Positions 1 through 64,000 of a stretch of DNA of 64,000 nucleotides are shown here, in pieces. Numbering within the stretch: position 1 is the first letter of the stretch; the number at the start of each line of letters is the position of its first letter. The stretch is from a bacterium. Lineage in GTDB: Bacteria > Bacillota > Clostridia > Christensenellales > CAG-917. The translations under genes and the position numbers were made by a program. A model generated the notes under the pieces. It was given only the letters and a program-made list of their open reading frames with translations. It was not told the DNA's origin and made no database searches. Location: positions 1,770 through 65,769 of the forward strand of contig CAVKIG010000001.1 of NCBI GenBank assembly GCA_963656415.1. Reading direction: 5' to 3'.

Positions 1-241
1 GTTTGCCCTGACGCTTGAATTCTTCGCACCAAAGCGCAAGGTCGTCTTTGTCAACCAAATCGCATTTATTGAACACGTAAAGCACTTTTTTGCCCTGCAA
101 AAGTTTGTTGAAAAGGGGATTATCGCAAGAATAAACCGCTCTTGCGTCTATGACGTAAATGAGCGCGTCGACAAGACGAAGATTCTCTTCCATCATACGA
201 ATCGCTTTTGTCATATGACCGGGAAACCATTGAATATTCAC
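1..241 (-). CDS. rbgA: Ribosome biogenesis GTPase A (RbgA/YlqF), N-terminal 80 codons; the gene runs off the left edge
   Basis: Not in the ORF track because it is edge-truncated. My translation from GTG at 241 reads VNIQWFPGHMTKAIRMMEENLRLVDALIYVIDARAVYSCDNPLFNKLLQGKKVLYVFNKCDLVDKDDLALWCEEFKRQGK. QWFPGHM followed by NKxD is the YlqF/RbgA signature. AGGAGAAGG lies just upstream of the GTG. Confidence 0.8.
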   Translation of the reverse strand, partial: MNIQWFPGHMTKAIRMMEENLRLVDALIYVIDARAVYSCDNPLFNKLLQGKKVLYVFNKCDLVDKDDLALWCEEFKRQGK

Positions 242-326
242 TGTCCTTCTCCTTTTTTTTCAATAAAAATGTGCAATGGCGTATCTCACGGAAAAACGCT
301 ATTACAAAATAGTGCAATTTTATACG

Positions 327-1046
327 TTATCTGCGGCGTTTCGGCTTCTTCGTCGGCAAAAACTCATTCAAATCTAACTCACCGAATAAATCGGGACGAT
401 TTTTCATCGTGATTTCAAGAGATTTTTCAAGTCTCCACTTCTCGATGTCCTTATGATTGCCGCCTTGAAGCACTTCGGGGACTTTGTATCCCCTGTAATT
501 TTCCGGACGAGTGTAGTGCGGATATTCGAGCAACCCGTTTGAAAAACTCTCTTCTTTCGTCGATTCATCCGAGCCGAGCACACCGTCAACGTATCTTGCA
601 ACGGCGTTTATGGTCACAAGAGCGGGCAATTCGCCGCCCGTAAGCACATAATCGCCAATGGACAACTCTTCGTCTATTGCAATGTCGATGGCTCTTTGAT
701 CCACGCCTTCGTAGTCGCCGCAAAGAATGAGTATGCGTTTCTCTTTTGCAAGGCTTTCGACTTTTTTCTGGTCGAGACGCTTTCCGCGTGGGGACATATA
801 GATTCTCCACGCTTCGTGATGCGGATCGATCGTTTCGATTGCGCTGACGATGGGGTCGGGAGTCATAACCATCCCCGCGCCGCCACCATATGGCGTATCA
901 TCGGTTTTGAGATGTTTATCTTTTGAAAAATCGCGGATATTCGTGACTTGTACGTCAAACTTGCCCCCTTCGATTGCCTTGCCGAGAAGGCTCACGCGGA
1001 GCACGTCGAAATATTCGGGAAAAATCGTAAGAATGTCAAATCTCAT
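327..1046 (-). CDS. trmD: tRNA (guanine37-N1)-methyltransferase
   Basis: ORF 327..1097. MRFDILTIFPEYF N-terminus and CGDYEGVDQR motif. Start moved to the ATG at 1046, preceded by GGTGA. Lies after rimM as in Bacillus. Confidence 0.9.
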   Translation of the reverse strand: MRFDILTIFPEYFDVLRVSLLGKAIEGGKFDVQVTNIRDFSKDKHLKTDDTPYGGGAGMVMTPDPIVSAIETIDPHHEAWRIYMSPRGKRLDQKKVESLAKEKRILILCGDYEGVDQRAIDIAIDEELSIGDYVLTGGELPALVTINAVARYVDGVLGSDESTKEESFSNGLLEYPHYTRPENYRGYKVPEVLQGGNHKDIEKWRLEKSLEITMKNRPDLFGELDLNEFLPTKKPKRRR

Positions 1047-1197
1047 TTTTTCACCTTGCATACCGCCGATAAAAACGACGGATTTGTTGAAATTCATTAT
1101 ATAAAACGATATATCTCCTCAATTTGACAAACGAAGTCATATATCGTTTTATACAACAAAAATTCGGCAATCTAACGCGCCGAATCTTGATAAAGCA

Positions 1198-1701
1198 TCA
1201 ATTGTAGACGACAACTCTGTCAAAGAGAAAATCGTCGACGACGATTTTTCCGCCGTAAATATCGACCTGTTTGACAACGCCCTTTATTGCAGGAAAACTG
1301 AACGTAACGTCACCGTTTTTGACGACGTATACGTCGGCAGAACCGTATTGCAATATGTCGCTGATTCTGCCTTTCACTTCGCCGTTTACAACGACTGCAA
1401 GACCTATCATGTCCACGATGTAATGTTCTCCTTCGTCAAGTGCGGGTAAATCGTCCCTGTTGCACGTCACGAGTTTTCCGCGCAGACTTTCCGCCTTTTC
1501 GACACTGTCCACGCCGTCAAGCACGCAATAGGCAACGTTTCCTTCGATGCTAATGCGCAAAACGGTGTATTCCGTCTTGTCGATACTGAGTTTTTTAAGG
1601 TCGCAAAACCGTGCGGGATCGGAAGAATAAGTTTCAAACTTCAATTCTCCTTTGAGTCCGCGCGGTTTCAGAACCTTTCCGATAGTCAACTCAGATTTCA
1701 T
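1198..1701 (-). CDS. rimM: 16S rRNA processing protein RimM
   Basis: ORF 1198..1722. MKSELTIGKVLKPRGLKGELKF is a typical RimM N-terminus. The ATG at 1701 overlaps the upstream KH gene end. Confidence 0.85.
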   Translation of the reverse strand: MKSELTIGKVLKPRGLKGELKFETYSSDPARFCDLKKLSIDKTEYTVLRISIEGNVAYCVLDGVDSVEKAESLRGKLVTCNRDDLPALDEGEHYIVDMIGLAVVVNGEVKGRISDILQYGSADVYVVKNGDVTFSFPAIKGVVKQVDIYGGKIVVDDFLFDRVVVYN

Positions 1702-1930
1702 TTTTCTCTTCAATGACGACATTGTATTTCACGTTGCTTTTTGCACTGGCGGATTTGACGAGCGTGCGGATTGCTTTTGCAATTCTGCCCTGCTTGCCGA
1801 TAACCTTGCCGATGTCCTTTTTTGCAATCGTGACTACGATGTCGTTTGCATTGACGCCGTCTCTCATCTCGACGGTATAATCTCCGTCGGGAACGAGCGA
1901 GGAGACGAGATATTCGACCAATTCAATCAT
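1691..1930 (-). CDS. KH-domain RNA-binding protein (YlqC/UPF0109 family)
   Basis: 79 aa. The IGKVIGKQGRIAKAIRTL motif is a KH GxxG loop. Sits between rpsP and rimM as ylqC does in B. subtilis. Confidence 0.85.
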   Translation of the reverse strand: MIELVEYLVSSLVPDGDYTVEMRDGVNANDIVVTIAKKDIGKVIGKQGRIAKAIRTLVKSASAKSNVKYNVVIEEKNEI

Positions 1931-1943
1931 TTGAAGTCACCAA

Positions 1944-2192
1944 TTACTTTTTCTCGACGATGCCTTGAGAAACGAGAAGACCCATAACGGTGTCGGTGGG
2001 TTGTGCGCCTTTTGCGAGCCATTCTTTTGCTTTGTCAGCGTCGATGACGATTTGCTTGGGTTCGGAAACGGGGTTGTAGAAACCGATTTGGTCAATGTAT
2101 TTTCCGTCTCTTGCCTTGCGAGAGTCCATTGCGACGATGCGATAGAAAGGTGCTTTGGTTGCGCCCATTCTGGTGAGTCTAAGTTTAACCAT
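1944..2192 (-). CDS. rpsP: 30S ribosomal protein S16
   Basis: [41 protein letters not shown] is a canonical S16 N-terminus. Confidence 0.95.
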
Positions 2193-2301
2193 AGTGTTGA
2201 TTCTCCTTGTGTGTAAAGTTGTTTTTGTTATATATTTTTGTTATATATTTCTATTTTTCGGCGTTTTTTATAATAGTTGCGCCGTTTTACTCGATGTTTT
2301 G

Positions 2302-3633
2302 TCAGAAAAGTCCTTTCAGACCGCGAAGTCCTTTAAGTCCGCCCTTCTGCATGCGAGCCATCAAATCCTTTGCCGCTTCAAACTGTTTGAGCAGTTGATT
2401 GACTTCCTGTATGCTCGTGCCGCTACCTTTTGAGATACGCTTTTTCTGCGACGCTTTGATAAGTTCGGGATTGTGTCTTTCCTTGGGCGTCATCGATTGA
2501 ATGATAGCCTTGGTTCTGGCAATTTGTTTTTCATCGATTTGAGCCCCCTGCTTCAACTTGCCCGACATGCCCGGTATCATCGACATCATATCGGATAGAT
2601 TGCCCATCTTCTTCATGCTTTCAAGTTGACTTAGATAATCTTCAAGGTCAAAGGAATTTTCTTTCAGTTTCTTTTGAAGATTTAGAGCGTCTTCCTGCGA
2701 TATTGCCTGCTCTGCCTTTTCAATGAGTGTGAGCACGTCGCCCATGCCGAGTATTCTAGACGCCATGCGCTCGGGATGGAACGGTTCGAGATCTTCCATC
2801 TTCTCGCCTGTGCCGTTGAATTTTATCGGCTTGCCCGTCACCGCCTTTATGGACAACGCCGCGCCTCCGCGAGTGTCGCCGTCAAGTTTCGTCATTATGA
2901 CGCCGGTTATATCGAGTTTTTTGTTGAACGTGTCCGCGACTGTGACTGCGTCTTGTCCCGTCATGCTGTCAACCACAAGCAAAATTTCCGTGGGATTGAC
3001 CGCTTTCTTGACGTTGACAAGTTCGTCCATAAGCGTTTCGTCGATATGCAAACGGCCTGCCGTATCGATTATCATCGTGTCGTAGCCGTTTTTGAGTGCG
3101 TATTCAACGCCCGCTTTTGCAATCTTGACGGGATCGATTTGCCCCATCTCGAAACATTCCGTACCCGCCTTGCCCGCAACGACTTTGAGTTGTTGGATTG
3201 CGGCAGGTCTATATATATCTCCTGCAACGAGCAAAACTTTTTTGTTTTGTTTTTTGAGATAGGTCGCAAGTTTTCCGCACATCGTGGTCTTGCCCGCGCC
3301 CTGCAAACCGCACATCATATAAATCGTGGGCTGTTTGTCGCTGACGGCAAGTTTCTGATGAGTGCTGCCCATAAGGGCGCAAAGCTCTTCGTTGACGATT
3401 TTAACTATTTGTTGCGCAGGCGTGAGAGATTTGAGAATGTCTTCTCCCAATGCCTTTTCACTCACTTTTGCCGTGAAGTCTTTCACGACGTTGTAGTTTA
3501 CGTCCGCTTCCAAAAGCGCAACGCGAATCTCGCGCATCGCTTGCTTTATTTCAAGTTCCGTCAATCTGCCCTTGTTGCGCAGTTTCGAGAATATGTGATT
3601 CATTCTGTCAGAAAGACTTTCAAATAATGCCAT
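2302..3633 (-). CDS. ffh: Signal recognition particle protein Ffh
   Basis: MALFESLSDRMNHIF start, GLQGAGKTT P-loop, DTAGR, and a Met-rich M domain (MGNLSDMMSMIPGM). The ATG at 3633 shares one nucleotide with the ylxM stop (TAATG). Confidence 0.95.
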   Translation of the reverse strand: MALFESLSDRMNHIFSKLRNKGRLTELEIKQAMREIRVALLEADVNYNVVKDFTAKVSEKALGEDILKSLTPAQQIVKIVNEELCALMGSTHQKLAVSDKQPTIYMMCGLQGAGKTTMCGKLATYLKKQNKKVLLVAGDIYRPAAIQQLKVVAGKAGTECFEMGQIDPVKIAKAGVEYALKNGYDTMIIDTAGRLHIDETLMDELVNVKKAVNPTEILLVVDSMTGQDAVTVADTFNKKLDITGVIMTKLDGDTRGGAALSIKAVTGKPIKFNGTGEKMEDLEPFHPERMASRILGMGDVLTLIEKAEQAISQEDALNLQKKLKENSFDLEDYLSQLESMKKMGNLSDMMSMIPGMSGKLKQGAQIDEKQIARTKAIIQSMTPKERHNPELIKASQKKRISKGSGTSIQEVNQLLKQFEAAKDLMARMQKGGLKGLRGLKGLF

Positions 3634-3956
3634 TATTCCACCAATATACGCTTGATCTCGGCCACGCAAGCCGCTTGTTTGGTCTCATCCTTGCCGATGG
3701 CAAGGGTCAAATCGTCAAGTAGACTATTGATACGCTTGTCTTTTTCAACCCAGTGCAACTTCTCTTCAAACTCCGCAAGATGCTTTTCGCCCTTGTTGAT
3801 TCCGTCGAGAACGGCTTGACGGGATACGCCGCAAATGGACGCGATTTCACCAAAAGACAAATCTTCGTCGTAATGCATCACAAGCATATCGTTTTGTCTT
3901 TGAGTCATGAGCGCACCGTAGTAGTTCCTGAGCAATGAAATTTCAAATCTGTCCAT
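3633..3956 (-). CDS. ylxM: YlxM/UPF0122 putative HTH protein of the SRP operon
   Basis: MDRFEISLLRNYYGALMTQRQNDMLVMHYDEDLSFGEIA matches the YlxM family. The ATG at 3956 has AGGTG 5 nt upstream. The predicted promoter leaves no room for the longer ORF start at 3974. Confidence 0.85.
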   Translation of the reverse strand: MDRFEISLLRNYYGALMTQRQNDMLVMHYDEDLSFGEIASICGVSRQAVLDGINKGEKHLAEFEEKLHWVEKDKRINSLLDDLTLAIGKDETKQAACVAEIKRILVE

Positions 3957-3988
3957 ATTGCACCTGTCAAACACAATTGCTTGACACT

Positions 3989-4017
3989 ATAATACTCCGA
4001 ATTAAAAAAGGTGTCAA
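3989..4017 (-). promoter_or_regulatory. Sigma-A-type promoter of ylxM-ffh (TTGACA-17-TATTAT)
   Basis: Minus strand: -35 at 4017..4012 and -10 at 3994..3989. The element is bracketed by the 9-bp inverted repeat GCTTGACAC (3979-3987) / GTGTCAAGC (4011-4019). Confidence 0.6.
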
Positions 4018-4193
4018 GCAAATTTACATTACATACGGATATATTTTATATTTTTTAACTATAAAAATATATTTTAACCAACAAACAGCAAAATTGCTCG
4101 ACTAACAAAGATACACAATGCAAAGAAACCAATATATTACGTTATCAAACAACAATGTAATACGGCGTAAAAAACAACGTTCCGACAAATTTC

Positions 4194-4220
4194 AAAAGCG
4201 AGACAAATTGTCTCGCTTTT
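4194..4220 (-). terminator. Intrinsic terminator after ftsY (bidirectional hairpin)
   Basis: AAAAGCGAGACA-AAT-TGTCTCGCTTTT. Confidence 0.7.
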
Positions 4221-4247
4221 ATATTTTAGGAAATCTAAACGGCTATT

Positions 4248-5141
4248 TTACAGCAATGCGTCGATAAATTCCTTTGCGTTGAAGGGGATCAAATCGTCGA
4301 TTTTTTCGCCAACGCCGACGTATACGACGGGAAGCCCCAACTCTTCACTGATTGCAAGCACAACGCCGCCCTTTGCCGTTCCGTCGAGTTTTGTGAGTAT
4401 GATGCCGTCAGTGTCGATGTCTTCGCTGAAAATCTGTGCCTGAGAAACAGCGTTTTGTCCTGTGGTTGCGTCAAGCACGAGATATTTGCGGAAGTCTGCA
4501 TCAGGAAGTTCTCTGTCCACCACTCGGCAAATCTTTTTGAGTTCCGCCATAAGGTTTTTCTTGTTGTGAAGTCTGCCCGCCGTGTCGATAAGCACCACAT
4601 CGTTGCCTTTTGCCTTTGCAGACGATATTGCGTCAAACACGACTGCCGCCGGATCTGCGCCTTCGCTGTGGCGAATCACGCGCACGCCTGCACGCTGTCC
4701 CCACACTTCGAGTTGCTCGCTTGCCGCCGCTCTGAAAGTGTCTGCGGCCGCAACAACGACGGACTTGCCTTCTTCTTTGAATCTGTGCGCAAGTTTGCCG
4801 ATTGCAGTCGTTTTTCCGACGCCGTTCACTCCCGAAAGCAAAATCACGAGCGGATATTCGTATTCGGGTACGTCGTAATCGATGTCTTCGACCATAAGTT
4901 CGGCAAGAACGCTCTTTGCGTCTTCTGGCTTTTTGATTTTGCGCTTGAAAATCTCGTCTTTGAGTTCTTCGATGAGATTCTCGGTTGCAGTTATGCCTAC
5001 GTCTGCGGTCAGCAACGCTTCTTCGAGATTTTCATAAAACTCGTCGTTGAGTTCGCGAGCGGAAAACGCAAAGAACAGCTTTTTTGAAAAAGCGTCTTTG
5101 GTCTTCTTTATTCCTTCTTTGATTTTTTGAAAAAATCCCAT
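4248..5141 (-). CDS. ftsY: SRP receptor FtsY
   Basis: GVNGVGKTT P-loop, DTAGRLHNK and TKLDGTAKGG motifs. Short Gram-positive type of 297 aa. Confidence 0.95.
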   Translation of the reverse strand: MGFFQKIKEGIKKTKDAFSKKLFFAFSARELNDEFYENLEEALLTADVGITATENLIEELKDEIFKRKIKKPEDAKSVLAELMVEDIDYDVPEYEYPLVILLSGVNGVGKTTAIGKLAHRFKEEGKSVVVAAADTFRAAASEQLEVWGQRAGVRVIRHSEGADPAAVVFDAISSAKAKGNDVVLIDTAGRLHNKKNLMAELKKICRVVDRELPDADFRKYLVLDATTGQNAVSQAQIFSEDIDTDGIILTKLDGTAKGGVVLAISEELGLPVVYVGVGEKIDDLIPFNAKEFIDALL

Positions 5142-5478
5142 ATTGTCATCCTTTACAAGATTTTATTGTACTTGCCATAGAAATGGCGATATTCCAACGA
5201 GCCGCCCTTATTGTCATCCTGTCAATGCAAAGCGAAGCAACTTGCTCGCAAGGGTTGCGTAGCGCATGTATTCACGTAGCAACGCCTTTGAAAAAGGCAA
5301 AACCGTAGGTTCTATGCGCCAGCATAGCAGTTGCGAGTAGTTTGTCGAAGGATCTCGTGGAAACGAAACGGCACTATATGCACGTCATTTCACATCATTC
5401 CGCTCCCGCGAGATTGCCACGCTTGCGCTCGCAATGACAACAGGGGGCTTTTGCGACAAACAGCTAGCGGAGCGAGCC

Positions 5479-5637
5479 ACCAAGCCGATAATTTGGCGAA
5501 ACTGCGACATGAGTTTTTGTCCTTGCTCGAACTGTCACAAATTCTCTGCGCGGTTAGCAGCGCAATAAACCTAGCTAGGCTCTTGGCAATGCGCATACTT
5601 GCGCGTTGCCGTTGCCGTAATGACGGCTTTTGTTCGG
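5479..5637 (+). repeat. R1 structured repeat, copy 1 (full)
   Basis: Starts ACCAAGCCGATAATTTGGCGAAACTGCG. Ends with hairpin GGCAATGCGCA-TACT-TGCGCGTTGCC, then GCCGT..ACGGC + TTTTGTT. Confidence 0.8.
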
Positions 5638-5664
5638 GTGCTGGTGTCCCGCCATTTCGAATAT

Positions 5665-5820
5665 ACCAAGCAGATAATTTGGCGAAACTGCGGCATGAGT
5701 TTTGCCCTTGCTTGAACCGATAGCGCAAATTCTCTGCGCGGTTAGCAGAGCAAAAAACTAGCTAGGCTCTCGGCGTTGCTTGCAAGCAAGCGATGCCGTT
5801 GCCTATGCGACGGTTTTTGC
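5665..5820 (+). repeat. R1 structured repeat, copy 2 (full), abutting the smc stop codon
   Basis: Starts ACCAAGCAGATAATTTGGCGAAACTGCG. Ends GGCGTTGCTTGC-AA-GCAAGCGATGCC, then CCGT..ACGG + TTTTTGC. The smc stop is at 5821. Confidence 0.8.
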
Positions 5821-8800
5821 TCATTTTGCGTGTTTAACAGCATCTTCAAACTCGATTGAAACAATCTTGGTGACGCCTTTTTCTTCCATCGTAACGCCGA
5901 AAATCGTATCTGCGTGGCGCATGGTCGGTTTTCTGTGCGTGATGACGATAAACTGCGTGTAGTCGCTGAATTTCTTCAAGAATTCGGCAAACAAGTTGAC
6001 GTTTGCATCGTCAAGAGCCGCTTCGATTTCGTCAAGCACGCAGAACGGCATCGGTTTGAGCTTGAGAATTGCAAACAATATGGATATAGCCGTAAGTGCC
6101 TGCTCTCCGCCGCTGAGAAGAGAAATGTTTTGCAATTTCTTTCCCGGGGGCTGTGCGTAGATGTCGATGCCGGCTTCGAGCGGATCATCCGTGTCTTGCA
6201 TATTGAGACGAAGCTCACCCTTGCCACCGCCGAAGAGTTGTTGGAACACTTCTTTGAAGTTCTCGCTGATTTGCGAGAACGCGTCGGTGAATTTGGTCTG
6301 CATCTCGCCGGTGAGTTCGTTTATTATCGTGACGATATCGTCATACGCTTTTTGAATGTCGTCGCGATAGGTCACTTGTTCTTGCAATCTCGCTTCCGTC
6401 TCCTGCAACGTTTGAAGTGCAAGCGGGTTGACGTCTCCGAGTCTGTTTATGGACTTTTTAAGGTCGGATATAACGGTGAGCGCGCCGTATGATTTGAATT
6501 CGGGGTCTTTGAATTCAAGGCAACTCGAATACGTCAAGTCGTATTCTTCGAGAATATGCTGTTGCTGGTTGCGGATTTCGATGTCAACCTGTTCGAGCAT
6601 ACCCTCGGCACGCACCTTGTCTTCGCCGAGTTTGCTCTTCTCTTCCGTGAGACGAGTCTTCTCCGCGTCGAGATTTTTGATGGTTTCGGTGAGAGTCTGC
6701 TTGCGCTCGGAAAACTCAGTTATTTGTTTTTCGAGAATAGCGATACGTTCTTCGTCTTCCTTTGAAAATTGCGTCTTTTCAGGTGCATTTTCGATGTTGG
6801 CAAGGTTTTGCTCTTCGCGTTTAAGGTCTGCTATGCAATCGATCTTGTCTTCTTCGAGCGATTGTTTTTCACGATTATAGCGATTGAGCTCTTGGTCGAT
6901 AGAGTCGAGATTTGCCTTGTAACCTGCAAGTTTCACTCGCATTTCGGTGACTTGCGTCATCATCGTTTCGCGCTCGCTCTTCTGTTCAGAACTCGTATTC
7001 TTTGAACTTTCGAGAAGCGAAGTGTATTCTTCTTTCCTTTCATTGACGATTTTTTCAAGTTCGTCGATTGAACTCACTTTTTCGTCCAGTTCTTTTATAC
7101 GCGCCTTGACGACTTCGTATTCCTTCGCTTTCTCCGCGATTTCCGCTTTCAGCGCTTCGGTCACTTCAAAAGCCTGTTTCGCCTTGTCTTCGTTGAGTCC
7201 GTTGTCTATGCGGAGTTCTCCGATTTCCTTGTTGAGACTTTCGATGCGCTCTTCGCAGTCTTTAAGTTCCTGCTCACGCTCTTCTTTTTGTTTGTCCAAA
7301 AGCGCGATATTGTTCTTGATTTTTTCAAGGCTGGCTTGATACTGCTCGATTTTCTTTTCCTGTGCAAGCAAACCGTTTGTTTGAGACCTTCTCGAACCAC
7401 CGGTGATTTCGCCGCCGCGCGAGAAAATTTCGCCGTCGAGAGTGACAATCTTCACCGCCTGATTGTATTTTTTGAAAATTCTTATTGCGTTGTCGATGTT
7501 GTTGACGACAACCGTAGAGCCGAGCAACGTCTGCACGAAACCGTCAAATTTCTTGTCGTATTTGATAAGGTCGCTTGCAAGCCCGTAGCAACCGGGTTCG
7601 GTCAGAATTCCGCGATGTTCGGGAGCAATCGGGCGGGGTCTGCACGACGTGAGCGGACGGAACGTAATACGCCCGTAACCTTTCTGCTTCAAATAGTTGA
7701 TAAGGTCTCTTGCGTCGTTTTCGTTTTCTACGAGCACGTTTTGCATTGCGCCGCCGAGTGCGTATTCGATTGCCGCTTCGAAGTCGCTCGGAACGGTGAT
7801 AACTTCTGCCATAACCCCCATAATTTTGCTTTCGAGCACGGGGTCGTGCTTGGAGTCTTGCATAAGGCGTTTCACCGCTTCCTGATAACCTGCATAATCG
7901 TTCTTTATGGACGTTGCGAGATTGAGATTGCCGAGTACGATTGCAAGTTTCTGGTTGAGAGCAAGTACGTCTTCGCCATAACTCTTTATCGCTTCCTGAC
8001 ACTCCATTTTGGCGGAAAGCGTCTCGTTGTATTCGCTCATAACCTGACGCATGCGCTCTTTCGTCGATTTGACATTGCCGTCGTAAATGGACAAGTTTGT
8101 GAGTTCTTCGTCAAGGCGAGCCTTTTGTTGATTTACGAGTTCGAGCAAGTTTTTGGCACGCTCGTCGTTTATTCCCTTCTCTGCGACTATGCTCGAAAGG
8201 TTTGTTTTCAATGCGCCGAGTTCTTCTATTGCGCGAACGTATTCGTTGTTGCGCGCTTCAAGGTCGGTCTCGGAGCCTGCAAGCGTGCGCGTGAGCGTGG
8301 AATACTTCGCTTCGAGCGCGTCGGCTTCCTGTTTTGCAAGCAAAAACGCCTGAAATTCGCTTTCTTTTTTCTCTTCGGCCTTTTGAATGAGTTGACCGCT
8401 GACGATAAGTTGATTGTCGATTGATTGAAGTTCGCTGTTAAGACGGGTGATTTCGCCTTGAATGTGGTTGATACGCTCTTTTAAGATTCCCGCTTGTCCT
8501 TCGATTTTTGCAGCGTCCACTTTAAGAGACAACAATTCGCCGTTTGCGTCGTCGTACACTCTGTCGATACCCGCAAGTTCACGCATGCAATCGTCGTATT
8601 TTTTGACGCATTCTGCAAGTTGCATTTCGCGGATTTTCAATTCGGTCTGTGCCTTGTCAATCTTCGCGTTTATCTTCTCTTTTATGCTTTGGTTGTTTTC
8701 GTAGTTGTAAATATAGAGATTGACTTCGTTCTTTTTGAGTTCGCTTTTAAGTTCGAAATACTTTTGAGCGGTCTCGGCCTGGCGGCGCAAAGGATTGATT

Positions 8801-9411
8801 TGCTTTTGAATTTCGTCGATAAGTTGATTTGCCGTGTCGAGATTGACCGCAGTCTTTTCAAGTTTGCGCTCCGCTTCCGTTCTTTGCGCGCGGAATTTGG
8901 AAATACCTGCCGCTTCTTCGAATATCTGACGACGATCTCCCGGCTTTGCAGACATGATTTCGGCAACTCTACCCTGTCCTATGATGGAATAACCTTCCTT
9001 GCCGATACCGGTGTCGTGGAAAAGGGAGATGACGTCGCGCATACGAACGCGATTGTGGTTTATGTAATATTCCGAAAGTCCGCTTCTGTCGAGTTTTCTC
9101 GTGATAACCACTTCGTCGAAAGGCATCGTCGGGAAAATATGTTGGTCGGAGTTGTTGAACGTGAGCGACACTTCGCAATAAGACATGCTCTTACGCTTTT
9201 CCGTACCTGCGAAAATAACGTCCTGCATGTTTTTGCCGCGCAAAGATTTCGCACTCTGTTCACCGAGCGTCCAACGGATAGCGTCCGCAACGTTTGACTT
9301 ACCGCACCCGTTCGGTCCGATAATAGCCGTTACGCCTTCCTGAAACGGAATTTCGATTTTATCCGCAAAGGATTTGAAACCCCTTGCTTCGATTTTGACG
9401 AAATTTAACAA
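5821..9411 (-). CDS. smc: Chromosome segregation protein SMC
   Basis: ORF 5821..9492. GFKSFADKIEIPF...GPNGCGKSN Walker A, long coiled coils, hinge, LSGGEQALTAI signature and VLDEIEAALD Walker B. Start moved to TTG at 9411 (M-LNFVKIEARGFKSF) with AAGGCGG 9 nt upstream. The longer ORF would read through the predicted promoter. Confidence 0.9.
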   Translation of the reverse strand: MLNFVKIEARGFKSFADKIEIPFQEGVTAIIGPNGCGKSNVADAIRWTLGEQSAKSLRGKNMQDVIFAGTEKRKSMSYCEVSLTFNNSDQHIFPTMPFDEVVITRKLDRSGLSEYYINHNRVRMRDVISLFHDTGIGKEGYSIIGQGRVAEIMSAKPGDRRQIFEEAAGISKFRAQRTEAERKLEKTAVNLDTANQLIDEIQKQINPLRRQAETAQKYFELKSELKKNEVNLYIYNYENNQSIKEKINAKIDKAQTELKIREMQLAECVKKYDDCMRELAGIDRVYDDANGELLSLKVDAAKIEGQAGILKERINHIQGEITRLNSELQSIDNQLIVSGQLIQKAEEKKESEFQAFLLAKQEADALEAKYSTLTRTLAGSETDLEARNNEYVRAIEELGALKTNLSSIVAEKGINDERAKNLLELVNQQKARLDEELTNLSIYDGNVKSTKERMRQVMSEYNETLSAKMECQEAIKSYGEDVLALNQKLAIVLGNLNLATSIKNDYAGYQEAVKRLMQDSKHDPVLESKIMGVMAEVITVPSDFEAAIEYALGGAMQNVLVENENDARDLINYLKQKGYGRITFRPLTSCRPRPIAPEHRGILTEPGCYGLASDLIKYDKKFDGFVQTLLGSTVVVNNIDNAIRIFKKYNQAVKIVTLDGEIFSRGGEITGGSRRSQTNGLLAQEKKIEQYQASLEKIKNNIALLDKQKEEREQELKDCEERIESLNKEIGELRIDNGLNEDKAKQAFEVTEALKAEIAEKAKEYEVVKARIKELDEKVSSIDELEKIVNERKEEYTSLLESSKNTSSEQKSERETMMTQVTEMRVKLAGYKANLDSIDQELNRYNREKQSLEEDKIDCIADLKREEQNLANIENAPEKTQFSKEDEERIAILEKQITEFSERKQTLTETIKNLDAEKTRLTEEKSKLGEDKVRAEGMLEQVDIEIRNQQQHILEEYDLTYSSCLEFKDPEFKSYGALTVISDLKKSINRLGDVNPLALQTLQETEARLQEQVTYRDDIQKAYDDIVTIINELTGEMQTKFTDAFSQISENFKEVFQQLFGGGKGELRLNMQDTDDPLEAGIDIYAQPPGKKLQNISLLSGGEQALTAISILFAILKLKPMPFCVLDEIEAALDDANVNLFAEFLKKFSDYTQFIVITHRKPTMRHADTIFGVTMEEKGVTKIVSIEFEDAVKHAK

Positions 9412-9442
9412 GTTACTATACCGCCTTATTATAATCTTAATA

Positions 9443-9471
9443 ATTTTAGCATATAAAAACGCATTTTTCAA
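9443..9471 (-). promoter_or_regulatory. Sigma-A-type promoter of smc (TTGAAA-17-TAAAAT)
   Basis: Minus strand: -35 at 9471..9466 and -10 at 9448..9443, about 30 nt upstream of the TTG start at 9411. Confidence 0.55.
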
Positions 9472-9484
9472 GCGGTTTTTAAGA

Positions 9485-9518
9485 TGTTTCACAATTGTTT
9501 CACACTATCCGTGAAACA
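9485..9518. promoter_or_regulatory. TGTTTCAC / GTGAAACA octamer cluster upstream of the smc promoter
   Basis: TGTTTCAC at 9485-9492 and 9496-9503, GTGAAACA at 9511-9518. The last two form a perfect 8+8 palindrome with a 7-bp spacer. A fourth copy, GTGAAACA, lies at 9600-9607. Confidence 0.5.
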
Positions 9519-9693
9519 TTAAAACATCATTTTGATAAAACGACAATTTAATCGCATTAGAATATAGAAAAACCGCAATTATAACAAAATCGCGGTTTTG
9601 TGAAACATTTTGATATTTATAATCGATTTTTGTTTTTCAAGTACAATTAATCAAATAACGCAACGATTAGGACTATTAAATCCGACAAGAAAA

Positions 9694-10647
9694 TCATAAT
9701 TCGATTTTTTCAAGAGCTTGTTTTGCGGCAATTTGTTCCGCTTCACGTTTCGTTTTGCCTTCTCCCACGCCTGCAACGAAGGTGTTAACCTTCACTTCCA
9801 CGACGAAAGTCGGATTGTGTGCGGGACCTGTTCGTTTCAACTCTTCGTACGATACGGAAACGTCGTTGCGTGAAGCAAATTCGTTGAGTTTGCTCTTGTA
9901 GTCGTCAACCCCGACGTGTTTGCCTTTTCCGTTCAGCAAATCGGCAAGTTTTGACAAAATAAATTTTTCGGCGCTATCTATACTTCCGCTGTCAAGATAA
10001 ATTGCTGCTATCACCGCTTCGAATATGTCGGACATCGTCTTTTGTCCGTTGCTTATTGCCTTTGCGTTTTCGCCTTTGCCGACTATAAGATAATTTTCAA
10101 GCCCCAACTTCGCCACTTCTTCGGCGAGTGGTTCTTTTGATACGATTTGTGCGCGCAAGCGCGTCAATGCGCCTTCGTGAGCGTCGGGATTGATTTCCAT
10201 AAGACGTTTTGCAATCACAAAATCGAGAATACTGTCGCCGAGAAATTCGAGAGACTGATAGTTTTTCGTCGCGCTTTGCTCTTTAGATCCGTGCGTGAAA
10301 GCGCGCTCTAACAATCTTCTGTCCTTAAAAGTGTATCCGACAATCTTCTCTATCTCTCTGACCGTGCCGTCGCTCATCGTTTCGCAAGGGATAAACGTTT
10401 CCTTTTCAGGCTGTTTTTTGTCTTGAAAACTTTTTTGCGAGTCGCTAATACTCGAATATCTCACAACGCCTTTCTTCTTTGCGTTTTCAGCGGATTTTTT
10501 TGCAAAATCGTAACGTTTTTTACCGTTTGAATTTTGCGTATTCTTTTTTAGGCGTGCGTTTTTATCCTGCGAAAAGTCGCCGTTTCTTTTAGAAACGGCA
10601 GAGTTGCGTGTGCTATTGTCGTTTTTGCTTTCAAAATCGTTTTTCAT
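9694..10647 (-). CDS. rnc: Ribonuclease III with a ~90-aa Lys-rich N-terminal extension
   Basis: The RNase III core runs from IEKIVGYTFKDRRLLERAFTHGS and includes the NYQSLEFLGDSILD signature and a C-terminal dsRBD. The only candidate start with gene coupling is the ATG at 10647, 4 nt after the plsX stop. Confidence 0.85.
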   Translation of the reverse strand: MKNDFESKNDNSTRNSAVSKRNGDFSQDKNARLKKNTQNSNGKKRYDFAKKSAENAKKKGVVRYSSISDSQKSFQDKKQPEKETFIPCETMSDGTVREIEKIVGYTFKDRRLLERAFTHGSKEQSATKNYQSLEFLGDSILDFVIAKRLMEINPDAHEGALTRLRAQIVSKEPLAEEVAKLGLENYLIVGKGENAKAISNGQKTMSDIFEAVIAAIYLDSGSIDSAEKFILSKLADLLNGKGKHVGVDDYKSKLNEFASRNDVSVSYEELKRTGPAHNPTFVVEVKVNTFVAGVGEGKTKREAEQIAAKQALEKIEL

Positions 10648-10651
10648 AACT

Positions 10652-11680
10652 TTACGCTTCGGCTTCGTCTTTGAGTGCGTCTATGCCGTCTTTTATGGTT
10701 TTGGGAACGTTACGTTCCGCCAAAGATTTTGCTTGCAATATGCTTGCGGTGATAGATTTCGCCTTCGAAGAGCCGTGAGATTTCACCACTACCTTGTTCA
10801 CGCCAAGGAAGCACGCGCCGCCGTGCGCGTTATAGTCCATTTTCTTTTGGACTTTCTTAAAGACGGGTTTTAAGAGCAGTGCGCCGATTTTCGAGCGAAG
10901 TCCACCGCTATACACGCCTTCTTTTATGAGAGAAAGCATCGTTTTTGCAGTGCCTTCTGCCGATTTGAGCGCGATATTGCCGTTGAAACCGTCGGATACG
11001 ACAACGTCGAAATCTCCCGAAAGAATGTCGCGCGCTTCGCAATTTCCGACAAAGTTTATACCTTTCGTTTCCGAAAGCAATTTGTACGTTTCTTGCGTTA
11101 GTTCATTGCCCTTATGCGCTTCCGCTCCGTTGTTGAGAAGCCCTACCCTTGCCTTTTTCACACCGAGCATCGCTTCTGCGTATGCGCTTGCCATAATCGC
11201 GAAGTGTTGCAGATTTACCGGCTTGCAATCGACGTTTGCGCCGCAATCGCAAAGCACGACGCCGTTTCCTTTGAGAGTGGGAAGCACGGGCGCGAGCGCA
11301 GGACGAGATACGCCCTTTATTCTGCCCACTTTCATAAATGCGCCGACGAGAACGGCGCCCGTTGATCCGGCGGATACGAAACCGCCTGCGTTTTCGTCGC
11401 TCATAAGCAAATCGAACGCTTTCACGAGCGAACTTTCTTTCTTCGTTTTTATAGCCATCGTCGGAGATTCGTCGTTGCTTATCACGTCCCCTGCGTCAAC
11501 GATTTCTATTCTTTCCTTATCGTATTTGCCGTCGCTTTCGGAAAGTACGGCGTCGATATCGTTCTTTTTGCCGACGAGAACGACAGACAAATCTTTATCT
11601 GCTTTGATGGCTTCGATTGCGCCAATGACTATTTGTTCGGGAGCGTTGTCACCGCCCATTGCGTCAACGATAATTTTCAT
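10652..11680 (-). CDS. plsX: Phosphate acyltransferase PlsX
   Basis: MKIIVDAMGGDNAPEQIV N-terminus. The ATG at 11680 is preceded by GGGTGGT. Confidence 0.9.
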   Translation of the reverse strand: MKIIVDAMGGDNAPEQIVIGAIEAIKADKDLSVVLVGKKNDIDAVLSESDGKYDKERIEIVDAGDVISNDESPTMAIKTKKESSLVKAFDLLMSDENAGGFVSAGSTGAVLVGAFMKVGRIKGVSRPALAPVLPTLKGNGVVLCDCGANVDCKPVNLQHFAIMASAYAEAMLGVKKARVGLLNNGAEAHKGNELTQETYKLLSETKGINFVGNCEARDILSGDFDVVVSDGFNGNIALKSAEGTAKTMLSLIKEGVYSGGLRSKIGALLLKPVFKKVQKKMDYNAHGGACFLGVNKVVVKSHGSSKAKSITASILQAKSLAERNVPKTIKDGIDALKDEAEA

Positions 11681-11814
11681 ATACCACCCAAGCGCGCACG
11701 AGCGCGCGTCGTTTATTTCTATTTCGATAGTTATTATATCAAACAATAAACAATATATCAAGAAAAAAGGCGATATGCGTTTGCATATCGCCTATTACTT
11801 GCAACGATTCTCGA

Positions 11815-12000
11815 TTACTTCTCGCTCTTTTTTTGAACGACTTGTTCACCATCATAGTATCCGCACTTCGGGCATACTTGGTGGCTCTTTTTAAGTTCGT
11901 GGCATTGCGGGCATTCTACGAGACCCGGGGTTTTGAGTTTCCAGTTTGCAAAACGGGAATTCGTTTTTGATTTCGAAACTTTATTTTTAGGTACTGCCAT
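11815..12000 (-). CDS. rpmF: 50S ribosomal protein L32
   Basis: MAVPKNKVSKSKTNSR... with the CPQC...CPKC zinc ribbon. GGAGG RBS. Confidence 0.95.
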   Translation of the reverse strand: MAVPKNKVSKSKTNSRFANWKLKTPGLVECPQCHELKKSHQVCPKCGYYDGEQVVQKKSEK

Positions 12001-12047
12001 CTTCTTACCTCCAATTTGTACAACTGTTGCTTTTACACAGCGTTTTG

Positions 12048-12076
12048 ATTATATAAAATATACATAAATATGTCAA
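12048..12076 (-). promoter_or_regulatory. Sigma-A-type promoter of rpmF (TTGACA-17-TATAAT)
   Basis: Consensus hexamers on the minus strand with a 17-bp spacer. Confidence 0.65.
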
Positions 12077-12190
12077 ACGCTTTTTGAAAAGTTGACGATA
12101 AATATGCATATTTTTTGCATTTTCGGACGATTTGACCTTTATTTTTGTCTTATCGTCCGAAAATTCATCGTATTGTTTATTTCGTTTTGC

Positions 12191-13384
12191 TTATTTTGCG
12201 GTGAGATGCAAAGTTTCTCTTGCTATTGAGAGTTCTTCGTTGGTGGGAAGAATGATAACTTTGACCTTACTGTCGGGCTTGGAGATTTCTCTCACGCCGT
12301 CGCCGCGTCCCTTGTTTGCTTCGAAGTCGAAGTCAACGCCGAGATATTCCATATCGCTCATCACAAGCGCGCGCATAAGGTCGCTATGCTCACCAATGCC
12401 GCCCGTAAACACGATTGCGTCAACGCCGTTGAGCACCGCAGCGTAAGAGCCGATATATTTCTTGATGCGATATGCCGCAACTTCAACCGCAAGTTTTGCC
12501 TTTTCATTGCCTTCGTTTATCGCACTTTCAAGGTCGCGCATATCCGAACTCAATTCGCTAACGCCGAGCATACCGCATTTTTTGTTGAGATATTGCACGA
12601 GTTCTTCGGGCGTCATATTGAGTTTTGCACGGATATATTCGCTTGCCGCAGGGTCGATATCGCCCGAGCGAGTGCCCATAACGAGACCTTCGAGCGGCGT
12701 GAATCCCATTGACGTATCAAGGCATTTTCCGTCTTTGACGGCAGAAATGGAAGAGCCGTTGCCGAGATGGCAGACGATAATCTTGCTTTCTTTCTTGCCG
12801 AGAAGTTTGATTGTCTCTTCACTGACGAATTTGTGAGAAGTGCCGTGGAAACCGTACTTTCTCACCTTGTATTGTTCGTATACCGAATACGGAATGCCGT
12901 ACATATACGCTTTTGCAGGCATCGTGCTGTGGAAAGTGGTGTCGAACACCGCAACCATAGGCACACCGGGCATAACTTCTCTGCAACTCTTTATGCAAGC
13001 GATGTTGCCGGGCATATGGAGCGGACCGAGCTCCGCATTCTTTTCACAAATGCGGATAACTTCGTCGTCGATAACCACGGAAGAATCGAAGTCTTCACCG
13101 CTATGAAGAACTCTGTGTCCGACCGCACCGATTTCGGATATAGATTTGATTGCACCGTAGTTTTCGTCAACCATTGCTTTGAGCACGAGTTCGATTGCTT
13201 CGGTGTGATTCTTCATATCTTGCTTGATATTGAGTTTTCTGCCGTCTGCCGTCTTTTGAGTGAGCTCGCCGCCCGTGAACGTGATACGCTCGCAAATTCC
13301 TTTGCAAAGCACTTCTTCGTTCTGCATGTCGATGAGTTGGTATTTAAGAGACGAACTGCCTGCGTTGATAACGAGAATTTTCAT
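12191..13384 (-). CDS. ackA: Acetate kinase
   Basis: MKILVINAGSSSLKYQL N-terminus. Full-length 397 aa, adjacent to pta. Confidence 0.95.
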   Translation of the reverse strand: MKILVINAGSSSLKYQLIDMQNEEVLCKGICERITFTGGELTQKTADGRKLNIKQDMKNHTEAIELVLKAMVDENYGAIKSISEIGAVGHRVLHSGEDFDSSVVIDDEVIRICEKNAELGPLHMPGNIACIKSCREVMPGVPMVAVFDTTFHSTMPAKAYMYGIPYSVYEQYKVRKYGFHGTSHKFVSEETIKLLGKKESKIIVCHLGNGSSISAVKDGKCLDTSMGFTPLEGLVMGTRSGDIDPAASEYIRAKLNMTPEELVQYLNKKCGMLGVSELSSDMRDLESAINEGNEKAKLAVEVAAYRIKKYIGSYAAVLNGVDAIVFTGGIGEHSDLMRALVMSDMEYLGVDFDFEANKGRGDGVREISKPDSKVKVIILPTNEELSIARETLHLTAK

Positions 13385-13395
13385 TTGTAAACTCC

Positions 13396-14397
13396 TTAGT
13401 CTTTAACCGATTGCAAAGCGGTGATTGCCGCGACTGCCGCAATGTCTTCTGCCACGCAACCGCGGCTGAGATCGTTGACGGGAAGTGCAAGACCTTGCAT
13501 GATCGGTCCTATTGCCATGCAGTTGCCGAAACGTTGTGCAAGTTTGTAGCCGATGTTGCCTGCGTCGAGATTCGGGAAAACGAGAACGTTTGCTTGTCCC
13601 GCAACTTCGCTGCCGGGTGCTTTTTGTGCCGCTACGCTGTCAACCAAAGACGCGTCGAGTTGAAGTTCGCCGTCAACCTTGATTTCGGGATGTTCCGCTT
13701 TGACTTTTTCATATGCCGTGCGCACTTTGTCGATAGATTCGTGTTTTGCACTTCCTTTCGTCGAGAAAGAAAGCATTGCGATTTTCGGTTCCATTTCGCA
13801 AATCTTCTTTGCGCTGTCTGCCGCCGCAACCACGATGTCGGAGAGTTGGTCGCTCGTGGGATACGGAATAACCGCGCAGTCCGAGAAGATGTATGCGGGA
13901 TATTTCTTATATTTGAACTCTTCGGGCGGAACCATGACGAAGCAACTGGACACCGAACTGATGCCGGGTGCCGCTTTGATAACCTGGAATGCCGCTCTAG
14001 ACACGTCTGCAGAGCTGAACACCGCACCGCCCACGACGCCGTCCACGTCGCCGCGCTTCAACGCTACGCACGCATAGAACATATTGTTGGTCGTGACGAT
14101 ATTGAGCGCTTGTTCTTCGGTCATGCCTTTTGCTTTGCGAAGTTCAAAAAGAGTGTTTGCGTAGTCCGCTCTGTGATCGCTGGTCTTGGGATCGTCAAAG
14201 GACACGCCCGTGAAGTCGATTTCGGGGAATTTCGCCTTGATTTCGTCTTCGTTGCCGATAAGAACGACTTTGCACACGCCCTTCTTGGTCAGAATTTCCG
14301 CTGCTTTTACGGCACGAACGTCAGTGCCTTCGGCAAGAGCGATGGTTTTGTTGAGTTTGCTTGCTCTGTTCATCAGGTTTTCGACAAATTGCGTCAT
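13396..14397 (-). CDS. pta: Phosphate acetyltransferase
   Basis: 333-aa short Pta type, with N-terminal IALAEGTDVRAVKAAE and C-terminal DLSRGC motifs. Confidence 0.9.
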   Translation of the reverse strand: MTQFVENLMNRASKLNKTIALAEGTDVRAVKAAEILTKKGVCKVVLIGNEDEIKAKFPEIDFTGVSFDDPKTSDHRADYANTLFELRKAKGMTEEQALNIVTTNNMFYACVALKRGDVDGVVGGAVFSSADVSRAAFQVIKAAPGISSVSSCFVMVPPEEFKYKKYPAYIFSDCAVIPYPTSDQLSDIVVAAADSAKKICEMEPKIAMLSFSTKGSAKHESIDKVRTAYEKVKAEHPEIKVDGELQLDASLVDSVAAQKAPGSEVAGQANVLVFPNLDAGNIGYKLAQRFGNCMAIGPIMQGLALPVNDLSRGCVAEDIAAVAAITALQSVKD

Positions 14398-14497
14398 ATA
14401 AAACTCCTAATACGTTGCAATTGATTGCAATTGTTTTATTTTCAGTTATAATTATAAGTACTTAAAAAATAAAAAGCAAACAAAATGGAGCAGTATT

Positions 14498-15592
14498 TTG
14501 AAAATAACCGCCGTCATAGCAGAATATAACCCGTTTCACAACGGACATCTCAAACAACTCAAAAAAGCGAAACGCGAAACGGACGCGGACGTGCTTGTGG
14601 TTGTGATGAGCGGCTCGTTCACTCAGCACGGCGATTTGTGCGTTTTAGACAAATATACGCGCGCAAACTGGGCTTTGCAGGCAGGTGCGGATTTGGTGCT
14701 CGAACTTCCCACCGTCTACTCTCTCTCTGCCGCAAAAGGCTTTGCCGAAGGCGCGTTGAAAACCTTGTCCATGCTCGGTGAGTTTACGCTCTCTTTCGGC
14801 ACGGAAACGGATGAGCTCGAAGACTTGAATATGGCGGCAGAGTTTATGGCAAGCGAGTCAAAAGACGTATCCAATCTGCTCAAAGGCTATTTGTCGGAAG
14901 GATATTCCGTTGCAAAGTCGCGCACTCTCGCACTTGACAAAATACGTCCCGATATCTCGAATATGCTTCAATCCCCCAACAACATTTTGGCGGTCGAATA
15001 TATGAAAGCAGGCGCGGCGTACGGTGGCAAGGTGCAATATCATTCCGTCGAGCGCAAACCCGACGACGGTAAAAAGTATCTTTCTTCAACCAAAATACGC
15101 GATTTGATGCGTCAAAACGCCGACGTGTCGGCTTTCGTTCCGCCATTCGTGGATTTGACGAGCGTTACGAGCGTTGAGAAATACAACACAATCTCCACTT
15201 ATGCCATGAAAGCGATGACCGCCGACGAACTCAGAGAAATCGCCAACATCAGCGAAGGCATGGAAAACCGCATAAGTCAGGCGTCGTTCACAAATATGGA
15301 CGAATATCTTTCGCTCACGAGCAAACGCTACACCCGTTCGACGATAAAGCGCATTGCGGCGTGTGCGACGATAGGTCTCAAAAAAGAACTCATCACTCTT
15401 GCAAAAGACGAAAAACCGTACTGCACCGTACTTGCATGCAAACCGTCAAAGAAAAAAGCGTTGTTCGCGCTTCTTGCATCGGCGGACGGATATTTCTACT
15501 TCAAGCCCAGTGACTGCGAAAAGTCGTCCCCGGTAAGACCGCTTATAGACCTTGACGAGAAAGCGGCAAAGATACTGAAGCTTTGCTATTGA
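14498..15592 (+). CDS. tmcAL: tRNA(Met) cytidine acetate ligase (YlbM/UPF0348 nucleotidyltransferase)
   Basis: The N-terminus, from the TTG start through AVIAEYNPFHNGHLKQL, carries the HxGH nucleotidyltransferase motif. TTG start with GGAG 8 nt upstream. Next to ylbJ as in B. subtilis. Confidence 0.8.
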   Translation: MKITAVIAEYNPFHNGHLKQLKKAKRETDADVLVVVMSGSFTQHGDLCVLDKYTRANWALQAGADLVLELPTVYSLSAAKGFAEGALKTLSMLGEFTLSFGTETDELEDLNMAAEFMASESKDVSNLLKGYLSEGYSVAKSRTLALDKIRPDISNMLQSPNNILAVEYMKAGAAYGGKVQYHSVERKPDDGKKYLSSTKIRDLMRQNADVSAFVPPFVDLTSVTSVEKYNTISTYAMKAMTADELREIANISEGMENRISQASFTNMDEYLSLTSKRYTRSTIKRIAACATIGLKKELITLAKDEKPYCTVLACKPSKKKALFALLASADGYFYFKPSDCEKSSPVRPLIDLDEKAAKILKLCY

Positions 15593-15785
15593 AACTCTTT
15601 TAGCGAAACAAAGCGATAATTTCAATGAAAAGCGGATATAGCGAACAGAAAAACTGATAATCCGCTTGCGAATATCAGAAAGTCTAATAATTGTCGCACA
15701 AAATTTCGATATAACAATAAAAATACGTGGGCGCGCAAAAACTGCGCGCTCATATTTATTTTGCAAAGCAAGTATATATTAAACC

Positions 15786-16748
15786 GTGAAGATAAACGTC
15801 AAAGCGTACGCACCAAAAGCGTTCGGTTGCATAGGCATACTGGCATTTATGGCTTTTATGCTTGCAAAACCCGAATATTATCTGGACTCGGCAAGAAAAG
15901 GACTCGCATTGTTTGCCACGAGCGTGTTGCCCTCGCTTTTCCCCTTCTATTTCTGCTCGTTGCTTTTGACGTATTCGGGAGCGGTCGGCGCAATATCCAA
16001 ACTCGGAGAAAAGCCCGTAAAACTTATGTACAATGCGCCAAAAGAAAGCGCATACGCACTGTTTTTGAGTATGCTTTGCGGATACCCTGTCGGCGCAAGC
16101 ACTATTTGCGAACTATACGAATCGGGCATACTCACAACGTCCGACGCAAAAAAAGCGTGCGCGTTTTGTTCGACTTCCGGACCTATATTTATGATAGGCA
16201 CGATAGGCGGCGCGATATTCCACGACGGGCGCATAGGTTGGATAGTGCTTTGTTCGCATTATATCGGCGCAATTCTCAACGGGCTTATATACCGTGCAAA
16301 AAAGGATAAGACGCAAAACGTCACGGCGATGCGTACGTACGACGTTGACGGCGTTATGTCGAAAGTCGTTTCAAAAGCCACCGTCAACATGCTTTACGTC
16401 GGCGGTTATATCGTGATTTGCGGCATGCTCGTGGACACGCTCTCTCTTATAGGTTTTGAAAACGCAACGTCTTCACTGCCGTCTCTTCTCGGTCAATCGC
16501 TGAACGCAATCGTTTACGGGCTTATAGAAATGACGCGCGGCGGCATTGCTTGCGCAAACGTCGGCGACGCTCAACTTGCCTGCGCGATAGCAAGCGGCAT
16601 AGTTTCGCTCGGCGGACTTTCGGTAACTCTTCAAAACTACACGTTTCTGTCAAAAGCAGGCGTCGGTTTTTTCGAGATGACGCTTCGAAAAGTCACGCAA
16701 TGTCTTATATCCGCTCTTTGCGCTTATCTTATAGGTTTTTCACTGTAA
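15786..16748 (+). CDS. ylbJ: Sporulation integral membrane protein YlbJ (nucleoside-recognition type)
   Basis: Multi-pass membrane protein. The N-terminal ...PEYYLDSARKGLALFATSVLPSLFPF parallels B. subtilis YlbJ. GTG start with no clear RBS. Confidence 0.7.
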   Translation: MKINVKAYAPKAFGCIGILAFMAFMLAKPEYYLDSARKGLALFATSVLPSLFPFYFCSLLLTYSGAVGAISKLGEKPVKLMYNAPKESAYALFLSMLCGYPVGASTICELYESGILTTSDAKKACAFCSTSGPIFMIGTIGGAIFHDGRIGWIVLCSHYIGAILNGLIYRAKKDKTQNVTAMRTYDVDGVMSKVVSKATVNMLYVGGYIVICGMLVDTLSLIGFENATSSLPSLLGQSLNAIVYGLIEMTRGGIACANVGDAQLACAIASGIVSLGGLSVTLQNYTFLSKAGVGFFEMTLRKVTQCLISALCAYLIGFSL

Positions 16749-16865
16749 AACGAGAAAAAGTGAAAAAGTGTGACACAAAATATTGACTTTTTGCTCGTTT
16801 GTCCTTTATTGTGTAGGCATGGAGTGATAAATTTCACTATATTTCACAAAAACAAGGAGAAAGTT

Positions 16866-17354
16866 ATGAACAAAAACTGGAGCAACACTGCACTTGTTGC
16901 TTATTCGCTTTTGCCAAAAATCGCAAAAGAACTCAACTCGGGCGTGGAAAGCCGCGTAAGATCGAGTTTTCAAAGCCGTCATCTGAAAATCGGCGTAAGC
17001 ACCGAACAATTAATAGGTGAAATCCTTGACCTGACAGAAGAAAAACGCAAAATCGTCAACCTGCGATTTATCGTAAAAAAGGCTCTCGACAAAATGGTTG
17101 ACGCCGACAGAGAAATACTCGTCGAACGAATAGTGCAAAAGAAAACCTTTCAGGAAATTGCCGACTCCCACAAAATCGCGCTCCGCACCGCTTTCAGACG
17201 AATAGCAAACGCCGAAGAAGATTTTGCAAACAATCTGCGACGATGCGGCTACACCGAAGACTGGCTCGAGAAAGAATACGGCAACGACAAATACATTGCT
17301 CCGATACACGAAAGAATAAAACAGGACAAATATTTCGTAGCAAAGAATTTATAA
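16866..17354 (+). CDS. Small sigma-70 region-4-like HTH protein (function unknown)
   Basis: ORF 16770..17354, trimmed to the ATG at 16866 with AAGGAGA 6 nt upstream. DREILVERIVQKKTFQEIADSHKIALRTAFRRIANAEEDF resembles a sigma region 4 / LuxR-like HTH. Confidence 0.45.
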   Translation: MNKNWSNTALVAYSLLPKIAKELNSGVESRVRSSFQSRHLKIGVSTEQLIGEILDLTEEKRKIVNLRFIVKKALDKMVDADREILVERIVQKKTFQEIADSHKIALRTAFRRIANAEEDFANNLRRCGYTEDWLEKEYGNDKYIAPIHERIKQDKYFVAKNL

Positions 17355-17498
17355 AACCCAACGATAAAAATTGAAAAAAAGCAAGAAACTGCGACGGCGG
17401 TTGTTTTCCTATTGCCTTTTTTCAAAAAACCGACGCTAAAATGCGACGATATTCGACAAATTGCGCGTTTCAAAATATTTGCACGAATTTTCACCATA

Positions 17499-17530
17499 TA
17501 AAAAAATCGGCATTGCAGCCGATTTTTTTT
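17499..17530. terminator. Bidirectional terminator between the sigma-like gene and the rluA-family gene
   Basis: AAAAAAATCGGC-ATTGCA-GCCGATTTTTTTT. Confidence 0.7.
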
Positions 17531-17605
17531 GCTTTCAAACCGAATATTTCTTTCGTCAAATCTCATACGATAATTTGACTTCATACTCTAAAAATACTTT
17601 TTCAA

Positions 17606-18316
17606 TCAATAGCAGTTTTTGATAGTGACCGAAAGATATGCGTCAAGGTCAAACGACGTCCAAGGCGCAATTTCCGGCGGATAAACTCTGAAAGTCATCT
17701 CTTTTCCGCTCACGGGGTGCGCAAAGCGAAGTTCGGTTGCCCACAAAGACAAGTGCGAATTCGTTTTGCTGCCGTATTTTTTGTCTCCGACGATGGGATT
17801 GCCCATGTTGGAGAGTTGCACTCTTATCTGATGTCCGCGCCCCGTCACGAGATTGACCATAAGAAGCGAATAATCGCCTTTCTGACAAAGCACTTTATAG
17901 TCGAGTTCGGCATATTTTGCGCCTTCACTGAGTGCGGGAACGACCTTGACCGTGTTGGTATCCGGGAATTTTTTGAGATAGCAAGTGAGTTTGTCCGCTT
18001 TGTATCTCGGCGCGCCTTCAACTACTGCGAGATATCTCTTCTCCACTTCTCCGTCTCTGATTTGTTGGCAAAGTCTAGCAGCGGCTTTTGACGTTTTTGC
18101 AAACACCATAACTCCGCCCGTGGGTCTATCAAGACGATGCACGAGCCCGAGATATGCGTCACCCGGTTTGTTGTACGTTTCGACAAGATACTGTTTGAGC
18201 ATTGTCAACATATCCGCATCGCCGCTTTCGTCCGCCTGCACGGGAACGTCGTAAGGCTTCACGACCACGAGCAAGTGATTGTCTTCGTATACGATTTTCA
18301 AATCTTTGTAAGTCAT
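17606..18316 (-). CDS. RluA-family pseudouridine synthase
   Basis: HRLDRPTGGVMVFAKT catalytic Asp motif. 236 aa. Confidence 0.85.
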   Translation of the reverse strand: MTYKDLKIVYEDNHLLVVVKPYDVPVQADESGDADMLTMLKQYLVETYNKPGDAYLGLVHRLDRPTGGVMVFAKTSKAAARLCQQIRDGEVEKRYLAVVEGAPRYKADKLTCYLKKFPDTNTVKVVPALSEGAKYAELDYKVLCQKGDYSLLMVNLVTGRGHQIRVQLSNMGNPIVGDKKYGSKTNSHLSLWATELRFAHPVSGKEMTFRVYPPEIAPWTSFDLDAYLSVTIKNCY

Positions 18317-18422
18317 TTTTCTTTTTCCGTTTATCGATTATTTTCTTGTGTCGTTTGAGATATTCCACCGAATGAATGATTTTGAAAATTCCGATTTCAG
18401 TCGAATAGAATATCGATATTTC

Positions 18423-19283
18423 TTATTTTGTGAAAGTTGCAAAAGCCGTGCAACCTTGCGGAAGAACAAGCCCTTCCTTTGTCGCAAGTCCTATTTCGTC
18501 GGCGTCGATAACCGCGTTTTTCGGAAGTGCGAGTTTGAGTATGTTTGCCATAACCGTCGGTTGAAGCCCCGTCGTGTAACTGTTGAGACACACAAACAAA
18601 GGCTCGTCGCTCAAAAGGTTTGCCACGAGTTCGACAAGTTCGGATATGCCTTCTTCGATTTTCCACTTTTCGCCGTTCGGACCGCGCCCGAAAGACGGCG
18701 GATCGAGAATAATCGCGTCGTATTTGTGTCCCCTGCGAATTTCTCTTTGGCAGAATTTGAAGCAATCGTCGATGATATATCTCATTCCGCTATTGTCAAG
18801 CCCCGACAACTTTACGTTTTCTCCGGCACGCTCAACCATAGCCTTTGCACTGTCAACGTGACACACGTTTGCGCCTGCTTTGAGACAAGCAACGCTTGCC
18901 GCCCCAGTGTATCCGAAAAGATTGAGTACGTTGATTTTTCGCCCGGCACTTTCGATGAGTTTCATCATCCTGTCCCAGTTCACCGCTTGTTCGGGGAAAA
19001 GTCCCGTGTGCTTAAAGCCCATAAGTTTAAGCGAAAACTTCAAATCGCGCCAACCTATCGTAAATTCGCTCGGAATCTGACGGCGATATTTCCACATACC
19101 GCCTCCCGTTTGCGAACGCTCGTAGACCGCATCGATGTTTTCATAGGAGCGAAGCGGTTTTTTTGCGTGCCATATGACTTGCGGATCGGGACGAAGGAGA
19201 GTGAGATTGCCCCACTTCTCCAACTTTTCGCCGTCGCCCGTCGCTATGACGGAATATTCTTTCCAATCGGGTGCGATTTTCAT
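18423..19283 (-). CDS. Class I SAM-dependent (RlmI/YccW-like) methyltransferase
   Basis: NLFGYTGAASVACLKAG and AIILDPPSFGRG motifs. The ATG at 19283 overlaps the ileS stop (ATGA). Confidence 0.7.
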   Translation of the reverse strand: MKIAPDWKEYSVIATGDGEKLEKWGNLTLLRPDPQVIWHAKKPLRSYENIDAVYERSQTGGGMWKYRRQIPSEFTIGWRDLKFSLKLMGFKHTGLFPEQAVNWDRMMKLIESAGRKINVLNLFGYTGAASVACLKAGANVCHVDSAKAMVERAGENVKLSGLDNSGMRYIIDDCFKFCQREIRRGHKYDAIILDPPSFGRGPNGEKWKIEEGISELVELVANLLSDEPLFVCLNSYTTGLQPTVMANILKLALPKNAVIDADEIGLATKEGLVLPQGCTAFATFTK

Positions 19284-22200
19284 ACTCTCTTGACAGAAAC
19301 GGTCACGGTTTCGCCGTTGATGTCGCAATCTTTGGCAAATCCGTCAATGGTTGTAGAGATGCTGTCTGCAAGCACGTCTTTAAGGAAGTCAGCGCGCTCG
19401 AAAATTCTCTTCGCTTCGCCGGTCGCCTTGTATCCGATGACGATATGATCGGTCACTTCGAAGCCTGCTTCCTTACGCATATTTTGTATCTTTGATACAA
19501 TTTCTCTTTCGATACCTTCGTCGATAAGTTCGGGCGTGAGTTCGGTGTCCAAAACGACCGTCGTTTCGCCGTCGCTTTCGCTCGAATAACCTTCCTTGTT
19601 CTTCATATTGATGAGAAGATCGTCTTTTGCAAGTTCGATGAGTTTGCCGTCGATGTCGTATTTGAACAAATCGCCGTTTTTAACCGCCGCAACGATTTCT
19701 TCCGCTCTTTCCTGCAAAAGTTGTCTTATCTTGCCGAGCATTGCCCCGTATTTCGGTCCGAGCGTGCGAAGTTGCGGTTTCAAATCGTAACTTACAAACA
19801 CGTTGCTGTCTTGCGAATGTTCGACGCTCTTGACGTTGAGTTCGTCTTCGACGAGTTCTTTAAGGTCGTTTGACAGCTCGTATCTGCCGTTGTAGAAGAG
19901 TTTTGAAAGCGGCTGTCTGTTTTTAAGGTTAGAGCCGTTTCTTGCCGCTCTTCCGAGAACGACGAGTTTCAGAACGTTGCCCATGCCTTCTTCAAGGCGC
20001 GGATCGATCATGCTTTCGTCTGCAATCGGGAACGAGCAAAGATGCACGCTTTCGGGCGCGTTATTGTCGAAGTTGCGGACAAGATTCTGATACATTTCTT
20101 CCGCAAGGAACGGTGTGAACGGAGCAAGAATCTTCGAAAGCGTTGCAAGCACGGTATAAAGCGTGGTGTAAGCCGCTTCTTTGTTCTTGGTCATATCGCT
20201 ACCCCAGAAACGCTCTCTACTGCGTCTGACGTACCAGTTGGAAAGCACGTCCACGAAGTCGCCGATTGCGCGAGCGGTTTCGGTGATTTTGTATTCCGCA
20301 AGACCTTCATCAACCGTCTTTATGAGCGTGTTGAGTCCCGACAAAATCCACTTGTCCATGATTGTGAGTTTTTGATCTTTCAGGTTGTGTTCGAGCGGAT
20401 TGAATTTGTCGATCTCTGCGTACAGCACGAAGAAAGCATAAGTGTTCCAAAGCGTACCCATAAACTTTCTTTGGCTCTCGCTGACGGCGTCCGCATGGAA
20501 TCTCGACGGAAGCCACGGTGCGCTCGTCGTGTAGAAATACCATCTCGTAGCGTCTGCTCCCTGTTTGTCGAGAACGGTCCACGGATCGACAACGTTGCCT
20601 TTGTGCTTGGACATCTTCACTCCGTCCTTGTCGTTGACGTGTCCGAGAACGATACAGTTCTTGAACGGCGCTTTGTCGAAAAGCACGGTGTTGACGGCAA
20701 GCAGCGTATAGAACCAACCGCGAGTTTGGTCAACCGCTTCAGAAATGAAGTCCGCCGGGAATACTTTCTCGAAAGTTTCTTTGTTTTCAAACGGATAGTG
20801 CCACTGCGCAAAAGGCATAGAGCCCGAGTCGAACCAGCAATCGAGCACTTCGGGCGTACGAATCATTTCTCCGCCGCATTCGCACTCCCACTTCACGTCG
20901 TCGATATACGGACGGTGCAATTCGACGTCGTGGTCGAGATGCGCCTTTTCGCGAAGTTCCGCCTTAGAGCCGATGACGTGAATCTTGCCGCACTTGTTGC
21001 ATACCCAGATAGGAAGCGGAGTGCCCCAGTATCTTTCACGAGAAATGCCCCAGTCGATGACGTTTTCAAGGAAGTTGCCCATACGACCGTTTTTGATGGT
21101 CTCGGGCATCCAGTTGACGGAATCGTTTGAAACGAGCAATTTTTCTTTGACGTCCGTCATCTTCACAAACCAACTCGAACGAGCGTAGTAAAGAAGCGGA
21201 GTGTCGCAACGCCAGCAGAACGGATAGGAGTGCGTGAAGCGAAGCGTTTTGAAAAGTTTGCCTTCCTTTTTGAGTTTTTCGATGATATATTTGTCGGCGT
21301 CTTTGCAGAACAGTCCTTTGAAATCGTAGACGGCGTCGCGGAATCTGCCGCGATCGTCCACCATCTGAACGAACGGGAGACCGTATTTCTTGCCGACTTT
21401 TGAGTCGTCTTCACCGAATGCGGGCGCAATGTGAACGATGCCCGTACCGTCGGTGAGAGTGACGTAAGAATCGTTGGTGATATAATACGCTTTTTCCTTT
21501 GCGCCGGTCTCGTAATCGAAGAGCGGCTCGTATTCCACGTACTCGTACTCACTGCCCTTTCTCGTGTCCACTTTGACGAAATCCACGTCATGGAAAAGCG
21601 TGGGAATAAGCGCGTCTGCGAGTATAAAATACTCGTCGTTGACTTTGAGTTTGGTGTAGTCTTCTTTGCCGTTCATGCAGAGCGCGACGTTGCTGGGAAG
21701 AGTCCAAGGAGTCGTCGTCCAAGCAAGGAAGTAGACGTTTTCTTCGCCCTTGACCTTGAATTTGACGAAAACGGAAGTTTCTTCGACGTCCTTGTAGCCC
21801 TGCGCCACTTCGTGAGAAGAAAGCGCGGTTCCGCAACGCGGGCAATACGGCACGATTTTGTAGCCTTTGTAGATAAGTCCCTTGTCCGCCATTTGTTTGA
21901 GCGCCCACCAAACCGACTCGATATAGTTGTTGTCGTAGGTGATGTACGGGTTGTCCATATCCGCCCAATAACCGATACGGTCGGACATCTTGCGCCACTC
22001 GTCCGTATACTTCCACACGGACTCTTTGCACTTCTTTATAAACGGTTCGATACCGTATTTTTCAATCTCTTGTTTTCCGTCGATTCCGAGCATTTTTTCC
22101 ACTTCGAGTTCGACGGGAAGACCGTGAGTGTCCCAGCCCGCTTTGCGAAGAACGTGATATCCCTTCATCGTCTTGTAACGCGGAATAATATCCTTCATGA

Positions 22201-22387
22201 CACGGGTGAGAATATGCCCTATATGCGGCTTGCCGTTTGCAGTCGGCGGGCCGTCGTAAAAACTGAATTCGGGGTTGCCTTCGTTCTTGGCAACGCTCTT
22301 TTCAAAGATGTGTTCTTGCTTCCAGAATTCAAGGACTTCTTTTTCGCGTCCTACGAAATCGAGATTCGTTTCAACCGGTTTATACAT
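19280..22387 (-). CDS. ileS: Isoleucine-tRNA ligase, long type-2 form
   Basis: PPTANGKPHIGH (HIGH) and KMSKHKGN (KMSKS) motifs. ~1035 aa with no C-terminal Zn-finger tail. The ATG at 22387 has TAGGAGT 6 nt upstream. Confidence 0.95.
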   Translation of the reverse strand: MYKPVETNLDFVGREKEVLEFWKQEHIFEKSVAKNEGNPEFSFYDGPPTANGKPHIGHILTRVMKDIIPRYKTMKGYHVLRKAGWDTHGLPVELEVEKMLGIDGKQEIEKYGIEPFIKKCKESVWKYTDEWRKMSDRIGYWADMDNPYITYDNNYIESVWWALKQMADKGLIYKGYKIVPYCPRCGTALSSHEVAQGYKDVEETSVFVKFKVKGEENVYFLAWTTTPWTLPSNVALCMNGKEDYTKLKVNDEYFILADALIPTLFHDVDFVKVDTRKGSEYEYVEYEPLFDYETGAKEKAYYITNDSYVTLTDGTGIVHIAPAFGEDDSKVGKKYGLPFVQMVDDRGRFRDAVYDFKGLFCKDADKYIIEKLKKEGKLFKTLRFTHSYPFCWRCDTPLLYYARSSWFVKMTDVKEKLLVSNDSVNWMPETIKNGRMGNFLENVIDWGISRERYWGTPLPIWVCNKCGKIHVIGSKAELREKAHLDHDVELHRPYIDDVKWECECGGEMIRTPEVLDCWFDSGSMPFAQWHYPFENKETFEKVFPADFISEAVDQTRGWFYTLLAVNTVLFDKAPFKNCIVLGHVNDKDGVKMSKHKGNVVDPWTVLDKQGADATRWYFYTTSAPWLPSRFHADAVSESQRKFMGTLWNTYAFFVLYAEIDKFNPLEHNLKDQKLTIMDKWILSGLNTLIKTVDEGLAEYKITETARAIGDFVDVLSNWYVRRSRERFWGSDMTKNKEAAYTTLYTVLATLSKILAPFTPFLAEEMYQNLVRNFDNNAPESVHLCSFPIADESMIDPRLEEGMGNVLKLVVLGRAARNGSNLKNRQPLSKLFYNGRYELSNDLKELVEDELNVKSVEHSQDSNVFVSYDLKPQLRTLGPKYGAMLGKIRQLLQERAEEIVAAVKNGDLFKYDIDGKLIELAKDDLLINMKNKEGYSSESDGETTVVLDTELTPELIDEGIEREIVSKIQNMRKEAGFEVTDHIVIGYKATGEAKRIFERADFLKDVLADSISTTIDGFAKDCDINGETVTVSVKRV

Positions 22388-22423
22388 CGTGACTCCTAAA
22401 AAATCATAATATAAGATTTTATG

Positions 22424-22452
22424 ATTATAAAACAATACTGACCAAAACGCAA
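22424..22452 (-). promoter_or_regulatory. Sigma-A-type promoter of ileS (TTGCGT-17-TATAAT)
   Basis: Minus-strand hexamers. They leave a ~30-nt leader containing the AT hairpin AATCATAA-N9-TTATGATT. Confidence 0.5.
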
Positions 22453-22616
22453 GCGTTTCAAGCCTTAATGCATAACAAATCCGGCAACAAAAACTTCATA
22501 GTGGTATTATTCGCAACGACACACATGGACTTCGCAAATGAAAACGCTTTCGATTCTTCGCAAATAGTCTAAATCACATAAAAAAGCAATCGCAAGGTTT
22601 TACAATAAGAATTATC

Positions 22617-22644
22617 TTGACTTTTCAAAAAGTCGTGCTACAAT
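22617..22644 (+). promoter_or_regulatory. Sigma-A-type promoter of tRNA-Gly (TTGACT-16-TACAAT)
   Basis: The hexamers lie 19 nt upstream of the tRNA 5' end. Confidence 0.6.
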
Positions 22645-22662
22645 CATAGAGCAAAGTGGTTT

Positions 22663-22736
22663 GCGGGCGTAGTTTAATGGCAAAACGAAAGCTTCCCAAG
22701 CTTTAGTCGTGAGTTCGATTCTCATCGCCCGCTCCA
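22663..22736 (+). tRNA. tRNA-Gly (anticodon CCC), CCA encoded
   Basis: Hand-folded cloverleaf. Acceptor GCGGGCG/CGCCCGC, D stem GTTT/AAAC, anticodon stem AAAGC/GCTTT with loop TTCCCAA, T stem GTGAG/CTCAT with loop TTCGATT, then T-CCA. Confidence 0.9.
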
Positions 22737-22761
22737 TTTTTTTTCGTATAAGGAGATTTTT

Positions 22762-23097
22762 ATGAGAGAGATGATAGGATTTTTCGGTCTTGACTGCGAA
22801 AAATGTCAGGCAAGAATCGCAACTAAAAACGACGATGACAAATTGCGTAAGCAAGTAGCCAACGAGTGGAGCAAACTCAACGGCATACTTATAACTCCAG
22901 AAATGATAAACTGCGACGGTTGCCGAGTAAACGGAGTCAAAACGCCTTTCTGTGACAAACTCTGCACCATACGACAATGCGCTCTTAAAAACGAAAAAGA
23001 AACGTGCGGCGCTTGCTCGCTTCTCGACACTTGCGACGAGGTTGCAATGATAATCGCAAACAACAGCGAAGCGTCGGCAAATCTAAAATGCGAATAA
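22762..23097 (+). CDS. Cys-rich DUF3795-like protein
   Basis: 111 aa with several CxxC/CxxxC pairs (CEKC, CDGC, CGAC). AAGGAGA RBS and a strong terminator downstream. Confidence 0.55.
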   Translation: MREMIGFFGLDCEKCQARIATKNDDDKLRKQVANEWSKLNGILITPEMINCDGCRVNGVKTPFCDKLCTIRQCALKNEKETCGACSLLDTCDEVAMIIANNSEASANLKCE

Positions 23098-23116
23098 CAC
23101 AATCAAATCTACGCCG

Positions 23117-23151
23117 AAAAATCCGCGAAAAATCGTTCGCGGATTTTTTTA
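23117..23151 (+). terminator. Intrinsic terminator after the DUF3795 gene
   Basis: ATCCGCGAA-AAATCG-TTCGCGGAT followed by a run of seven T. Confidence 0.8.
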
Positions 23152-23235
23152 TTAAGCATAAAATTCTAAACGACAACTGAAACCTATATCTTAAAAAAGC
23201 GTTCCTGAGCAATCAAACAGAATAAAAGCAATAGT

Positions 23236-23390
23236 ACACTTATCGTGTTGCGTTTTAACTCAAAACGCCATATTTTGTTTGTTTTTAGCGGAAATATGTT
23301 ATATTTGAACACTTATCGTGTTTCCTTATATGCTAAAATAACACGATTAGTGTTGTATAAAGCTAAAATTTTGCAATACACGAATTGTGT
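23236..23390. promoter_or_regulatory. Four ACAC-N5-GTGT palindromes upstream of the ABC operon
   Basis: ACACTTATCGTGT (23236-23248 and 23309-23321), ACACGATTAGTGT (23341-23353) and ACACGAATTGTGT (23378-23390). Confidence 0.5.
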
Positions 23391-23446
23391 AATTTGACAT
23401 AAAAATTAAAATCCATTTAACCTTGCAACGCGAAAATCAAAAGTTA

Positions 23447-23474
23447 TGGACATTTGTATAAAAAGTGATATAAT
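23447..23474 (+). promoter_or_regulatory. Promoter of the ABC operon (TGGACA-16-TGaTATAAT, extended -10)
   Basis: The hexamers lie about 40 nt upstream of the ATG at 23513. Confidence 0.5.
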
Positions 23475-23512
23475 GAAGAAAACGAAACGCGCTATATGCG
23501 CACGGAGTATAT

Positions 23513-24436
23513 ATGAACGTTTTTGAAACATCACATCTAAAAAAATCCTATGGGAAGAAGGCTGTGCTGAAAGACGTCAATCTCACCGTCAGAGAAGGTG
23601 AAATCTACGGTCTTATAGGCAAAAACGGCGCAGGCAAGACAACTCTTATGAGAGTTTTGCTTGGACTCACCGCTCCAACCGACGGAGAAATCAAAATCAA
23701 CGGTTCAAGTTCAAAGGACGCTTTGGCGTATGAAAGACGAAAAGTCGGAGCTATCGTAGACTCCCCTTCCCTGTTCCTTCACCTTACTGCAATGGAAAAT
23801 ATGAAGGCTTTCGGATACGAACTCGGCGAGAAGGACGAAAACACGCTCAAAAACCTTATGAGAAAAGTCGGCCTAGATCCCGAAAACCCCACAAATGTCA
23901 AGAATTATTCTTTGGGAATGAAACAAAGGCTTGCAATCGCCGTTTCACTCATCGCAAATCCGAGCATTCTCGTGCTTGACGAGCCTGTCAACGGTCTAGA
24001 CCCTGCCGGCATCTTTGAAGTGAGAGAAATCCTTCAATATCTCAACCGTGAAGAAAAGATCACTATTATCATTTCATCGCACATTTTGAGTGAGCTTGCA
24101 AAACTTGCAACGTCCTACGGCATCATGGACGACGGCAAAATCGTCAAGGAAATGCGCGGAAGCGACCTTGAAGAGATGTGCCGCCCGTATATCAAGTTGG
24201 TTGTCGGCGATTTGAAAACCGCGCTCAATGTCATCGTGGAGAACTACCACGCGCACGATTTTGAGATTCTGCCCTACAACACACTCGCCATCTACGACTT
24301 GTCAAGGGAAATTCCCGACGTTGTGAAACTCTTCACCGATGCAAACGTGCCTATCATGAACGTCACGATGTGTCAAGGCGATTTGGAATCCACTTTTATT
24401 GCTCTTATGGGAGGATTGCACGATGACGAAAAATAA
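23513..24436 (+). CDS. ABC transporter ATP-binding protein (ABC-2 / bacitracin-lantibiotic-export type)
   Basis: GKNGAGKTT Walker A, YSLGMKQRLAIA signature, LVLDEP Walker B. GGAG RBS. Confidence 0.9.
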   Translation: MNVFETSHLKKSYGKKAVLKDVNLTVREGEIYGLIGKNGAGKTTLMRVLLGLTAPTDGEIKINGSSSKDALAYERRKVGAIVDSPSLFLHLTAMENMKAFGYELGEKDENTLKNLMRKVGLDPENPTNVKNYSLGMKQRLAIAVSLIANPSILVLDEPVNGLDPAGIFEVREILQYLNREEKITIIISSHILSELAKLATSYGIMDDGKIVKEMRGSDLEEMCRPYIKLVVGDLKTALNVIVENYHAHDFEILPYNTLAIYDLSREIPDVVKLFTDANVPIMNVTMCQGDLESTFIALMGGLHDDEK

Positions 24437-25271
24437 TTCTATGTCCAACGTGATGCTTGCCGACTACTACAAGCTCAAAAAACTCAAAAGCGTGTGGATC
24501 GGGCTTATCGTGATGTTCCTGCTCTTACTTTTGGGATATTGCGCCTATTGGGTGGGCATCAAAATCGTCGAATCTCGCCCCATAAACCCTGCCGATCCCG
24601 AAGCGGATATAATCAAGGATCAGACGATTGCATATCTCAACACGATTCGCAAAACAATGCTTTACGGCTCGACTTCAACCGTGCGTATAGAACTGTTTGT
24701 AGCAATCATCGCGTGCATATTTATCGGCAAAGACTTCTCTTGCGGCGCAACTGCAATCTACACCGCTCGCGGAACAAAGAGAGCACAAACCTACTTCTCG
24801 AAGTTGTTCTCGCTCATCACGCTTTTTGTTGCGTATGCGTGCATTATGCTCATTTTCAGCGGCATATTCAGCTCGTTTGACGGCAGACTCGGACCGTTTG
24901 GCAAAGCGGAATTTGCCATGCTGATGCGCAACTTCTTCCTGCAACTGCTCTGCGGCATAGCGTCGATATCCATATTCACGATGATAGCGTTTTTGACAAG
25001 AAGCAGCGTCGCGGCTCTTGCCACCAACATCGGCATATACGTGGTGCTCGGCATCATCATAAGTCTGATTACAATGATCACAAGCATTGACGGCAGCGAA
25101 AACGCGAACACATGGGCATACTTCCTGCCATTGCAACAAATGACAATCGCGTCCACGGTGGGAAAACTCACAAAAGCACAAAAAGTTGCCGTGACGGTTA
25201 TGCCGATCGTCTACACCGTCATCTCAACGCTTATAGGCTATTTCACCTTTGAAAAACGCGACATCAAGTGA
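24423..25271 (+). CDS. ABC-2 type permease
   Basis: Six predicted hydrophobic segments. The ATG at 24423 has GGAGG 8 nt upstream and overlaps the ATPase gene end. Confidence 0.75.
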   Translation: MTKNNSMSNVMLADYYKLKKLKSVWIGLIVMFLLLLLGYCAYWVGIKIVESRPINPADPEADIIKDQTIAYLNTIRKTMLYGSTSTVRIELFVAIIACIFIGKDFSCGATAIYTARGTKRAQTYFSKLFSLITLFVAYACIMLIFSGIFSSFDGRLGPFGKAEFAMLMRNFFLQLLCGIASISIFTMIAFLTRSSVAALATNIGIYVVLGIIISLITMITSIDGSENANTWAYFLPLQQMTIASTVGKLTKAQKVAVTVMPIVYTVISTLIGYFTFEKRDIK

Positions 25272-25454
25272 CAATTTGTCATTGTAAGCACAAATATAAA
25301 GCCGATTTGATAGCAAAACGTAAAAACGAGCCTAAAAACGCTTGTGGTATGAAAAGCAGTTTGGAAAAACGCTTTTGACAAGGCAAAACATTTTGAAAAA
25401 CCAAGTTTGAAAACATAACAAACTTGAAAAAGCAATAACACAACTCAAAAACAT

Positions 25455-25484
25455 CAAAAAAGTCCGCAAATGCGGACTTTTTTC
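25455..25484. terminator. Bidirectional terminator (ABC operon on +, SRP RNA region on -)
   Basis: AAAAAAGTCCGCA-AA-TGCGGACTTTTTT. Confidence 0.7.
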
Positions 25485-25521
25485 TTACGCAAACGTCAAT
25501 TTGCGACTTCAAACAAAAAAA

Positions 25522-25786
25522 CTGTGCGCCATCTTCGATAATCATCACCGAAGCGGGAACGACGTAGGTGGCTCCTTCAAAGTTTCCCTGTGGCACACGC
25601 CAACGCCTGCTTAGTGCTGCTGCGGTCAAGCTCTGACACGGTTCACAGTATGACATTGCACAGGACCTTGATATCGACACTCCTTGCGCCGTGCAGCCAA
25701 CCATGATGAAGACCTAGGATGGTGTTCGACACTGCTATTGCGGATTGCAGTTTACAGGGCACCGCAAGCTCCCCGTCTAGCACAGC
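25522..25786 (-). ncRNA. ffs: Signal recognition particle RNA, large Bacillus type with Alu domain
   Basis: The minus-strand RNA aligns by eye with B. subtilis scRNA, recalled from memory. The 5' block is GCUGUGCUAGACGGGGAGCUUGCGGUGCCCUGUAAACUGCAAUCCGC. Further on come GGUCCUGUGCAAUG...GUGUCAG...AGCAGCACUAAG...GUGUGCCACAGGG. The 5' CUGUGC pairs with the 3' GCACAG. It has its own TTGCAA-17-TATAAT promoter and a T-run at the 3' end. Confidence 0.85.
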
Positions 25787-25792
25787 GATATG

Positions 25793-25821
25793 ATTATATC
25801 ATCAACCACCGATTTTTGCAA
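25793..25821 (-). promoter_or_regulatory. Sigma-A-type promoter of the SRP RNA (TTGCAA-17-TATAAT)
   Basis: The -10 ends 6-7 nt before the predicted RNA 5' end (GCUGUGC...). Confidence 0.65.
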
Positions 25822-25857
25822 CAACAATTTTGCGTGAATTTTCACAACGATATGTTT

Positions 25858-26159
25858 TATACTTTAATGCAACTTTCCCCTTTCCTCAGGTGTTTTCCCC
25901 ATTGCCGTTTCCCCTTAAAAGGGAATCCACGGCAACCGCGTGGCGGGGGACAACACTCAGCTCTCGCATAGATTGGTATCGTACACTTATTATGCCACCA
26001 CGCTTTGTGCGCCGGCTACGCAACAACATGGCGCAGTCGCTCGTACAAACCGTCAAGCTCGGCGTTCGATTTGCTCGCCGCCGTTGCGGCTCGTGTTCCG
26101 TCTTCGAATATTCACAGTCCGTGTATAAGAACTCTCCGAATAGGTTTTCGTTTCGGGTG
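25858..26159 (+). repeat. R2 bipartite repeat, copy A
   Basis: A ~100-nt 5' module (TATACTTTAATGCAA...GGGGGACAACAC) and a 108-nt 3' module (GTCAAGCTCGGC...CGAATAGGTTTTCGTTTCGGGTG) are shared with 48238..48582. The core differs. Confidence 0.8.
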
Positions 26160-26183
26160 TGGGTGCCCCAACCGCTTAAAAAT

Positions 26184-26345
26184 ACCAAGCCGACAATCTT
26201 GCGAAGCTGCGGCAGGAGTTTTTGTCCGTTACCAAACTGATAGCAAAGATTTTCGGCGCGGTCAGCAGAACAACAAGCCTAATGCGGTTCTCGGCATTGC
26301 TTGCTTTCAAGCGATGCCGTTGCCGCAATGACGGCTTTTGTTCGG
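26184..26345 (+). repeat. R1 structured repeat, copy 3 (full)
   Basis: Starts ACCAAGCCGACAATCTTGCGAAGCTGCG. Ends GGCATTGCTTG-CTTT-CAAGCGATGCC, then GCCGT..ACGGC + TTTTGTT. Confidence 0.8.
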
Positions 26346-26684
26346 ATGAAGAACAAGAAAGAGCCACACTAACGGCAACCCTAATGTACTGAGCGTACAT
26401 GAGTTGACGAGAGCGTGGCTCTGACGAAGTTATTCGCTAATAGAAAAAACTAGTAAATAAGGCTGATATTTAGATGCAGAGCAATGAAAAGCCCCTTGGG
26501 AAACAACCCTAGTGTACGTTTGGTACATGAGTTGTTTTTTGCGGCAGTCAATGTATATTAAGGAAAATAATCGTTATATTTAGATGAAGAACAAGAAAGG
26601 CACGGCTTGAACCAAAACCCAACGTACAAAGCGTACGTGATTTTGGAGCAAGCCGTGCCTGACGAAGTTATTCGCTAAATAGAA
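26345..26684. repeat. Array of three long-hairpin units (U1 26345-26445, U2 26466-26570, U3 26576-26684)
   Basis: U1 and U3 share flanks GATGAAGAACAAGAAAG and TGACGAAGTTATTCGCTAA(A)TAGAA around different ~60-nt hairpins. All three tips read GTAC-N5-GTAC. U3 ends 3 nt from the EF-G2 stop. Confidence 0.8.
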
Positions 26685-26687
26685 CGA

Positions 26688-28751
26688 TTATTTTTTGGCG
26701 GCTTCTTCTTCACGCTTCTTAGCATCCGCAATAATCTTATCGTTGTTCATTGCGGGCACTTCTTCGTAGCGGACGATGTGCATTTCAAACTTACCGCGAC
26801 CTTGCGTCATGGAGCGGAGATCGGTTGCATAGCGGAACATTTCTGCTTGCGGAACTTCTGCGGTGATGATTTGTTTGCCGTTTGCCATATCGGTGCCGAG
26901 AATACGACCGCGACGTTTGTTCATATCGCCGAGAATGTCGCCGAGATACTCATCGGGAACGGTGACTTTCGCTTCAACGATAGGTTCAAGGAAGCACGGA
27001 CCTGCCGCCGCAATACCGTCTGCATATGAGAGTTTCGCTGCGGTGACGAATGCGATTTCCTTGGAGTCGACGGGGTGATATTTTCCGTCATAAAGCGTCG
27101 CTTTGAGATTGACCATCGGGTATCCTGCGAGAACGCCGTGTTTGATTGCTTCGCGCAAGCCTTTTTCGACTGCAGGAATGAATTGACGCGGAACTGCGCC
27201 GCCGACAACTGCGTCTACGAATTCGAAATCGCCGTCTGCCGCACCCGGCTCGAACTTGATGAAAACGTCACCGTATTGACCTGCGCCGCCAGATTGTTTC
27301 TTGTGTTTACCTTCTGCGGAAGCGGTCTTGCGGATAGTCTCGCGATATGCGACTCTGGGTTCTTGCCAAGTGATGTCGATGCCGAGTTTACCTTTGACGC
27401 GTTTGCACATAATGTCGAGTTGCGCTTCACCGAGACCGCTGATAAGCACGTCACCGGTTTCAACGTTCTTTTCGACCTTGAACGTTGCGTCTTCTTCTTG
27501 CATCTTGATGAGCCCTTGAATTGCTTTTTCTTCGTCTTTGAGAGCCTTGACTGCGTAAGAGATGACGGGCTTCGGGAATTCGATTTTCTCAAATTGAATC
27601 TTGTTGTCGGGAGTTGCGAGCGTGTCGTTGGTGTTGGTGTACACAAGTTTTGCAACCGCGCCGATGTCGCCTGCGTTCAAGCAATCGACGGGTTCTTGTT
27701 TCTTGCCTTTGAGAACGTAAAGCGTACCGATTTTTTCGGTTTTGTCAACGCTGACGTTGTAGACGGTGTCGCCGCTTGAGAGTTTGCCGCCGAGAACTTT
27801 GAAGATAAGAAGTTTTCCGACGTACGGGTCAACGACAGATTTGATGACTTGTGCGCAGAACGGAGCGGACGGATCTACGCCGACTTCGATTTCTTTGCCG
27901 TCTTTGATTGCTTTGATCTTGTGCGCTCTTTGCGGATGCGGCATAAGATCGACAAGTTTGTCCATAAGACGTTTGACGCCCTTTGAAGTTTGTGCATTGC
28001 CTGCAACGAGCGGAACGAAAATATCGTCTGCGATTGCAACGTGCAAACCTTTCTGAATCTCTTCGTCGGTGAACGCTTCGCCGTCAAAGAATTTCATCAT
28101 GAGCTCTTCGTCGGTCTCGGCAATCATTTCCATGAGTTTGCCGTTGAATTCGTCAATGTCCGCTTTCATAGATGCGGGAGCGGAGATTTCTTTATCGGAA
28201 AGGTCAAATGCCTTGCCTGTGAGAACGTCCACTGTACCGACCATCTTGCCGCCTTCCATAATCGGAAGTTCGATGGGGACTACACTCTTATATTTTGCCA
28301 TGATGGCTCTTGCCGTGCCCATGAAGTCACTGTTGTCTTTGTCGACAGCATTGACGAAAATGAGTGCGGACACTCTCTTTTCTTGGCAAAGTTCGAGAGC
28401 CTTTTCAGTGCCGACGGTGACCGAACCGGTCGCGCTGGTGACGACGACTGCGCTGTCTGCTGCGTGCAAAGCGGCAATCATTTCGCCTTCGAAATCGAAA
28501 AATCCGGGAGCGTCGAGAATGTTTATCTTGGTGTTGCGATAAATCGCGTAACCGAGAGACAAAGAAATTGAAATCTTGCGTTTGATTTCTTCGTCATCGT
28601 AGTCCATCGTAGACGTGCCGTCGTCGACTTTGCCGAGACGGTCGATGGTCTTCGCTTCAAACATCATTGCTTCTGCGAGGGATGTTTTGCCCTCGCCGGA
28701 GTGGCCGATGAGCGCAACGTTGCGGATTGAGTCTGTATCAAAAATCTTCAT
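26688..28751 (-). CDS. Elongation factor G paralog (EF-G2-like translational GTPase)
   Basis: 687 aa with five-domain EF-G architecture. The G1 motif is GHSGEGKTS instead of the canonical AHIDAGKTT, followed by DAPGFFDF. Not located in an str operon. Confidence 0.8.
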   Translation of the reverse strand: MKIFDTDSIRNVALIGHSGEGKTSLAEAMMFEAKTIDRLGKVDDGTSTMDYDDEEIKRKISISLSLGYAIYRNTKINILDAPGFFDFEGEMIAALHAADSAVVVTSATGSVTVGTEKALELCQEKRVSALIFVNAVDKDNSDFMGTARAIMAKYKSVVPIELPIMEGGKMVGTVDVLTGKAFDLSDKEISAPASMKADIDEFNGKLMEMIAETDEELMMKFFDGEAFTDEEIQKGLHVAIADDIFVPLVAGNAQTSKGVKRLMDKLVDLMPHPQRAHKIKAIKDGKEIEVGVDPSAPFCAQVIKSVVDPYVGKLLIFKVLGGKLSSGDTVYNVSVDKTEKIGTLYVLKGKKQEPVDCLNAGDIGAVAKLVYTNTNDTLATPDNKIQFEKIEFPKPVISYAVKALKDEEKAIQGLIKMQEEDATFKVEKNVETGDVLISGLGEAQLDIMCKRVKGKLGIDITWQEPRVAYRETIRKTASAEGKHKKQSGGAGQYGDVFIKFEPGAADGDFEFVDAVVGGAVPRQFIPAVEKGLREAIKHGVLAGYPMVNLKATLYDGKYHPVDSKEIAFVTAAKLSYADGIAAAGPCFLEPIVEAKVTVPDEYLGDILGDMNKRRGRILGTDMANGKQIITAEVPQAEMFRYATDLRSMTQGRGKFEMHIVRYEEVPAMNNDKIIADAKKREEEAAKK

Positions 28752-29057
28752 AATTTACCTCTTTTAAAGTGGATAGTACAATTATATAATAAAATATCGA
28801 TATTTTCAAGCACATTTTTAGCCGCAAAAAGGCGTTGGAAAGCATATAAGCCGATACAGCGTATTAGATTACGGAAAAATTTTTTCATATTTTTTCGAGC
28901 CTTTTGCACTGTTTTGCAAAATATGCCGTTAGAATATCGGTTTTGTTATCTGAGATTTTTACAAATCACGTTCTATCGGCGTTTTTGCAAGGAAATTTCA
29001 AAATCTACAAAAATTGCGTTTATGACAAAAAACGTGCATTTAACATATATAACTAAT

Positions 29058-29783
29058 ATGGTTATCGGCGTATACGACAGCGGCATCGGCGGACTTACAA
29101 CACTATCAAAAATCGCAAGAATTTATCCCGATTGCGAGTTTTTCTATTTCTCCGACAACAAAAACCATCCTTTCGGCAACAAGGACAAAAAAGAACTCGA
29201 AAAAATAGTTAACAGTGCCGTTGCAAAACTGAAAAACAACAGCGACGTTCAGATTCTTGCGTGTAATACGGCATCGAGCACATATAAAGGCGACGACGTG
29301 ATAAAACTTTTGCCGCCAACTTGCCTATGCACCGCTATTCCCGACAAAACGCTTCTTATGGCAACTGACAGAACGATTGCAAATCTTCACTCCGACTGTG
29401 TGAAAATCGCAAATACGCCCGAACTTGCAACAATGATTGAAATTCAGGCGGAACTTAACAGAAATCTCGATATGAGCGCACTTGTACCCTATCTTAAAAA
29501 ACGCATAGGAAAATTCTACGGCGTAAACAACGTGATTCTTGGCTGTTCACATTATCCGTATTGCAAAAAAGAGATAAAAAGAATTCTCGGGGACGTTGCG
29601 TTTTTCGACGGAAACGATTTGGTTCAATGCAATCTGAAATCGGAAATGAAAATCCACGGATACGTGAAAAACACGAGTTTTAAAGATTTCTCACTTGAAA
29701 ACGTGCGTTTCGTTTTCAGCGGATTGAACGAAGAAAAGAAGTATAAAAGGATACTCGAAGAATTGATTCAGGACGAAATTTAA
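29058..29783 (+). CDS. murI: Glutamate racemase
   Basis: ORF 28914..29783, trimmed to the ATG at 29058. VYDSGIGGLT, ACNTAS and GCSHYP (the two catalytic Cys motifs). Confidence 0.9.
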   Translation: MVIGVYDSGIGGLTTLSKIARIYPDCEFFYFSDNKNHPFGNKDKKELEKIVNSAVAKLKNNSDVQILACNTASSTYKGDDVIKLLPPTCLCTAIPDKTLLMATDRTIANLHSDCVKIANTPELATMIEIQAELNRNLDMSALVPYLKKRIGKFYGVNNVILGCSHYPYCKKEIKRILGDVAFFDGNDLVQCNLKSEMKIHGYVKNTSFKDFSLENVRFVFSGLNEEKKYKRILEELIQDEI

Positions 29784-29891
29784 CTTGATCAAACAAGGTT
29801 TTAAATTTTTCAAAAACAAAGTTTTATCACGTTAGATTGCCTGAATATTGCATTTTGCAGTCATAACGGACAAAAATAAACCGCATCGACG

Positions 29892-30758
29892 TTACAGATT
29901 GATTCCAAACGCAAGTTCTATTGCGTGCGCCACGACCTTAGACGATTTTTCGACGAGAAAATCTACGTCCTTGGGGGCAACGACGAGATTTGACAAACTC
30001 TCTTCTTTTAGCCGTTCTCGAAGCAAAAACTCGTCTATTGCGCCGTCTTGTTTGCTCGCATAATCTTTTATAAAAGAGTATATCGCAGTGCGAAGCGCAA
30101 GCATCATCGGCACGCCTATTGAAATCGTTGGTACGCCGAGCGTAGATTTATCGATTCTTTCCTTGTCAAGTCCTACACCGCTTCCGGGCGCAATGCCTGC
30201 GCTCGAAATCTGAAACGACCGTCCGAGACGTTTTGCCATCGAAGTCGCAAGGCTGTCAACGAGAATCACCGCGCACGGCTTGATTTTGCCCACAACGCCG
30301 CTTATTATTTCAGCGGACTGCATCCCCGTCATCCCCGAAACGCCGGTTGACAGCGCGCATACGCTTTGCAACGAAGACGCGTTAAGATCCCTTGTAACGT
30401 GCAATTTTTCGACGCAACGCGTGCCGAGAGAGTCTGATACGATAAGCCTGTTTCCTAGCCCTGCGACAAGCACGGGCGAAGTGCGTTTCGTGATGCCGAC
30501 AAGGTCTTTTATTGCTGTTGAGATTTGTTTTGCAAGATAGTTTTCGGCATATTTGTCCGCATATATGTCTTCCCTAGCGTCAAACGTGATATATTTTCCT
30601 ATATCGCGTCCGATTTTCTTTGCCTGTTCCGCGTTTTTTATCCAAATCGAACGTTTTTCAATTCCATACGACAACGTCTTTTTGTCGGCAAGCGAGCCGA
30701 ATCCCTTTTCATTTGCGCTTTCTATCGCCAAATCGGTGACTATATGTCCGTAAATCAT
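29892..30758 (-). CDS. gpr: Germination protease GPR (spore endopeptidase)
   Basis: VTDLAIE N-terminus, VAGLGNRLIVSDSLG and ILVDSLA motifs. Divergent from rpsT as in B. subtilis. Confidence 0.85.
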   Translation of the reverse strand: MIYGHIVTDLAIESANEKGFGSLADKKTLSYGIEKRSIWIKNAEQAKKIGRDIGKYITFDAREDIYADKYAENYLAKQISTAIKDLVGITKRTSPVLVAGLGNRLIVSDSLGTRCVEKLHVTRDLNASSLQSVCALSTGVSGMTGMQSAEIISGVVGKIKPCAVILVDSLATSMAKRLGRSFQISSAGIAPGSGVGLDKERIDKSTLGVPTISIGVPMMLALRTAIYSFIKDYASKQDGAIDEFLLRERLKEESLSNLVVAPKDVDFLVEKSSKVVAHAIELAFGINL

Positions 30759-30763
30759 AACTT

Positions 30764-30792
30764 TATTGTGAGTTTATATGAAAAATCAATGC
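30764..30792 (-). promoter_or_regulatory. Possible forespore (sigma-F/G-like) promoter of gpr: GCATT-17-CACAATA
   Basis: Resembles GHATR-17/18-CATxHTA with two mismatches. There is no SD before the gpr ATG, which lies 5 nt downstream of the -10. Confidence 0.3.
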
Positions 30793-30799
30793 AAAACGG

Positions 30800-30828
30800 T
30801 TGCAAGATTTTTGCGTATATGCTAATAT
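30800..30828 (+). promoter_or_regulatory. Sigma-A-type promoter of rpsT (TTGCAA-17-TAATAT)
   Basis: The hexamers lie about 40 nt upstream of the ATG at 30870. Confidence 0.55.
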
Positions 30829-30869
30829 ATCAAAGATATTTATCGGTACAAAAGTACAAGGAGTAAAAT

Positions 30870-31136
30870 ATGCCAAATATTAAGTCAGCAAAAAAGAGAG
30901 TTATCACTTCTGAAAAGAGAAACGAAATCAACACCGCTAAAAAAGCGCGCGTTAAAACCGCTATCAAGAAATACAATGCGGCTATCGAAGCAAAAGACGT
31001 TGCTCTTGCAGAGAAACTTCTCCCCGAGACAATTTCAGTTATCGATTGCGCATACAAAGACGGCATCTACAAAAAGAACACGGTTGCAAGAAAGAAATCA
31101 ACTCTCTGCCGCGCTCTTGACGCTATCAAAGCATAA
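30870..31136 (+). CDS. rpsT: 30S ribosomal protein S20
   Basis: MPNIKSAKKRVITSEKRNEINTAKK. AAGGAG RBS. Confidence 0.95.
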   Translation: MPNIKSAKKRVITSEKRNEINTAKKARVKTAIKKYNAAIEAKDVALAEKLLPETISVIDCAYKDGIYKKNTVARKKSTLCRALDAIKA

Positions 31137-31166
31137 CGTATAACAAACAAGAAAACTTGTCTTTTG

Positions 31167-31195
31167 AAAGACTGCTTCAAGGCAGTCTTTTTTTC
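31167..31195 (+). terminator. Intrinsic terminator after rpsT
   Basis: AAGACTGC-CTTCAAG-GCAGTCTT followed by a T run. Confidence 0.8.
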
Positions 31196-31262
31196 GTTGT
31201 AATTAAATTTGAAATTCACTATTGAAAACGATCGATTTGACAATTTCCGAAAAACGTTAAAA

Positions 31263-33155
31263 TCACGACTTGCGTTTTCTATGAACCACGACGAGCATAG
31301 TTGCGGCAAACGCCGCCAATATGACGACGGACGCGACTATCGTGAAGATTTTGAGAACGTCCGCGGTTTCTTCACTGATGAGTGCGACGTCGAGTTGAAC
31401 TCCGCTCGTATAGTGGCCGTTGATTTTTGCAATGACGGTATAATTTCCCATGCTTTCGGGCTTGAACTCGAAGTTGAACCCGCGACCACGCAATTCGCCG
31501 TTGACGTACCACTGAACGTCGGCGGTTGGAGATACGAATTCGCTTTTGAAATCGTTGATTGTGAAACTGTAAGTCTTACCGACCTGACAAACGATGCGAG
31601 AGACTTCCCTGCCTTCGTCGTCAACTGCGGAAATTTTAAGTTTTGAAATCTGTTCTGGCGCATATTCGAGATAATTCACGGATATAGTAATAAGCTCGCT
31701 TTGCTCGCGATAAACTTCAGTCTCACTCTCGTACGTCCATCTCGCATAAAGCCTTGCCGTGTACACTTTGTTGTCCGGCGTGTAGTCGATTTGAAATCCC
31801 GTCGCAATACGAGTTTCGTTGCCGTCGTCGTCAATCTCGAACCATTCCACCTTTCCGAGTTCGCTAAGCCTGAACGGATAAACGATGCAACTGAGCGTAA
31901 CGTCGCTCAAATCGGACAAATTCTGTGACAAATTGTCTCCGTCGCACCTGATTTTGATGCTTACGCCGTCATTCACAAGCGTGCAAAGGTCAAAAGCACT
32001 GTAGGTCACATTGTCTTTTTTGACTTCCGAGCCTATGGAATTCTTCACCTTTTTTGCGATTTGAGCGGGCGTGAGCAAACTCTCGCCGCTGACTGCCGAA
32101 CGCGCTCTGTCTTGCAGTATGGCAAGCGCCGCGCCGAAAGATACCACGGGAGAAGCCATGCTAGTTCCGCTTAATTTCTTATATCCTTCGCTCGTTGCGC
32201 CGTCCGCGCTGTAATAATCCGAACCGGGCGCACATACGTCGTATTTCAAGCCGTAATTCGACGTTGAAGACATCACCTTTTCGCCCGAAGCGTTTTTCGT
32301 GTAGTTCATAACGCCGACCACACCGTCGCTTGCCCCCGGATAATACGGAGTGACTTCCGACGATACGCCTTTCGTGATTCCCCACGATTTTTCGCCGTTG
32401 CCTGCCGCCGCGACGAAAACCGCGCTTGACGCTTGCGCCGCCGAAATTCTGAAATCGGTGCTTTTTGCCGCAAGCGACATATTCACGACGTCCGCTCCGT
32501 TTTCGAGCGCAAATTGCACTCCGTCTTTGAACGCCGTGCTTGAAAACGTAGAACTCGTAGCCGTTGGATACGCGGATTTTACGGGCATGATTTTGACGTA
32601 CTTTTCGAGATTCAATTCGTGAATAAAAGTCGCGATTATGCCTGCAACGTGCGTGCCGTGCTTATCGGGCGCGTCGTCCGCCACGCTGAAATTTGTCGAA
32701 GCGTAATTCTTGTCTGACACGAGAACGGTGTTTTTTCCGATAAGTTTGCCGTCCGAATCTCTGTACAATACGTCGTACTCTCCGATACCGTCACTATCGA
32801 CAGCAACTCCGTTTTCGTCATACTTTCCCGTGAACAACTCGTGGTCGTAGTTTATTCCCGAATCCACTACGGCGACCACGACGGGCTTTATGTTTGAAAA
32901 ATCGTACTGCGAAGACGAAAACCAACCCGAAACGCTCTCTTTCAATTTTGCAAGATCGAGATAGTTTTCCCCCATATACCAATCGTGGGCTTCTTTTACG
33001 ACGAAATCGTTGTATCCGTCAGGGCTTACGGCGTACGCAATGCCAAAATCGTATGAAAAACTCGCAAAAACGCAAACAAGGACGAGTGCAACGGTCAAAA
33101 TACCTATTGCATACGTCCTTGAATCGTGTTTAGTAAAATCTTTGAAATTTCTCAT
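31263..33155 (-). CDS. S8 (subtilisin-like) serine peptidase with N-terminal signal-anchor, Ig-like C-terminal repeats and a C-terminal TM helix
   Basis: The Asp/His/Ser triad motifs are VDSGINYDH, HGTHVAGII and SGTSMASP. Hydrophobic helices are present at both ends. Confidence 0.85.
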   Translation of the reverse strand: MRNFKDFTKHDSRTYAIGILTVALVLVCVFASFSYDFGIAYAVSPDGYNDFVVKEAHDWYMGENYLDLAKLKESVSGWFSSSQYDFSNIKPVVVAVVDSGINYDHELFTGKYDENGVAVDSDGIGEYDVLYRDSDGKLIGKNTVLVSDKNYASTNFSVADDAPDKHGTHVAGIIATFIHELNLEKYVKIMPVKSAYPTATSSTFSSTAFKDGVQFALENGADVVNMSLAAKSTDFRISAAQASSAVFVAAAGNGEKSWGITKGVSSEVTPYYPGASDGVVGVMNYTKNASGEKVMSSTSNYGLKYDVCAPGSDYYSADGATSEGYKKLSGTSMASPVVSFGAALAILQDRARSAVSGESLLTPAQIAKKVKNSIGSEVKKDNVTYSAFDLCTLVNDGVSIKIRCDGDNLSQNLSDLSDVTLSCIVYPFRLSELGKVEWFEIDDDGNETRIATGFQIDYTPDNKVYTARLYARWTYESETEVYREQSELITISVNYLEYAPEQISKLKISAVDDEGREVSRIVCQVGKTYSFTINDFKSEFVSPTADVQWYVNGELRGRGFNFEFKPESMGNYTVIAKINGHYTSGVQLDVALISEETADVLKIFTIVASVVILAAFAATMLVVVHRKRKS

Positions 33156-33174
33156 ACGCGCGCCGCGCGACGAA

Positions 33175-34137
33175 TCAAATCCAAACGACCTTGCCGTCGA
33201 GCGTCAACGTCCCCCATTTGCCGTCTTTTTTAACCTTGGCTTCACCGTTTTCAAACGGAGTGCCCGCGTCGTATTCAAACGGAATGACGACTTCGTTATT
33301 CTTGTTTATATAACCGCATTTTTCGCCTTTTACGACCATTGCGTAACCTTCCGAAAAACTCATTGCGGTGTCGTAGTCAAGCGGAATGACGACGTTGTTT
33401 TCTTCGTCGATATAGCCGCATTTTTCGTCGATTTCGACGGAAGCGAGACCTTCTTTGAAAGCGAATATCTCGTCGTACATCGTGGGTATGACGATTTTGA
33501 AACCGTTTGAATATCCCCACTTTCCGCCTTTGAGAACTTTGCGCCACTCTCCGAGTGCAAGCGGTTCGGTCAGTTTTTCAGGGCGTTGCGGCTTGTTTTG
33601 TTGCGCCTTTTGCGGTGCTTGTTTTTGTTGTTTGCCGTTTAAAGTCGCTCTGTCCGCAAGACCGAATTTGGAATGACCGCTCTCGTTTCTTTGCTGTTGT
33701 TTGTCGTTCTTTTGCGTTTTCTGCGGATTCTGCTTGTCTTTGCCGCCGTCTTCGACGAGTTGCGGCTTGACTTTGGGCGTTTTTTCTTTTTGCGCTTCGC
33801 CGTCCTGCTTTTGCGGCTTATCTTGTTTGTTGACTTGCTCAGCTCTTAAAAACATACCGTTTGCTTTTAGAGCGTCCTTGACTTCAAAAAGTATTTTCTT
33901 GTTGAGACCTTGCACCTTGTACATATCCTTTTCGGTGCGTTTGACAATGTCTGCCGCCGTCTGAATACGATTTTTTTCAAGCAAAGCGCAGGTGGTTTCG
34001 CTTATTCCGAGTTCGGCAATCGATTTTGCAAGTTGCTCCGAAGAAAAAAGTGCGATTTGTTGCTCTTGCGCCCCGTCCTGATTTTGTTTGCGGGGGCGAT
34101 TTTTATAGTAATAATGTTTTTTATTGTTGTTTGCCAT
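33175..34137 (-). CDS. Protein with RpoA-CTD-like helix-hairpin-helix domain, Q/K-rich linker and C-terminal WG (KWG) repeats
   Basis: LGISETTCALLEKNRIQTAADIVKRTEKDMYKVQGLNKKILFEVKDAL resembles the RNAP alpha CTD HhH. The C-terminus has repeated G(K/E)(W/C)GYI-type WG-repeat units. The stop is 19 nt before the S8 peptidase start. Confidence 0.55.
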   Translation of the reverse strand: MANNNKKHYYYKNRPRKQNQDGAQEQQIALFSSEQLAKSIAELGISETTCALLEKNRIQTAADIVKRTEKDMYKVQGLNKKILFEVKDALKANGMFLRAEQVNKQDKPQKQDGEAQKEKTPKVKPQLVEDGGKDKQNPQKTQKNDKQQQRNESGHSKFGLADRATLNGKQQKQAPQKAQQNKPQRPEKLTEPLALGEWRKVLKGGKWGYSNGFKIVIPTMYDEIFAFKEGLASVEIDEKCGYIDEENNVVIPLDYDTAMSFSEGYAMVVKGEKCGYINKNNEVVIPFEYDAGTPFENGEAKVKKDGKWGTLTLDGKVVWI

Positions 34138-34209
34138 ATATAAACCTTTTCTATGATATTAACACACGCGCGCGATTATTTCAAGTGTTAAAGTTATTAT
34201 AATCTTATC

Positions 34210-34238
34210 TTGACTTAAAGTTTTAATTTGATTATACT
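34210..34238 (+). promoter_or_regulatory. Sigma-A-type promoter TTGACT-17-TATACT, 7 nt upstream of the ATG at 34246 (leaderless candidate)
   Basis: Hexamers and spacing were counted base by base. There is no SD between the -10 and the ATG. Confidence 0.55.
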
Positions 34239-34245
34239 TATATTT

Positions 34246-36648
34246 ATGAAACCGTATACAAAAAAACGTAGATTTTTCGACATAAAAACGCTTCTTGTCG
34301 CCGCGCTTTTCATATTGACGGCGATTTTGGTTTTGCTCCCGCAAAATTCGACTTCGGTCGCAAATGCCGACGAGCAATCCTATCGCGTGCTCTTTCCGAC
34401 AGGCAACTATTTTCAGTCTTCGTCACCCGCTCTCGTTGGCGCAAACAGAGATTATCTCGTGATTTACGACGATTCGAACAAAACCCTTTTCGTCAGAGCG
34501 GACGAAGAATGGACGTATTCTCTCGATTTTGAAGATGTCAAAGGCATTTTCGTCATAGAAAACGTCGTGTTTATGCATGCGGACGAAAAATATTACACTC
34601 TCGACCTTTCCGACAAAAATTCTTCCGTGCAAGAGCGCACTCTTCCGTCTCCTGCGGACGTGACGTTCTTCAATAGCGACGGCACTTATCTCTACGCGCA
34701 CTCTGCGGCGGGCAGAATCACCATATACGACAAAAATCTCGAAGTTGCACTCGGCGTTGACAATCTCTACGATCCCGACACGCTCGCAGGAAAAATCGTA
34801 GTTGCGGGCGAAGGCGCAAATCTCATCGTGTTCTCAACGGAATACGCGTCACCCGTCTTTATCACCTACGACGCCACGACGAAAGCAAAGTCCATAAAAG
34901 GCATCACGCACCATATCGGCGAAGCGTACGTGGGCGACGTTGTGTACGCTCTTGAAATTATTCAGCAATCAACCGCAAGCGACGCACAAAAGCGCATCGT
35001 GTGCATTGACAAAACGAGCGGCGAATTACTTTTTGCAACGGAAATCAATCCAGACAAATTCTTTGCGTTCGGCAACAGACTTTTCACCATTCAGGACGGC
35101 GGAGTCACGGTGTATGCGCTCAACGACGAACACACCGCTCTCACCGAAACGCAAACGATAACCATGTCGGGCAGCGATTTGAGACACCTTAACAACCCCG
35201 TTGACGTCGTTCGCTATCAAAACGAAACCGTCGTAGCGGACAAAGGAAACGACAGAATCGCATTCCTTTCCCAAGCAGGCGTTATGACTGCGCTCCCGCT
35301 TGAAGAATCTCCGCTTTCTTTGTGTGCAGGCGACGTTCTTTATGCCGTCACGGACACGAAGGTGTTGCAGATAAAAGACAAAACCGTTTCGGGCGAAATC
35401 GAGATTGACGGAGTTATTGACACGGCGTATCTCGGCAGTCTTTATATGCTCAGACAAGACGGCGTATACGTGCTTCTTGCAGGCAACGCCGTGAAAATAT
35501 TCGACGTTGACAACGCAAAGCGTATCACCGCCGCAGAAGACGGAACGAACGTGCATATTCTCACAAACGACGCCATACTCACGATAAATCGTTCGGGGCA
35601 ACGTCTTCCGGACCTTGCAAACGGCGACTTCACCGACGCCGTAGATTTAGCAGTGGATTATCAAGGCAAAGCGTTCGTTGCATACGCAAACCGCATCGAT
35701 TACGTTTTGGGCGAAGAAAGCGGCTCGTATACGCTTGTCAATCCTTCTCTCAAAGCAACCTTGACGAGCGCACACCTTGACGGTCAGACGATATTCTTCA
35801 CCGCAAGCGAATGTTTTGTAGGCGCGCTGGACGTGCAAGCCGCAACCAAGCAAAACTACGCTTTCACCGCCCCCGAGATAACAAACGGCGCATACCACTT
35901 TGCCAAAGCGAAAGACGGCGCAATGTTCTTCTCCATTGACGGACGCATAGAAAACGTGTCCCTTGCAAGCAACGATACGATTATCGTTTACGAAGACACC
36001 GACGTGAACGGAATGAAATACGCACGTGTTGCCGATAAACTCGTCGTCATCGACAAATCGCAGTTTGACAGTGTTGAATGCGGCGCATTAAGCGGCGATT
36101 ACGTCACGAAAGGCGAAACGACGCTCTTCAAACTCCCCTACGTCGAAGACGGAAAAATCGCACTCGGCTCGGGTGTTAGAATGACTCTTAAAAGTGACGT
36201 TGCGGGCTACGATTCGTCCGTTTGGGTGATTGCAACCTATCAAGGTCAAGAGTATTTCGTCAAACGCTCGGACGTTGCCGAATACGTTGAAATCGTGGAA
36301 GAAAAAGATAAAGTGTACGGCAAGGCCAATGCGGACAGAGTTGGCGGTCTTGTGAACGTTTACGCAGATCAATCCACCGACAGCGAAGTCATTGCCCAAA
36401 TCGTTGACGGCAGCAAAGTGGAAGTGCTTGAAACTCTCGACGATTTTTATCTCGTTTCCTATGACGGAAAACTCGGCTACATTCTCAAATCGCAACTCAA
36501 AATCGGCACTCTCACCACCGTACAAATCGTGGCAATCGTTCTTTCAATCGTCGTTGCAATTGCAGGCGCGGCAATCTTTGCGTCCGTGTATATGACAAGA
36601 AAGAACGCCGACGAAAAGAAAAAAGAGCAAGACCAAAAACGTTTCTGA
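34246..36648 (+). CDS. Secreted/anchored protein with beta-propeller-like (NHL-like) region, two SH3b-like domains and a C-terminal TM helix
   Basis: ORF 34228..36648, trimmed to the ATG at 34246 (MKPYTKKRRFF + hydrophobic signal). It has an NNPVDVV...ADKGNDRIAF NHL-like repeat and SH3-like blocks such as LGYILKSQLKIG. A TM helix sits near the end. Confidence 0.55.
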   Translation: MKPYTKKRRFFDIKTLLVAALFILTAILVLLPQNSTSVANADEQSYRVLFPTGNYFQSSSPALVGANRDYLVIYDDSNKTLFVRADEEWTYSLDFEDVKGIFVIENVVFMHADEKYYTLDLSDKNSSVQERTLPSPADVTFFNSDGTYLYAHSAAGRITIYDKNLEVALGVDNLYDPDTLAGKIVVAGEGANLIVFSTEYASPVFITYDATTKAKSIKGITHHIGEAYVGDVVYALEIIQQSTASDAQKRIVCIDKTSGELLFATEINPDKFFAFGNRLFTIQDGGVTVYALNDEHTALTETQTITMSGSDLRHLNNPVDVVRYQNETVVADKGNDRIAFLSQAGVMTALPLEESPLSLCAGDVLYAVTDTKVLQIKDKTVSGEIEIDGVIDTAYLGSLYMLRQDGVYVLLAGNAVKIFDVDNAKRITAAEDGTNVHILTNDAILTINRSGQRLPDLANGDFTDAVDLAVDYQGKAFVAYANRIDYVLGEESGSYTLVNPSLKATLTSAHLDGQTIFFTASECFVGALDVQAATKQNYAFTAPEITNGAYHFAKAKDGAMFFSIDGRIENVSLASNDTIIVYEDTDVNGMKYARVADKLVVIDKSQFDSVECGALSGDYVTKGETTLFKLPYVEDGKIALGSGVRMTLKSDVAGYDSSVWVIATYQGQEYFVKRSDVAEYVEIVEEKDKVYGKANADRVGGLVNVYADQSTDSEVIAQIVDGSKVEVLETLDDFYLVSYDGKLGYILKSQLKIGTLTTVQIVAIVLSIVVAIAGAAIFASVYMTRKNADEKKKEQDQKRF

Positions 36649-36686
36649 GATCAAAACAAAACGACTTTGAATTTCTAATATACATC

Positions 36687-36716
36687 AAAAAAGCACCGAT
36701 ATTTCGGTGCTTTTTT
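36687..36716. terminator. Bidirectional terminator between the convergent 806-aa gene and degV
   Basis: AAAAAAGCACCGA-TATT-TCGGTGCTTTTTT. Confidence 0.8.
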
Positions 36717-36790
36717 ACACGTAGTTGATTGTTTGTGAATAGCATTTTATAAATGCGCTTTAGAAAATCATCAAAACGCTTTTTGTCTGA

Positions 36791-37657
36791 TTATCTGTCT
36801 TTTCTCGGTTGTCCCATAAAGAACACGGAAAGCGCATTGTAGCCTGCACAGCCCGACACGAGACGGTTGATATATCCGTATTTGACGGGAACGCCGCCCG
36901 AGATTTGCTCGATTTGTGCGCCGAATGCGTGTGCTTCTTCGGGGCAATTGGTGTGACCGATAAGGATAAAATCGTTGTCGCTCGGGATATAATTTTGCTT
37001 GAAGAACTTCACCATTTCGGCAATGGATTTCTTTCTGCCGATAGACTTTGTGACGATGCCGATCTTGCCTTCCCTTGTGAGTTCGAGCACCGGATTGATA
37101 TGCACGATCATTCCAAAAAGCGCGGCGAGCGTTGAGATACGGCCGCTGTTGCGAAGATTGATAAGGTCGCTGACGATGAAACAATGGTGAGCGTTGAGCT
37201 TGTTGTTTTCCACCCATTCGGCGATTTCTTCCATGCTCTTGCCTTCTTGTTGCATCTTTCTTGCATAGTAGAAAAGCAAGCCTTCGCCGCCTGCGCCCGA
37301 TAGCGTGTCCACCACGATGATTTTGCGCTCGGGATACTTGATTCTCAACCCTTTTGCGATATAGGAAATGTTGTCAAAACTTCCCGACATACCCGACGAA
37401 AAGCCTATATACAGCACGTCTTTGCCTTCTTGCAGCACTTTTTCAAACTCGACTTCTGCATCGTGCGGATTGATTTGCGATGTTCTTACAAGTTTGCCCG
37501 CTTTGAGTTTTTCATAAAAAAGTTCGATGGGATACTCGTCGTCGCGCTCGTAAAATCTGTCTTCAAGCGTAAAAGAAAACGGAAGTCTGCGCGCAGGATT
37601 CTGCTCGTAATATCCTTCGTAAAGGTCTGCAGTGTTGTCCGTAACTATTTCAAACAT
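36791..37657 (-). CDS. DegV family fatty-acid-binding protein
   Basis: IVTDNTADL N-terminus and GFSSGMSGSF motif. 288 aa. Confidence 0.85.
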   Translation of the reverse strand: MFEIVTDNTADLYEGYYEQNPARRLPFSFTLEDRFYERDDEYPIELFYEKLKAGKLVRTSQINPHDAEVEFEKVLQEGKDVLYIGFSSGMSGSFDNISYIAKGLRIKYPERKIIVVDTLSGAGGEGLLFYYARKMQQEGKSMEEIAEWVENNKLNAHHCFIVSDLINLRNSGRISTLAALFGMIVHINPVLELTREGKIGIVTKSIGRKKSIAEMVKFFKQNYIPSDNDFILIGHTNCPEEAHAFGAQIEQISGGVPVKYGYINRLVSGCAGYNALSVFFMGQPRKDR

Positions 37658-37853
37658 AAAATGCTCCGTTTCAAGATTTTTTTAATCTTATAGATAAAAT
37701 CTATATTTGATATTTTATCATATACGCGCGCTTTTGTAAATATAAAAATCACCCTGCGGCGATTTTGCGTTTTTGTCGATTTCAAAAGCCGTCATTCGCT
37801 TGCGTTTTTGCTCCGTTGAGAGCATAATATGCGCAAAAGGAAAGGGAAACTCT

Positions 37854-39161
37854 ATGGCACTTTCAATATCCATGTTTGTTCTTGCAAGCATAGGAATATT
37901 AGTCTCCACTCTGTTCGATTTGAACGTAAAACTCGGCAAAGTCAAAATCGGACTATACTGGGTCATACCGCTTGTCATAGCGGTGATTTTGCTATTGGCA
38001 AAAGGTGTGGACGCAAGCGCGGTATGGGCGCAGTTTACTTCAAAAGACGCCATGAATCCGCTCAAAATTCTCGTGCTTTTCCTTTCAATGACCGGGCTTT
38101 CCGTCTATCTTGACGAAATCGGATTTTTCAGATGGCTCGCAAACGCAACACTCAAAAAAGCAGGCGCAAGTCAGAAAAAATTGTTTTTTCTGCTCTACAT
38201 CGTCACTTCCGTTCTCACCGTTTTCACGTCAAACGACGTTATCATACTCACGTTCACGCCATTTATCTGCTATTTTGCGAAAAATTGCGAGATAGACCCC
38301 GTGCCGTACATCGTCACGGAATTCGTTGCGGCAAACACCTGGAGTATGCTGTTTATAATCGGCAATCCGACTAATATTTACCTTGCCACAACATACGGCG
38401 TAGGATTTGCGGAATATCTCAAAATGATGGCAATTCCCACCGTCTTTGCAGGACTTTGCTCGTTGGCGATTTTGTACGCACTTTTTGCAAAGAAACTCAA
38501 AGAGCCGCTAAAACCGCACGAACAAGACGAAAAAATAGACGATAAACCCTGCCTTATCATCGGGCTTGTCGGTCTTTTTGTCTGCACCGTTATGCTTGCA
38601 ATTTCTTCGTATATCGGCGTTGAAATGTGGTTGGTAAGTCTCGTTGCGTGCGCCGGTGTGCTCCTTATATGCTCCGTAGTCACTTTATGCGAGAAAAAAT
38701 CGCTTAAACCGATAGGAAAAACGATTGCGAGACTCCCCTGGCAACTCGTGCCGTTTCTTCTTTCGATGTTCGTAATCGTTTTGTCGCTCAGCGAATGCGG
38801 AATCACCGAAAACGTTGCGGCGTCTCTGCAAAAAATAGATTGCGCGTTTTCTTTCGGCACGACGAGCGCACTGTTTGCAAACCTTATAAATAACATACCG
38901 ATGTCCGTTCTTTACTCGAAAGTGCTTGAAAGCGTATCCGCTCAAAACCTGCCTGCCGCTTTGTATGCGTCCGTCATCGGCTCGAATCTCGGTGCGCTTT
39001 TGACTCCCATAGGCGCGCTTGCCGCGATTATGTGGAACGCAATTTTGAAAAAACAAAACGTTCGTTTCACATTTGTGGACTTCGTATGGCGCGGTTTTCT
39101 CGTCGGTATTCCGTCAATTTTATGCGCAATTGCAGGGCTTGAAATTTCACTGCTATTCTGA
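37854..39161 (+). CDS. ArsB/NhaD-superfamily anion permease (citrate-transporter-like)
   Basis: ORF 37773..39161, trimmed to the ATG at 37854. About 11-12 hydrophobic segments, with a duplicated GNPTNI / GSNLGALLTPIGALA motif pattern typical of this fold. Confidence 0.65.
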   Translation: MALSISMFVLASIGILVSTLFDLNVKLGKVKIGLYWVIPLVIAVILLLAKGVDASAVWAQFTSKDAMNPLKILVLFLSMTGLSVYLDEIGFFRWLANATLKKAGASQKKLFFLLYIVTSVLTVFTSNDVIILTFTPFICYFAKNCEIDPVPYIVTEFVAANTWSMLFIIGNPTNIYLATTYGVGFAEYLKMMAIPTVFAGLCSLAILYALFAKKLKEPLKPHEQDEKIDDKPCLIIGLVGLFVCTVMLAISSYIGVEMWLVSLVACAGVLLICSVVTLCEKKSLKPIGKTIARLPWQLVPFLLSMFVIVLSLSECGITENVAASLQKIDCAFSFGTTSALFANLINNIPMSVLYSKVLESVSAQNLPAALYASVIGSNLGALLTPIGALAAIMWNAILKKQNVRFTFVDFVWRGFLVGIPSILCAIAGLEISLLF

Positions 39162-39237
39162 CGTTTTTCACTTTCTGTGTTGTATTTTCTCAAATCCTGT
39201 GATAAAATTTAGCAACGAATACAATAGTAAGGTATAT

Positions 39238-40431
39238 ATGGACTACTCAAAAAAACTCAATCCGATTGCAAGAGACATAAAGCCGTCGGGCATACGCGAA
39301 TTTTTCGGGATAGCCGCAACGAGAAAAGATTGCTTATCTCTCGGCGTTGGCGAGCCGGACTTTTCCACCCCGACAGCCTTTTCGCAAGCGGGCATAAACA
39401 GCATCAACGCCGGCAAAACGCAATACACCGCAAACGCGGGACTTTTTGAACTGCGCGAAGCGATTGCAAAGTACACGAAAAGTTTCATCGGCGTTGAATA
39501 CGCCCCAAGCGACGAAATCATCATAACCGTCGGCGCAAGCGAAGGCGTTGACGCGACTTTCCGCGCAATTTGCGCTCCGGGCGACGAGATACTTATACCC
39601 GAGCCGTGCTTTGTTTGCTACGCGCCGCTCGTGAGCCTGTGCGGCGGCGTCCCCGTCCCGATAGATTGCAAAATCGAAAACGAATTCAAACTCACGCCAA
39701 ATCAACTCGAAAGCGCGATTACTCCGAAAACAAAATGCCTTCTTTTGTCCTATCCCAACAACCCTACCGGTGCGATTATGGAAAAGGACGACCTTGAAAA
39801 ACTCGTACCTATCATCAAGAAACACGACCTTTTGGTGCTCTCCGACGAGATTTACGGGGAACTTGTTTACGACGGCGCAAAATTCACTTCCATAGCGTCT
39901 CTTGACGGAATGAGAGAGCGCACGATTGTCGTGAGCGGATTTTCAAAATACTTTGCAATGACGGGTTGGAGACTTGGATACGTTTGCGCGCCCAAAGAGA
40001 TAATCGACGTGATATACAAGATTCATCAATACGCAATAATGTGCGCGTCGACTTCCGCCCAGTACGTTGCGCTCGAAGCACTCAATGCGTCGTTTAAGGA
40101 CGATTTCAAGGAAGTGGGCGCAATGCGAGACACCTACGACGAAAGACGAAAATATCTCGTCGGACGGCTCAACGAAATGGGGCTTGATTGCTTCACTCCG
40201 CGCGGCGCGTTCTACGTCTTCCCTTGCGTCAAATCAACAGGCATGGACGGCGAAGAATTCGCGTACGCACTGCTCGACGCAAAAAACGTTGCGGTAGTCC
40301 CGGGCGGCGCATTCGGAAAAAGCGGAAAAGACTTTGTGCGCATAAGTTATGCCTATTCTCTCGACGTGATTAAAAAGGCACTCGACCTTATCGAAGAGTT
40401 CATAAACGAAAACAAAAAAGAAAAACAATAA
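39238..40431 (+). CDS. Class I/II pyridoxal-phosphate aminotransferase (aspartate aminotransferase-like)
   Basis: ORF 39073..40431, trimmed to the ATG at 39238. SLGVGEPDF, YPNNPTG and SGFSKYFAMTGWRLGY (PLP lysine motif). Confidence 0.85.
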   Translation: MDYSKKLNPIARDIKPSGIREFFGIAATRKDCLSLGVGEPDFSTPTAFSQAGINSINAGKTQYTANAGLFELREAIAKYTKSFIGVEYAPSDEIIITVGASEGVDATFRAICAPGDEILIPEPCFVCYAPLVSLCGGVPVPIDCKIENEFKLTPNQLESAITPKTKCLLLSYPNNPTGAIMEKDDLEKLVPIIKKHDLLVLSDEIYGELVYDGAKFTSIASLDGMRERTIVVSGFSKYFAMTGWRLGYVCAPKEIIDVIYKIHQYAIMCASTSAQYVALEALNASFKDDFKEVGAMRDTYDERRKYLVGRLNEMGLDCFTPRGAFYVFPCVKSTGMDGEEFAYALLDAKNVAVVPGGAFGKSGKDFVRISYAYSLDVIKKALDLIEEFINENKKEKQ

Positions 40432-40494
40432 CTACAAACTAAAAACACCTATAACCACAATGTTTTGCACCTAAAACGTTAAATACGACGATAT

Positions 40495-40530
40495 AAAAGC
40501 GCGATTTTTCAAACGAAAAATCGCGCTTTT
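40495..40530. terminator. Bidirectional terminator between the aminotransferase and the AcnX operon
   Basis: AAAAGCGCGATTTTT-CAAACG-AAAAATCGCGCTTTT. Confidence 0.8.
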
Positions 40531-40552
40531 GCTTATAGTTTTGTTGCTTAAA

Positions 40553-40993
40553 TCAGCCGATAGTGACAGTGCCGTCCTTTGAAATGGTCACGGCATCGCC
40601 GGTGTTGACGGATTTAAGGAATTCGTCGCCGAGTTGGTCGATTGCAATAACGTTGCTGTCTTCCCAAATTTTTGCAAGAACGATTCCGCTTGCGGCAAGC
40701 GAGTCTATATGGTCTGCAAAAAGGAACGCCGCAGGATTGATACCCATAGAGCATACCGTCTGAATTACGAGACCACCCGTTGTCGAACCTATGGTTTGCG
40801 GCAGGCAAAGCACTTTGCCCGTGATGTTGAGCCCGAAAATATCTTTGTTGTTCTGGTCGCTGACAATGACTTGTTTTGCGTTGGTGAGCGCACTCTTTTG
40901 GAACGTTGCGAGAGTGTTGACGCCTTGTCTCGAAACTACGGCTTCGCCCTTGAAGTCGCCGCCTGCAATAACTCTACCCTTAAAAGTTTTCAT
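40553..40993 (-). CDS. Aconitase X swivel-domain subunit (DUF126)
   Basis: MKTFKGRVIAGGDFKGEAVV... with the IGSTTGG motif. The ATG at 40993 has AAAGGAG 8 nt upstream. Immediately downstream of the DUF521 gene. Confidence 0.75.
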   Translation of the reverse strand: MKTFKGRVIAGGDFKGEAVVSRQGVNTLATFQKSALTNAKQVIVSDQNNKDIFGLNITGKVLCLPQTIGSTTGGLVIQTVCSMGINPAAFLFADHIDSLAASGIVLAKIWEDSNVIAIDQLGDEFLKSVNTGDAVTISKDGTVTIG

Positions 40994-40998
40994 AGTCT

Positions 40999-42285
40999 TC
41001 ACTCCTTTCCTGCGATGATGTTGACGAGATCCGCCGTCTTATAGTATCTTGCGATGCTGTACGTGCGGAGTTTGTTGGAGCAAGTCGCAATGGATTTGCC
41101 CTTGGTGAGCGGATTGTTGGTGTACATAAGCGGACAAATGCTCGTGAGTTTCGCTCCCGTTGCGATAAGTCTGGCGTATGCGGGAGTTTTCTTGAATTTT
41201 TCAACGACGTCGGGAGCGGAGCAAACGATTGTTTCGAGCGCGACTTTCTTTTTGCCGTTTTGTTTGAGTGCCTTTTCAATCATATCCGTCCATTCGTTGA
41301 GTTGGATGAACGTAAGGTGCGGACAGCCAACAAATGCCATAGTCGGCTTGCTGTCGGGCTTTTTCCACATATTCGGATAACTCTTGTACACTCTTTCGAG
41401 TTCCGCGTCGTCGATGACGTACACTTTCGGGTTTTCCACAATGAGTTTTTCGTCTAGTTCTTTCGCTTCGGGCGTGAGATTGTCGATGTGATAGAGACCG
41501 ACTGCGCCGTTTGATGCGGTTGCCGCGCCGAAATCTTTGAGATATCCCTTGTTTTCGTCGTTAAGTTCACTGCCTATCCACTTATCGAGACCGTAAACGT
41601 AAGGAACGTCTTCAACGACTTTCATGCCGATTGCGCTGCCGAGAATTTGCGCTTCGGGGATTTTCGTCGTTTCGACCTTGACAATCCAGGTTGCTTTTCT
41701 GCCTTCGTCGGTGAGAAGACCGAATTCGGGGACATAACCTATGATAGAACCGAAAAGATCGAGCATACCGCTGTTGCGGTTGCAACGTGCGCCGAGAACG
41801 GAGTTTGCATAAACGACTGCACTGGATTCCGCCCAAGAAAGAACGTCGCCTTTCTTCGGAACGTTGCCGACTTCGTCAAGATAGCACGCGCAAGTGAATG
41901 CGTTTGCGTCTTTGAGCCCCACCGCTTTCAACTGCTCTTCATAGCGTTGTTGCTGCGAATACATAACCTTTTCGTTGACGAGTCTGTCAAGAAGCGAATA
42001 CTTGACGTTTGCTCTGTCGAGCGGGCGCGGGTCAACCGTGAACGTGCCTTGCGTCTTGATACCGTCCGCAATAAGTCTGTCCATGGTTTTGTAGAGCGGT
42101 TTGAGCAACCCGATGCCGAAACTCGTGACGAGATGCCCTTCCTTGTGAGTCACTTCAACCAAGCGTTTTGCTCCGAAAATGTCTCCGAACATAACCAAGG
42201 TTTCCATAACCATTGCCTTCGTTTTGCCCTGCTTGCCGTTGAGAATGTCAACTTGCTCGGGCGTGAGTTGCATTTTGTAATCCAT
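40999..42285 (-). CDS. Aconitase X catalytic subunit (DUF521)
   Basis: 428 aa with a typical DUF521 N-terminus (LTPEQVDILNGKQGK...). Paired with DUF126 as in two-subunit AcnX enzymes. Confidence 0.75.
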   Translation of the reverse strand: MDYKMQLTPEQVDILNGKQGKTKAMVMETLVMFGDIFGAKRLVEVTHKEGHLVTSFGIGLLKPLYKTMDRLIADGIKTQGTFTVDPRPLDRANVKYSLLDRLVNEKVMYSQQQRYEEQLKAVGLKDANAFTCACYLDEVGNVPKKGDVLSWAESSAVVYANSVLGARCNRNSGMLDLFGSIIGYVPEFGLLTDEGRKATWIVKVETTKIPEAQILGSAIGMKVVEDVPYVYGLDKWIGSELNDENKGYLKDFGAATASNGAVGLYHIDNLTPEAKELDEKLIVENPKVYVIDDAELERVYKSYPNMWKKPDSKPTMAFVGCPHLTFIQLNEWTDMIEKALKQNGKKKVALETIVCSAPDVVEKFKKTPAYARLIATGAKLTSICPLMYTNNPLTKGKSIATCSNKLRTYSIARYYKTADLVNIIAGKE

Positions 42286-42347
42286 AATACCCCTTTACGC
42301 AAATGAATGCGTCAAAAATAGTCCTTCTCAAAACGCGCCGTATGCGC

Positions 42348-42388
42348 ATCTACACATATATTTTACTATGTAGATAAATAATTATCAA
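42348..42388 (-). promoter_or_regulatory. AcnX operon promoter (TTGATA-17-TAAAAT) with embedded palindrome ATCTACA-N14-TGTAGAT
   Basis: Minus strand: -35 at 42388..42383 and -10 at 42365..42360. The 7-bp inverted repeat arms (42348-42354 / 42369-42375) straddle the -10. Confidence 0.5.
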
Positions 42389-42564
42389 TACCGAATTTAA
42401 CGTTTGTATGAAATTTTTTTACGGTTTTTCTCATTGTTGACTCAAAAATTCAATAGAAATCGTGCAAAATGCAAGAAAACGAGCGTTTTGCTCGTTTTCT
42501 TATAAAAGTTCTGAATACGCTATGACTTTATAGCTATATTGCAATGCGCTCGGTCTTTAAACCG

Positions 42565-43686
42565 TCACGTTTCTATTGCTATGAACGGAACGAATATTTC
42601 GTCTTCGCATGCGCCTGCGTGCATTCCGATGAAAGCGTCTTCTTCGGGTTCAAACGGATTTATACAAGTTTTGCCCGTTGCAACCGCAACGTAATCCCCC
42701 ACGAAATCTTCAAATCTCGGATTTGCCTTTCCGTTGCCGAAAAGTCCGTCTTTTATCGCTTCGTCGCGGCTAAACAAAATATAGTCGTCTCCGAACGCCT
42801 GCGTAAACGCTTTTTCAAATCTTTCTTCCATTCCCTTTTTGACGAAGAGCGACAAAGCGCGCGATTCTATTGACGGCACGCGAATGAGACACTCGGCAAT
42901 TTCGGGATAATCGCAAAGCGATTTCCACTCGACGTCAACGAGACCGTGATCCGCCGTTACTATCACGAGCGTATCTTTAAGATCTGCGCACAGTTTTTCC
43001 ACTTCGTCGTTTATAAGGCGTATTTGCTCCCCGACTCTTTCGTCCGTCGTTCCGTAATCGTGCATATCGTGGTCGGGCTGATTCCAATAGGTATAAATAT
43101 ATTTTTCACTGTCTTTTTCACAAAGTTCGCGCACTATGTCACACGTGTTATGCACGGATTCCGTCTTTATAGTGCCGTGTTTTGACACAAAATACGCCTG
43201 TTTGCCCGCTCTAATGATTTTCTCTTCCACCGTATCGAACGAAATTGCGGTTTTTGCAACTGGATAATCGGCGGCGATTTCGTCTTTGCCGAATATCGTA
43301 TTCGTAAAAATACAAACGTTTTTATCAATTTCTTTGAAATAGAGTGCCCAGCCGAGCCAACCGTGTTCCATAGGCGTAAGCCCCGTTTCAATCGCAGTTG
43401 TCGCGGCGGTCGTCGTCGGCGGATACACCGAGCAAATCGGTCGGATAAGATGAGCACGCAAAAACGGCGCAACTTCCTTGTGTTTTTCAAGGATAGCCGT
43501 TCCCATTCCGTCAAACAACATAACCACGACGTTTTTATAGACTTTTGCGAGCAATTCGTCCATATCTTCGAGCGTTGGATGAGCGTACTCCGCGCCGAAA
43601 CGTTTAAGCACCGAGCAAGCCATAGACACAAGCGAATCGTCGTAATCGATTTTAATTCTTTTGTCCATTTTGCGCGTATTTAACAA
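42565..43686 (-). CDS. Alkaline-phosphatase-superfamily protein (type I phosphodiesterase/nucleotide pyrophosphatase-like)
   Basis: MLFDGMGT...YPPTTTAATTAIETG (metal/nucleophile Thr region) and TADHGL. The start is ambiguous between TTG at 43686 and ATG at 43668. Confidence 0.65.
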   Translation of the reverse strand: MLNTRKMDKRIKIDYDDSLVSMACSVLKRFGAEYAHPTLEDMDELLAKVYKNVVVMLFDGMGTAILEKHKEVAPFLRAHLIRPICSVYPPTTTAATTAIETGLTPMEHGWLGWALYFKEIDKNVCIFTNTIFGKDEIAADYPVAKTAISFDTVEEKIIRAGKQAYFVSKHGTIKTESVHNTCDIVRELCEKDSEKYIYTYWNQPDHDMHDYGTTDERVGEQIRLINDEVEKLCADLKDTLVIVTADHGLVDVEWKSLCDYPEIAECLIRVPSIESRALSLFVKKGMEERFEKAFTQAFGDDYILFSRDEAIKDGLFGNGKANPRFEDFVGDYVAVATGKTCINPFEPEEDAFIGMHAGACEDEIFVPFIAIET

Positions 43687-43770
43687 TAAGTTTGTTTGTA
43701 TTTTGATATATTAAATGCGCGATACACACGGTTAGATGCCGTATATCGCGCATTTTTCATTGGTTTGGTT

Positions 43771-45879
43771 TTATTTGATTTTGTGAATCGCAACGTCGTA
43801 TGCCTGACTTGTCGCGTCCGCGATTCTGCCGACTTTCTTTGCGTCTCCGATGACGAAAGTGTTTTCAAACTTGCCCTCGATTGCTTTTGCAAGGTCGTTT
43901 ACGGGGCGTGATCCGAGCGACAATACGACTGCGTCGAAATTGAAATGAGCAGGTTTGTCCGTTGCTTTTACATTCTTGTTTTTGTCGAGTTTGACAGGCT
44001 CGAGCGTAACTCCCTTTTCGTCTATCGAGACGAGCCTGTGTGACAAAATGTAATTCGTATCCTTTGCGTCGAGTTTCGGCATTACGTCGTCGAGATGCTG
44101 GAACCACGTTCCCGGAGCAAGCGTGTCTGCCATTTCCACAATTGTGACTTTGTTGTCACGGTCAATAAGCATTTCTGCGGTTTCCAGTCCCGTCATTCCC
44201 GAACCTATCAGCGCGACTTTCTTGCCTTTTAGCACCACTTCTCCGCTCAGAATCTGCGTGGTCGTATACACGTTTGCAAGGTCGGAGCCTTTTATCGAGC
44301 GCGGTCTCACCGCTTGCGCACCCGTTGCGATTACGACTGCGTACGGATTGAAAGATTTGATGACTTCTTCGTTCGCTTCGGTGTTAAGGTGAATTTCCGC
44401 GCCGAATTTTTCAGCATTTACGCGCATATCTTCAAAGCACCAGCCGAGTTTTTCTTTTTTCGGCGGTTTATCCGCAAGTTGAATCTGACCGCCGATTTTG
44501 TCCGTTTTTTCAAGCACGATGGGCTTGAATCCGCGGCGACCGAGCATTTCTGCACAAGTAAGCCCCGCAACGCCCGCACCGACGATTACAACCGTTCTGC
44601 CGTTGCCGTCTTGTGGGAGATTGTCGAATTCCTTTTCTCTTCCGACCGTCGGATTGACGGAGCAATAGCCGTGGTCTCCGTGATATGCGTTGTCCTGCAT
44701 GCTTTGAATACAATACAAACAGCAAATGCAACGCTTGATTTCTTTTTCTCTGCCTTGTTGCGCTTTTTCTGCCCAGTGCGGATCTGCAATATGCGGTCTT
44801 CCAAGCGACACGAAGTCCTGCGTGCCTTCTTCGAGTTGCATTTCTGCTTGTTCGGGTGTGCGAATAAGGTTCGCCGCAATGACGGGGATATCAACTTCTT
44901 TCTTCACCGCCGCTGCGAGATATTTTCTCCAACCGAGATCGAAACTCGTAGGTTCGAGCCAGTAATTGAACGTGTCGTACGCCGCGCTCGATACGTCGAT
45001 TGCGTCAACGCCCATATTTGCAATTGCTTTTGCGTACTTTACGCCCGTTTCCATATCGTAGCCTTTGCCGGGTTTGCCGATTTTGTCGTAGAACTCGTCA
45101 ACGGTCAGGCGCACGATGATGGGATAGTCTCCGCATTCTTTGCGGATTCCTTCCACGATTTCGCGAAGGAAGCGCAAACGATTTTCAAAACTTCCGCCGT
45201 ATTCGTCCGTTCTTTGGTTAGTGTTAGGAGAAAGGAATTGCTGAATGAGATAGCCGTGCGTGCCGTGAAGTTCCACACCGTCAACGCCTGCTTTTTTACA
45301 ACGCACCGCGCCGTCGATAAATTGACGAATGACTTGTTTCACTTCTCTCTTGCTCAAAGCGCGCACTCTGCCGCCCGCAAAATAGCTCGGCTCGCATTTG
45401 GAAGCCGATACGGACGAAAGCGCAAGATTATGTTTTGACATAAACGGCGCGATTTTCGGCGCGATCTTGAAAAGAGTTTTCGGAAAAGATTTGCACATTC
45501 TCGTCATTGCGATACACACGGGAACCGTGCCTATCGCAAGACCGACGTTTTGTCTGCCGGGATGGTGCAACTGCACGAACAATTTTGCGCCGTGACGATG
45601 TATACGCTCGCTGAATTCGTGAAGACCTGCTATCTGATAGTCGTGGCTTGCACCAAGTTGTGCAAACGCCGCCGCGCCGTGCTTGTCGTTGATACGGCAA
45701 ATCTCGGTGATTATAAGTCCCGTGCCGCCCTTGGCGCGTTCTTCATAATAATCCATCATCTGCTCGGTGGTGCAACCGTCAAATTGTCCGAAACCCATAA
45801 GCATAGGCGACATGACTATACGGTTTTTAATTTCGCAAGTGCCTATCTTCATAGGCGAAAACAACATTTTATATTCCAT
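43771..45879 (-). CDS. NADH:flavin oxidoreductase of the 2-enoate reductase / 2,4-dienoyl-CoA reductase family (OYE barrel + 4Fe-4S + FAD/NAD domain)
   Basis: SPM...GGTGLIITE and HGTHGYL OYE motifs, a CICCLYC...C cysteine cluster, and VVIVGAGVAGL and ALIGSGMTGLE dinucleotide folds. The ATG at 45879 follows GGAGAA. Confidence 0.85.
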   Translation of the reverse strand: MEYKMLFSPMKIGTCEIKNRIVMSPMLMGFGQFDGCTTEQMMDYYEERAKGGTGLIITEICRINDKHGAAAFAQLGASHDYQIAGLHEFSERIHRHGAKLFVQLHHPGRQNVGLAIGTVPVCIAMTRMCKSFPKTLFKIAPKIAPFMSKHNLALSSVSASKCEPSYFAGGRVRALSKREVKQVIRQFIDGAVRCKKAGVDGVELHGTHGYLIQQFLSPNTNQRTDEYGGSFENRLRFLREIVEGIRKECGDYPIIVRLTVDEFYDKIGKPGKGYDMETGVKYAKAIANMGVDAIDVSSAAYDTFNYWLEPTSFDLGWRKYLAAAVKKEVDIPVIAANLIRTPEQAEMQLEEGTQDFVSLGRPHIADPHWAEKAQQGREKEIKRCICCLYCIQSMQDNAYHGDHGYCSVNPTVGREKEFDNLPQDGNGRTVVIVGAGVAGLTCAEMLGRRGFKPIVLEKTDKIGGQIQLADKPPKKEKLGWCFEDMRVNAEKFGAEIHLNTEANEEVIKSFNPYAVVIATGAQAVRPRSIKGSDLANVYTTTQILSGEVVLKGKKVALIGSGMTGLETAEMLIDRDNKVTIVEMADTLAPGTWFQHLDDVMPKLDAKDTNYILSHRLVSIDEKGVTLEPVKLDKNKNVKATDKPAHFNFDAVVLSLGSRPVNDLAKAIEGKFENTFVIGDAKKVGRIADATSQAYDVAIHKIK

Positions 45880-46132
45880 AATTCTCCGTTGCGAGCGCAA
45901 AACGCACTATTTGTTATATAAACGTATTGTAACATACAATAACCGACTGCGCAAGAGATAAATTTACAAGTTAAGCATTAACGCTTTCAACGAATTATTG
46001 TAACAATATCAAATCGTCAAATAACATAACGAAGCATTCGGACAAAAGAAAAACGCCCCGAAAGGAGCGTTTCACGGGTATTGTTTTCGATTTATTGTTT
46101 ACAAAACAGATATTGCTATCGAAAAACTGCGT

Positions 46133-46987
46133 TTACTGAATGTCGTTTTGCTGTTTGAACGCTTTCACGGTGTTTTCGATGAGCATAGTCACCGTCATAG
46201 GTCCTACACCGCCGGGAACGGGAGTAATAAGCGAGCATTTCGGCGAAACCGCAGCAAAATCGACGTCTCCGCAAAGTTTGCCGTTCTCGTCTCTGTCCAT
46301 GCCTACGTCTATGACGACAGCACCTTCCTTGACCATATCTTCTTTAAGGAATTTGGCTTTTCCGATTGCAACGCACACTATATCTGCGTTTTTGGTGATT
46401 TCTCCGAGATTTTTCGTACGGGAATGGCAAACGGTCACCGTGCAGTTCTTGTCGAGCAACAGTTGCGCAAGCGGCTTTCCGACGAGATTCGAACGCCCCA
46501 CTACAACTGCGTTTTTGCCTTGCAACTCAACGTCGTAATGTTCGAGCAATCTTATAACTCCGAGCGGAGTGCACGCAACGAGACTGTCTCTGCCCGTCCA
46601 AAGTCTGCCTTTTTGCGTGAAAGTGCAACCGTCAACGTCTTTTTCGGGACAAATAAGGTCTATAAGAGCAATTTCGTCAAGGTGTTTGGGAAGCGGCAGT
46701 TGCAAAATCATGCCGTTTACGTCGATATTCTCGTTTAGATAACCGATAGTGCCCGCAACTTTGTCAAAAGTGCTGTTTTCGGGCAGTTTGCACAAAAACG
46801 ATTTGATGCCGACTTCGTCGCACGCCTTGATTTTGTTGCGAACGTACACTTGCGATGCAGGATCGTCTCCCACGAGAATAACCGCAAGACCTATTTGCTT
46901 GCCCGTCTGACTTTGAAGTTTCTCGACTTCCGCCTTTATGTTTTCGCGCGTTTTTTGAGCAACTAGTTTACCGTCGATGATTTGCAT
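46133..46987 (-). CDS. folD: Bifunctional methylenetetrahydrofolate dehydrogenase/cyclohydrolase
   Basis: MQIIDGKLVAQK..., VGDDPASQVYVRNK, GRSNLVGKP and PVPGGVGPMT motifs. Confidence 0.95.
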   Translation of the reverse strand: MQIIDGKLVAQKTRENIKAEVEKLQSQTGKQIGLAVILVGDDPASQVYVRNKIKACDEVGIKSFLCKLPENSTFDKVAGTIGYLNENIDVNGMILQLPLPKHLDEIALIDLICPEKDVDGCTFTQKGRLWTGRDSLVACTPLGVIRLLEHYDVELQGKNAVVVGRSNLVGKPLAQLLLDKNCTVTVCHSRTKNLGEITKNADIVCVAIGKAKFLKEDMVKEGAVVIDVGMDRDENGKLCGDVDFAAVSPKCSLITPVPGGVGPMTVTMLIENTVKAFKQQNDIQ

Positions 46988-47147
46988 ATATCGCTCCAAC
47001 TTTTTTTATATCGCCATTATACCGCCATAAATCGCTTATTGCAAGCAATTAAAGGAAAGGCATTAGTCGATTTTGCGGTTTAAACAAGCGGAAATTCGTT
47101 GGTTTTCGACATTCTAATGCGCTTAAAAGAAGTTTTTTATATTGCTA

Positions 47148-47176
47148 TTGACATTTTTAATATTTTACAATATAAT
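47148..47176 (+). promoter_or_regulatory. Sigma-A-type promoter of the MgtC-family gene (TTGACA-17-TATAAT)
   Basis: Perfect consensus hexamers, leaving a 50-nt leader. Confidence 0.65.
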
Positions 47177-47226
47177 AAATTGAAAAAGTAATTAGGGTGC
47201 AAACTATGTTTGCGGAAGGATAGAAT

Positions 47227-47931
47227 ATGAACTCTTGGGCAGTCGTTGACTGGACCACGGACGTTTGGCATTTTATAGTCAGAATGCTCGTTGCCGCCGT
47301 GTGCGGATTCGTCATCGGTCTCGAACGCAAATCACGCAGTAAAGAAGCAGGTATCAGAACGCACGCCATCGTGTGTCTTGCTGCTTGTCTTTTTATGATA
47401 TTGTCAAAATATCTTGCGCAGCCGCTCTTCTCGGATATGCCGAACAGCTCGTTCACGGGTGACGCAACTCGTATTGCGTCTCAGGTCGTCACCGGCATAG
47501 GCTTTTTGGGCGCAGGTATCATCATGTACAGACGCGACGTCATGCACGGTCTCACCACCGCGGCAGGCGTGTGGGCAACGGCGGCAATCGGCATGGCTCT
47601 CGGCGCGGGATTTGTGGTCACGGGCGTGTGCGCAACGGCAATCATCGTTGTGTTGCAACTTGTATTCCACCTTCCCGTCAAAGCATTCACCACCCGTCAT
47701 ATCTCCGTTATAAGAATGCTCGTGTGGCTTGAAACAGACGATATTCTCGACAAAATCACCGACAAGCTCGGCTCAAAGAAAATCTCGTCCTACAAAGTCA
47801 AGCAAGCGGACGGCAAGATGATCGCAAGCGTCGAAGTTTCAACAACGGACGAATTTTCCGTGGCAAAACTCAATGAAGTCATCCGTGCTTATCCCGAACA
47901 CGTTATGAGCATTGAACGAGTGGACGAATAA
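47227..47931 (+). CDS. MgtC/SapB family membrane protein with C-terminal ACT-like domain
   Basis: GLERKSRSKEAGIRTH motif and four to five TM segments. 234 aa. Confidence 0.85.
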   Translation: MNSWAVVDWTTDVWHFIVRMLVAAVCGFVIGLERKSRSKEAGIRTHAIVCLAACLFMILSKYLAQPLFSDMPNSSFTGDATRIASQVVTGIGFLGAGIIMYRRDVMHGLTTAAGVWATAAIGMALGAGFVVTGVCATAIIVVLQLVFHLPVKAFTTRHISVIRMLVWLETDDILDKITDKLGSKKISSYKVKQADGKMIASVEVSTTDEFSVAKLNEVIRAYPEHVMSIERVDE

Positions 47932-47955
47932 GAGCAAAAATCATCGCATGTTTAC

Positions 47956-47990
47956 GAACACCGCACATTTTTGTGCGGTGTTCTTTTATT
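47956..47990 (+). terminator. Intrinsic terminator after the MgtC-family gene (duplicated at 48131-48165)
   Basis: GAACACCGCACA-TTTT-TGTGCGGTGTTC followed by TTTTATTT. Confidence 0.8.
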
Positions 47991-47997
47991 TGCTCGA

Positions 47998-48090
47998 TTT
48001 TTGCTCTGCTTATCGCGCCGAAAATTTGCGCTATCATATCACGCACGGATAAAACTTCACTCCGCAGTTTCGCCAAATTGTCGGCTTGAT
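47998..48090 (-). repeat. R1 repeat, copy 4 (5' two-thirds, inverted)
   Basis: The reverse complement reads ATCAAGCCGACAATTTGGCGAAACTGCGG...GCGCGATAAGCAGAGCAAAAA. A 36-nt fragment is repeated at 48173..48208. Confidence 0.7.
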
Positions 48091-48237
48091 GTGCGCTTCG
48101 CGCCTTTTTTTCTTTTCATCGCATGTTTACGAACACCGCACATTTTTGTGCGGTGTTCTTTTATTTGCTCGATTTTTGCTATGCTTATCGCGCCGAAAAT
48201 TTGCGCTAGTTTTTTTATTTACAAAAGTTTTTCGTCA

Positions 48238-48582
48238 TATACTTTAATGCAATTTTCCCCCTTCGTCAGCTGTTTCCCCTATCGCCGTTCCCCCTTAAAA
48301 GGGAACCCACGGCGACTGCGTAGCAGGGGGCAACACGACACGATTGACGCAAGGCGTAACAATCGCTATTCCGTCACTTCGTTCCTTACGGTCGAGACAT
48401 AACTTGCGCCATTTCTCTTATTGTGTCACTCGTTCGCAAGCGAATGGAACAACACTCGCTTACTTGTACTAATCGTCAAGTCCGACGCTCGATACGGTCG
48501 CCGCCGTTGCGGCTCGTGTTCCGTCTTTGAATAAGCACATTCCGTTAATAAGAACACTTCGAATAGGCTTTCGTTTCGGGCG
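48238..48582 (+). repeat. R2 bipartite repeat, copy B
   Basis: Same end modules as 25858..26159 (5' 48238-48336, 3' 48475-48582) with an unrelated 137-nt core. Confidence 0.8.
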
Positions 48583-48663
48583 CACCCAAAAACTATGTCA
48601 TTCTGAACAAAGTCGAAGAATCTCGCGGAATCGAAACTATAAACTTTTTTGCGCCCGTACCGC

Positions 48664-48696
48664 AATTATTCATTATTAATTATTCATTATTAATTA
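48664..48696. repeat. 14-bp tandem repeat AATTATTCATTATT x2.3
   Basis: Read directly from the sequence. AT-only micro-duplication next to a terminator. Confidence 0.8.
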
Positions 48697-48726
48697 AAAA
48701 AAGCACGCAATGCGTGCTTTTTTTTC
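48695..48726 (-). terminator. Terminator abutting the 2-hydroxyacid dehydrogenase stop
   Basis: AAAAAAAGCACGCA-A-TGCGTGCTTTTTTTT. Confidence 0.75.
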
Positions 48727-49666
48727 AATTCACTACGTTTATGGGGTTGTTTTGCAAAAATGCCCTGACGTTGTCGTCGGTGACATTCAAAAGTCGCACT
48801 CGCGACTCGTAACTTGCCCACGCAACGTGCGGCGTGATAAGACAATTCTTTGCCGTGAGAAGCGGATTGTCTGCTTTGGGCGGCTCTGTTGACAACACGT
48901 CAAGGCCTGCCCCTGCAATTCGACCTTCGTTGAGTGCGTCTGCAAGTGCTTTCTCATCGATAAGTCCGCCACGCGCCGTGTTTATAAGATATGCGGTCGA
49001 TTTGAAAAGCGCAAGAGACTTTTCGTTTATCATAAGTTTCGATTGCTCGTTGAGCGGACAATGTAGCGTGACAAAATCAGCCTTTTCAAACACTTCTTCC
49101 CTTGACACGCTACCTTCAAACGGCGTGCGATTGTGAATGAGCAAATTCATTCCGAATGCTTTTCCGATTTGCGCAACTCGTTTGCCTATGCTTCCGTAGC
49201 CGATGATACCGAGCGTTTTCCCGTACAACTCGTGCAAAGTGCCGACGGTGTATGCAAAATCTTTCGAGTTTTGCCAAACTCCGCGATGAACGGACTCGTC
49301 GTGAGTCGCAACTCTCGAGGCAAATTCGAGAATAAAAGCAAAAGTCAACTGCGCAACGCTTGCCGTGCTGTAATACGGAACGTTGGAGACGATTATTCCC
49401 AAATCACTTGCGGCTTTAACGTCAACGACGTTGTATCCCGTCGCAAGTATGGATACGAATTTCAATTTTTTGCATTGCGCCATGATTTCGCGCGTGAGCA
49501 CGACTTTGTTGAGAAGCACTATATCGGCGTCGACGATTCTGTTCAATACGTCTTCGGGTGCGGTGCGGTCGTAATACGCAACTTCGCCGTACTTTTTGAG
49601 AAAATCGAAATTCAGTTCTTCGCCTTTTGCGTTGTATCCGTCAAGAACGACTATTTTCATACTCAT
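48725..49666 (-). CDS. D-isomer-specific 2-hydroxyacid dehydrogenase (glycerate/hydroxypyruvate reductase-like)
   Basis: GIIGYGSIGKRVAQ NAD fold, NTARGGLID and the HVAW catalytic His region. Confidence 0.85.
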   Translation of the reverse strand: MSMKIVVLDGYNAKGEELNFDFLKKYGEVAYYDRTAPEDVLNRIVDADIVLLNKVVLTREIMAQCKKLKFVSILATGYNVVDVKAASDLGIIVSNVPYYSTASVAQLTFAFILEFASRVATHDESVHRGVWQNSKDFAYTVGTLHELYGKTLGIIGYGSIGKRVAQIGKAFGMNLLIHNRTPFEGSVSREEVFEKADFVTLHCPLNEQSKLMINEKSLALFKSTAYLINTARGGLIDEKALADALNEGRIAGAGLDVLSTEPPKADNPLLTAKNCLITPHVAWASYESRVRLLNVTDDNVRAFLQNNPINVVN

Positions 49667-50109
49667 TCAACCAACTTGCGCTTGTTGCCGTTGATAACGT
49701 TCAGGCTGTCTTTGAGCGACTTCTCCGCACTGTCGAGAATGTTGAACGCAAGCGAGCGGGCGTCGTAGTCCATTTTGCGATAGTTTTCTTCCGCTTCGTG
49801 CTGCATTGCTTCCGCTTCTGCTTTTGCGCGTTTGTAGACTTCGGTCTCGGTCATGAGTTGTTTTGCCTGCTCTTCTGCCTTGTCCATTGTCTCGTTTGCA
49901 TAATTCTCGGCTTTTTGGATTATGTCGTCTCTATCCTTCTTGATTTTCGTTGCTTCGCGCAAAACGAGCGGATAACTTGCTCTGAATCTCGAAATAAGGT
50001 CAAGCATAACCGCTTTGTTGATGACGATGTCGGTGTTGCTGAAAGCCGCTTTTTTTGCTTTGAGCACTTCGCTTTCGATTTCGTTGATGAGCATATCGAT
50101 TGTTTCCAT
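49663..50109 (-). CDS. Coiled-coil protein of unknown function (ATP-synthase-b / V-ATPase-H-like heptads)
   Basis: 148 aa, E/K/A-rich helical sequence. AAAGGGG RBS. The stop overlaps the downstream dehydrogenase start (ATGA). Confidence 0.4.
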   Translation of the reverse strand: METIDMLINEIESEVLKAKKAAFSNTDIVINKAVMLDLISRFRASYPLVLREATKIKKDRDDIIQKAENYANETMDKAEEQAKQLMTETEVYKRAKAEAEAMQHEAEENYRKMDYDARSLAFNILDSAEKSLKDSLNVINGNKRKLVE

Positions 50110-50259
50110 ATTTGCGTCCCCTTTTGTGAGTTTATCTTTATCTCGCGCGCACGTATGCGCGTTTATTTATTGTTCGTTGTGTTTTATCGTTTCCTGTCGT
50201 TTTTTAGTTTCTTTCGATGCGTTTTCTCTATCGCTTATTGTCTATTGTCGTCGCTTCGA

Positions 50260-51273
50260 TCATTTCAAATCCGCAAACTCTTTGGATTGAAGAAGTGCGA
50301 CGGTGCTTGACGGCATATTGCGATAATCGCCGTGAGCAATCTGCTCTCTCACGAGTGTAGAACTTATGTCTTCGTATCCCTGCGGAGAGATAAATTCGGT
50401 GTCATAACCGCCGTGTTCTTTGTTGTATTTTGCCATATCTTCTTCATACGGAATGTCTTTTGCGTCTCTGACTCCGCGCACGAGAACCGTTGCGCCGACT
50501 TCTTTTGCAACTTCAACGGCATATTTTTCGGAATAAAGCGCGTGCGCGCCTTTTTTGAATTCGCATACGGCTTTTACGATCGCAAGGCGTTGTCTTGGCG
50601 AGAACGTATACGTTTTGTCGGGATTTACAAGACACGCAACCCACACTTCGTCGTATTTTGCAAGTGCTTCGTCAAGCACGCTTTCGTGCCCTTTCGTGAG
50701 CGGATCAAAACTTCCTGGCATGAGCGCAACACTCTTTCTCGTGATAAACTCGGCGGTTATAGTGCCCATTTTCTTCGTGCGTTGCTTAAATCCGACATGC
50801 GGAATTTCGTACGACTTTTCCGAGCCGTGTTCAAACACTATCACGCCGTCTTCCGTAAGCAAATCGAGTTCTACGATAAGGTCGATTGCAAGTTCCGCAA
50901 GCGTGGTTGCATACGGCGGATCGAGAAATATCAAATCGTACTTTTTTCCGCTGACGTAACTCGAGCGAAGCACCGAAGCGAAGTCTGCGTTGACCACTCT
51001 GTAATCTCCGTCAACGCCTTTGAGATTTTGATACACGAGCGCAATCGAATCTTTGCTTCTGTCAACGAAAGTGACGTCTTTTGCGCCGCGCGATATGCAC
51101 TCTATGCCGAGCGAGCCGCTTCCTGCAAACAAATCGAGCACGCTTGCGCCGTCAACCCAACCTTGCAAAACGTTGAACAACGTCTCTTTTATGCGCGTGG
51201 TCGTCGGGCGCACGCTGTCGTCCTTTGGCGATACCAGATTCTTTCCGCGGTATTTTCCCGCAACAACTCTCAT
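50260..51273 (-). CDS. Fusion protein: 16S rRNA (guanine966-N2)-methyltransferase RsmD + phosphopantetheine adenylyltransferase CoaD
   Basis: The N-terminal half has RPTTTRIKETLFN, LDLFAGSGSLGIE and FLDPPY (RsmD). The C-terminal half has PGSFDPLTKGHESV...ISSTLVRE (CoaD). It is one uninterrupted 337-codon frame. Confidence 0.85.
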   Translation of the reverse strand: MRVVAGKYRGKNLVSPKDDSVRPTTTRIKETLFNVLQGWVDGASVLDLFAGSGSLGIECISRGAKDVTFVDRSKDSIALVYQNLKGVDGDYRVVNADFASVLRSSYVSGKKYDLIFLDPPYATTLAELAIDLIVELDLLTEDGVIVFEHGSEKSYEIPHVGFKQRTKKMGTITAEFITRKSVALMPGSFDPLTKGHESVLDEALAKYDEVWVACLVNPDKTYTFSPRQRLAIVKAVCEFKKGAHALYSEKYAVEVAKEVGATVLVRGVRDAKDIPYEEDMAKYNKEHGGYDTEFISPQGYEDISSTLVREQIAHGDYRNMPSSTVALLQSKEFADLK

Positions 51274-51845
51274 ATTTCTTCTCCGAACGGATTGATTTTT
51301 TCTCCGTCACACGTGATTATTCTCTTTTCGGTGACTATCATATCGAGCGGAACGTCGTGCGCGTCCGTCTGCAAGCCGTCGATATGCTGACAATCGAACG
51401 CAAGCCCTATCGTATAACACGGATGTGTTGAAAGATATTTGTCGTAATAGCCTTTTCCGTGTCCGAGACGATTGAGACCGTCAAACGCCACCATAGGCAC
51501 GATTGCAACGTCTATATCGTCGATTGCGTGCGAGCCGACGGGTTCGAGTATGCCCCATTTGTTCGTTCTGAAATTCGAAAACGGGGATATAACGATTGCT
51601 TTCATATCGTCGCCGTGCACTCTCGGCACGCATACGACTTTTTCGAGCATAAGCGCAAGCCCCACGATTTCCTGCGTATCGGGTTCGGTGTCTGTGCCGA
51701 GATATACGAAAACTTTATGCGCGCGAGTGAACTCGTCAATGCCGCTGAGTGCGTCTGCGATTGCTCCGCTTGCCCACTCTTTTTTTGTTTGCGACATTGC
51801 TTTTATATTCGCTCTTGCGGTTTTTCTCGCTATATCTTTTTGCAT
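51270..51845 (-). CDS. 5-formyltetrahydrofolate cyclo-ligase
   Basis: ORF 51270..52064, trimmed to the ATG at 51845 (GGAGCG upstream). WGILEP and GHGKGYYDKYL motifs. Confidence 0.8.
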   Translation of the reverse strand: MQKDIARKTARANIKAMSQTKKEWASGAIADALSGIDEFTRAHKVFVYLGTDTEPDTQEIVGLALMLEKVVCVPRVHGDDMKAIVISPFSNFRTNKWGILEPVGSHAIDDIDVAIVPMVAFDGLNRLGHGKGYYDKYLSTHPCYTIGLAFDCQHIDGLQTDAHDVPLDMIVTEKRIITCDGEKINPFGEEI

Positions 51846-52888
51846 ACGCTCCTTGACCTTGAAAACGCCGTATATACGCAGTATTCCACCGTTTTTCTTT
51901 CGTTTGCCGCCTGCAAAGCGGTTTCGCCGTCCAAAAGCACGGCTTCTTCGCCGATTTGCGCTTCGTATTCCTCGGTATCCACCGCAAACACGTCCATGCA
52001 CGCTATGCCGACGGCTTTGCAATATCTTCCGTTTATCCGCACTCCCGACGGGTTTTCGCGGCATATTCCGTCCGCGTAACCGCCGAAAATATAAGCGACG
52101 TTCGTATCTTTTTTTAGCGGCTCTCCGCCGTATCCGACTATATCGCCGGCTTTTAGTCGTCTCGTCTCGACGACTTGCGAAAAAACGCTCATTGCGCCGC
52201 TATAAGCGCATATTCCCGCTCTCACCATATCGTAGCGCAACTCTTCGTCGTGCATGGAATGGCTTGACGCAAGATGCGATATCGCTTGCGGATAAAATCT
52301 TTTCACAATATCCGCACATTCGTCAAAGAGTGCTTTTTGCGCCGACGTTCCGTCCCGTAGATGAGAGAAAACACCTTCGACGTTAAAGCCGTATTCTTTG
52401 AGAAGAAAACACACTTCGTCCAGTTTGTCCTTTTCAAAACCGAAACGGTGCATTCCGCTGTCGACCTTAAGATGCAAACGCATTTGACAAGGCTCGATAA
52501 AACCTATTCTCGCAAGATAAAGCAACGCGGAGAGTTGACTCTCGCAATGAAGGGACAAAATCGCTTCTAGCGCATAAGTTTCGATTATTTCATCGGGCAA
52601 CACAGTCAACACGAGAATATCTCTCGTTATCCCGACGTCTCGCAACTTTTTCGCTTCTTCTACGGTTGCAACGCCGAAAGCGTCAACGACGTTTTGCGTC
52701 GCTTTTGCCACGTCGACTATACCGTGTCCGTAGGCGTTTGCCTTGACCATAAACAAAACTTTGCGATTTACGGTCTTTTTTATATTTTCGAGATTTCGTA
52801 CGATACGGTCGGTATCGACGACTGTTTTCAGTTCTATATTCCGCCCCCGTGGCGCATATTTCGGATAATAATGCAATTCATGCCACAA
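51830..52888 (-). CDS. alr: Alanine racemase
   Basis: VKANAYGHG PLP-lysine motif. 352 aa. Confidence 0.9.
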   Translation of the reverse strand: MWHELHYYPKYAPRGRNIELKTVVDTDRIVRNLENIKKTVNRKVLFMVKANAYGHGIVDVAKATQNVVDAFGVATVEEAKKLRDVGITRDILVLTVLPDEIIETYALEAILSLHCESQLSALLYLARIGFIEPCQMRLHLKVDSGMHRFGFEKDKLDEVCFLLKEYGFNVEGVFSHLRDGTSAQKALFDECADIVKRFYPQAISHLASSHSMHDEELRYDMVRAGICAYSGAMSVFSQVVETRRLKAGDIVGYGGEPLKKDTNVAYIFGGYADGICRENPSGVRINGRYCKAVGIACMDVFAVDTEEYEAQIGEEAVLLDGETALQAANERKTVEYCVYTAFSRSRSVCKKI

Positions 52889-52942
52889 ATCGCTTATCCG
52901 CGCGCGCCTTACAAAATATGCAAAGGACGGATACGTTGTGTC

Positions 52943-53422
52943 TTATTTTTTCTTTTTGTCCTTTTTCTCGGGAGTGAACACTTCGACGATAACGTCGCCG
53001 ATATGGTCGCGCATATCTTTGATGAAGTCATCGACGTTTTTGACCGAAACGTTGATTTTGAAACTCACTTCACCGTCGCTTTCTCTCACGCCTTTGCAGA
53101 TGAGATATATTTCTCTCGTTTCGGAGTTTTGTTTTATGCAAACGACGTCGTCGTACTTGATTTTGTCGACGAAAAAGCCGAGCGTTGCGACGATATGGTC
53201 GTCTTTGAAGCGGTATGCGCTGTTGAATATCACAAGCAACGCCGCAACTGCGATTATCGTTGCCGCAACGAGCGACACGATTGCGATTGCAGGAGAATCG
53301 GTATACACTCCGTTTGCACCGGCAAGCATTGCGATGTCAAGCCCGATTATTGCCAACGCGCCGAGCGCGACAAAAGCGAGAAGAATCGTTTTTACAACTC
53401 CGAAATTCATTCTGATTTTCAT
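52943..53422 (-). CDS. Membrane protein with two N-terminal TM helices and a bacterial PH-like (YdbS-type) domain
   Basis: 159 aa. Hydrophobic residues 10-70, then YRFKDDHIVATLGFFVDKIKYDDVVCI, which is like bPH domains. Lys-rich tail. Confidence 0.45.
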   Translation of the reverse strand: MKIRMNFGVVKTILLAFVALGALAIIGLDIAMLAGANGVYTDSPAIAIVSLVAATIIAVAALLVIFNSAYRFKDDHIVATLGFFVDKIKYDDVVCIKQNSETREIYLICKGVRESDGEVSFKINVSVKNVDDFIKDMRDHIGDVIVEVFTPEKKDKKKK

Positions 53423-53491
53423 AAATTCACCTTATATTTTGGCGTTCTATACGCATATATTGCCATTTTCGTCGCAGTATATGCCCGACGC

Positions 53492-54487
53492 TCACAAATC
53501 GTTTTCTTCGCTTTCCTGATTGTACTCTTCGACGCTTTGAAGTTGTTGCTCGCTTCTGTAGCCGAATTCGACCGTATTTATGACCGTCGTTGCGTCGGTG
53601 TAGAAACTCAGTCCTTTCGTCTTGTAATATCCGATAAGTTCTATTGCGCGAAGAATGAAGTAATAAAGAGACGGCAAAATCAACGACATAAGTCCGCCAG
53701 TGGGTATTGCAAATGCGGTTGCAAGCAAATACACGATTGTGAACGTGACGACGTACGATTTGAACAGTCCGCCCATATTTGACTTTACGTAAGTGAGCGA
53801 GCGCGTGAAACTTGTGTACACTTTCTCTTCGGGATGGAACAACATTCTTGGTAGCCACCCTGCAAAAAGCAGTGATCTAAGCGAACAAATCAACACTCCT
53901 ACGATAAGAAGAATGGGTATCACGAAGAAACCGACGTGCTCGAAAAGTCCGAACAATATGTTTGCCATAATCGCGAAGAAAATGACGTCGATGGGAAGAG
54001 ATATCGTAAGCCTTGCCGCAGAATATTTGCACGCTTTTTTGAAGTTGAGCGCGAGATTGCTCGCAAAACCTATGCGATAGTTGGACGCCATAAGTTTGTT
54101 CACTATGTCGGATATCGTGAAATATGACAGACCGAACACGAAACAGTAGAACGCATACACGAATATAATCGCTAAAGAAAGGCTAGCCGCAAAGGTCGGA
54201 AATTGGACGATGTCTATAAGGAAACATTTCCCTTCCGTAATCACATCCGCAAGCGCGGCGCGTATCGTTTGCGATCCCGTCCACACCGTCTTGACGCTCT
54301 CGATAATATTGTCAAGATGAGCGGGGAAATTGACAATGGACACCATATCCATTGATTTCCAAATGGGCAAGATGATCGCCGCCCCGAGCGCAAACGCAAG
54401 AAGCAACGATATAAGAATCCACACCAGTATTTTCAGCGCGTATCCGAGATTTGAAAAAAGAATCGAAATCGAATATTTGAATTCCAT
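53492..54487 (-). CDS. Polytopic membrane protein, unknown function
   Basis: 331 aa with about 6-7 hydrophobic segments and an acidic C-terminal tail. I recognise no motif. Confidence 0.4.
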   Translation of the reverse strand: MEFKYSISILFSNLGYALKILVWILISLLLAFALGAAIILPIWKSMDMVSIVNFPAHLDNIIESVKTVWTGSQTIRAALADVITEGKCFLIDIVQFPTFAASLSLAIIFVYAFYCFVFGLSYFTISDIVNKLMASNYRIGFASNLALNFKKACKYSAARLTISLPIDVIFFAIMANILFGLFEHVGFFVIPILLIVGVLICSLRSLLFAGWLPRMLFHPEEKVYTSFTRSLTYVKSNMGGLFKSYVVTFTIVYLLATAFAIPTGGLMSLILPSLYYFILRAIELIGYYKTKGLSFYTDATTVINTVEFGYRSEQQLQSVEEYNQESEENDL

Positions 54488-54561
54488 TTTATTCTCCGAG
54501 CGGTCAAGCCGCCTTGTTTTTAAGTCAATTTGTACGGCATATCCTGCCGCAAAACCGACGA

Positions 54562-55440
54562 TTATTTTTTACGTTTTTTTGATTTTGACCAAATAGATTG
54601 CTCTTTTCTTTCAAGGTCAACTCTTTCCGTGCCCGTGACGTCATAAAATAGCGTGTACATGAGCACGAGATAGAACGGCACGACGTACAGATATGCGATA
54701 ACGTCGAGAATGAATTGAGCAACCACGCCTGCACCGAGCGCACCCGTGATAATCATTGCGATTTCGACAGGCAGTATTGCAAGAACGATATGAAGCATAG
54801 TGGGTATAACTCTTCCCGAGATGCTCTTTGTAGCCTGCTTGAATGCGTCTTTTGCTTTCATCCCCGTATGCAGACAGTACGGCGGCCATAAAATCACACG
54901 CGCCATAATGGAAATCATGCCGAGTTGCAACGCAATGTGCGTTATGCTTGACAAAACAAGCCAACCCACGCGATTTTTGCACAATTCCCACCACAAATAG
55001 TAGAACGCAACGGACAAAAGATTGAGAATCTCAAACGCCACGGACGCAAGCACGATAAATCTCAATGCGGTCAGAACGTTGAAATTGAGCCTGACTTTCA
55101 CCCGTGACGGCGAAACGGTAAATTCGCCAATGCGCATATGCCTGTCGATGACGCCCAACGTTATTGCAATGTCGAAAACGAAAAGGACAAGCCCGATTAT
55201 GCCTATATACCAATATTCAAACGGCAATTCGTAAACTTTGACGAGCATATCGAAAAAGTTTTCGGGCGCAATCGTTTTGTATGAGAATAAATATTTCAGC
55301 GCGCCGGTCGGCGACAATGCAAACGGAATAAGGAGCGACGGAAGTACGTTTATGAGCAAAAGGTATGCCCCTTTGTCAAAAAAGTATTTCCACGCCGCTT
55401 TGAAACACGCAGGATTTCTTGTGCTGTCTTTAATTCGCAT
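54562..55440 (-). CDS. Polytopic membrane protein, unknown function
   Basis: 292 aa with about 6 hydrophobic segments and a basic C-terminal tail. I recognise no motif. Confidence 0.4.
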   Translation of the reverse strand: MRIKDSTRNPACFKAAWKYFFDKGAYLLLINVLPSLLIPFALSPTGALKYLFSYKTIAPENFFDMLVKVYELPFEYWYIGIIGLVLFVFDIAITLGVIDRHMRIGEFTVSPSRVKVRLNFNVLTALRFIVLASVAFEILNLLSVAFYYLWWELCKNRVGWLVLSSITHIALQLGMISIMARVILWPPYCLHTGMKAKDAFKQATKSISGRVIPTMLHIVLAILPVEIAMIITGALGAGVVAQFILDVIAYLYVVPFYLVLMYTLFYDVTGTERVDLERKEQSIWSKSKKRKK

Positions 55441-55508
55441 AGCGTTCTCCTTTGCCTTATTTCATCTCGGGCATTGCCCTGCCCTTTCCTTTCGTTGCTT
55501 TTCCGTTG

Positions 55509-58133
55509 TCAGTCGAACATCGCAAGTTTATCGTGAAGTTTTGCGAGTTTTTCAATGGCCTTTTCGAGTTTATCTTTCTCGTTGTCAATGAGTTTTTGCG
55601 GCGCTTTTGCCGTGAACCCTGCGTTTGAAAGCAAACCTTTGGTCTTGTTTATCACTGCTTCGGTCTGTGCGATTTCGGCGTTGATACGTTCTTTTTCCTT
55701 GTCTTCGTCGATAAGCTCCCCGAGCGGAATGAATATTTCTGCGTCGTGTGTGACGATGCTGCTGAGTTTTCCGCTTATCTCGCTCTTATCTTTCACAAGC
55801 GTGACTTCGTTGACGTTTGCAAGTTTTTGGAGATACGGGATTGCGGACGTTATGAATTTTTCGTCTTTTGCGATGATATAAGCGTTTATCTTCTTTGACG
55901 GAACGACGTTCATTTCGTTGCGCAAATTGCGGATAGAACCTATGATTTCGCGCAAACCTTCAAAACTCGACTCTTCCTTGCGGAACACTCTGTGTTTGTT
56001 GTAGGTCGGCCATGCCTGAATCATAAGCACGCTGCCCTTCGGCGCGTATTTGGAATAGATTTCTTCGGTTACGAACGGCATGAACGGATGCAACAGTTTG
56101 AGAATTTCCGTCAACACGTAGGAAAGCATCGCGATTGCGTGATTGTGCTGCTTCTTGTCGTCGCTGTAAAGCATCGTCTTGCTCATCTCTATATACCAAT
56201 CGCAGAACTCGCTCCACACAAAATCGTAAAGTCTTGCGGCGGCAAGTCCCAATTCGTACTTGTTGAGATTGATTGTGACTTCCTTGATTACGTCGTTAAG
56301 GCGAGTGAGAATCCACTTGTCCGCACCGTTGAAGCGTGCGGGCATGGACAAATCGTCGCCGTCTTTGATGTTCATAATCACAAAACGAGAAGCGTTCCAA
56401 AGTTTATTGACAAAGTTTCTGCAACTCTCGATTTTGCCGTCCGTAAATCTTGTGTCGCTGCCCGGCGCAATGCCCGTTGCAAGCGAGAAACGCAATGCGT
56501 CTGCGCCGTATTTGTCGATGATTTCAAGCGGATCGATGCCGTTGCCGAGACTCTTTGACATCTTTCTGCCTTGCGCGTCGCGCACGAGACCGTGGATAAG
56601 CACTTCGCTGAACGGCACTTCGTGCATAAACTCGAGTCCGCTGAACATCATTCTCGCAACCCAGAAGAATATTATGTCGTATCCCGTGACAAGCACGTTC
56701 GTGGGATAGAAATATTCGAGATTTTTCGTCTTTTTGGGGAATCCGAGCGTAGAGAACGGCCAGAGTGCCGAACTGAACCACGTGTCAAGCACGTCTTCAT
56801 CCTGATGAATGTGGTTTCCGCCGCACTTGGGGCAAGTCTCCACTTTCGTCTTTGAAACTATCGTCTCGCCGCAATCGTCGCAATAGTATGCGGGGATTCT
56901 GTGTCCCCACCAAAGTTGACGGGAAATACACCAGTCGCGGATGTTCTCCATCCAGTTGAAATAGGTGTTTTCAAATCTCTTGGGGATAAACTCGGTTTTC
57001 TTGTCCTTCACCGCTTTGATTGCAGGTTCTGCAAGCGGCTTCATTTTTACAAACCATTGCTTTGACACGAGCGATTCCACCGTTTCGCCGCAACGATAGC
57101 AAGTGCCGACGTTGTGCGCATACGGCTCGATTTTCACCATAAGACCGAGTGCGGTCAAATCTTCGACAATAGCTTTTCTTGCCGAAAGTCTGTCCATGCC
57201 TTGATACTTGCCTGCATTTTCGTTCATAAGACCGTCTTCGCCGATAACCTGAATGACGGGCAAGTTGTGACGCAAGCCGAGTTCGAAGTCGTTGGGGTCG
57301 TGAGCAGGCGTGATCTTAACCGCGCCAGTACCGAAACCGATCTCGCAATAATCATCCGCAACGACGGGGATTTCTCTGTCCGTGAGCGGAAGTTTGACGG
57401 TTTTGCCGACGTACTTTGCCATTTTTTCGTCTTTGGGATTGACTGCAACCGCCGTGTCTCCGAGCATTGTCTCGGGACGAGTGGTCGCAATGACGATTGC
57501 GTCGTCTTCACCCACCACGGGGTATTTGTAATACCAAAGATTCGATTGTTGTTCTTCATATTCCACTTCTGCGTCACTAAGCGCGGTGTGGCAATGCGGA
57601 CACCAGTTGATGATGCGGTTTCCGCGATAAATCAAACCTTTTTTGTAGTATTTTACAAACGCTTCAAGCACGGCGTTTGAGCAGTTTTCGTCCATGGTGA
57701 ATGCGGATTTTGACCAATCGCAAGAGATGCCGAGTGCTTTTTGTTGCTCGACGATTCTTCCGCCGTATTGGTTTTTCCACGCCCACGCGCGCTCCAAAAA
57801 TCCGTCTCTGCCAACGTCGTTTTTGGAAAGTCCTTCTTCTTTGCGCATCTTTTCGACAACCTTGACTTCGGTTGCAATCGACGCGTGGTCCGTGCCCGGC
57901 ATCCAAAGCGTTTCGTAACCGCACATACGTTTGAAGCGGACGATTACGTCTTGAATGGTTTCGTCAAGTGCATGTCCCATGTGAAGTTGTCCCGTGATGT
58001 TGGGCGGTGGCATCATCACCGTAAAAGGCTCTTTCTCGGCGTTGGGATGCGCTTCGAAAAACTTCCCTTTCATCCACATATCGTAGATGCGTTTTTCAAA
58101 CTCGGGATTGTAAGTTTTTTCCATATCTTGCAT
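55509..58133 (-). CDS. valS: Valine-tRNA ligase
   Basis: PNITGQLHMGHAL (HIGH), KMSKSLGN (KMSKS) and a C-terminal coiled coil. The ATG at 58133 has AAGGAGA 10 nt upstream. Confidence 0.95.
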   Translation of the reverse strand: MQDMEKTYNPEFEKRIYDMWMKGKFFEAHPNAEKEPFTVMMPPPNITGQLHMGHALDETIQDVIVRFKRMCGYETLWMPGTDHASIATEVKVVEKMRKEEGLSKNDVGRDGFLERAWAWKNQYGGRIVEQQKALGISCDWSKSAFTMDENCSNAVLEAFVKYYKKGLIYRGNRIINWCPHCHTALSDAEVEYEEQQSNLWYYKYPVVGEDDAIVIATTRPETMLGDTAVAVNPKDEKMAKYVGKTVKLPLTDREIPVVADDYCEIGFGTGAVKITPAHDPNDFELGLRHNLPVIQVIGEDGLMNENAGKYQGMDRLSARKAIVEDLTALGLMVKIEPYAHNVGTCYRCGETVESLVSKQWFVKMKPLAEPAIKAVKDKKTEFIPKRFENTYFNWMENIRDWCISRQLWWGHRIPAYYCDDCGETIVSKTKVETCPKCGGNHIHQDEDVLDTWFSSALWPFSTLGFPKKTKNLEYFYPTNVLVTGYDIIFFWVARMMFSGLEFMHEVPFSEVLIHGLVRDAQGRKMSKSLGNGIDPLEIIDKYGADALRFSLATGIAPGSDTRFTDGKIESCRNFVNKLWNASRFVIMNIKDGDDLSMPARFNGADKWILTRLNDVIKEVTINLNKYELGLAAARLYDFVWSEFCDWYIEMSKTMLYSDDKKQHNHAIAMLSYVLTEILKLLHPFMPFVTEEIYSKYAPKGSVLMIQAWPTYNKHRVFRKEESSFEGLREIIGSIRNLRNEMNVVPSKKINAYIIAKDEKFITSAIPYLQKLANVNEVTLVKDKSEISGKLSSIVTHDAEIFIPLGELIDEDKEKERINAEIAQTEAVINKTKGLLSNAGFTAKAPQKLIDNEKDKLEKAIEKLAKLHDKLAMFD

Positions 58134-58356
58134 ATTGTCAATTCTCCTTGCGCCGTCACGGCGCACTTTGTCTTTTCTTTATCGCAAAGTCGCAAAGCGC
58201 ACAAATTTACGCTTTGCGACCGATATTATATATTTTTAGCGAACACGTCTATACGCTTTTGGGCTATACCGACGAGCGTTTTTAAGGCTATTTAGCCATA
58301 CGTTTTGCAGGCATATTCCAATCTATCACAGCGGAATTATGCTCGCTTTTACGCAA

Positions 58357-59082
58357 TCAGCCTTCGTACGTGCCGTCTTTCTTTTCTTGAACGATCTTTT
58401 GGTCTTCTTCCTTGACAGAATCCGCCGTTGCCGCTTGCAACTTGCCTTCTTTGATGAGCTTCACTTGCTTTGACGTCTCGACAAGATAGCTGAATGCCGC
58501 CGCATACGAGAGCGCGATACCCCAGGCGAGAATGCCCCAGTCCGCATATTGCACGAAGTTGTGGAAGAATGCAAGAATCACACCGATAGAAATCGTGAAA
58601 GAAGAAACCTTGCCCAGCCAGTTTGCCTTTACGGTCGCGCCTTTTTTGAGAACGTAGAGCGCAATCATCGCCTGAATGAACTCTTTTGCAAAAATCAAGA
58701 TCACAAATGCGTAATGCACAAACCACGGATTTGAAAGCGTTCCGTCGGCAACGAGATTTTTGCCGAGTGCCGTAAGCCCCGTGCAGAACGACAGGCAGGC
58801 AAGCACCGATACGTGCATGAGTTTGTCGGCTATCGGGTCGAGAACCATGCCGATGCCGCTTTGCATATTGAATTTTCTTGCAATCCAGCCGTCGACCATA
58901 TCGCTTGCGCTCGCAAAGAAAAATACGCCGAGTGCCGCATAGAACAGAGTGAAATCGTCTCTGACTCCGCCAAGTGCCATGAGCGTCACGAAAACGGGGA
59001 CGCAGATTATGCGGAAATACGTGATGATGTTTGGGATAGTCCAGACTTCTTTGAAGTCAACCTGACCGATTTTTTTTGCCAT
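58357..59082 (-). CDS. pgsA: CDP-diacylglycerol--glycerol-3-phosphate 3-phosphatidyltransferase (CDP-alcohol phosphatidyltransferase family)
   Basis: DMVDGWIARKFNMQSGIGMVLDPIADKL is the D(x)2DG(x)2AR...D(x)3D motif. The ATG at 59082 has GGAGAG 7 nt upstream. Confidence 0.8.
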   Translation of the reverse strand: MAKKIGQVDFKEVWTIPNIITYFRIICVPVFVTLMALGGVRDDFTLFYAALGVFFFASASDMVDGWIARKFNMQSGIGMVLDPIADKLMHVSVLACLSFCTGLTALGKNLVADGTLSNPWFVHYAFVILIFAKEFIQAMIALYVLKKGATVKANWLGKVSSFTISIGVILAFFHNFVQYADWGILAWGIALSYAAAFSYLVETSKQVKLIKEGKLQAATADSVKEEDQKIVQEKKDGTYEG

Positions 59083-59229
59083 AAGGTTACTCTCCATAGC
59101 GCGTATACGCATAATGCGCATGCGCAACATAATATATAGTGATTATAACAAAGATTTTCGCGCGTGTAAACAATAAAATTCGCATGAATGCACAAAATAA
59201 TCAAAAATGTGTATAAAGGGACAAAGCCT

Positions 59230-60159
59230 ATGCAAAACTGTCTTATCATCATCAACAAAAACGCCGGTTCGAGCAAGAAAATCTCGTTTGGAAAAGTGGA
59301 AAAATGTCTCGGAGACGATTATCGTTACAAGCATTGCACGATTCCCGATGACGAAATCGAGAATTTTTCCGCTTACGACGCAGTGGCGATTTGCGGCGGC
59401 GACGGCACGCTTGCAAGCATTCTCGAAAAAGCGTGCGATATGCCGCTCAAAGTGTTTTACTTCCCCGTAGGCACACTCAACGACAAGGCAAAGGCAGAAA
59501 GATACTCTCATTTGAAAGCAAAATGTCCGTCTTGCGACGAAGAAAAAGGTAAAGCAAAGCCAATCGTCGTGGGGAAATGCGCCCGACTTATCGAAGAAGA
59601 CGGATATATAACGGAAGAGTGCGACAAGAGTCTTTTTTCATACGTTTTTGCGGCAGGCTCGTTTACGCCGATAGGCTATACGTCCGACGTAAAAGAAAAA
59701 CAAAAATTCGGAGCGTTGGCATACGTATCGAAAGTCGTTGAAGAATACAAACCGCACAGAATAAAAGCGACGATTACCACCGATAAGAAAACTTATGACG
59801 ATGAGTTTTCGCTTATAATGTTTCTCAAATCGCCGAGATGTTTCGGCTTTCACTTCAACAAAGCGTACGACGGCGAAAGCATGAGCGGACACGTTCTTGC
59901 GATACGCTCTCCGAAACATAAAGGCGCACTTGGTTATATCGAGATGTTTTTCCCTTTCTTCCGTGCGTTTTTCATGGGGCTGAAAAAAGAAAGAGACAAG
60001 GGCTCTTTGATTTTCAAGAAGATATATTCGGCAAATCTAACACTTCCAGAAGACGTCGATTTTTGCAAAGACGGAGAAAAATACGTGCTGAAAAAAGGAC
60101 GGTACAAAATCTCATTCCGACGTTCGCTTTGCGATTTTTGCGTGATAGAAAAATTTTGA
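59230..60159 (+). CDS. Diacylglycerol-kinase-family lipid kinase (YegS/BmrU-like)
   Basis: IIINKNAGS and ICGGDGTL motifs. ORF 59188..60159, trimmed to the ATG at 59230. Confidence 0.7.
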   Translation: MQNCLIIINKNAGSSKKISFGKVEKCLGDDYRYKHCTIPDDEIENFSAYDAVAICGGDGTLASILEKACDMPLKVFYFPVGTLNDKAKAERYSHLKAKCPSCDEEKGKAKPIVVGKCARLIEEDGYITEECDKSLFSYVFAAGSFTPIGYTSDVKEKQKFGALAYVSKVVEEYKPHRIKATITTDKKTYDDEFSLIMFLKSPRCFGFHFNKAYDGESMSGHVLAIRSPKHKGALGYIEMFFPFFRAFFMGLKKERDKGSLIFKKIYSANLTLPEDVDFCKDGEKYVLKKGRYKISFRRSLCDFCVIEKF

Positions 60160-60514
60160 AAACGGAAGTTAAACTTTGCAAGGCAAGCAAAACGCGACGC
60201 CGAATTCTTACGTAAACATAAGTCAATTTTTATTTCGCTCGACAAACCGTCGTTTGCTTTAGTGAGGATATGAGCACTTGTCTTATTGCATTGATGAACA
60301 CACGGCAAAACGGAAACGGAAGTACTCTAAAAAACGCCGATTTTTAGAAAGAATTCTCAAAAATGACGTTTTTTAGAATACATTTATTTCAATTTTTCAA
60401 TAAAATTAGAATAATAATGCAGTGTTTAGTGTATTTTTCCAAGCATTCTCGTTTTATTTGTTTTACACTCAAACATATGTACATTTGCTTATATTTTGAA
60501 AAAAGCATATAAAA

Positions 60515-60562
60515 AACAAGGTCTTCGGGCATTTGTTTGCAGCCGAAAAACTTGTCTCTTCT
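60515..60562 (-). terminator. Terminator after the HAD hydrolase gene
   Basis: Minus strand: ACAAG-TTT-TTCGG...CCGAA-GAC-CTTGT followed by TTTTTTAT. Confidence 0.55.
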
Positions 60563-60583
60563 TATACAAAATTCAATCTCACT

Positions 60584-61237
60584 TCAACGTTTCGACACAA
60601 GACTTGCAACGTCGCTTGGAGTTTTTACGATATGCTCTGCCCTATGCTCTTCAAACTCTTTTCTGTTACCGTATCCGTACAAAACGGCACACACGTCAAT
60701 GCCGCAAATATGCGCGCCGTCAATGTCGTACATACGGTCGCCCACCATCAAAACTTTGGATTTGTCATTGACGGCAAGGCGGCAAAGAACGTCATCGATC
60801 ACGTCGCACTTTGCTTCTTTGCTTGCGTCGCTCGATGCGCCGCCCACCACATCAAAGTACTTTTCAAGATCAAAGCCTTTGACAATCATGTTTGTAAATT
60901 TGATTGGTTTGCTTGTGGCGACGGCAAGTCGTTTTCCTGCGGCTTTGAGTTCATGCAACATTTTTTTCACACCGGAGAAAACCTCGCAATGTTTCCAGCC
61001 GTATTTCTCGTATTCTCCGCGATACAGTCCTATAAGTTTTTCAATGCTCTTCTCGTCCTGTTCCAAGAAATCGTGCATGCTCACCCTAAAAGGCGGTCCT
61101 ATCATCTTGTCGAGAATCTCGTTTGTGTACGGCACGCCCTCGTGGTCGAGTGCATAGCGGATACACTCCACGATGCCCGGCTTGCTGTCAATCAGCGTTC
61201 CGTCAAGGTCAAACAATATATATTCATAGTCTTTCAT
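60584..61237 (-). CDS. HAD-superfamily hydrolase (phosphoglycolate phosphatase/PpaX-like)
   Basis: ILFDLDGTLIDS motif I and VGDRMYDIDGA motif IV. GGAGA RBS. Confidence 0.8.
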   Translation of the reverse strand: MKDYEYILFDLDGTLIDSKPGIVECIRYALDHEGVPYTNEILDKMIGPPFRVSMHDFLEQDEKSIEKLIGLYRGEYEKYGWKHCEVFSGVKKMLHELKAAGKRLAVATSKPIKFTNMIVKGFDLEKYFDVVGGASSDASKEAKCDVIDDVLCRLAVNDKSKVLMVGDRMYDIDGAHICGIDVCAVLYGYGNRKEFEEHRAEHIVKTPSDVASLVSKR

Positions 61238-61329
61238 CGGTATCTCCAAAAATCGTTTTCAAATCAACGCATGGATTCGGCATGTTTTAGCCGTTTTATC
61301 CTACGATGCGTCGATTTGCAAATAATATT

Positions 61330-62289
61330 TTAGATAAACCGCTTGACGTTGTCAATCCATTTGCCGCTCAAAAGACTTACAATCGGCACGTCGAGAATGG
61401 TTTTTACTCCCCTTTCACCGCTTTGATACTCTTTTACGCAAGATTTGGCATATGCCATAAGCACTCCTGCGGTGAAATCGGGATTCGATTGCAGTTTAAG
61501 GTTGAATTCCATATCGCTGGAATATCCGTTCGACAATCCTTTTTCAAGCACGAAACCGCCATGCGCCATGCCGCTATGCTCCTTTTCGAATTCTTTTTCA
61601 TCGATAAAATGCACTATCGTATCGTAATTTGCAAAATAATCGGGCATACTCTTTATCGTTTTCTCGATAAATTCACCGTCTGCGCCGTCTTCGAGCACAA
61701 CGAAACATTCTCTTAGATGCTTATCTCGCTCGCACAAAGTTTTGCCTTGTCCACTCCGCACGGCATCGAGCGCAGATTGCTTGGGTATGGTGTATTGCAC
61801 GGCGTTTTTAACGCCTTCTATACGGCGTATCGCTTCTCCGTGCCCCTGCGACACACCTTTTCCCCAAAACGTTTGCAAATCTCCTTCTTTCGTCACCGCA
61901 CACATCAACGCACGCATAAGCGAAAACAGACCGGGGTCCCAACCTATTGCAATATAACTCAACTTATCAGTTACTTTTTGCCGCATGAACTCGGCGTATT
62001 CCGTCATTTTTGCGTGAGTGTCGAAAGAATCCACCGTATTAAACTCGTTTGCGACGCTTTTTGCAACTCCTATAAGGTCGTTTTTCGAGCCGACGCACAA
62101 CGCAAGCACGTCGATTTTGTCTTTGAACTCGAAAACGTCTTCTTGAGCGTACGTTTTCGTGCCGTAAGGCGAAACGACTTCACACGATTTTCTTCTTGTA
62201 AATATTCCGACGACTTCGTCGCCCTGTTCAACCAACCATTTTTCACACGCTTTGCCGAGATTTCCGTAACCAACAATTCCGACTTTCAT
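61330..62289 (-). CDS. ddh: meso-diaminopimelate D-dehydrogenase
   Basis: MKVGIVGYGNLG, GWDPGLFS and FWGKGVSQGHGEAIRRIEGVKNAVQYTIP closely parallel the Corynebacterium Ddh recalled from memory. Confidence 0.85.
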   Translation of the reverse strand: MKVGIVGYGNLGKACEKWLVEQGDEVVGIFTRRKSCEVVSPYGTKTYAQEDVFEFKDKIDVLALCVGSKNDLIGVAKSVANEFNTVDSFDTHAKMTEYAEFMRQKVTDKLSYIAIGWDPGLFSLMRALMCAVTKEGDLQTFWGKGVSQGHGEAIRRIEGVKNAVQYTIPKQSALDAVRSGQGKTLCERDKHLRECFVVLEDGADGEFIEKTIKSMPDYFANYDTIVHFIDEKEFEKEHSGMAHGGFVLEKGLSNGYSSDMEFNLKLQSNPDFTAGVLMAYAKSCVKEYQSGERGVKTILDVPIVSLLSGKWIDNVKRFI

Positions 62290-62555
62290 AAAACCACCTT
62301 TTCGATTATCTAACCGCATATTTTGTCAACTGCACGCTATCGTGGCGAAAACTTCGTTTTTAATTTCTGATTGAATCACATCTGTTTATTTATGTTTAAG
62401 CAATAAATCTTCCTTTCGGATTCTCCGAATATACGGCGCAGTGTGACACAATCTCTCACTGTTTTGCAAGCGACAGGCATAAAATACGGTAGACGTTCGT
62501 TTTTTGAAAGTTTATGCATAAAGAAAGCGAATGTTGACAATAATTTTTTGCGAGT

Positions 62556-62909
62556 ATGGATATGGTCAAACGTGGCGAATTGTATTATGCCGATTTATCA
62601 CCTGTGGTGGGCAGCGAGCAAGGGGGCGTGCGCCCCGTTCTAATCGTTCAAAATAACGTGGGAAACAAGTATAGTCCGACCATTATCGCCGCTGCGGTCA
62701 CGTCGCAACTAGGAAAAGCAAAACTGCCGACGCATATCGAACTGCCGGCAGGCAAATTCGGGCTTCCCAAAGACAGCGTAGTCTTGCTCGAACAAATACG
62801 AACGCTCGACAAAAAACGCCTAAAAGAAAAAATCGGCGAATTGCCGATCAATATGATGACCAAAGTCAACGAAGCGTTGCTCGTATCTCTTGGATTTTTT
62901 GAAACGTGA
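62556..62909 (+). CDS. mazF: MazF/PemK-family endoribonuclease toxin (EndoA-like)
   Basis: [60 protein letters not shown] is near-canonical EndoA/MazF. Confidence 0.9.
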
Positions 62910-63025
62910 ATAATTTGTATTGTAGTTTGTTTTGCCGGTTCAACCGCTTAGAAAAAGCATGAGGTTTTTTATTTTTCTCTGTCGATTGTAATCGACTTTT
63001 TTGTTCAAAAAAACTATCTTATCTA

Positions 63026-63529
63026 TCACTCAATGAAAATATCGTCGAACAGTTTTGCAATAACTTTATTGATTATTGCAAAATCGAATCCTTTTGAATA
63101 GAGATGCGCACTGATTTTCTGTGCGCCCGTTTTATCGACGATTTTGCGCGATTTTGCATACTTTTGCGCCATATTCAGCGCAAGGTCGTATTCTTTTTCG
63201 TCGTCTTTTGCGTCAAGCAAAATATTGTCTACGAGTTTTTTGTCAACGCCTTTTTCGTTGACGAGTTTGTATGCGATTTTCTTTGCGCCGTACCTGTTTG
63301 AATTGAACATAAGATATGTGCGCACGTATTCTTCATCGTTGATATAGTTGTATTTTTTTGCTTTTCCTATTGCAAATTCCACTTCGTCTTTGTGATAGCC
63401 TTTGCCGTATAGTTTTTCCTTGCATTCTTTTTCCGAACGTGCGGAAAGCGCAAGATATTTCACAAGCGCGTCGTATGCTTTTTGTGCTCTTTCTTCATCG
63501 AGCGGATACTCTTTCAATTCTTCGGACAT
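63026..63529 (-). CDS. recX: RecX family regulatory protein
   Basis: 167 aa with three-fold helical repeats and LSARSEKECKEKLYGKGY...INDEEYVRTY typical of RecX. Confidence 0.7.
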   Translation of the reverse strand: MSEELKEYPLDEERAQKAYDALVKYLALSARSEKECKEKLYGKGYHKDEVEFAIGKAKKYNYINDEEYVRTYLMFNSNRYGAKKIAYKLVNEKGVDKKLVDNILLDAKDDEKEYDLALNMAQKYAKSRKIVDKTGAQKISAHLYSKGFDFAIINKVIAKLFDDIFIE

Positions 63530-63624
63530 ATTTCACCAACAAACACATGTTTTCGTATATCTAACGCACTGTTTTTTACTTTTTACTTTTCGGATTCAAG
63601 GATTTTGCAAGAGTAAAACTCAAA

Positions 63625-64000
63625 CTATTGCGCGACTTTTTCAAATCGTTTTTCGGCTAAAACTTCAACGCTTGCCCTTCCTGCCGACATCTCGCATATT
63701 TTGTCCGCAAACGTTTTTGCATCGTCTTCACAGACGAAAACCTTGCATTTCACTCCGTCGCCGTAGCTTATGTCGTCGATTATCGCATCGCCTTTGCGGA
63801 TGTGTTTTTCAAGGATTGCAAAAGTTGGATAATCGGCGGAAATTTCTATACCGACGCATTGAGTTTTCACGGAAATCTTTCCTGCCGAAACACCGCTTGC
63901 CGCCGTCTGCGAATACGCACCGACGAGACCGCCCGCGCCCAGTTTTATTCCGCCGAAGTATCTCGTAACGACAATTGCAGTTTTTACGAGACCTTGCTTG
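63625..64000 (-). CDS. YigZ/IMPACT-family protein, C-terminal part; the gene runs off the right edge
   Basis: Extending ORF 63625..63870 upstream gives ...VVTRYFGGIKLGAGGLVGAYSQTA..., the hallmark YigZ motif, with no stop up to position 64000. Confidence 0.75.
   Translation of the reverse strand, partial: KQGLVKTAIVVTRYFGGIKLGAGGLVGAYSQTAASGVSAGKISVKTQCVGIEISADYPTFAILEKHIRKGDAIIDDISYGDGVKCKVFVCEDDAKTFADKICEMSAGRASVEVLAEKRFEKVAQ

Follow-up and report, generated by a model that had tools for sequence, protein, structure and literature searches.

Several families of small hairpin-forming repeats invite comparison with the element described here. SPRITE, BOX and RUP repeats cluster together; SPRITE, which combines a long duplex with a U-rich tract, is strongly over-represented where convergent genes end, and BOX is modular, being assembled from A, B and C modules of which B varies in number (PMC3049150). 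REPINs form long imperfect hairpins in ssDNA or RNA, in which compensatory changes are common; they are extragenic and vertically persistent and occur as singlets, in ordered clusters and in tandem arrays. Each REPIN is a single hairpin, built from a pair of inverted ~25-nt REPs that have a conserved 5' tetranucleotide, and the single-copy RAYT to which it is tied is flanked by REPs (PMC3116915; Bertels and Rainey, 2011). The repeat that we term R1, found in a 64,000-nt stretch of DNA (the window), belongs to a real and previously uncatalogued family of ~190-base hairpin-forming repeats in a clade of uncultured human-gut Clostridia. Like BOX, RUP and SPRITE, it is an intergenic Firmicute repeat in the range of 100-200 nt that forms stem-loops, is modular and lies clustered with other repeat families. 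However, BOX and RUP have terminal inverted repeats, which R1 does not, and R1 differs from all three in having a conserved 5' domain with invariant loops besides its terminator-like hairpin. Its lineage is unrelated to the hosts of BOX, RUP and SPRITE, and it is set apart from those families by their descriptions.

The likeness to REPINs lies in hairpins kept by compensatory changes, in extragenic copies arranged in clusters or arrays, and in a mosaic build that recalls BIMEs. In contrast to REPINs, R1 comprises three distinct hairpins in a set order rather than two inverted REPs, and no RAYT was found in the 830 kb searched, although this test is weak. REPINs have mainly been described in Proteobacteria. 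R1 resembles bidirectional intrinsic terminators in having a GC-rich hairpin bordered by an A-tract and a T-tract, and in lying either between genes that converge or directly past a stop codon. However, its closing helix runs 4-6 bp past the T-tract, the outer pairs of this helix covary although termination needs none of them, and R1 is a repeated unit whose copies at different loci and in different species share >70% identity. Palindrome-associated elements derived from IS200/IS605 (PATEs) resemble R1 in lacking terminal inverted repeats and target-site duplications and in having subterminal hairpins and strand-specific structure. Unlike in PATEs, the P0 and 3' hairpins of R1 are unrelated in sequence, no conserved target tetranucleotide or pentanucleotide flanks R1, and no Y1 transposase was found in the same 830 kb. 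As R1 falls outside the strict definitions of both MITEs and REPINs, we regard it as a new family of this general kind and a member of no named family.

The original prediction placed three full copies on the plus strand, two of them in tandem, and an nhmmer search with a profile of the three full copies recovered them as described, at 5479-5639, 5665-5825 and 26184-26347, together with minus-strand matches at 48089-47993 and, as a fragment, at 48208-48168. A covariance model built on the first 109 positions, which make up the 5' part, and searched with filters off gave exactly four copies in the window (5458-5560, 5639-5748, 26158-26268 and 48110-48006) and nothing else credible. The conserved 26-nt start motif, also part of the prediction, occurs four times in the window versus never in 100 shuffles. 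The coordinates given for the start of the repeat were right, but they do not mark the edge of the unit, which begins ~25 nt earlier with a short hairpin, P0. No sigma-70-like promoter was found on the plus strand upstream of any window copy in a simple scan, as had been claimed, and the sequences upstream of P0 vary from one copy to another.

Copy 1 (5458-5639, plus strand) is supported by nhmmer, the covariance model, the sequence itself, its fold and a terminator scan. It consists of a 5' domain at ~5479-5560, the penultimate hairpin at 5586-5611 and a hairpin with T-run at 5608-5637; its upstream hairpin is an atypical variant, GCTAGCGGAGCGAGCC. This copy is a chimera, and because its A-rich arm (5560-5571) and T-rich arm (5625-5635) stem from different subfamilies, its closing helix is partly broken. 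Copy 2 (5639-5825, plus strand; nhmmer, covariance model and terminator scan) follows in tandem, with its 5' domain at 5665-5748, the penultimate hairpin at 5773-5798 and a closing helix of 5747-5758 with 5812-5822. The adjacency to smc that had been noted holds, since the repeat as first delimited stops at 5820 and the smc stop codon occupies 5821-5823; the closing helix takes in two bases of that codon. Both copies lie between smc (5821-9492, minus strand) and ftsY (4248-5141, minus strand) and are antisense to both. Copy 3 (26158-26347, plus strand; nhmmer, covariance model, fold and terminator scan) has P0 at 26158-26183, the 5' domain at 26184-26268, the penultimate hairpin at 26294-26319 and a closing helix of 26268-26279 with 26333-26343, and is flanked by the SRP RNA gene (25522-25785, minus strand) and a gene for an EF-G-like protein (26688-28751, minus strand). 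The three sequence versions of the penultimate hairpin read as originally quoted.

What had been taken for an inverted two-thirds copy (47998-48090) is instead a complete element with a swapped apex, copy 4 (47931-48114, minus strand; nhmmer, covariance model and repeat search). Its P0 lies at 48091-48103, with a T-run on the plus strand, its 5' domain at 48089-48006, and its closing arms, AGAGCAAAAATC (47931-47942) and GATTTTTGCTCT (47994-48005), surround the mgtC terminator at 47956-47983. The element adjoins mgtC (47227-47931, plus strand), and the outer arm starts one base past the mgtC stop codon. The terminator itself has no other occurrence in the data, and we rejected it as a mobile module on the grounds that it is unique to that locus. 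The predicted 36-nt fragment (48173-48208) is present, but it is the end of a tandem duplication: the 175-bp period at 47941-48115 is repeated, partially and with 99% identity, at 48116-48208 (minus strand; repeat search, family D4, and strain comparison), and we refer to this second copy as the truncated unit.

An exact-pattern scan with one genome per species gave at least 114 loci outside the window. Among the loci listed, 111 come from ~16 human-gut MAG species, labelled as uncultured Clostridiales or Clostridia, 'Christensenella sp.', Clostridiales UMGS, CAG:238 or CAG:475, and three (one from Planctomycetota, two from Proteobacteria) are chance pattern matches that do not match the R1 profile. 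A few R1-bearing MAGs carry labels that are clearly wrong. Across the window and the loci listed, nhmmer found at least 168 copies; by class, among the loci listed, 68-76 are full length, ~40 cover model positions 1-115 and ~25 cover positions 1-80. Tandem arrays occur at L049, L067, L016 and L086. The original prediction had staked its case on copies beyond the window, on covariation when more copies were aligned and on Rfam: copies are abundant, the covariation signal became stronger, and Rfam held no relevant match. At the gathering threshold Rfam 15 reported only the SRP RNA and one tRNA in the whole window, and in E-value mode, on both strands of 5100-5900 (E <= 10) and 25786-26700 (E <= 5), it returned only chance-level, sub-threshold matches to eukaryotic, viral and Xanthomonas families; a known RNA family was therefore rejected. 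There was no match in plasmid and phage collections (blastn) or in viral contigs (pattern scan), which led us to reject a plasmid, phage or virus origin, and a literature search for repeats in Christensenellales gave nothing relevant. A CRISPR-like or ToxI-like array was likewise set aside: the sequence separating tandem copies is the conserved P0 module, and there is no associated gene.

For the fold, 68 distinct copies, each with 28 nt of upstream sequence, were aligned, and the structure given by RNAalifold was then extended by hand. In the RNAalifold structure 28 of 38 pairs have double changes. The extended structure has 50 pairs in six helices, with 93.2% of cells paired; 38 of the 50 pairs have changed on both sides, a figure reached in none of 500 shuffles, and in slid controls the paired cells fall to 31-49%. 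The unit of ~190 nt consists of the P0 hairpin and two long imperfect hairpins, the 5' and 3' domains (~80 nt each), in fixed order. P0 is a 6-bp hairpin a few bases upstream of ACCAAGC, with variants such as GCGTGC-aaa-GCACGC, GCGCAC-gaa-GTGCGC, CGTGCC-gtta-GGCACG and GTGGG-tgt-CCCAC. It is joined to R1 in 96 of 117 occurrences, and because it is almost never found away from R1 we rejected it as an independent REP. In the long helix that makes up the 5' domain, the central 9 bp are hypervariable yet always compensated, in at least six differently compensated versions (AGATAATCT, CGACAATCT, AAGCACTCG, AAGCGTTCG, AAACGATAT and AAGTCATCG); the frame around them is near-invariant (CAAGC, GCGAAAYTGYGG, GATAGC and GCGCGGTTAG), as are the loops of this domain across species.

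The 3' domain forms one extended rod of three helices with a GC-rich stem at its apex. In its closing helix an upstream A-rich arm, GCGCAATAAATC, is matched to the 'terminator' T-run, GATTTTTGCGC, and 10 of 11 pairs covary; all six pairs do so in the middle helix and nine of 12 in the penultimate hairpin. The small terminator hairpin CGTTGC/GCGACG can form in 88% of cells, but just one of its six pairs covaries versus 16 of 17 in the extended rod, and we rejected the simple terminator hairpin as the conserved structure. The original description of the 3' end as a hairpin plus terminator does not hold as it was put: the terminator scan does find a hairpin and T-run in all three full window copies (copies 1, 2 and 3), but the structure that covaries is an extended rod of which the T-run is a part. 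Of 66 distinct copies, 62 are more stable as the sense strand than as its complement (means of -62.8 and -53.7 kcal/mol), and there are 317 G.U pairs on the sense strand versus 166 antisense. The better fold and the roughly twofold number of G.U pairs indicate that the constraint acts on that single strand, as RNA or ssDNA, in keeping with the earlier claim that the compensated stems imply selection on a single-stranded fold. Compensated stems in repeats can also come from selection on the propagation of the element or from template-switch correction of quasi-palindromes, and covariation is therefore no proof of a host RNA function.

R1 does not stand alone but is one module of a mosaic. Comparison of same-species alleles delimits an X-P0-R1 block of 499 nt at 25846-26344 (plus strand), in which the X element occupies 25858-26157 (plus strand; repeat families D1 and D5, nhmmer and alignment). 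X is a multi-copy element of ~300 nt with 62 nhmmer matches in 49 sources (the window and the loci listed); it lies directly upstream of R1 in at least 15 loci, folds into local hairpins only, with modest covariation, and has a conserved motif just upstream. After R1, at 26345-26689 (plus strand; repeat family D13, nhmmer and sequence), come Y units at 26345-26444 and 26575-26689 and a partial one at ~26460-26540, reaching the stop codon of the EF-G-like gene (26688-26690). Y is a ~100-nt hairpin repeat with a GTACnnnnnGTAC apex and ~40 nhmmer matches in 29-30 sources. The recurrent order is X-P0-R1-Y; a second X element (48238-48580, plus strand; repeat search and nhmmer) adjoins copy 4 and is not in the usual joined order. 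The mosaic extends into R1 itself. In copies of the '1-115' class the apex of the 3' domain harbours a nested module of ~60 nt (..TATTTAGGGGATTCCCACGC..CGCTCTGAATGAC..), and those of the '1-80' class, to which copy 4 belongs, keep P0, the 5' domain and the closing arms around a different apex, usually a predicted strong bidirectional terminator. Some copies are chimeric, with arms of different subfamilies that no longer pair, and tandem arrays contain internal copies without a T-run.

Turnover is evident both between and within species. An R1 copy lies at the smc stop codon in four species (those of the window, L052, L057 and L113) whose coding DNA is only 75-83% identical, and these smc-adjacent copies belong to different subfamilies and vary in number. 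At L077, R1 lies between two genes that overlap in the window; no target-site duplication was seen in this comparison, in which the species are too diverged for the result to be decisive. Within the species, contigs encoding identical MgtC were compared at the copy 4 locus. Eight of them have the truncated unit alone beside the terminator (two of the eight end soon after), the window has one full unit and the truncated unit, L124 has at least one full unit and the truncated unit, interrupted by a run of N, and L125 has two full units and the truncated unit, so that within one species the 175-bp period 47941-48115 is found in 0, 1 or 2 full copies. At the copy 3 locus, strains whose contigs agree exactly in the EF-G-like protein have intergenic regions of 733 to 1431 nt. 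The X-P0-R1 block is present in five and absent in six same-species alleles; the alleles without it have 44 unrelated nt in its stead, and no direct repeat surrounds the block when filled and empty alleles are compared (..TTTCAC-block-GATGAAG..). L133 and L134 have an extra 146-nt module between P0 and ACCAAGC, and the number of Y units at this locus ranges from one to four. Among these strains, X alleles are set apart by several simultaneous compensated substitutions, a pattern suggestive of gene conversion among copies at different sites. Short-read contigs with identical FtsY or Smc break off within the spacer between smc and ftsY, either right at the R1 copies or near them.

The position of R1 relative to genes, counted with a simple longest-ORF heuristic, is strongly biased. 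Past the 3' end of R1, the neighbouring gene runs on the opposite strand for 56 of 69 full copies and for 109 of 144 copies overall, and the gene upstream shows no strand preference. Between genes of the same direction R1 is antisense 25 times and sense three times, and a stop codon lies within 12 nt of its 3' end in 20 of 56 cases. A U-rich tail (>=5 T in the 8 nt after the hairpin) is present in 56 of 68 copies in the sense direction and in 49 of 68 antisense. With such tails on both strands the 3' domain looks like a bidirectional intrinsic terminator, and, judging from its sequence, the 3' hairpin probably terminates transcription. Because most copies have the antisense tail too, the polarity of the terminator does not by itself explain the orientation bias, and this candidate source of the bias is weakened. 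The GC skew makes the plus strand the C-rich strand throughout the window, and the R1 sense strand lies on the C-rich strand at 44 of 66 loci, a 2:1 bias that arises from the orientation of R1 relative to genes. For IS608-type elements the reverse of this placement is described. A replication-strand bias like the preference of IS200/IS605 for the lagging-strand template was rejected, as the upstream neighbours are about evenly split and the skew is traceable to gene orientation.

Clustering of 2252 ORFs (>=110 aa, taken from the loci) revealed no multi-copy mobilising ORF near R1; the recurrent clusters were ABC ATPase paralogues and spurious ORFs inside the repeats only. Neither tblastn nor a scan for HUH/Y motifs gave a match to a RAYT or IS200-like gene in 830 kb of the ~1.6-Mb genomes, a search that is weak because a single-copy gene elsewhere in a 1.6-Mb genome would be missed. 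Its tblastn query was an approximate IS200 TnpA sequence, with which divergent RAYTs could be missed. By-eye comparison found no terminal inverted repeats in the R1 consensus, the inverted repeats being internal to each hairpin, and without these or a target-site duplication R1 is not a MITE in the strict sense.

Given the fold, the strand on which it forms, the mosaic, the positional bias and the turnover that we observed, we favour the view, with a probability of roughly 0.62, that R1 is a module of a lineage-specific, small, non-coding, non-autonomous mosaic repeat family like BOX, SPRITE and REPIN. The small interspersed repeats of other bacteria are matched by the restriction to one lineage, the dispersed, tandem, truncated, chimeric and nested copies, the companion families, the presence or absence among strains, the breaks in assemblies and the lack of a promoter and of an open reading frame. 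Of the two identities first put forward, a REP/MITE-like element that donates terminators comes much closer to this than a multi-copy small RNA: the mosaic modules, tandem arrays, truncated and chimeric copies and strain presence/absence all favour it, even though its MITE part has to be dropped. We propose that R1 copies may multiply and reshuffle through tandem duplication or unequal crossing-over and through gene conversion between dispersed copies. A trans-acting enzyme probably acts too, recognising the folded single strand in the manner of REPINs and IS200-type ends. Propagation would be limited to copies whose fold is intact, and subfamilies whose stems are compensated would result. Within the 3' domain, the A-tract, GC hairpin and T-tract together would serve as a Rho-independent, probably bidirectional, terminator, and selection would retain R1 directly downstream of genes, where such a terminator does no harm or is of use. 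Several observations sit uneasily with this proposal. No mobilising enzyme was found (no multi-copy ORF near the copies and no IS200-like match in 830 kb), and there are no terminal inverted repeats or target-site duplications. The single well-resolved presence/absence polymorphism, that of X-R1, is a replacement of 499 nt by 44 nt or the reverse rather than a clean insertion, so that recombination alone could suffice, and the near-invariant loops and the retention of an smc-adjacent R1 in four species fit a host function too. The sense strand lies on the C-rich strand at 44 of 66 loci, though gene orientation can account for that.

A host function is the core of the reading in which R1 is a domesticated cis-acting element, as proposed for REP/BIME, kept by the host as a terminator, an insulator between converging transcripts or an mRNA-protecting 3' structure, with its multiplication secondary. 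The 3' domain abuts stop codons (20 of 56 at <=12 nt), R1 sits at the smc stop codon in four species despite coding DNA of 75-83% identity, most copies have an A-tract, hairpin and T-tract in both directions, and copies of the '1-80' class have predicted strong bidirectional terminators at the apex. We nevertheless hold this reading to be rather unlikely, given that both testable loci vary within the species in presence/absence and copy number, that tandem arrays and truncated or chimeric copies exist, that the conserved 5' domain is assigned no role, and that transcripts of the adjacent gene would contain R1 as its antisense strand, the worse-folding of the two. It is more improbable still that R1 copies are multi-copy small RNA genes, in which the 5' domain would supply the functional RNA and the 3' domain would terminate it, at times serving the convergent gene as well, and in which X-R1 would be a single longer transcript at many loci. 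Such genes would agree with the strand-specific fold and its excess of sense-strand G.U pairs, with unpaired loops that are near invariant across species, with a terminator-like 3' end in the sense direction and with the conserved motif just upstream of X. They are harder to reconcile with the want of a promoter-like site before any window copy, with upstream sequences that are unlike between copies, with array-internal copies that have no T-run, with truncated and chimeric copies, and with an element that is dispensable within one species.

Two further readings find far less room. An orphan guide-type RNA scaffold, such as the omega RNA of TnpB/IscB or the bridge RNA of IS110, would be of similar size and would have two stem-loops with internal loops; the hypervariable but compensated 9-bp stretch of the 5' helix and the many copies without an adjacent ORF would suit it as well. 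However, the variable stretch does not track the flanking DNA, because it is double-stranded and common to whole subfamilies at unrelated sites. No TnpB, IscB or IS110-like ORF recurs near the copies, and Rfam, which includes HEARO and IS605-orfB-type RNAs, gave no match on either strand at E <= 10 (5100-5900) or E <= 5 (25786-26700), and we therefore judge a scaffold of this kind highly improbable. We attach next to no credence to R1 being the decayed 3' end of a protein-coding gene together with its terminator, an idea suggested by a 5' part that reads QADNLAKLR.. and by the six sites in the first 33 nt at which copy 1 and copy 3 disagree, five of which are third positions of a single frame. 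These third-position sites are accounted for by compensated base pairs, the QADNLAKLR frame has no start codon, and in the commonest subfamily it is disrupted by a 1-nt deletion and a stop codon. No frame is open in most copies (the best in 24 of 64), and this lack of a consistently open frame refutes a protein-coding remnant.

A bolder extension of the mobile-repeat reading, to which we give little weight, is that R1, X and Y together may constitute a new type of bacterial mobile element that lacks terminal inverted repeats, target-site duplications and a linked transposase. It would be copied by way of a folded single-stranded intermediate (RNA or ssDNA), with a trans-acting enzyme reading the invariant 5'-domain loops, and would target either gene 3' ends or terminator hairpins. 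Room for something mechanistically new is left by the way R1 touches stop codons, by the arms that wrap native terminators and by the invariance of the loops. Within the same small share of our confidence, the sense RNA might instead be a multi-copy regulatory RNA.

Whatever moves them, repeats of the R1 type break short-read assemblies of an abundant, uncultured gut lineage, and strains with identical flanking proteins differ by hundreds of intergenic bases through these repeats. The family is thus relevant to genome annotation, to the calling of sRNAs and riboswitches from covariation and to strain typing in this lineage. In particular, the strong covariation seen in a repeat warns that compensated stems alone are no sign of an RNA gene. 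Going by their terminator-like 3' domains, R1 repeats probably set the 3' ends of many transcripts. Furthermore, if an enzyme that recognises the fold were found, REPIN-like systems would be extended to the Clostridia.

Immediately 5' of P0-R1, that is, of the ~190-nt intergenic R1 repeat with the short 6-bp hairpin (P0) at its 5' end, is the usual place in the fetched loci of a second repeat, X. X is a ~300-nt non-coding element with ~60 matches spread over 49 of these loci, and its two copies in the window (25858-26157 and 48238-48580) are 84-86% identical to each other. In many loci a conserved motif, TTCTTCCTCTACAAGAGT, lies ~20 nt ahead of the start of X. No match to X was found in Rfam. 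The first window copy belongs to the polymorphic X-R1 block, which starts at 25846, ~25 nt to the right of the promoter (25821-25793) of a large, Bacillus-type SRP RNA gene encoded on the minus strand (25522-25785; 163.5 bits). This promoter has a near-consensus extended -10 architecture (TTGCAA, 17 nt, TATAAT).

The other companion of R1 is Y, a family of ~100-nt hairpin repeats represented in the window by three units (26345-26444, 26460-26540, and 26575-26689), the last of which ends at the stop codon of an EF-G-like gene. Each follows the layout GATGAAGAACAAGAAAG, an apex of GTACnnnnnGTAC, and then TGACGAAGTTATTCGCTAA, with compensated stems. We found ~40 matches to Y in 29-30 loci, and among strains of one species the number of copies ranges from 1 to 4.

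Several of the MAGs that carry R1 and have synteny or repeats in common with the window (CAVBBF, CAVKUX, and CAZCKS; for example, loci L001, L002, and L054) bear the label Phascolarctobacterium succinatutens, Anaeroplasmataceae, or Bacteroides. The probable cause is that either the bins were mislabelled or the contigs were assigned to the wrong bin.

At the mgtC locus, 47941-48208 is a 175-bp tandem duplication (99% identity) that doubles the strong mgtC terminator (47956-47983 and 48131-48158), and its copy number varies among strains of the species. In one strain, a large serine recombinase gene with Resolvase, Recombinase, and Zn_ribbon_recom domains (L123, 1-1129) takes the place occupied in the other strains (L122, L124, and L125) by an Oxidored_FMN gene, ~1.4 kb upstream of mgtC. 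This swap suggests a strain-variable integrated element upstream of mgtC.

Two smaller modules also recur. A short hairpin module of the GAGATTGCCACGCTTGCGCTCGCAATGAC or GTCATTCTGAACAAAGTCGAAGAATCTC type is found, in either orientation, at 5380-5425 and 48598-48630 in the window and in many loci; it sits 5' of R1 copies, after X, and, in R1 copies of the '1-115' class (those with a nested ~60-nt module), within the apex of the 3' domain. An AT-rich module, AATTATTCATTATTAATT, often doubled, is present at 48666-48700 in the window and in L021, L031, L035, L043, L044, L049, and L091, and adjoins terminators and the A-run variant of P0. This AT-rich module might act as a source of promoter-like sequence.
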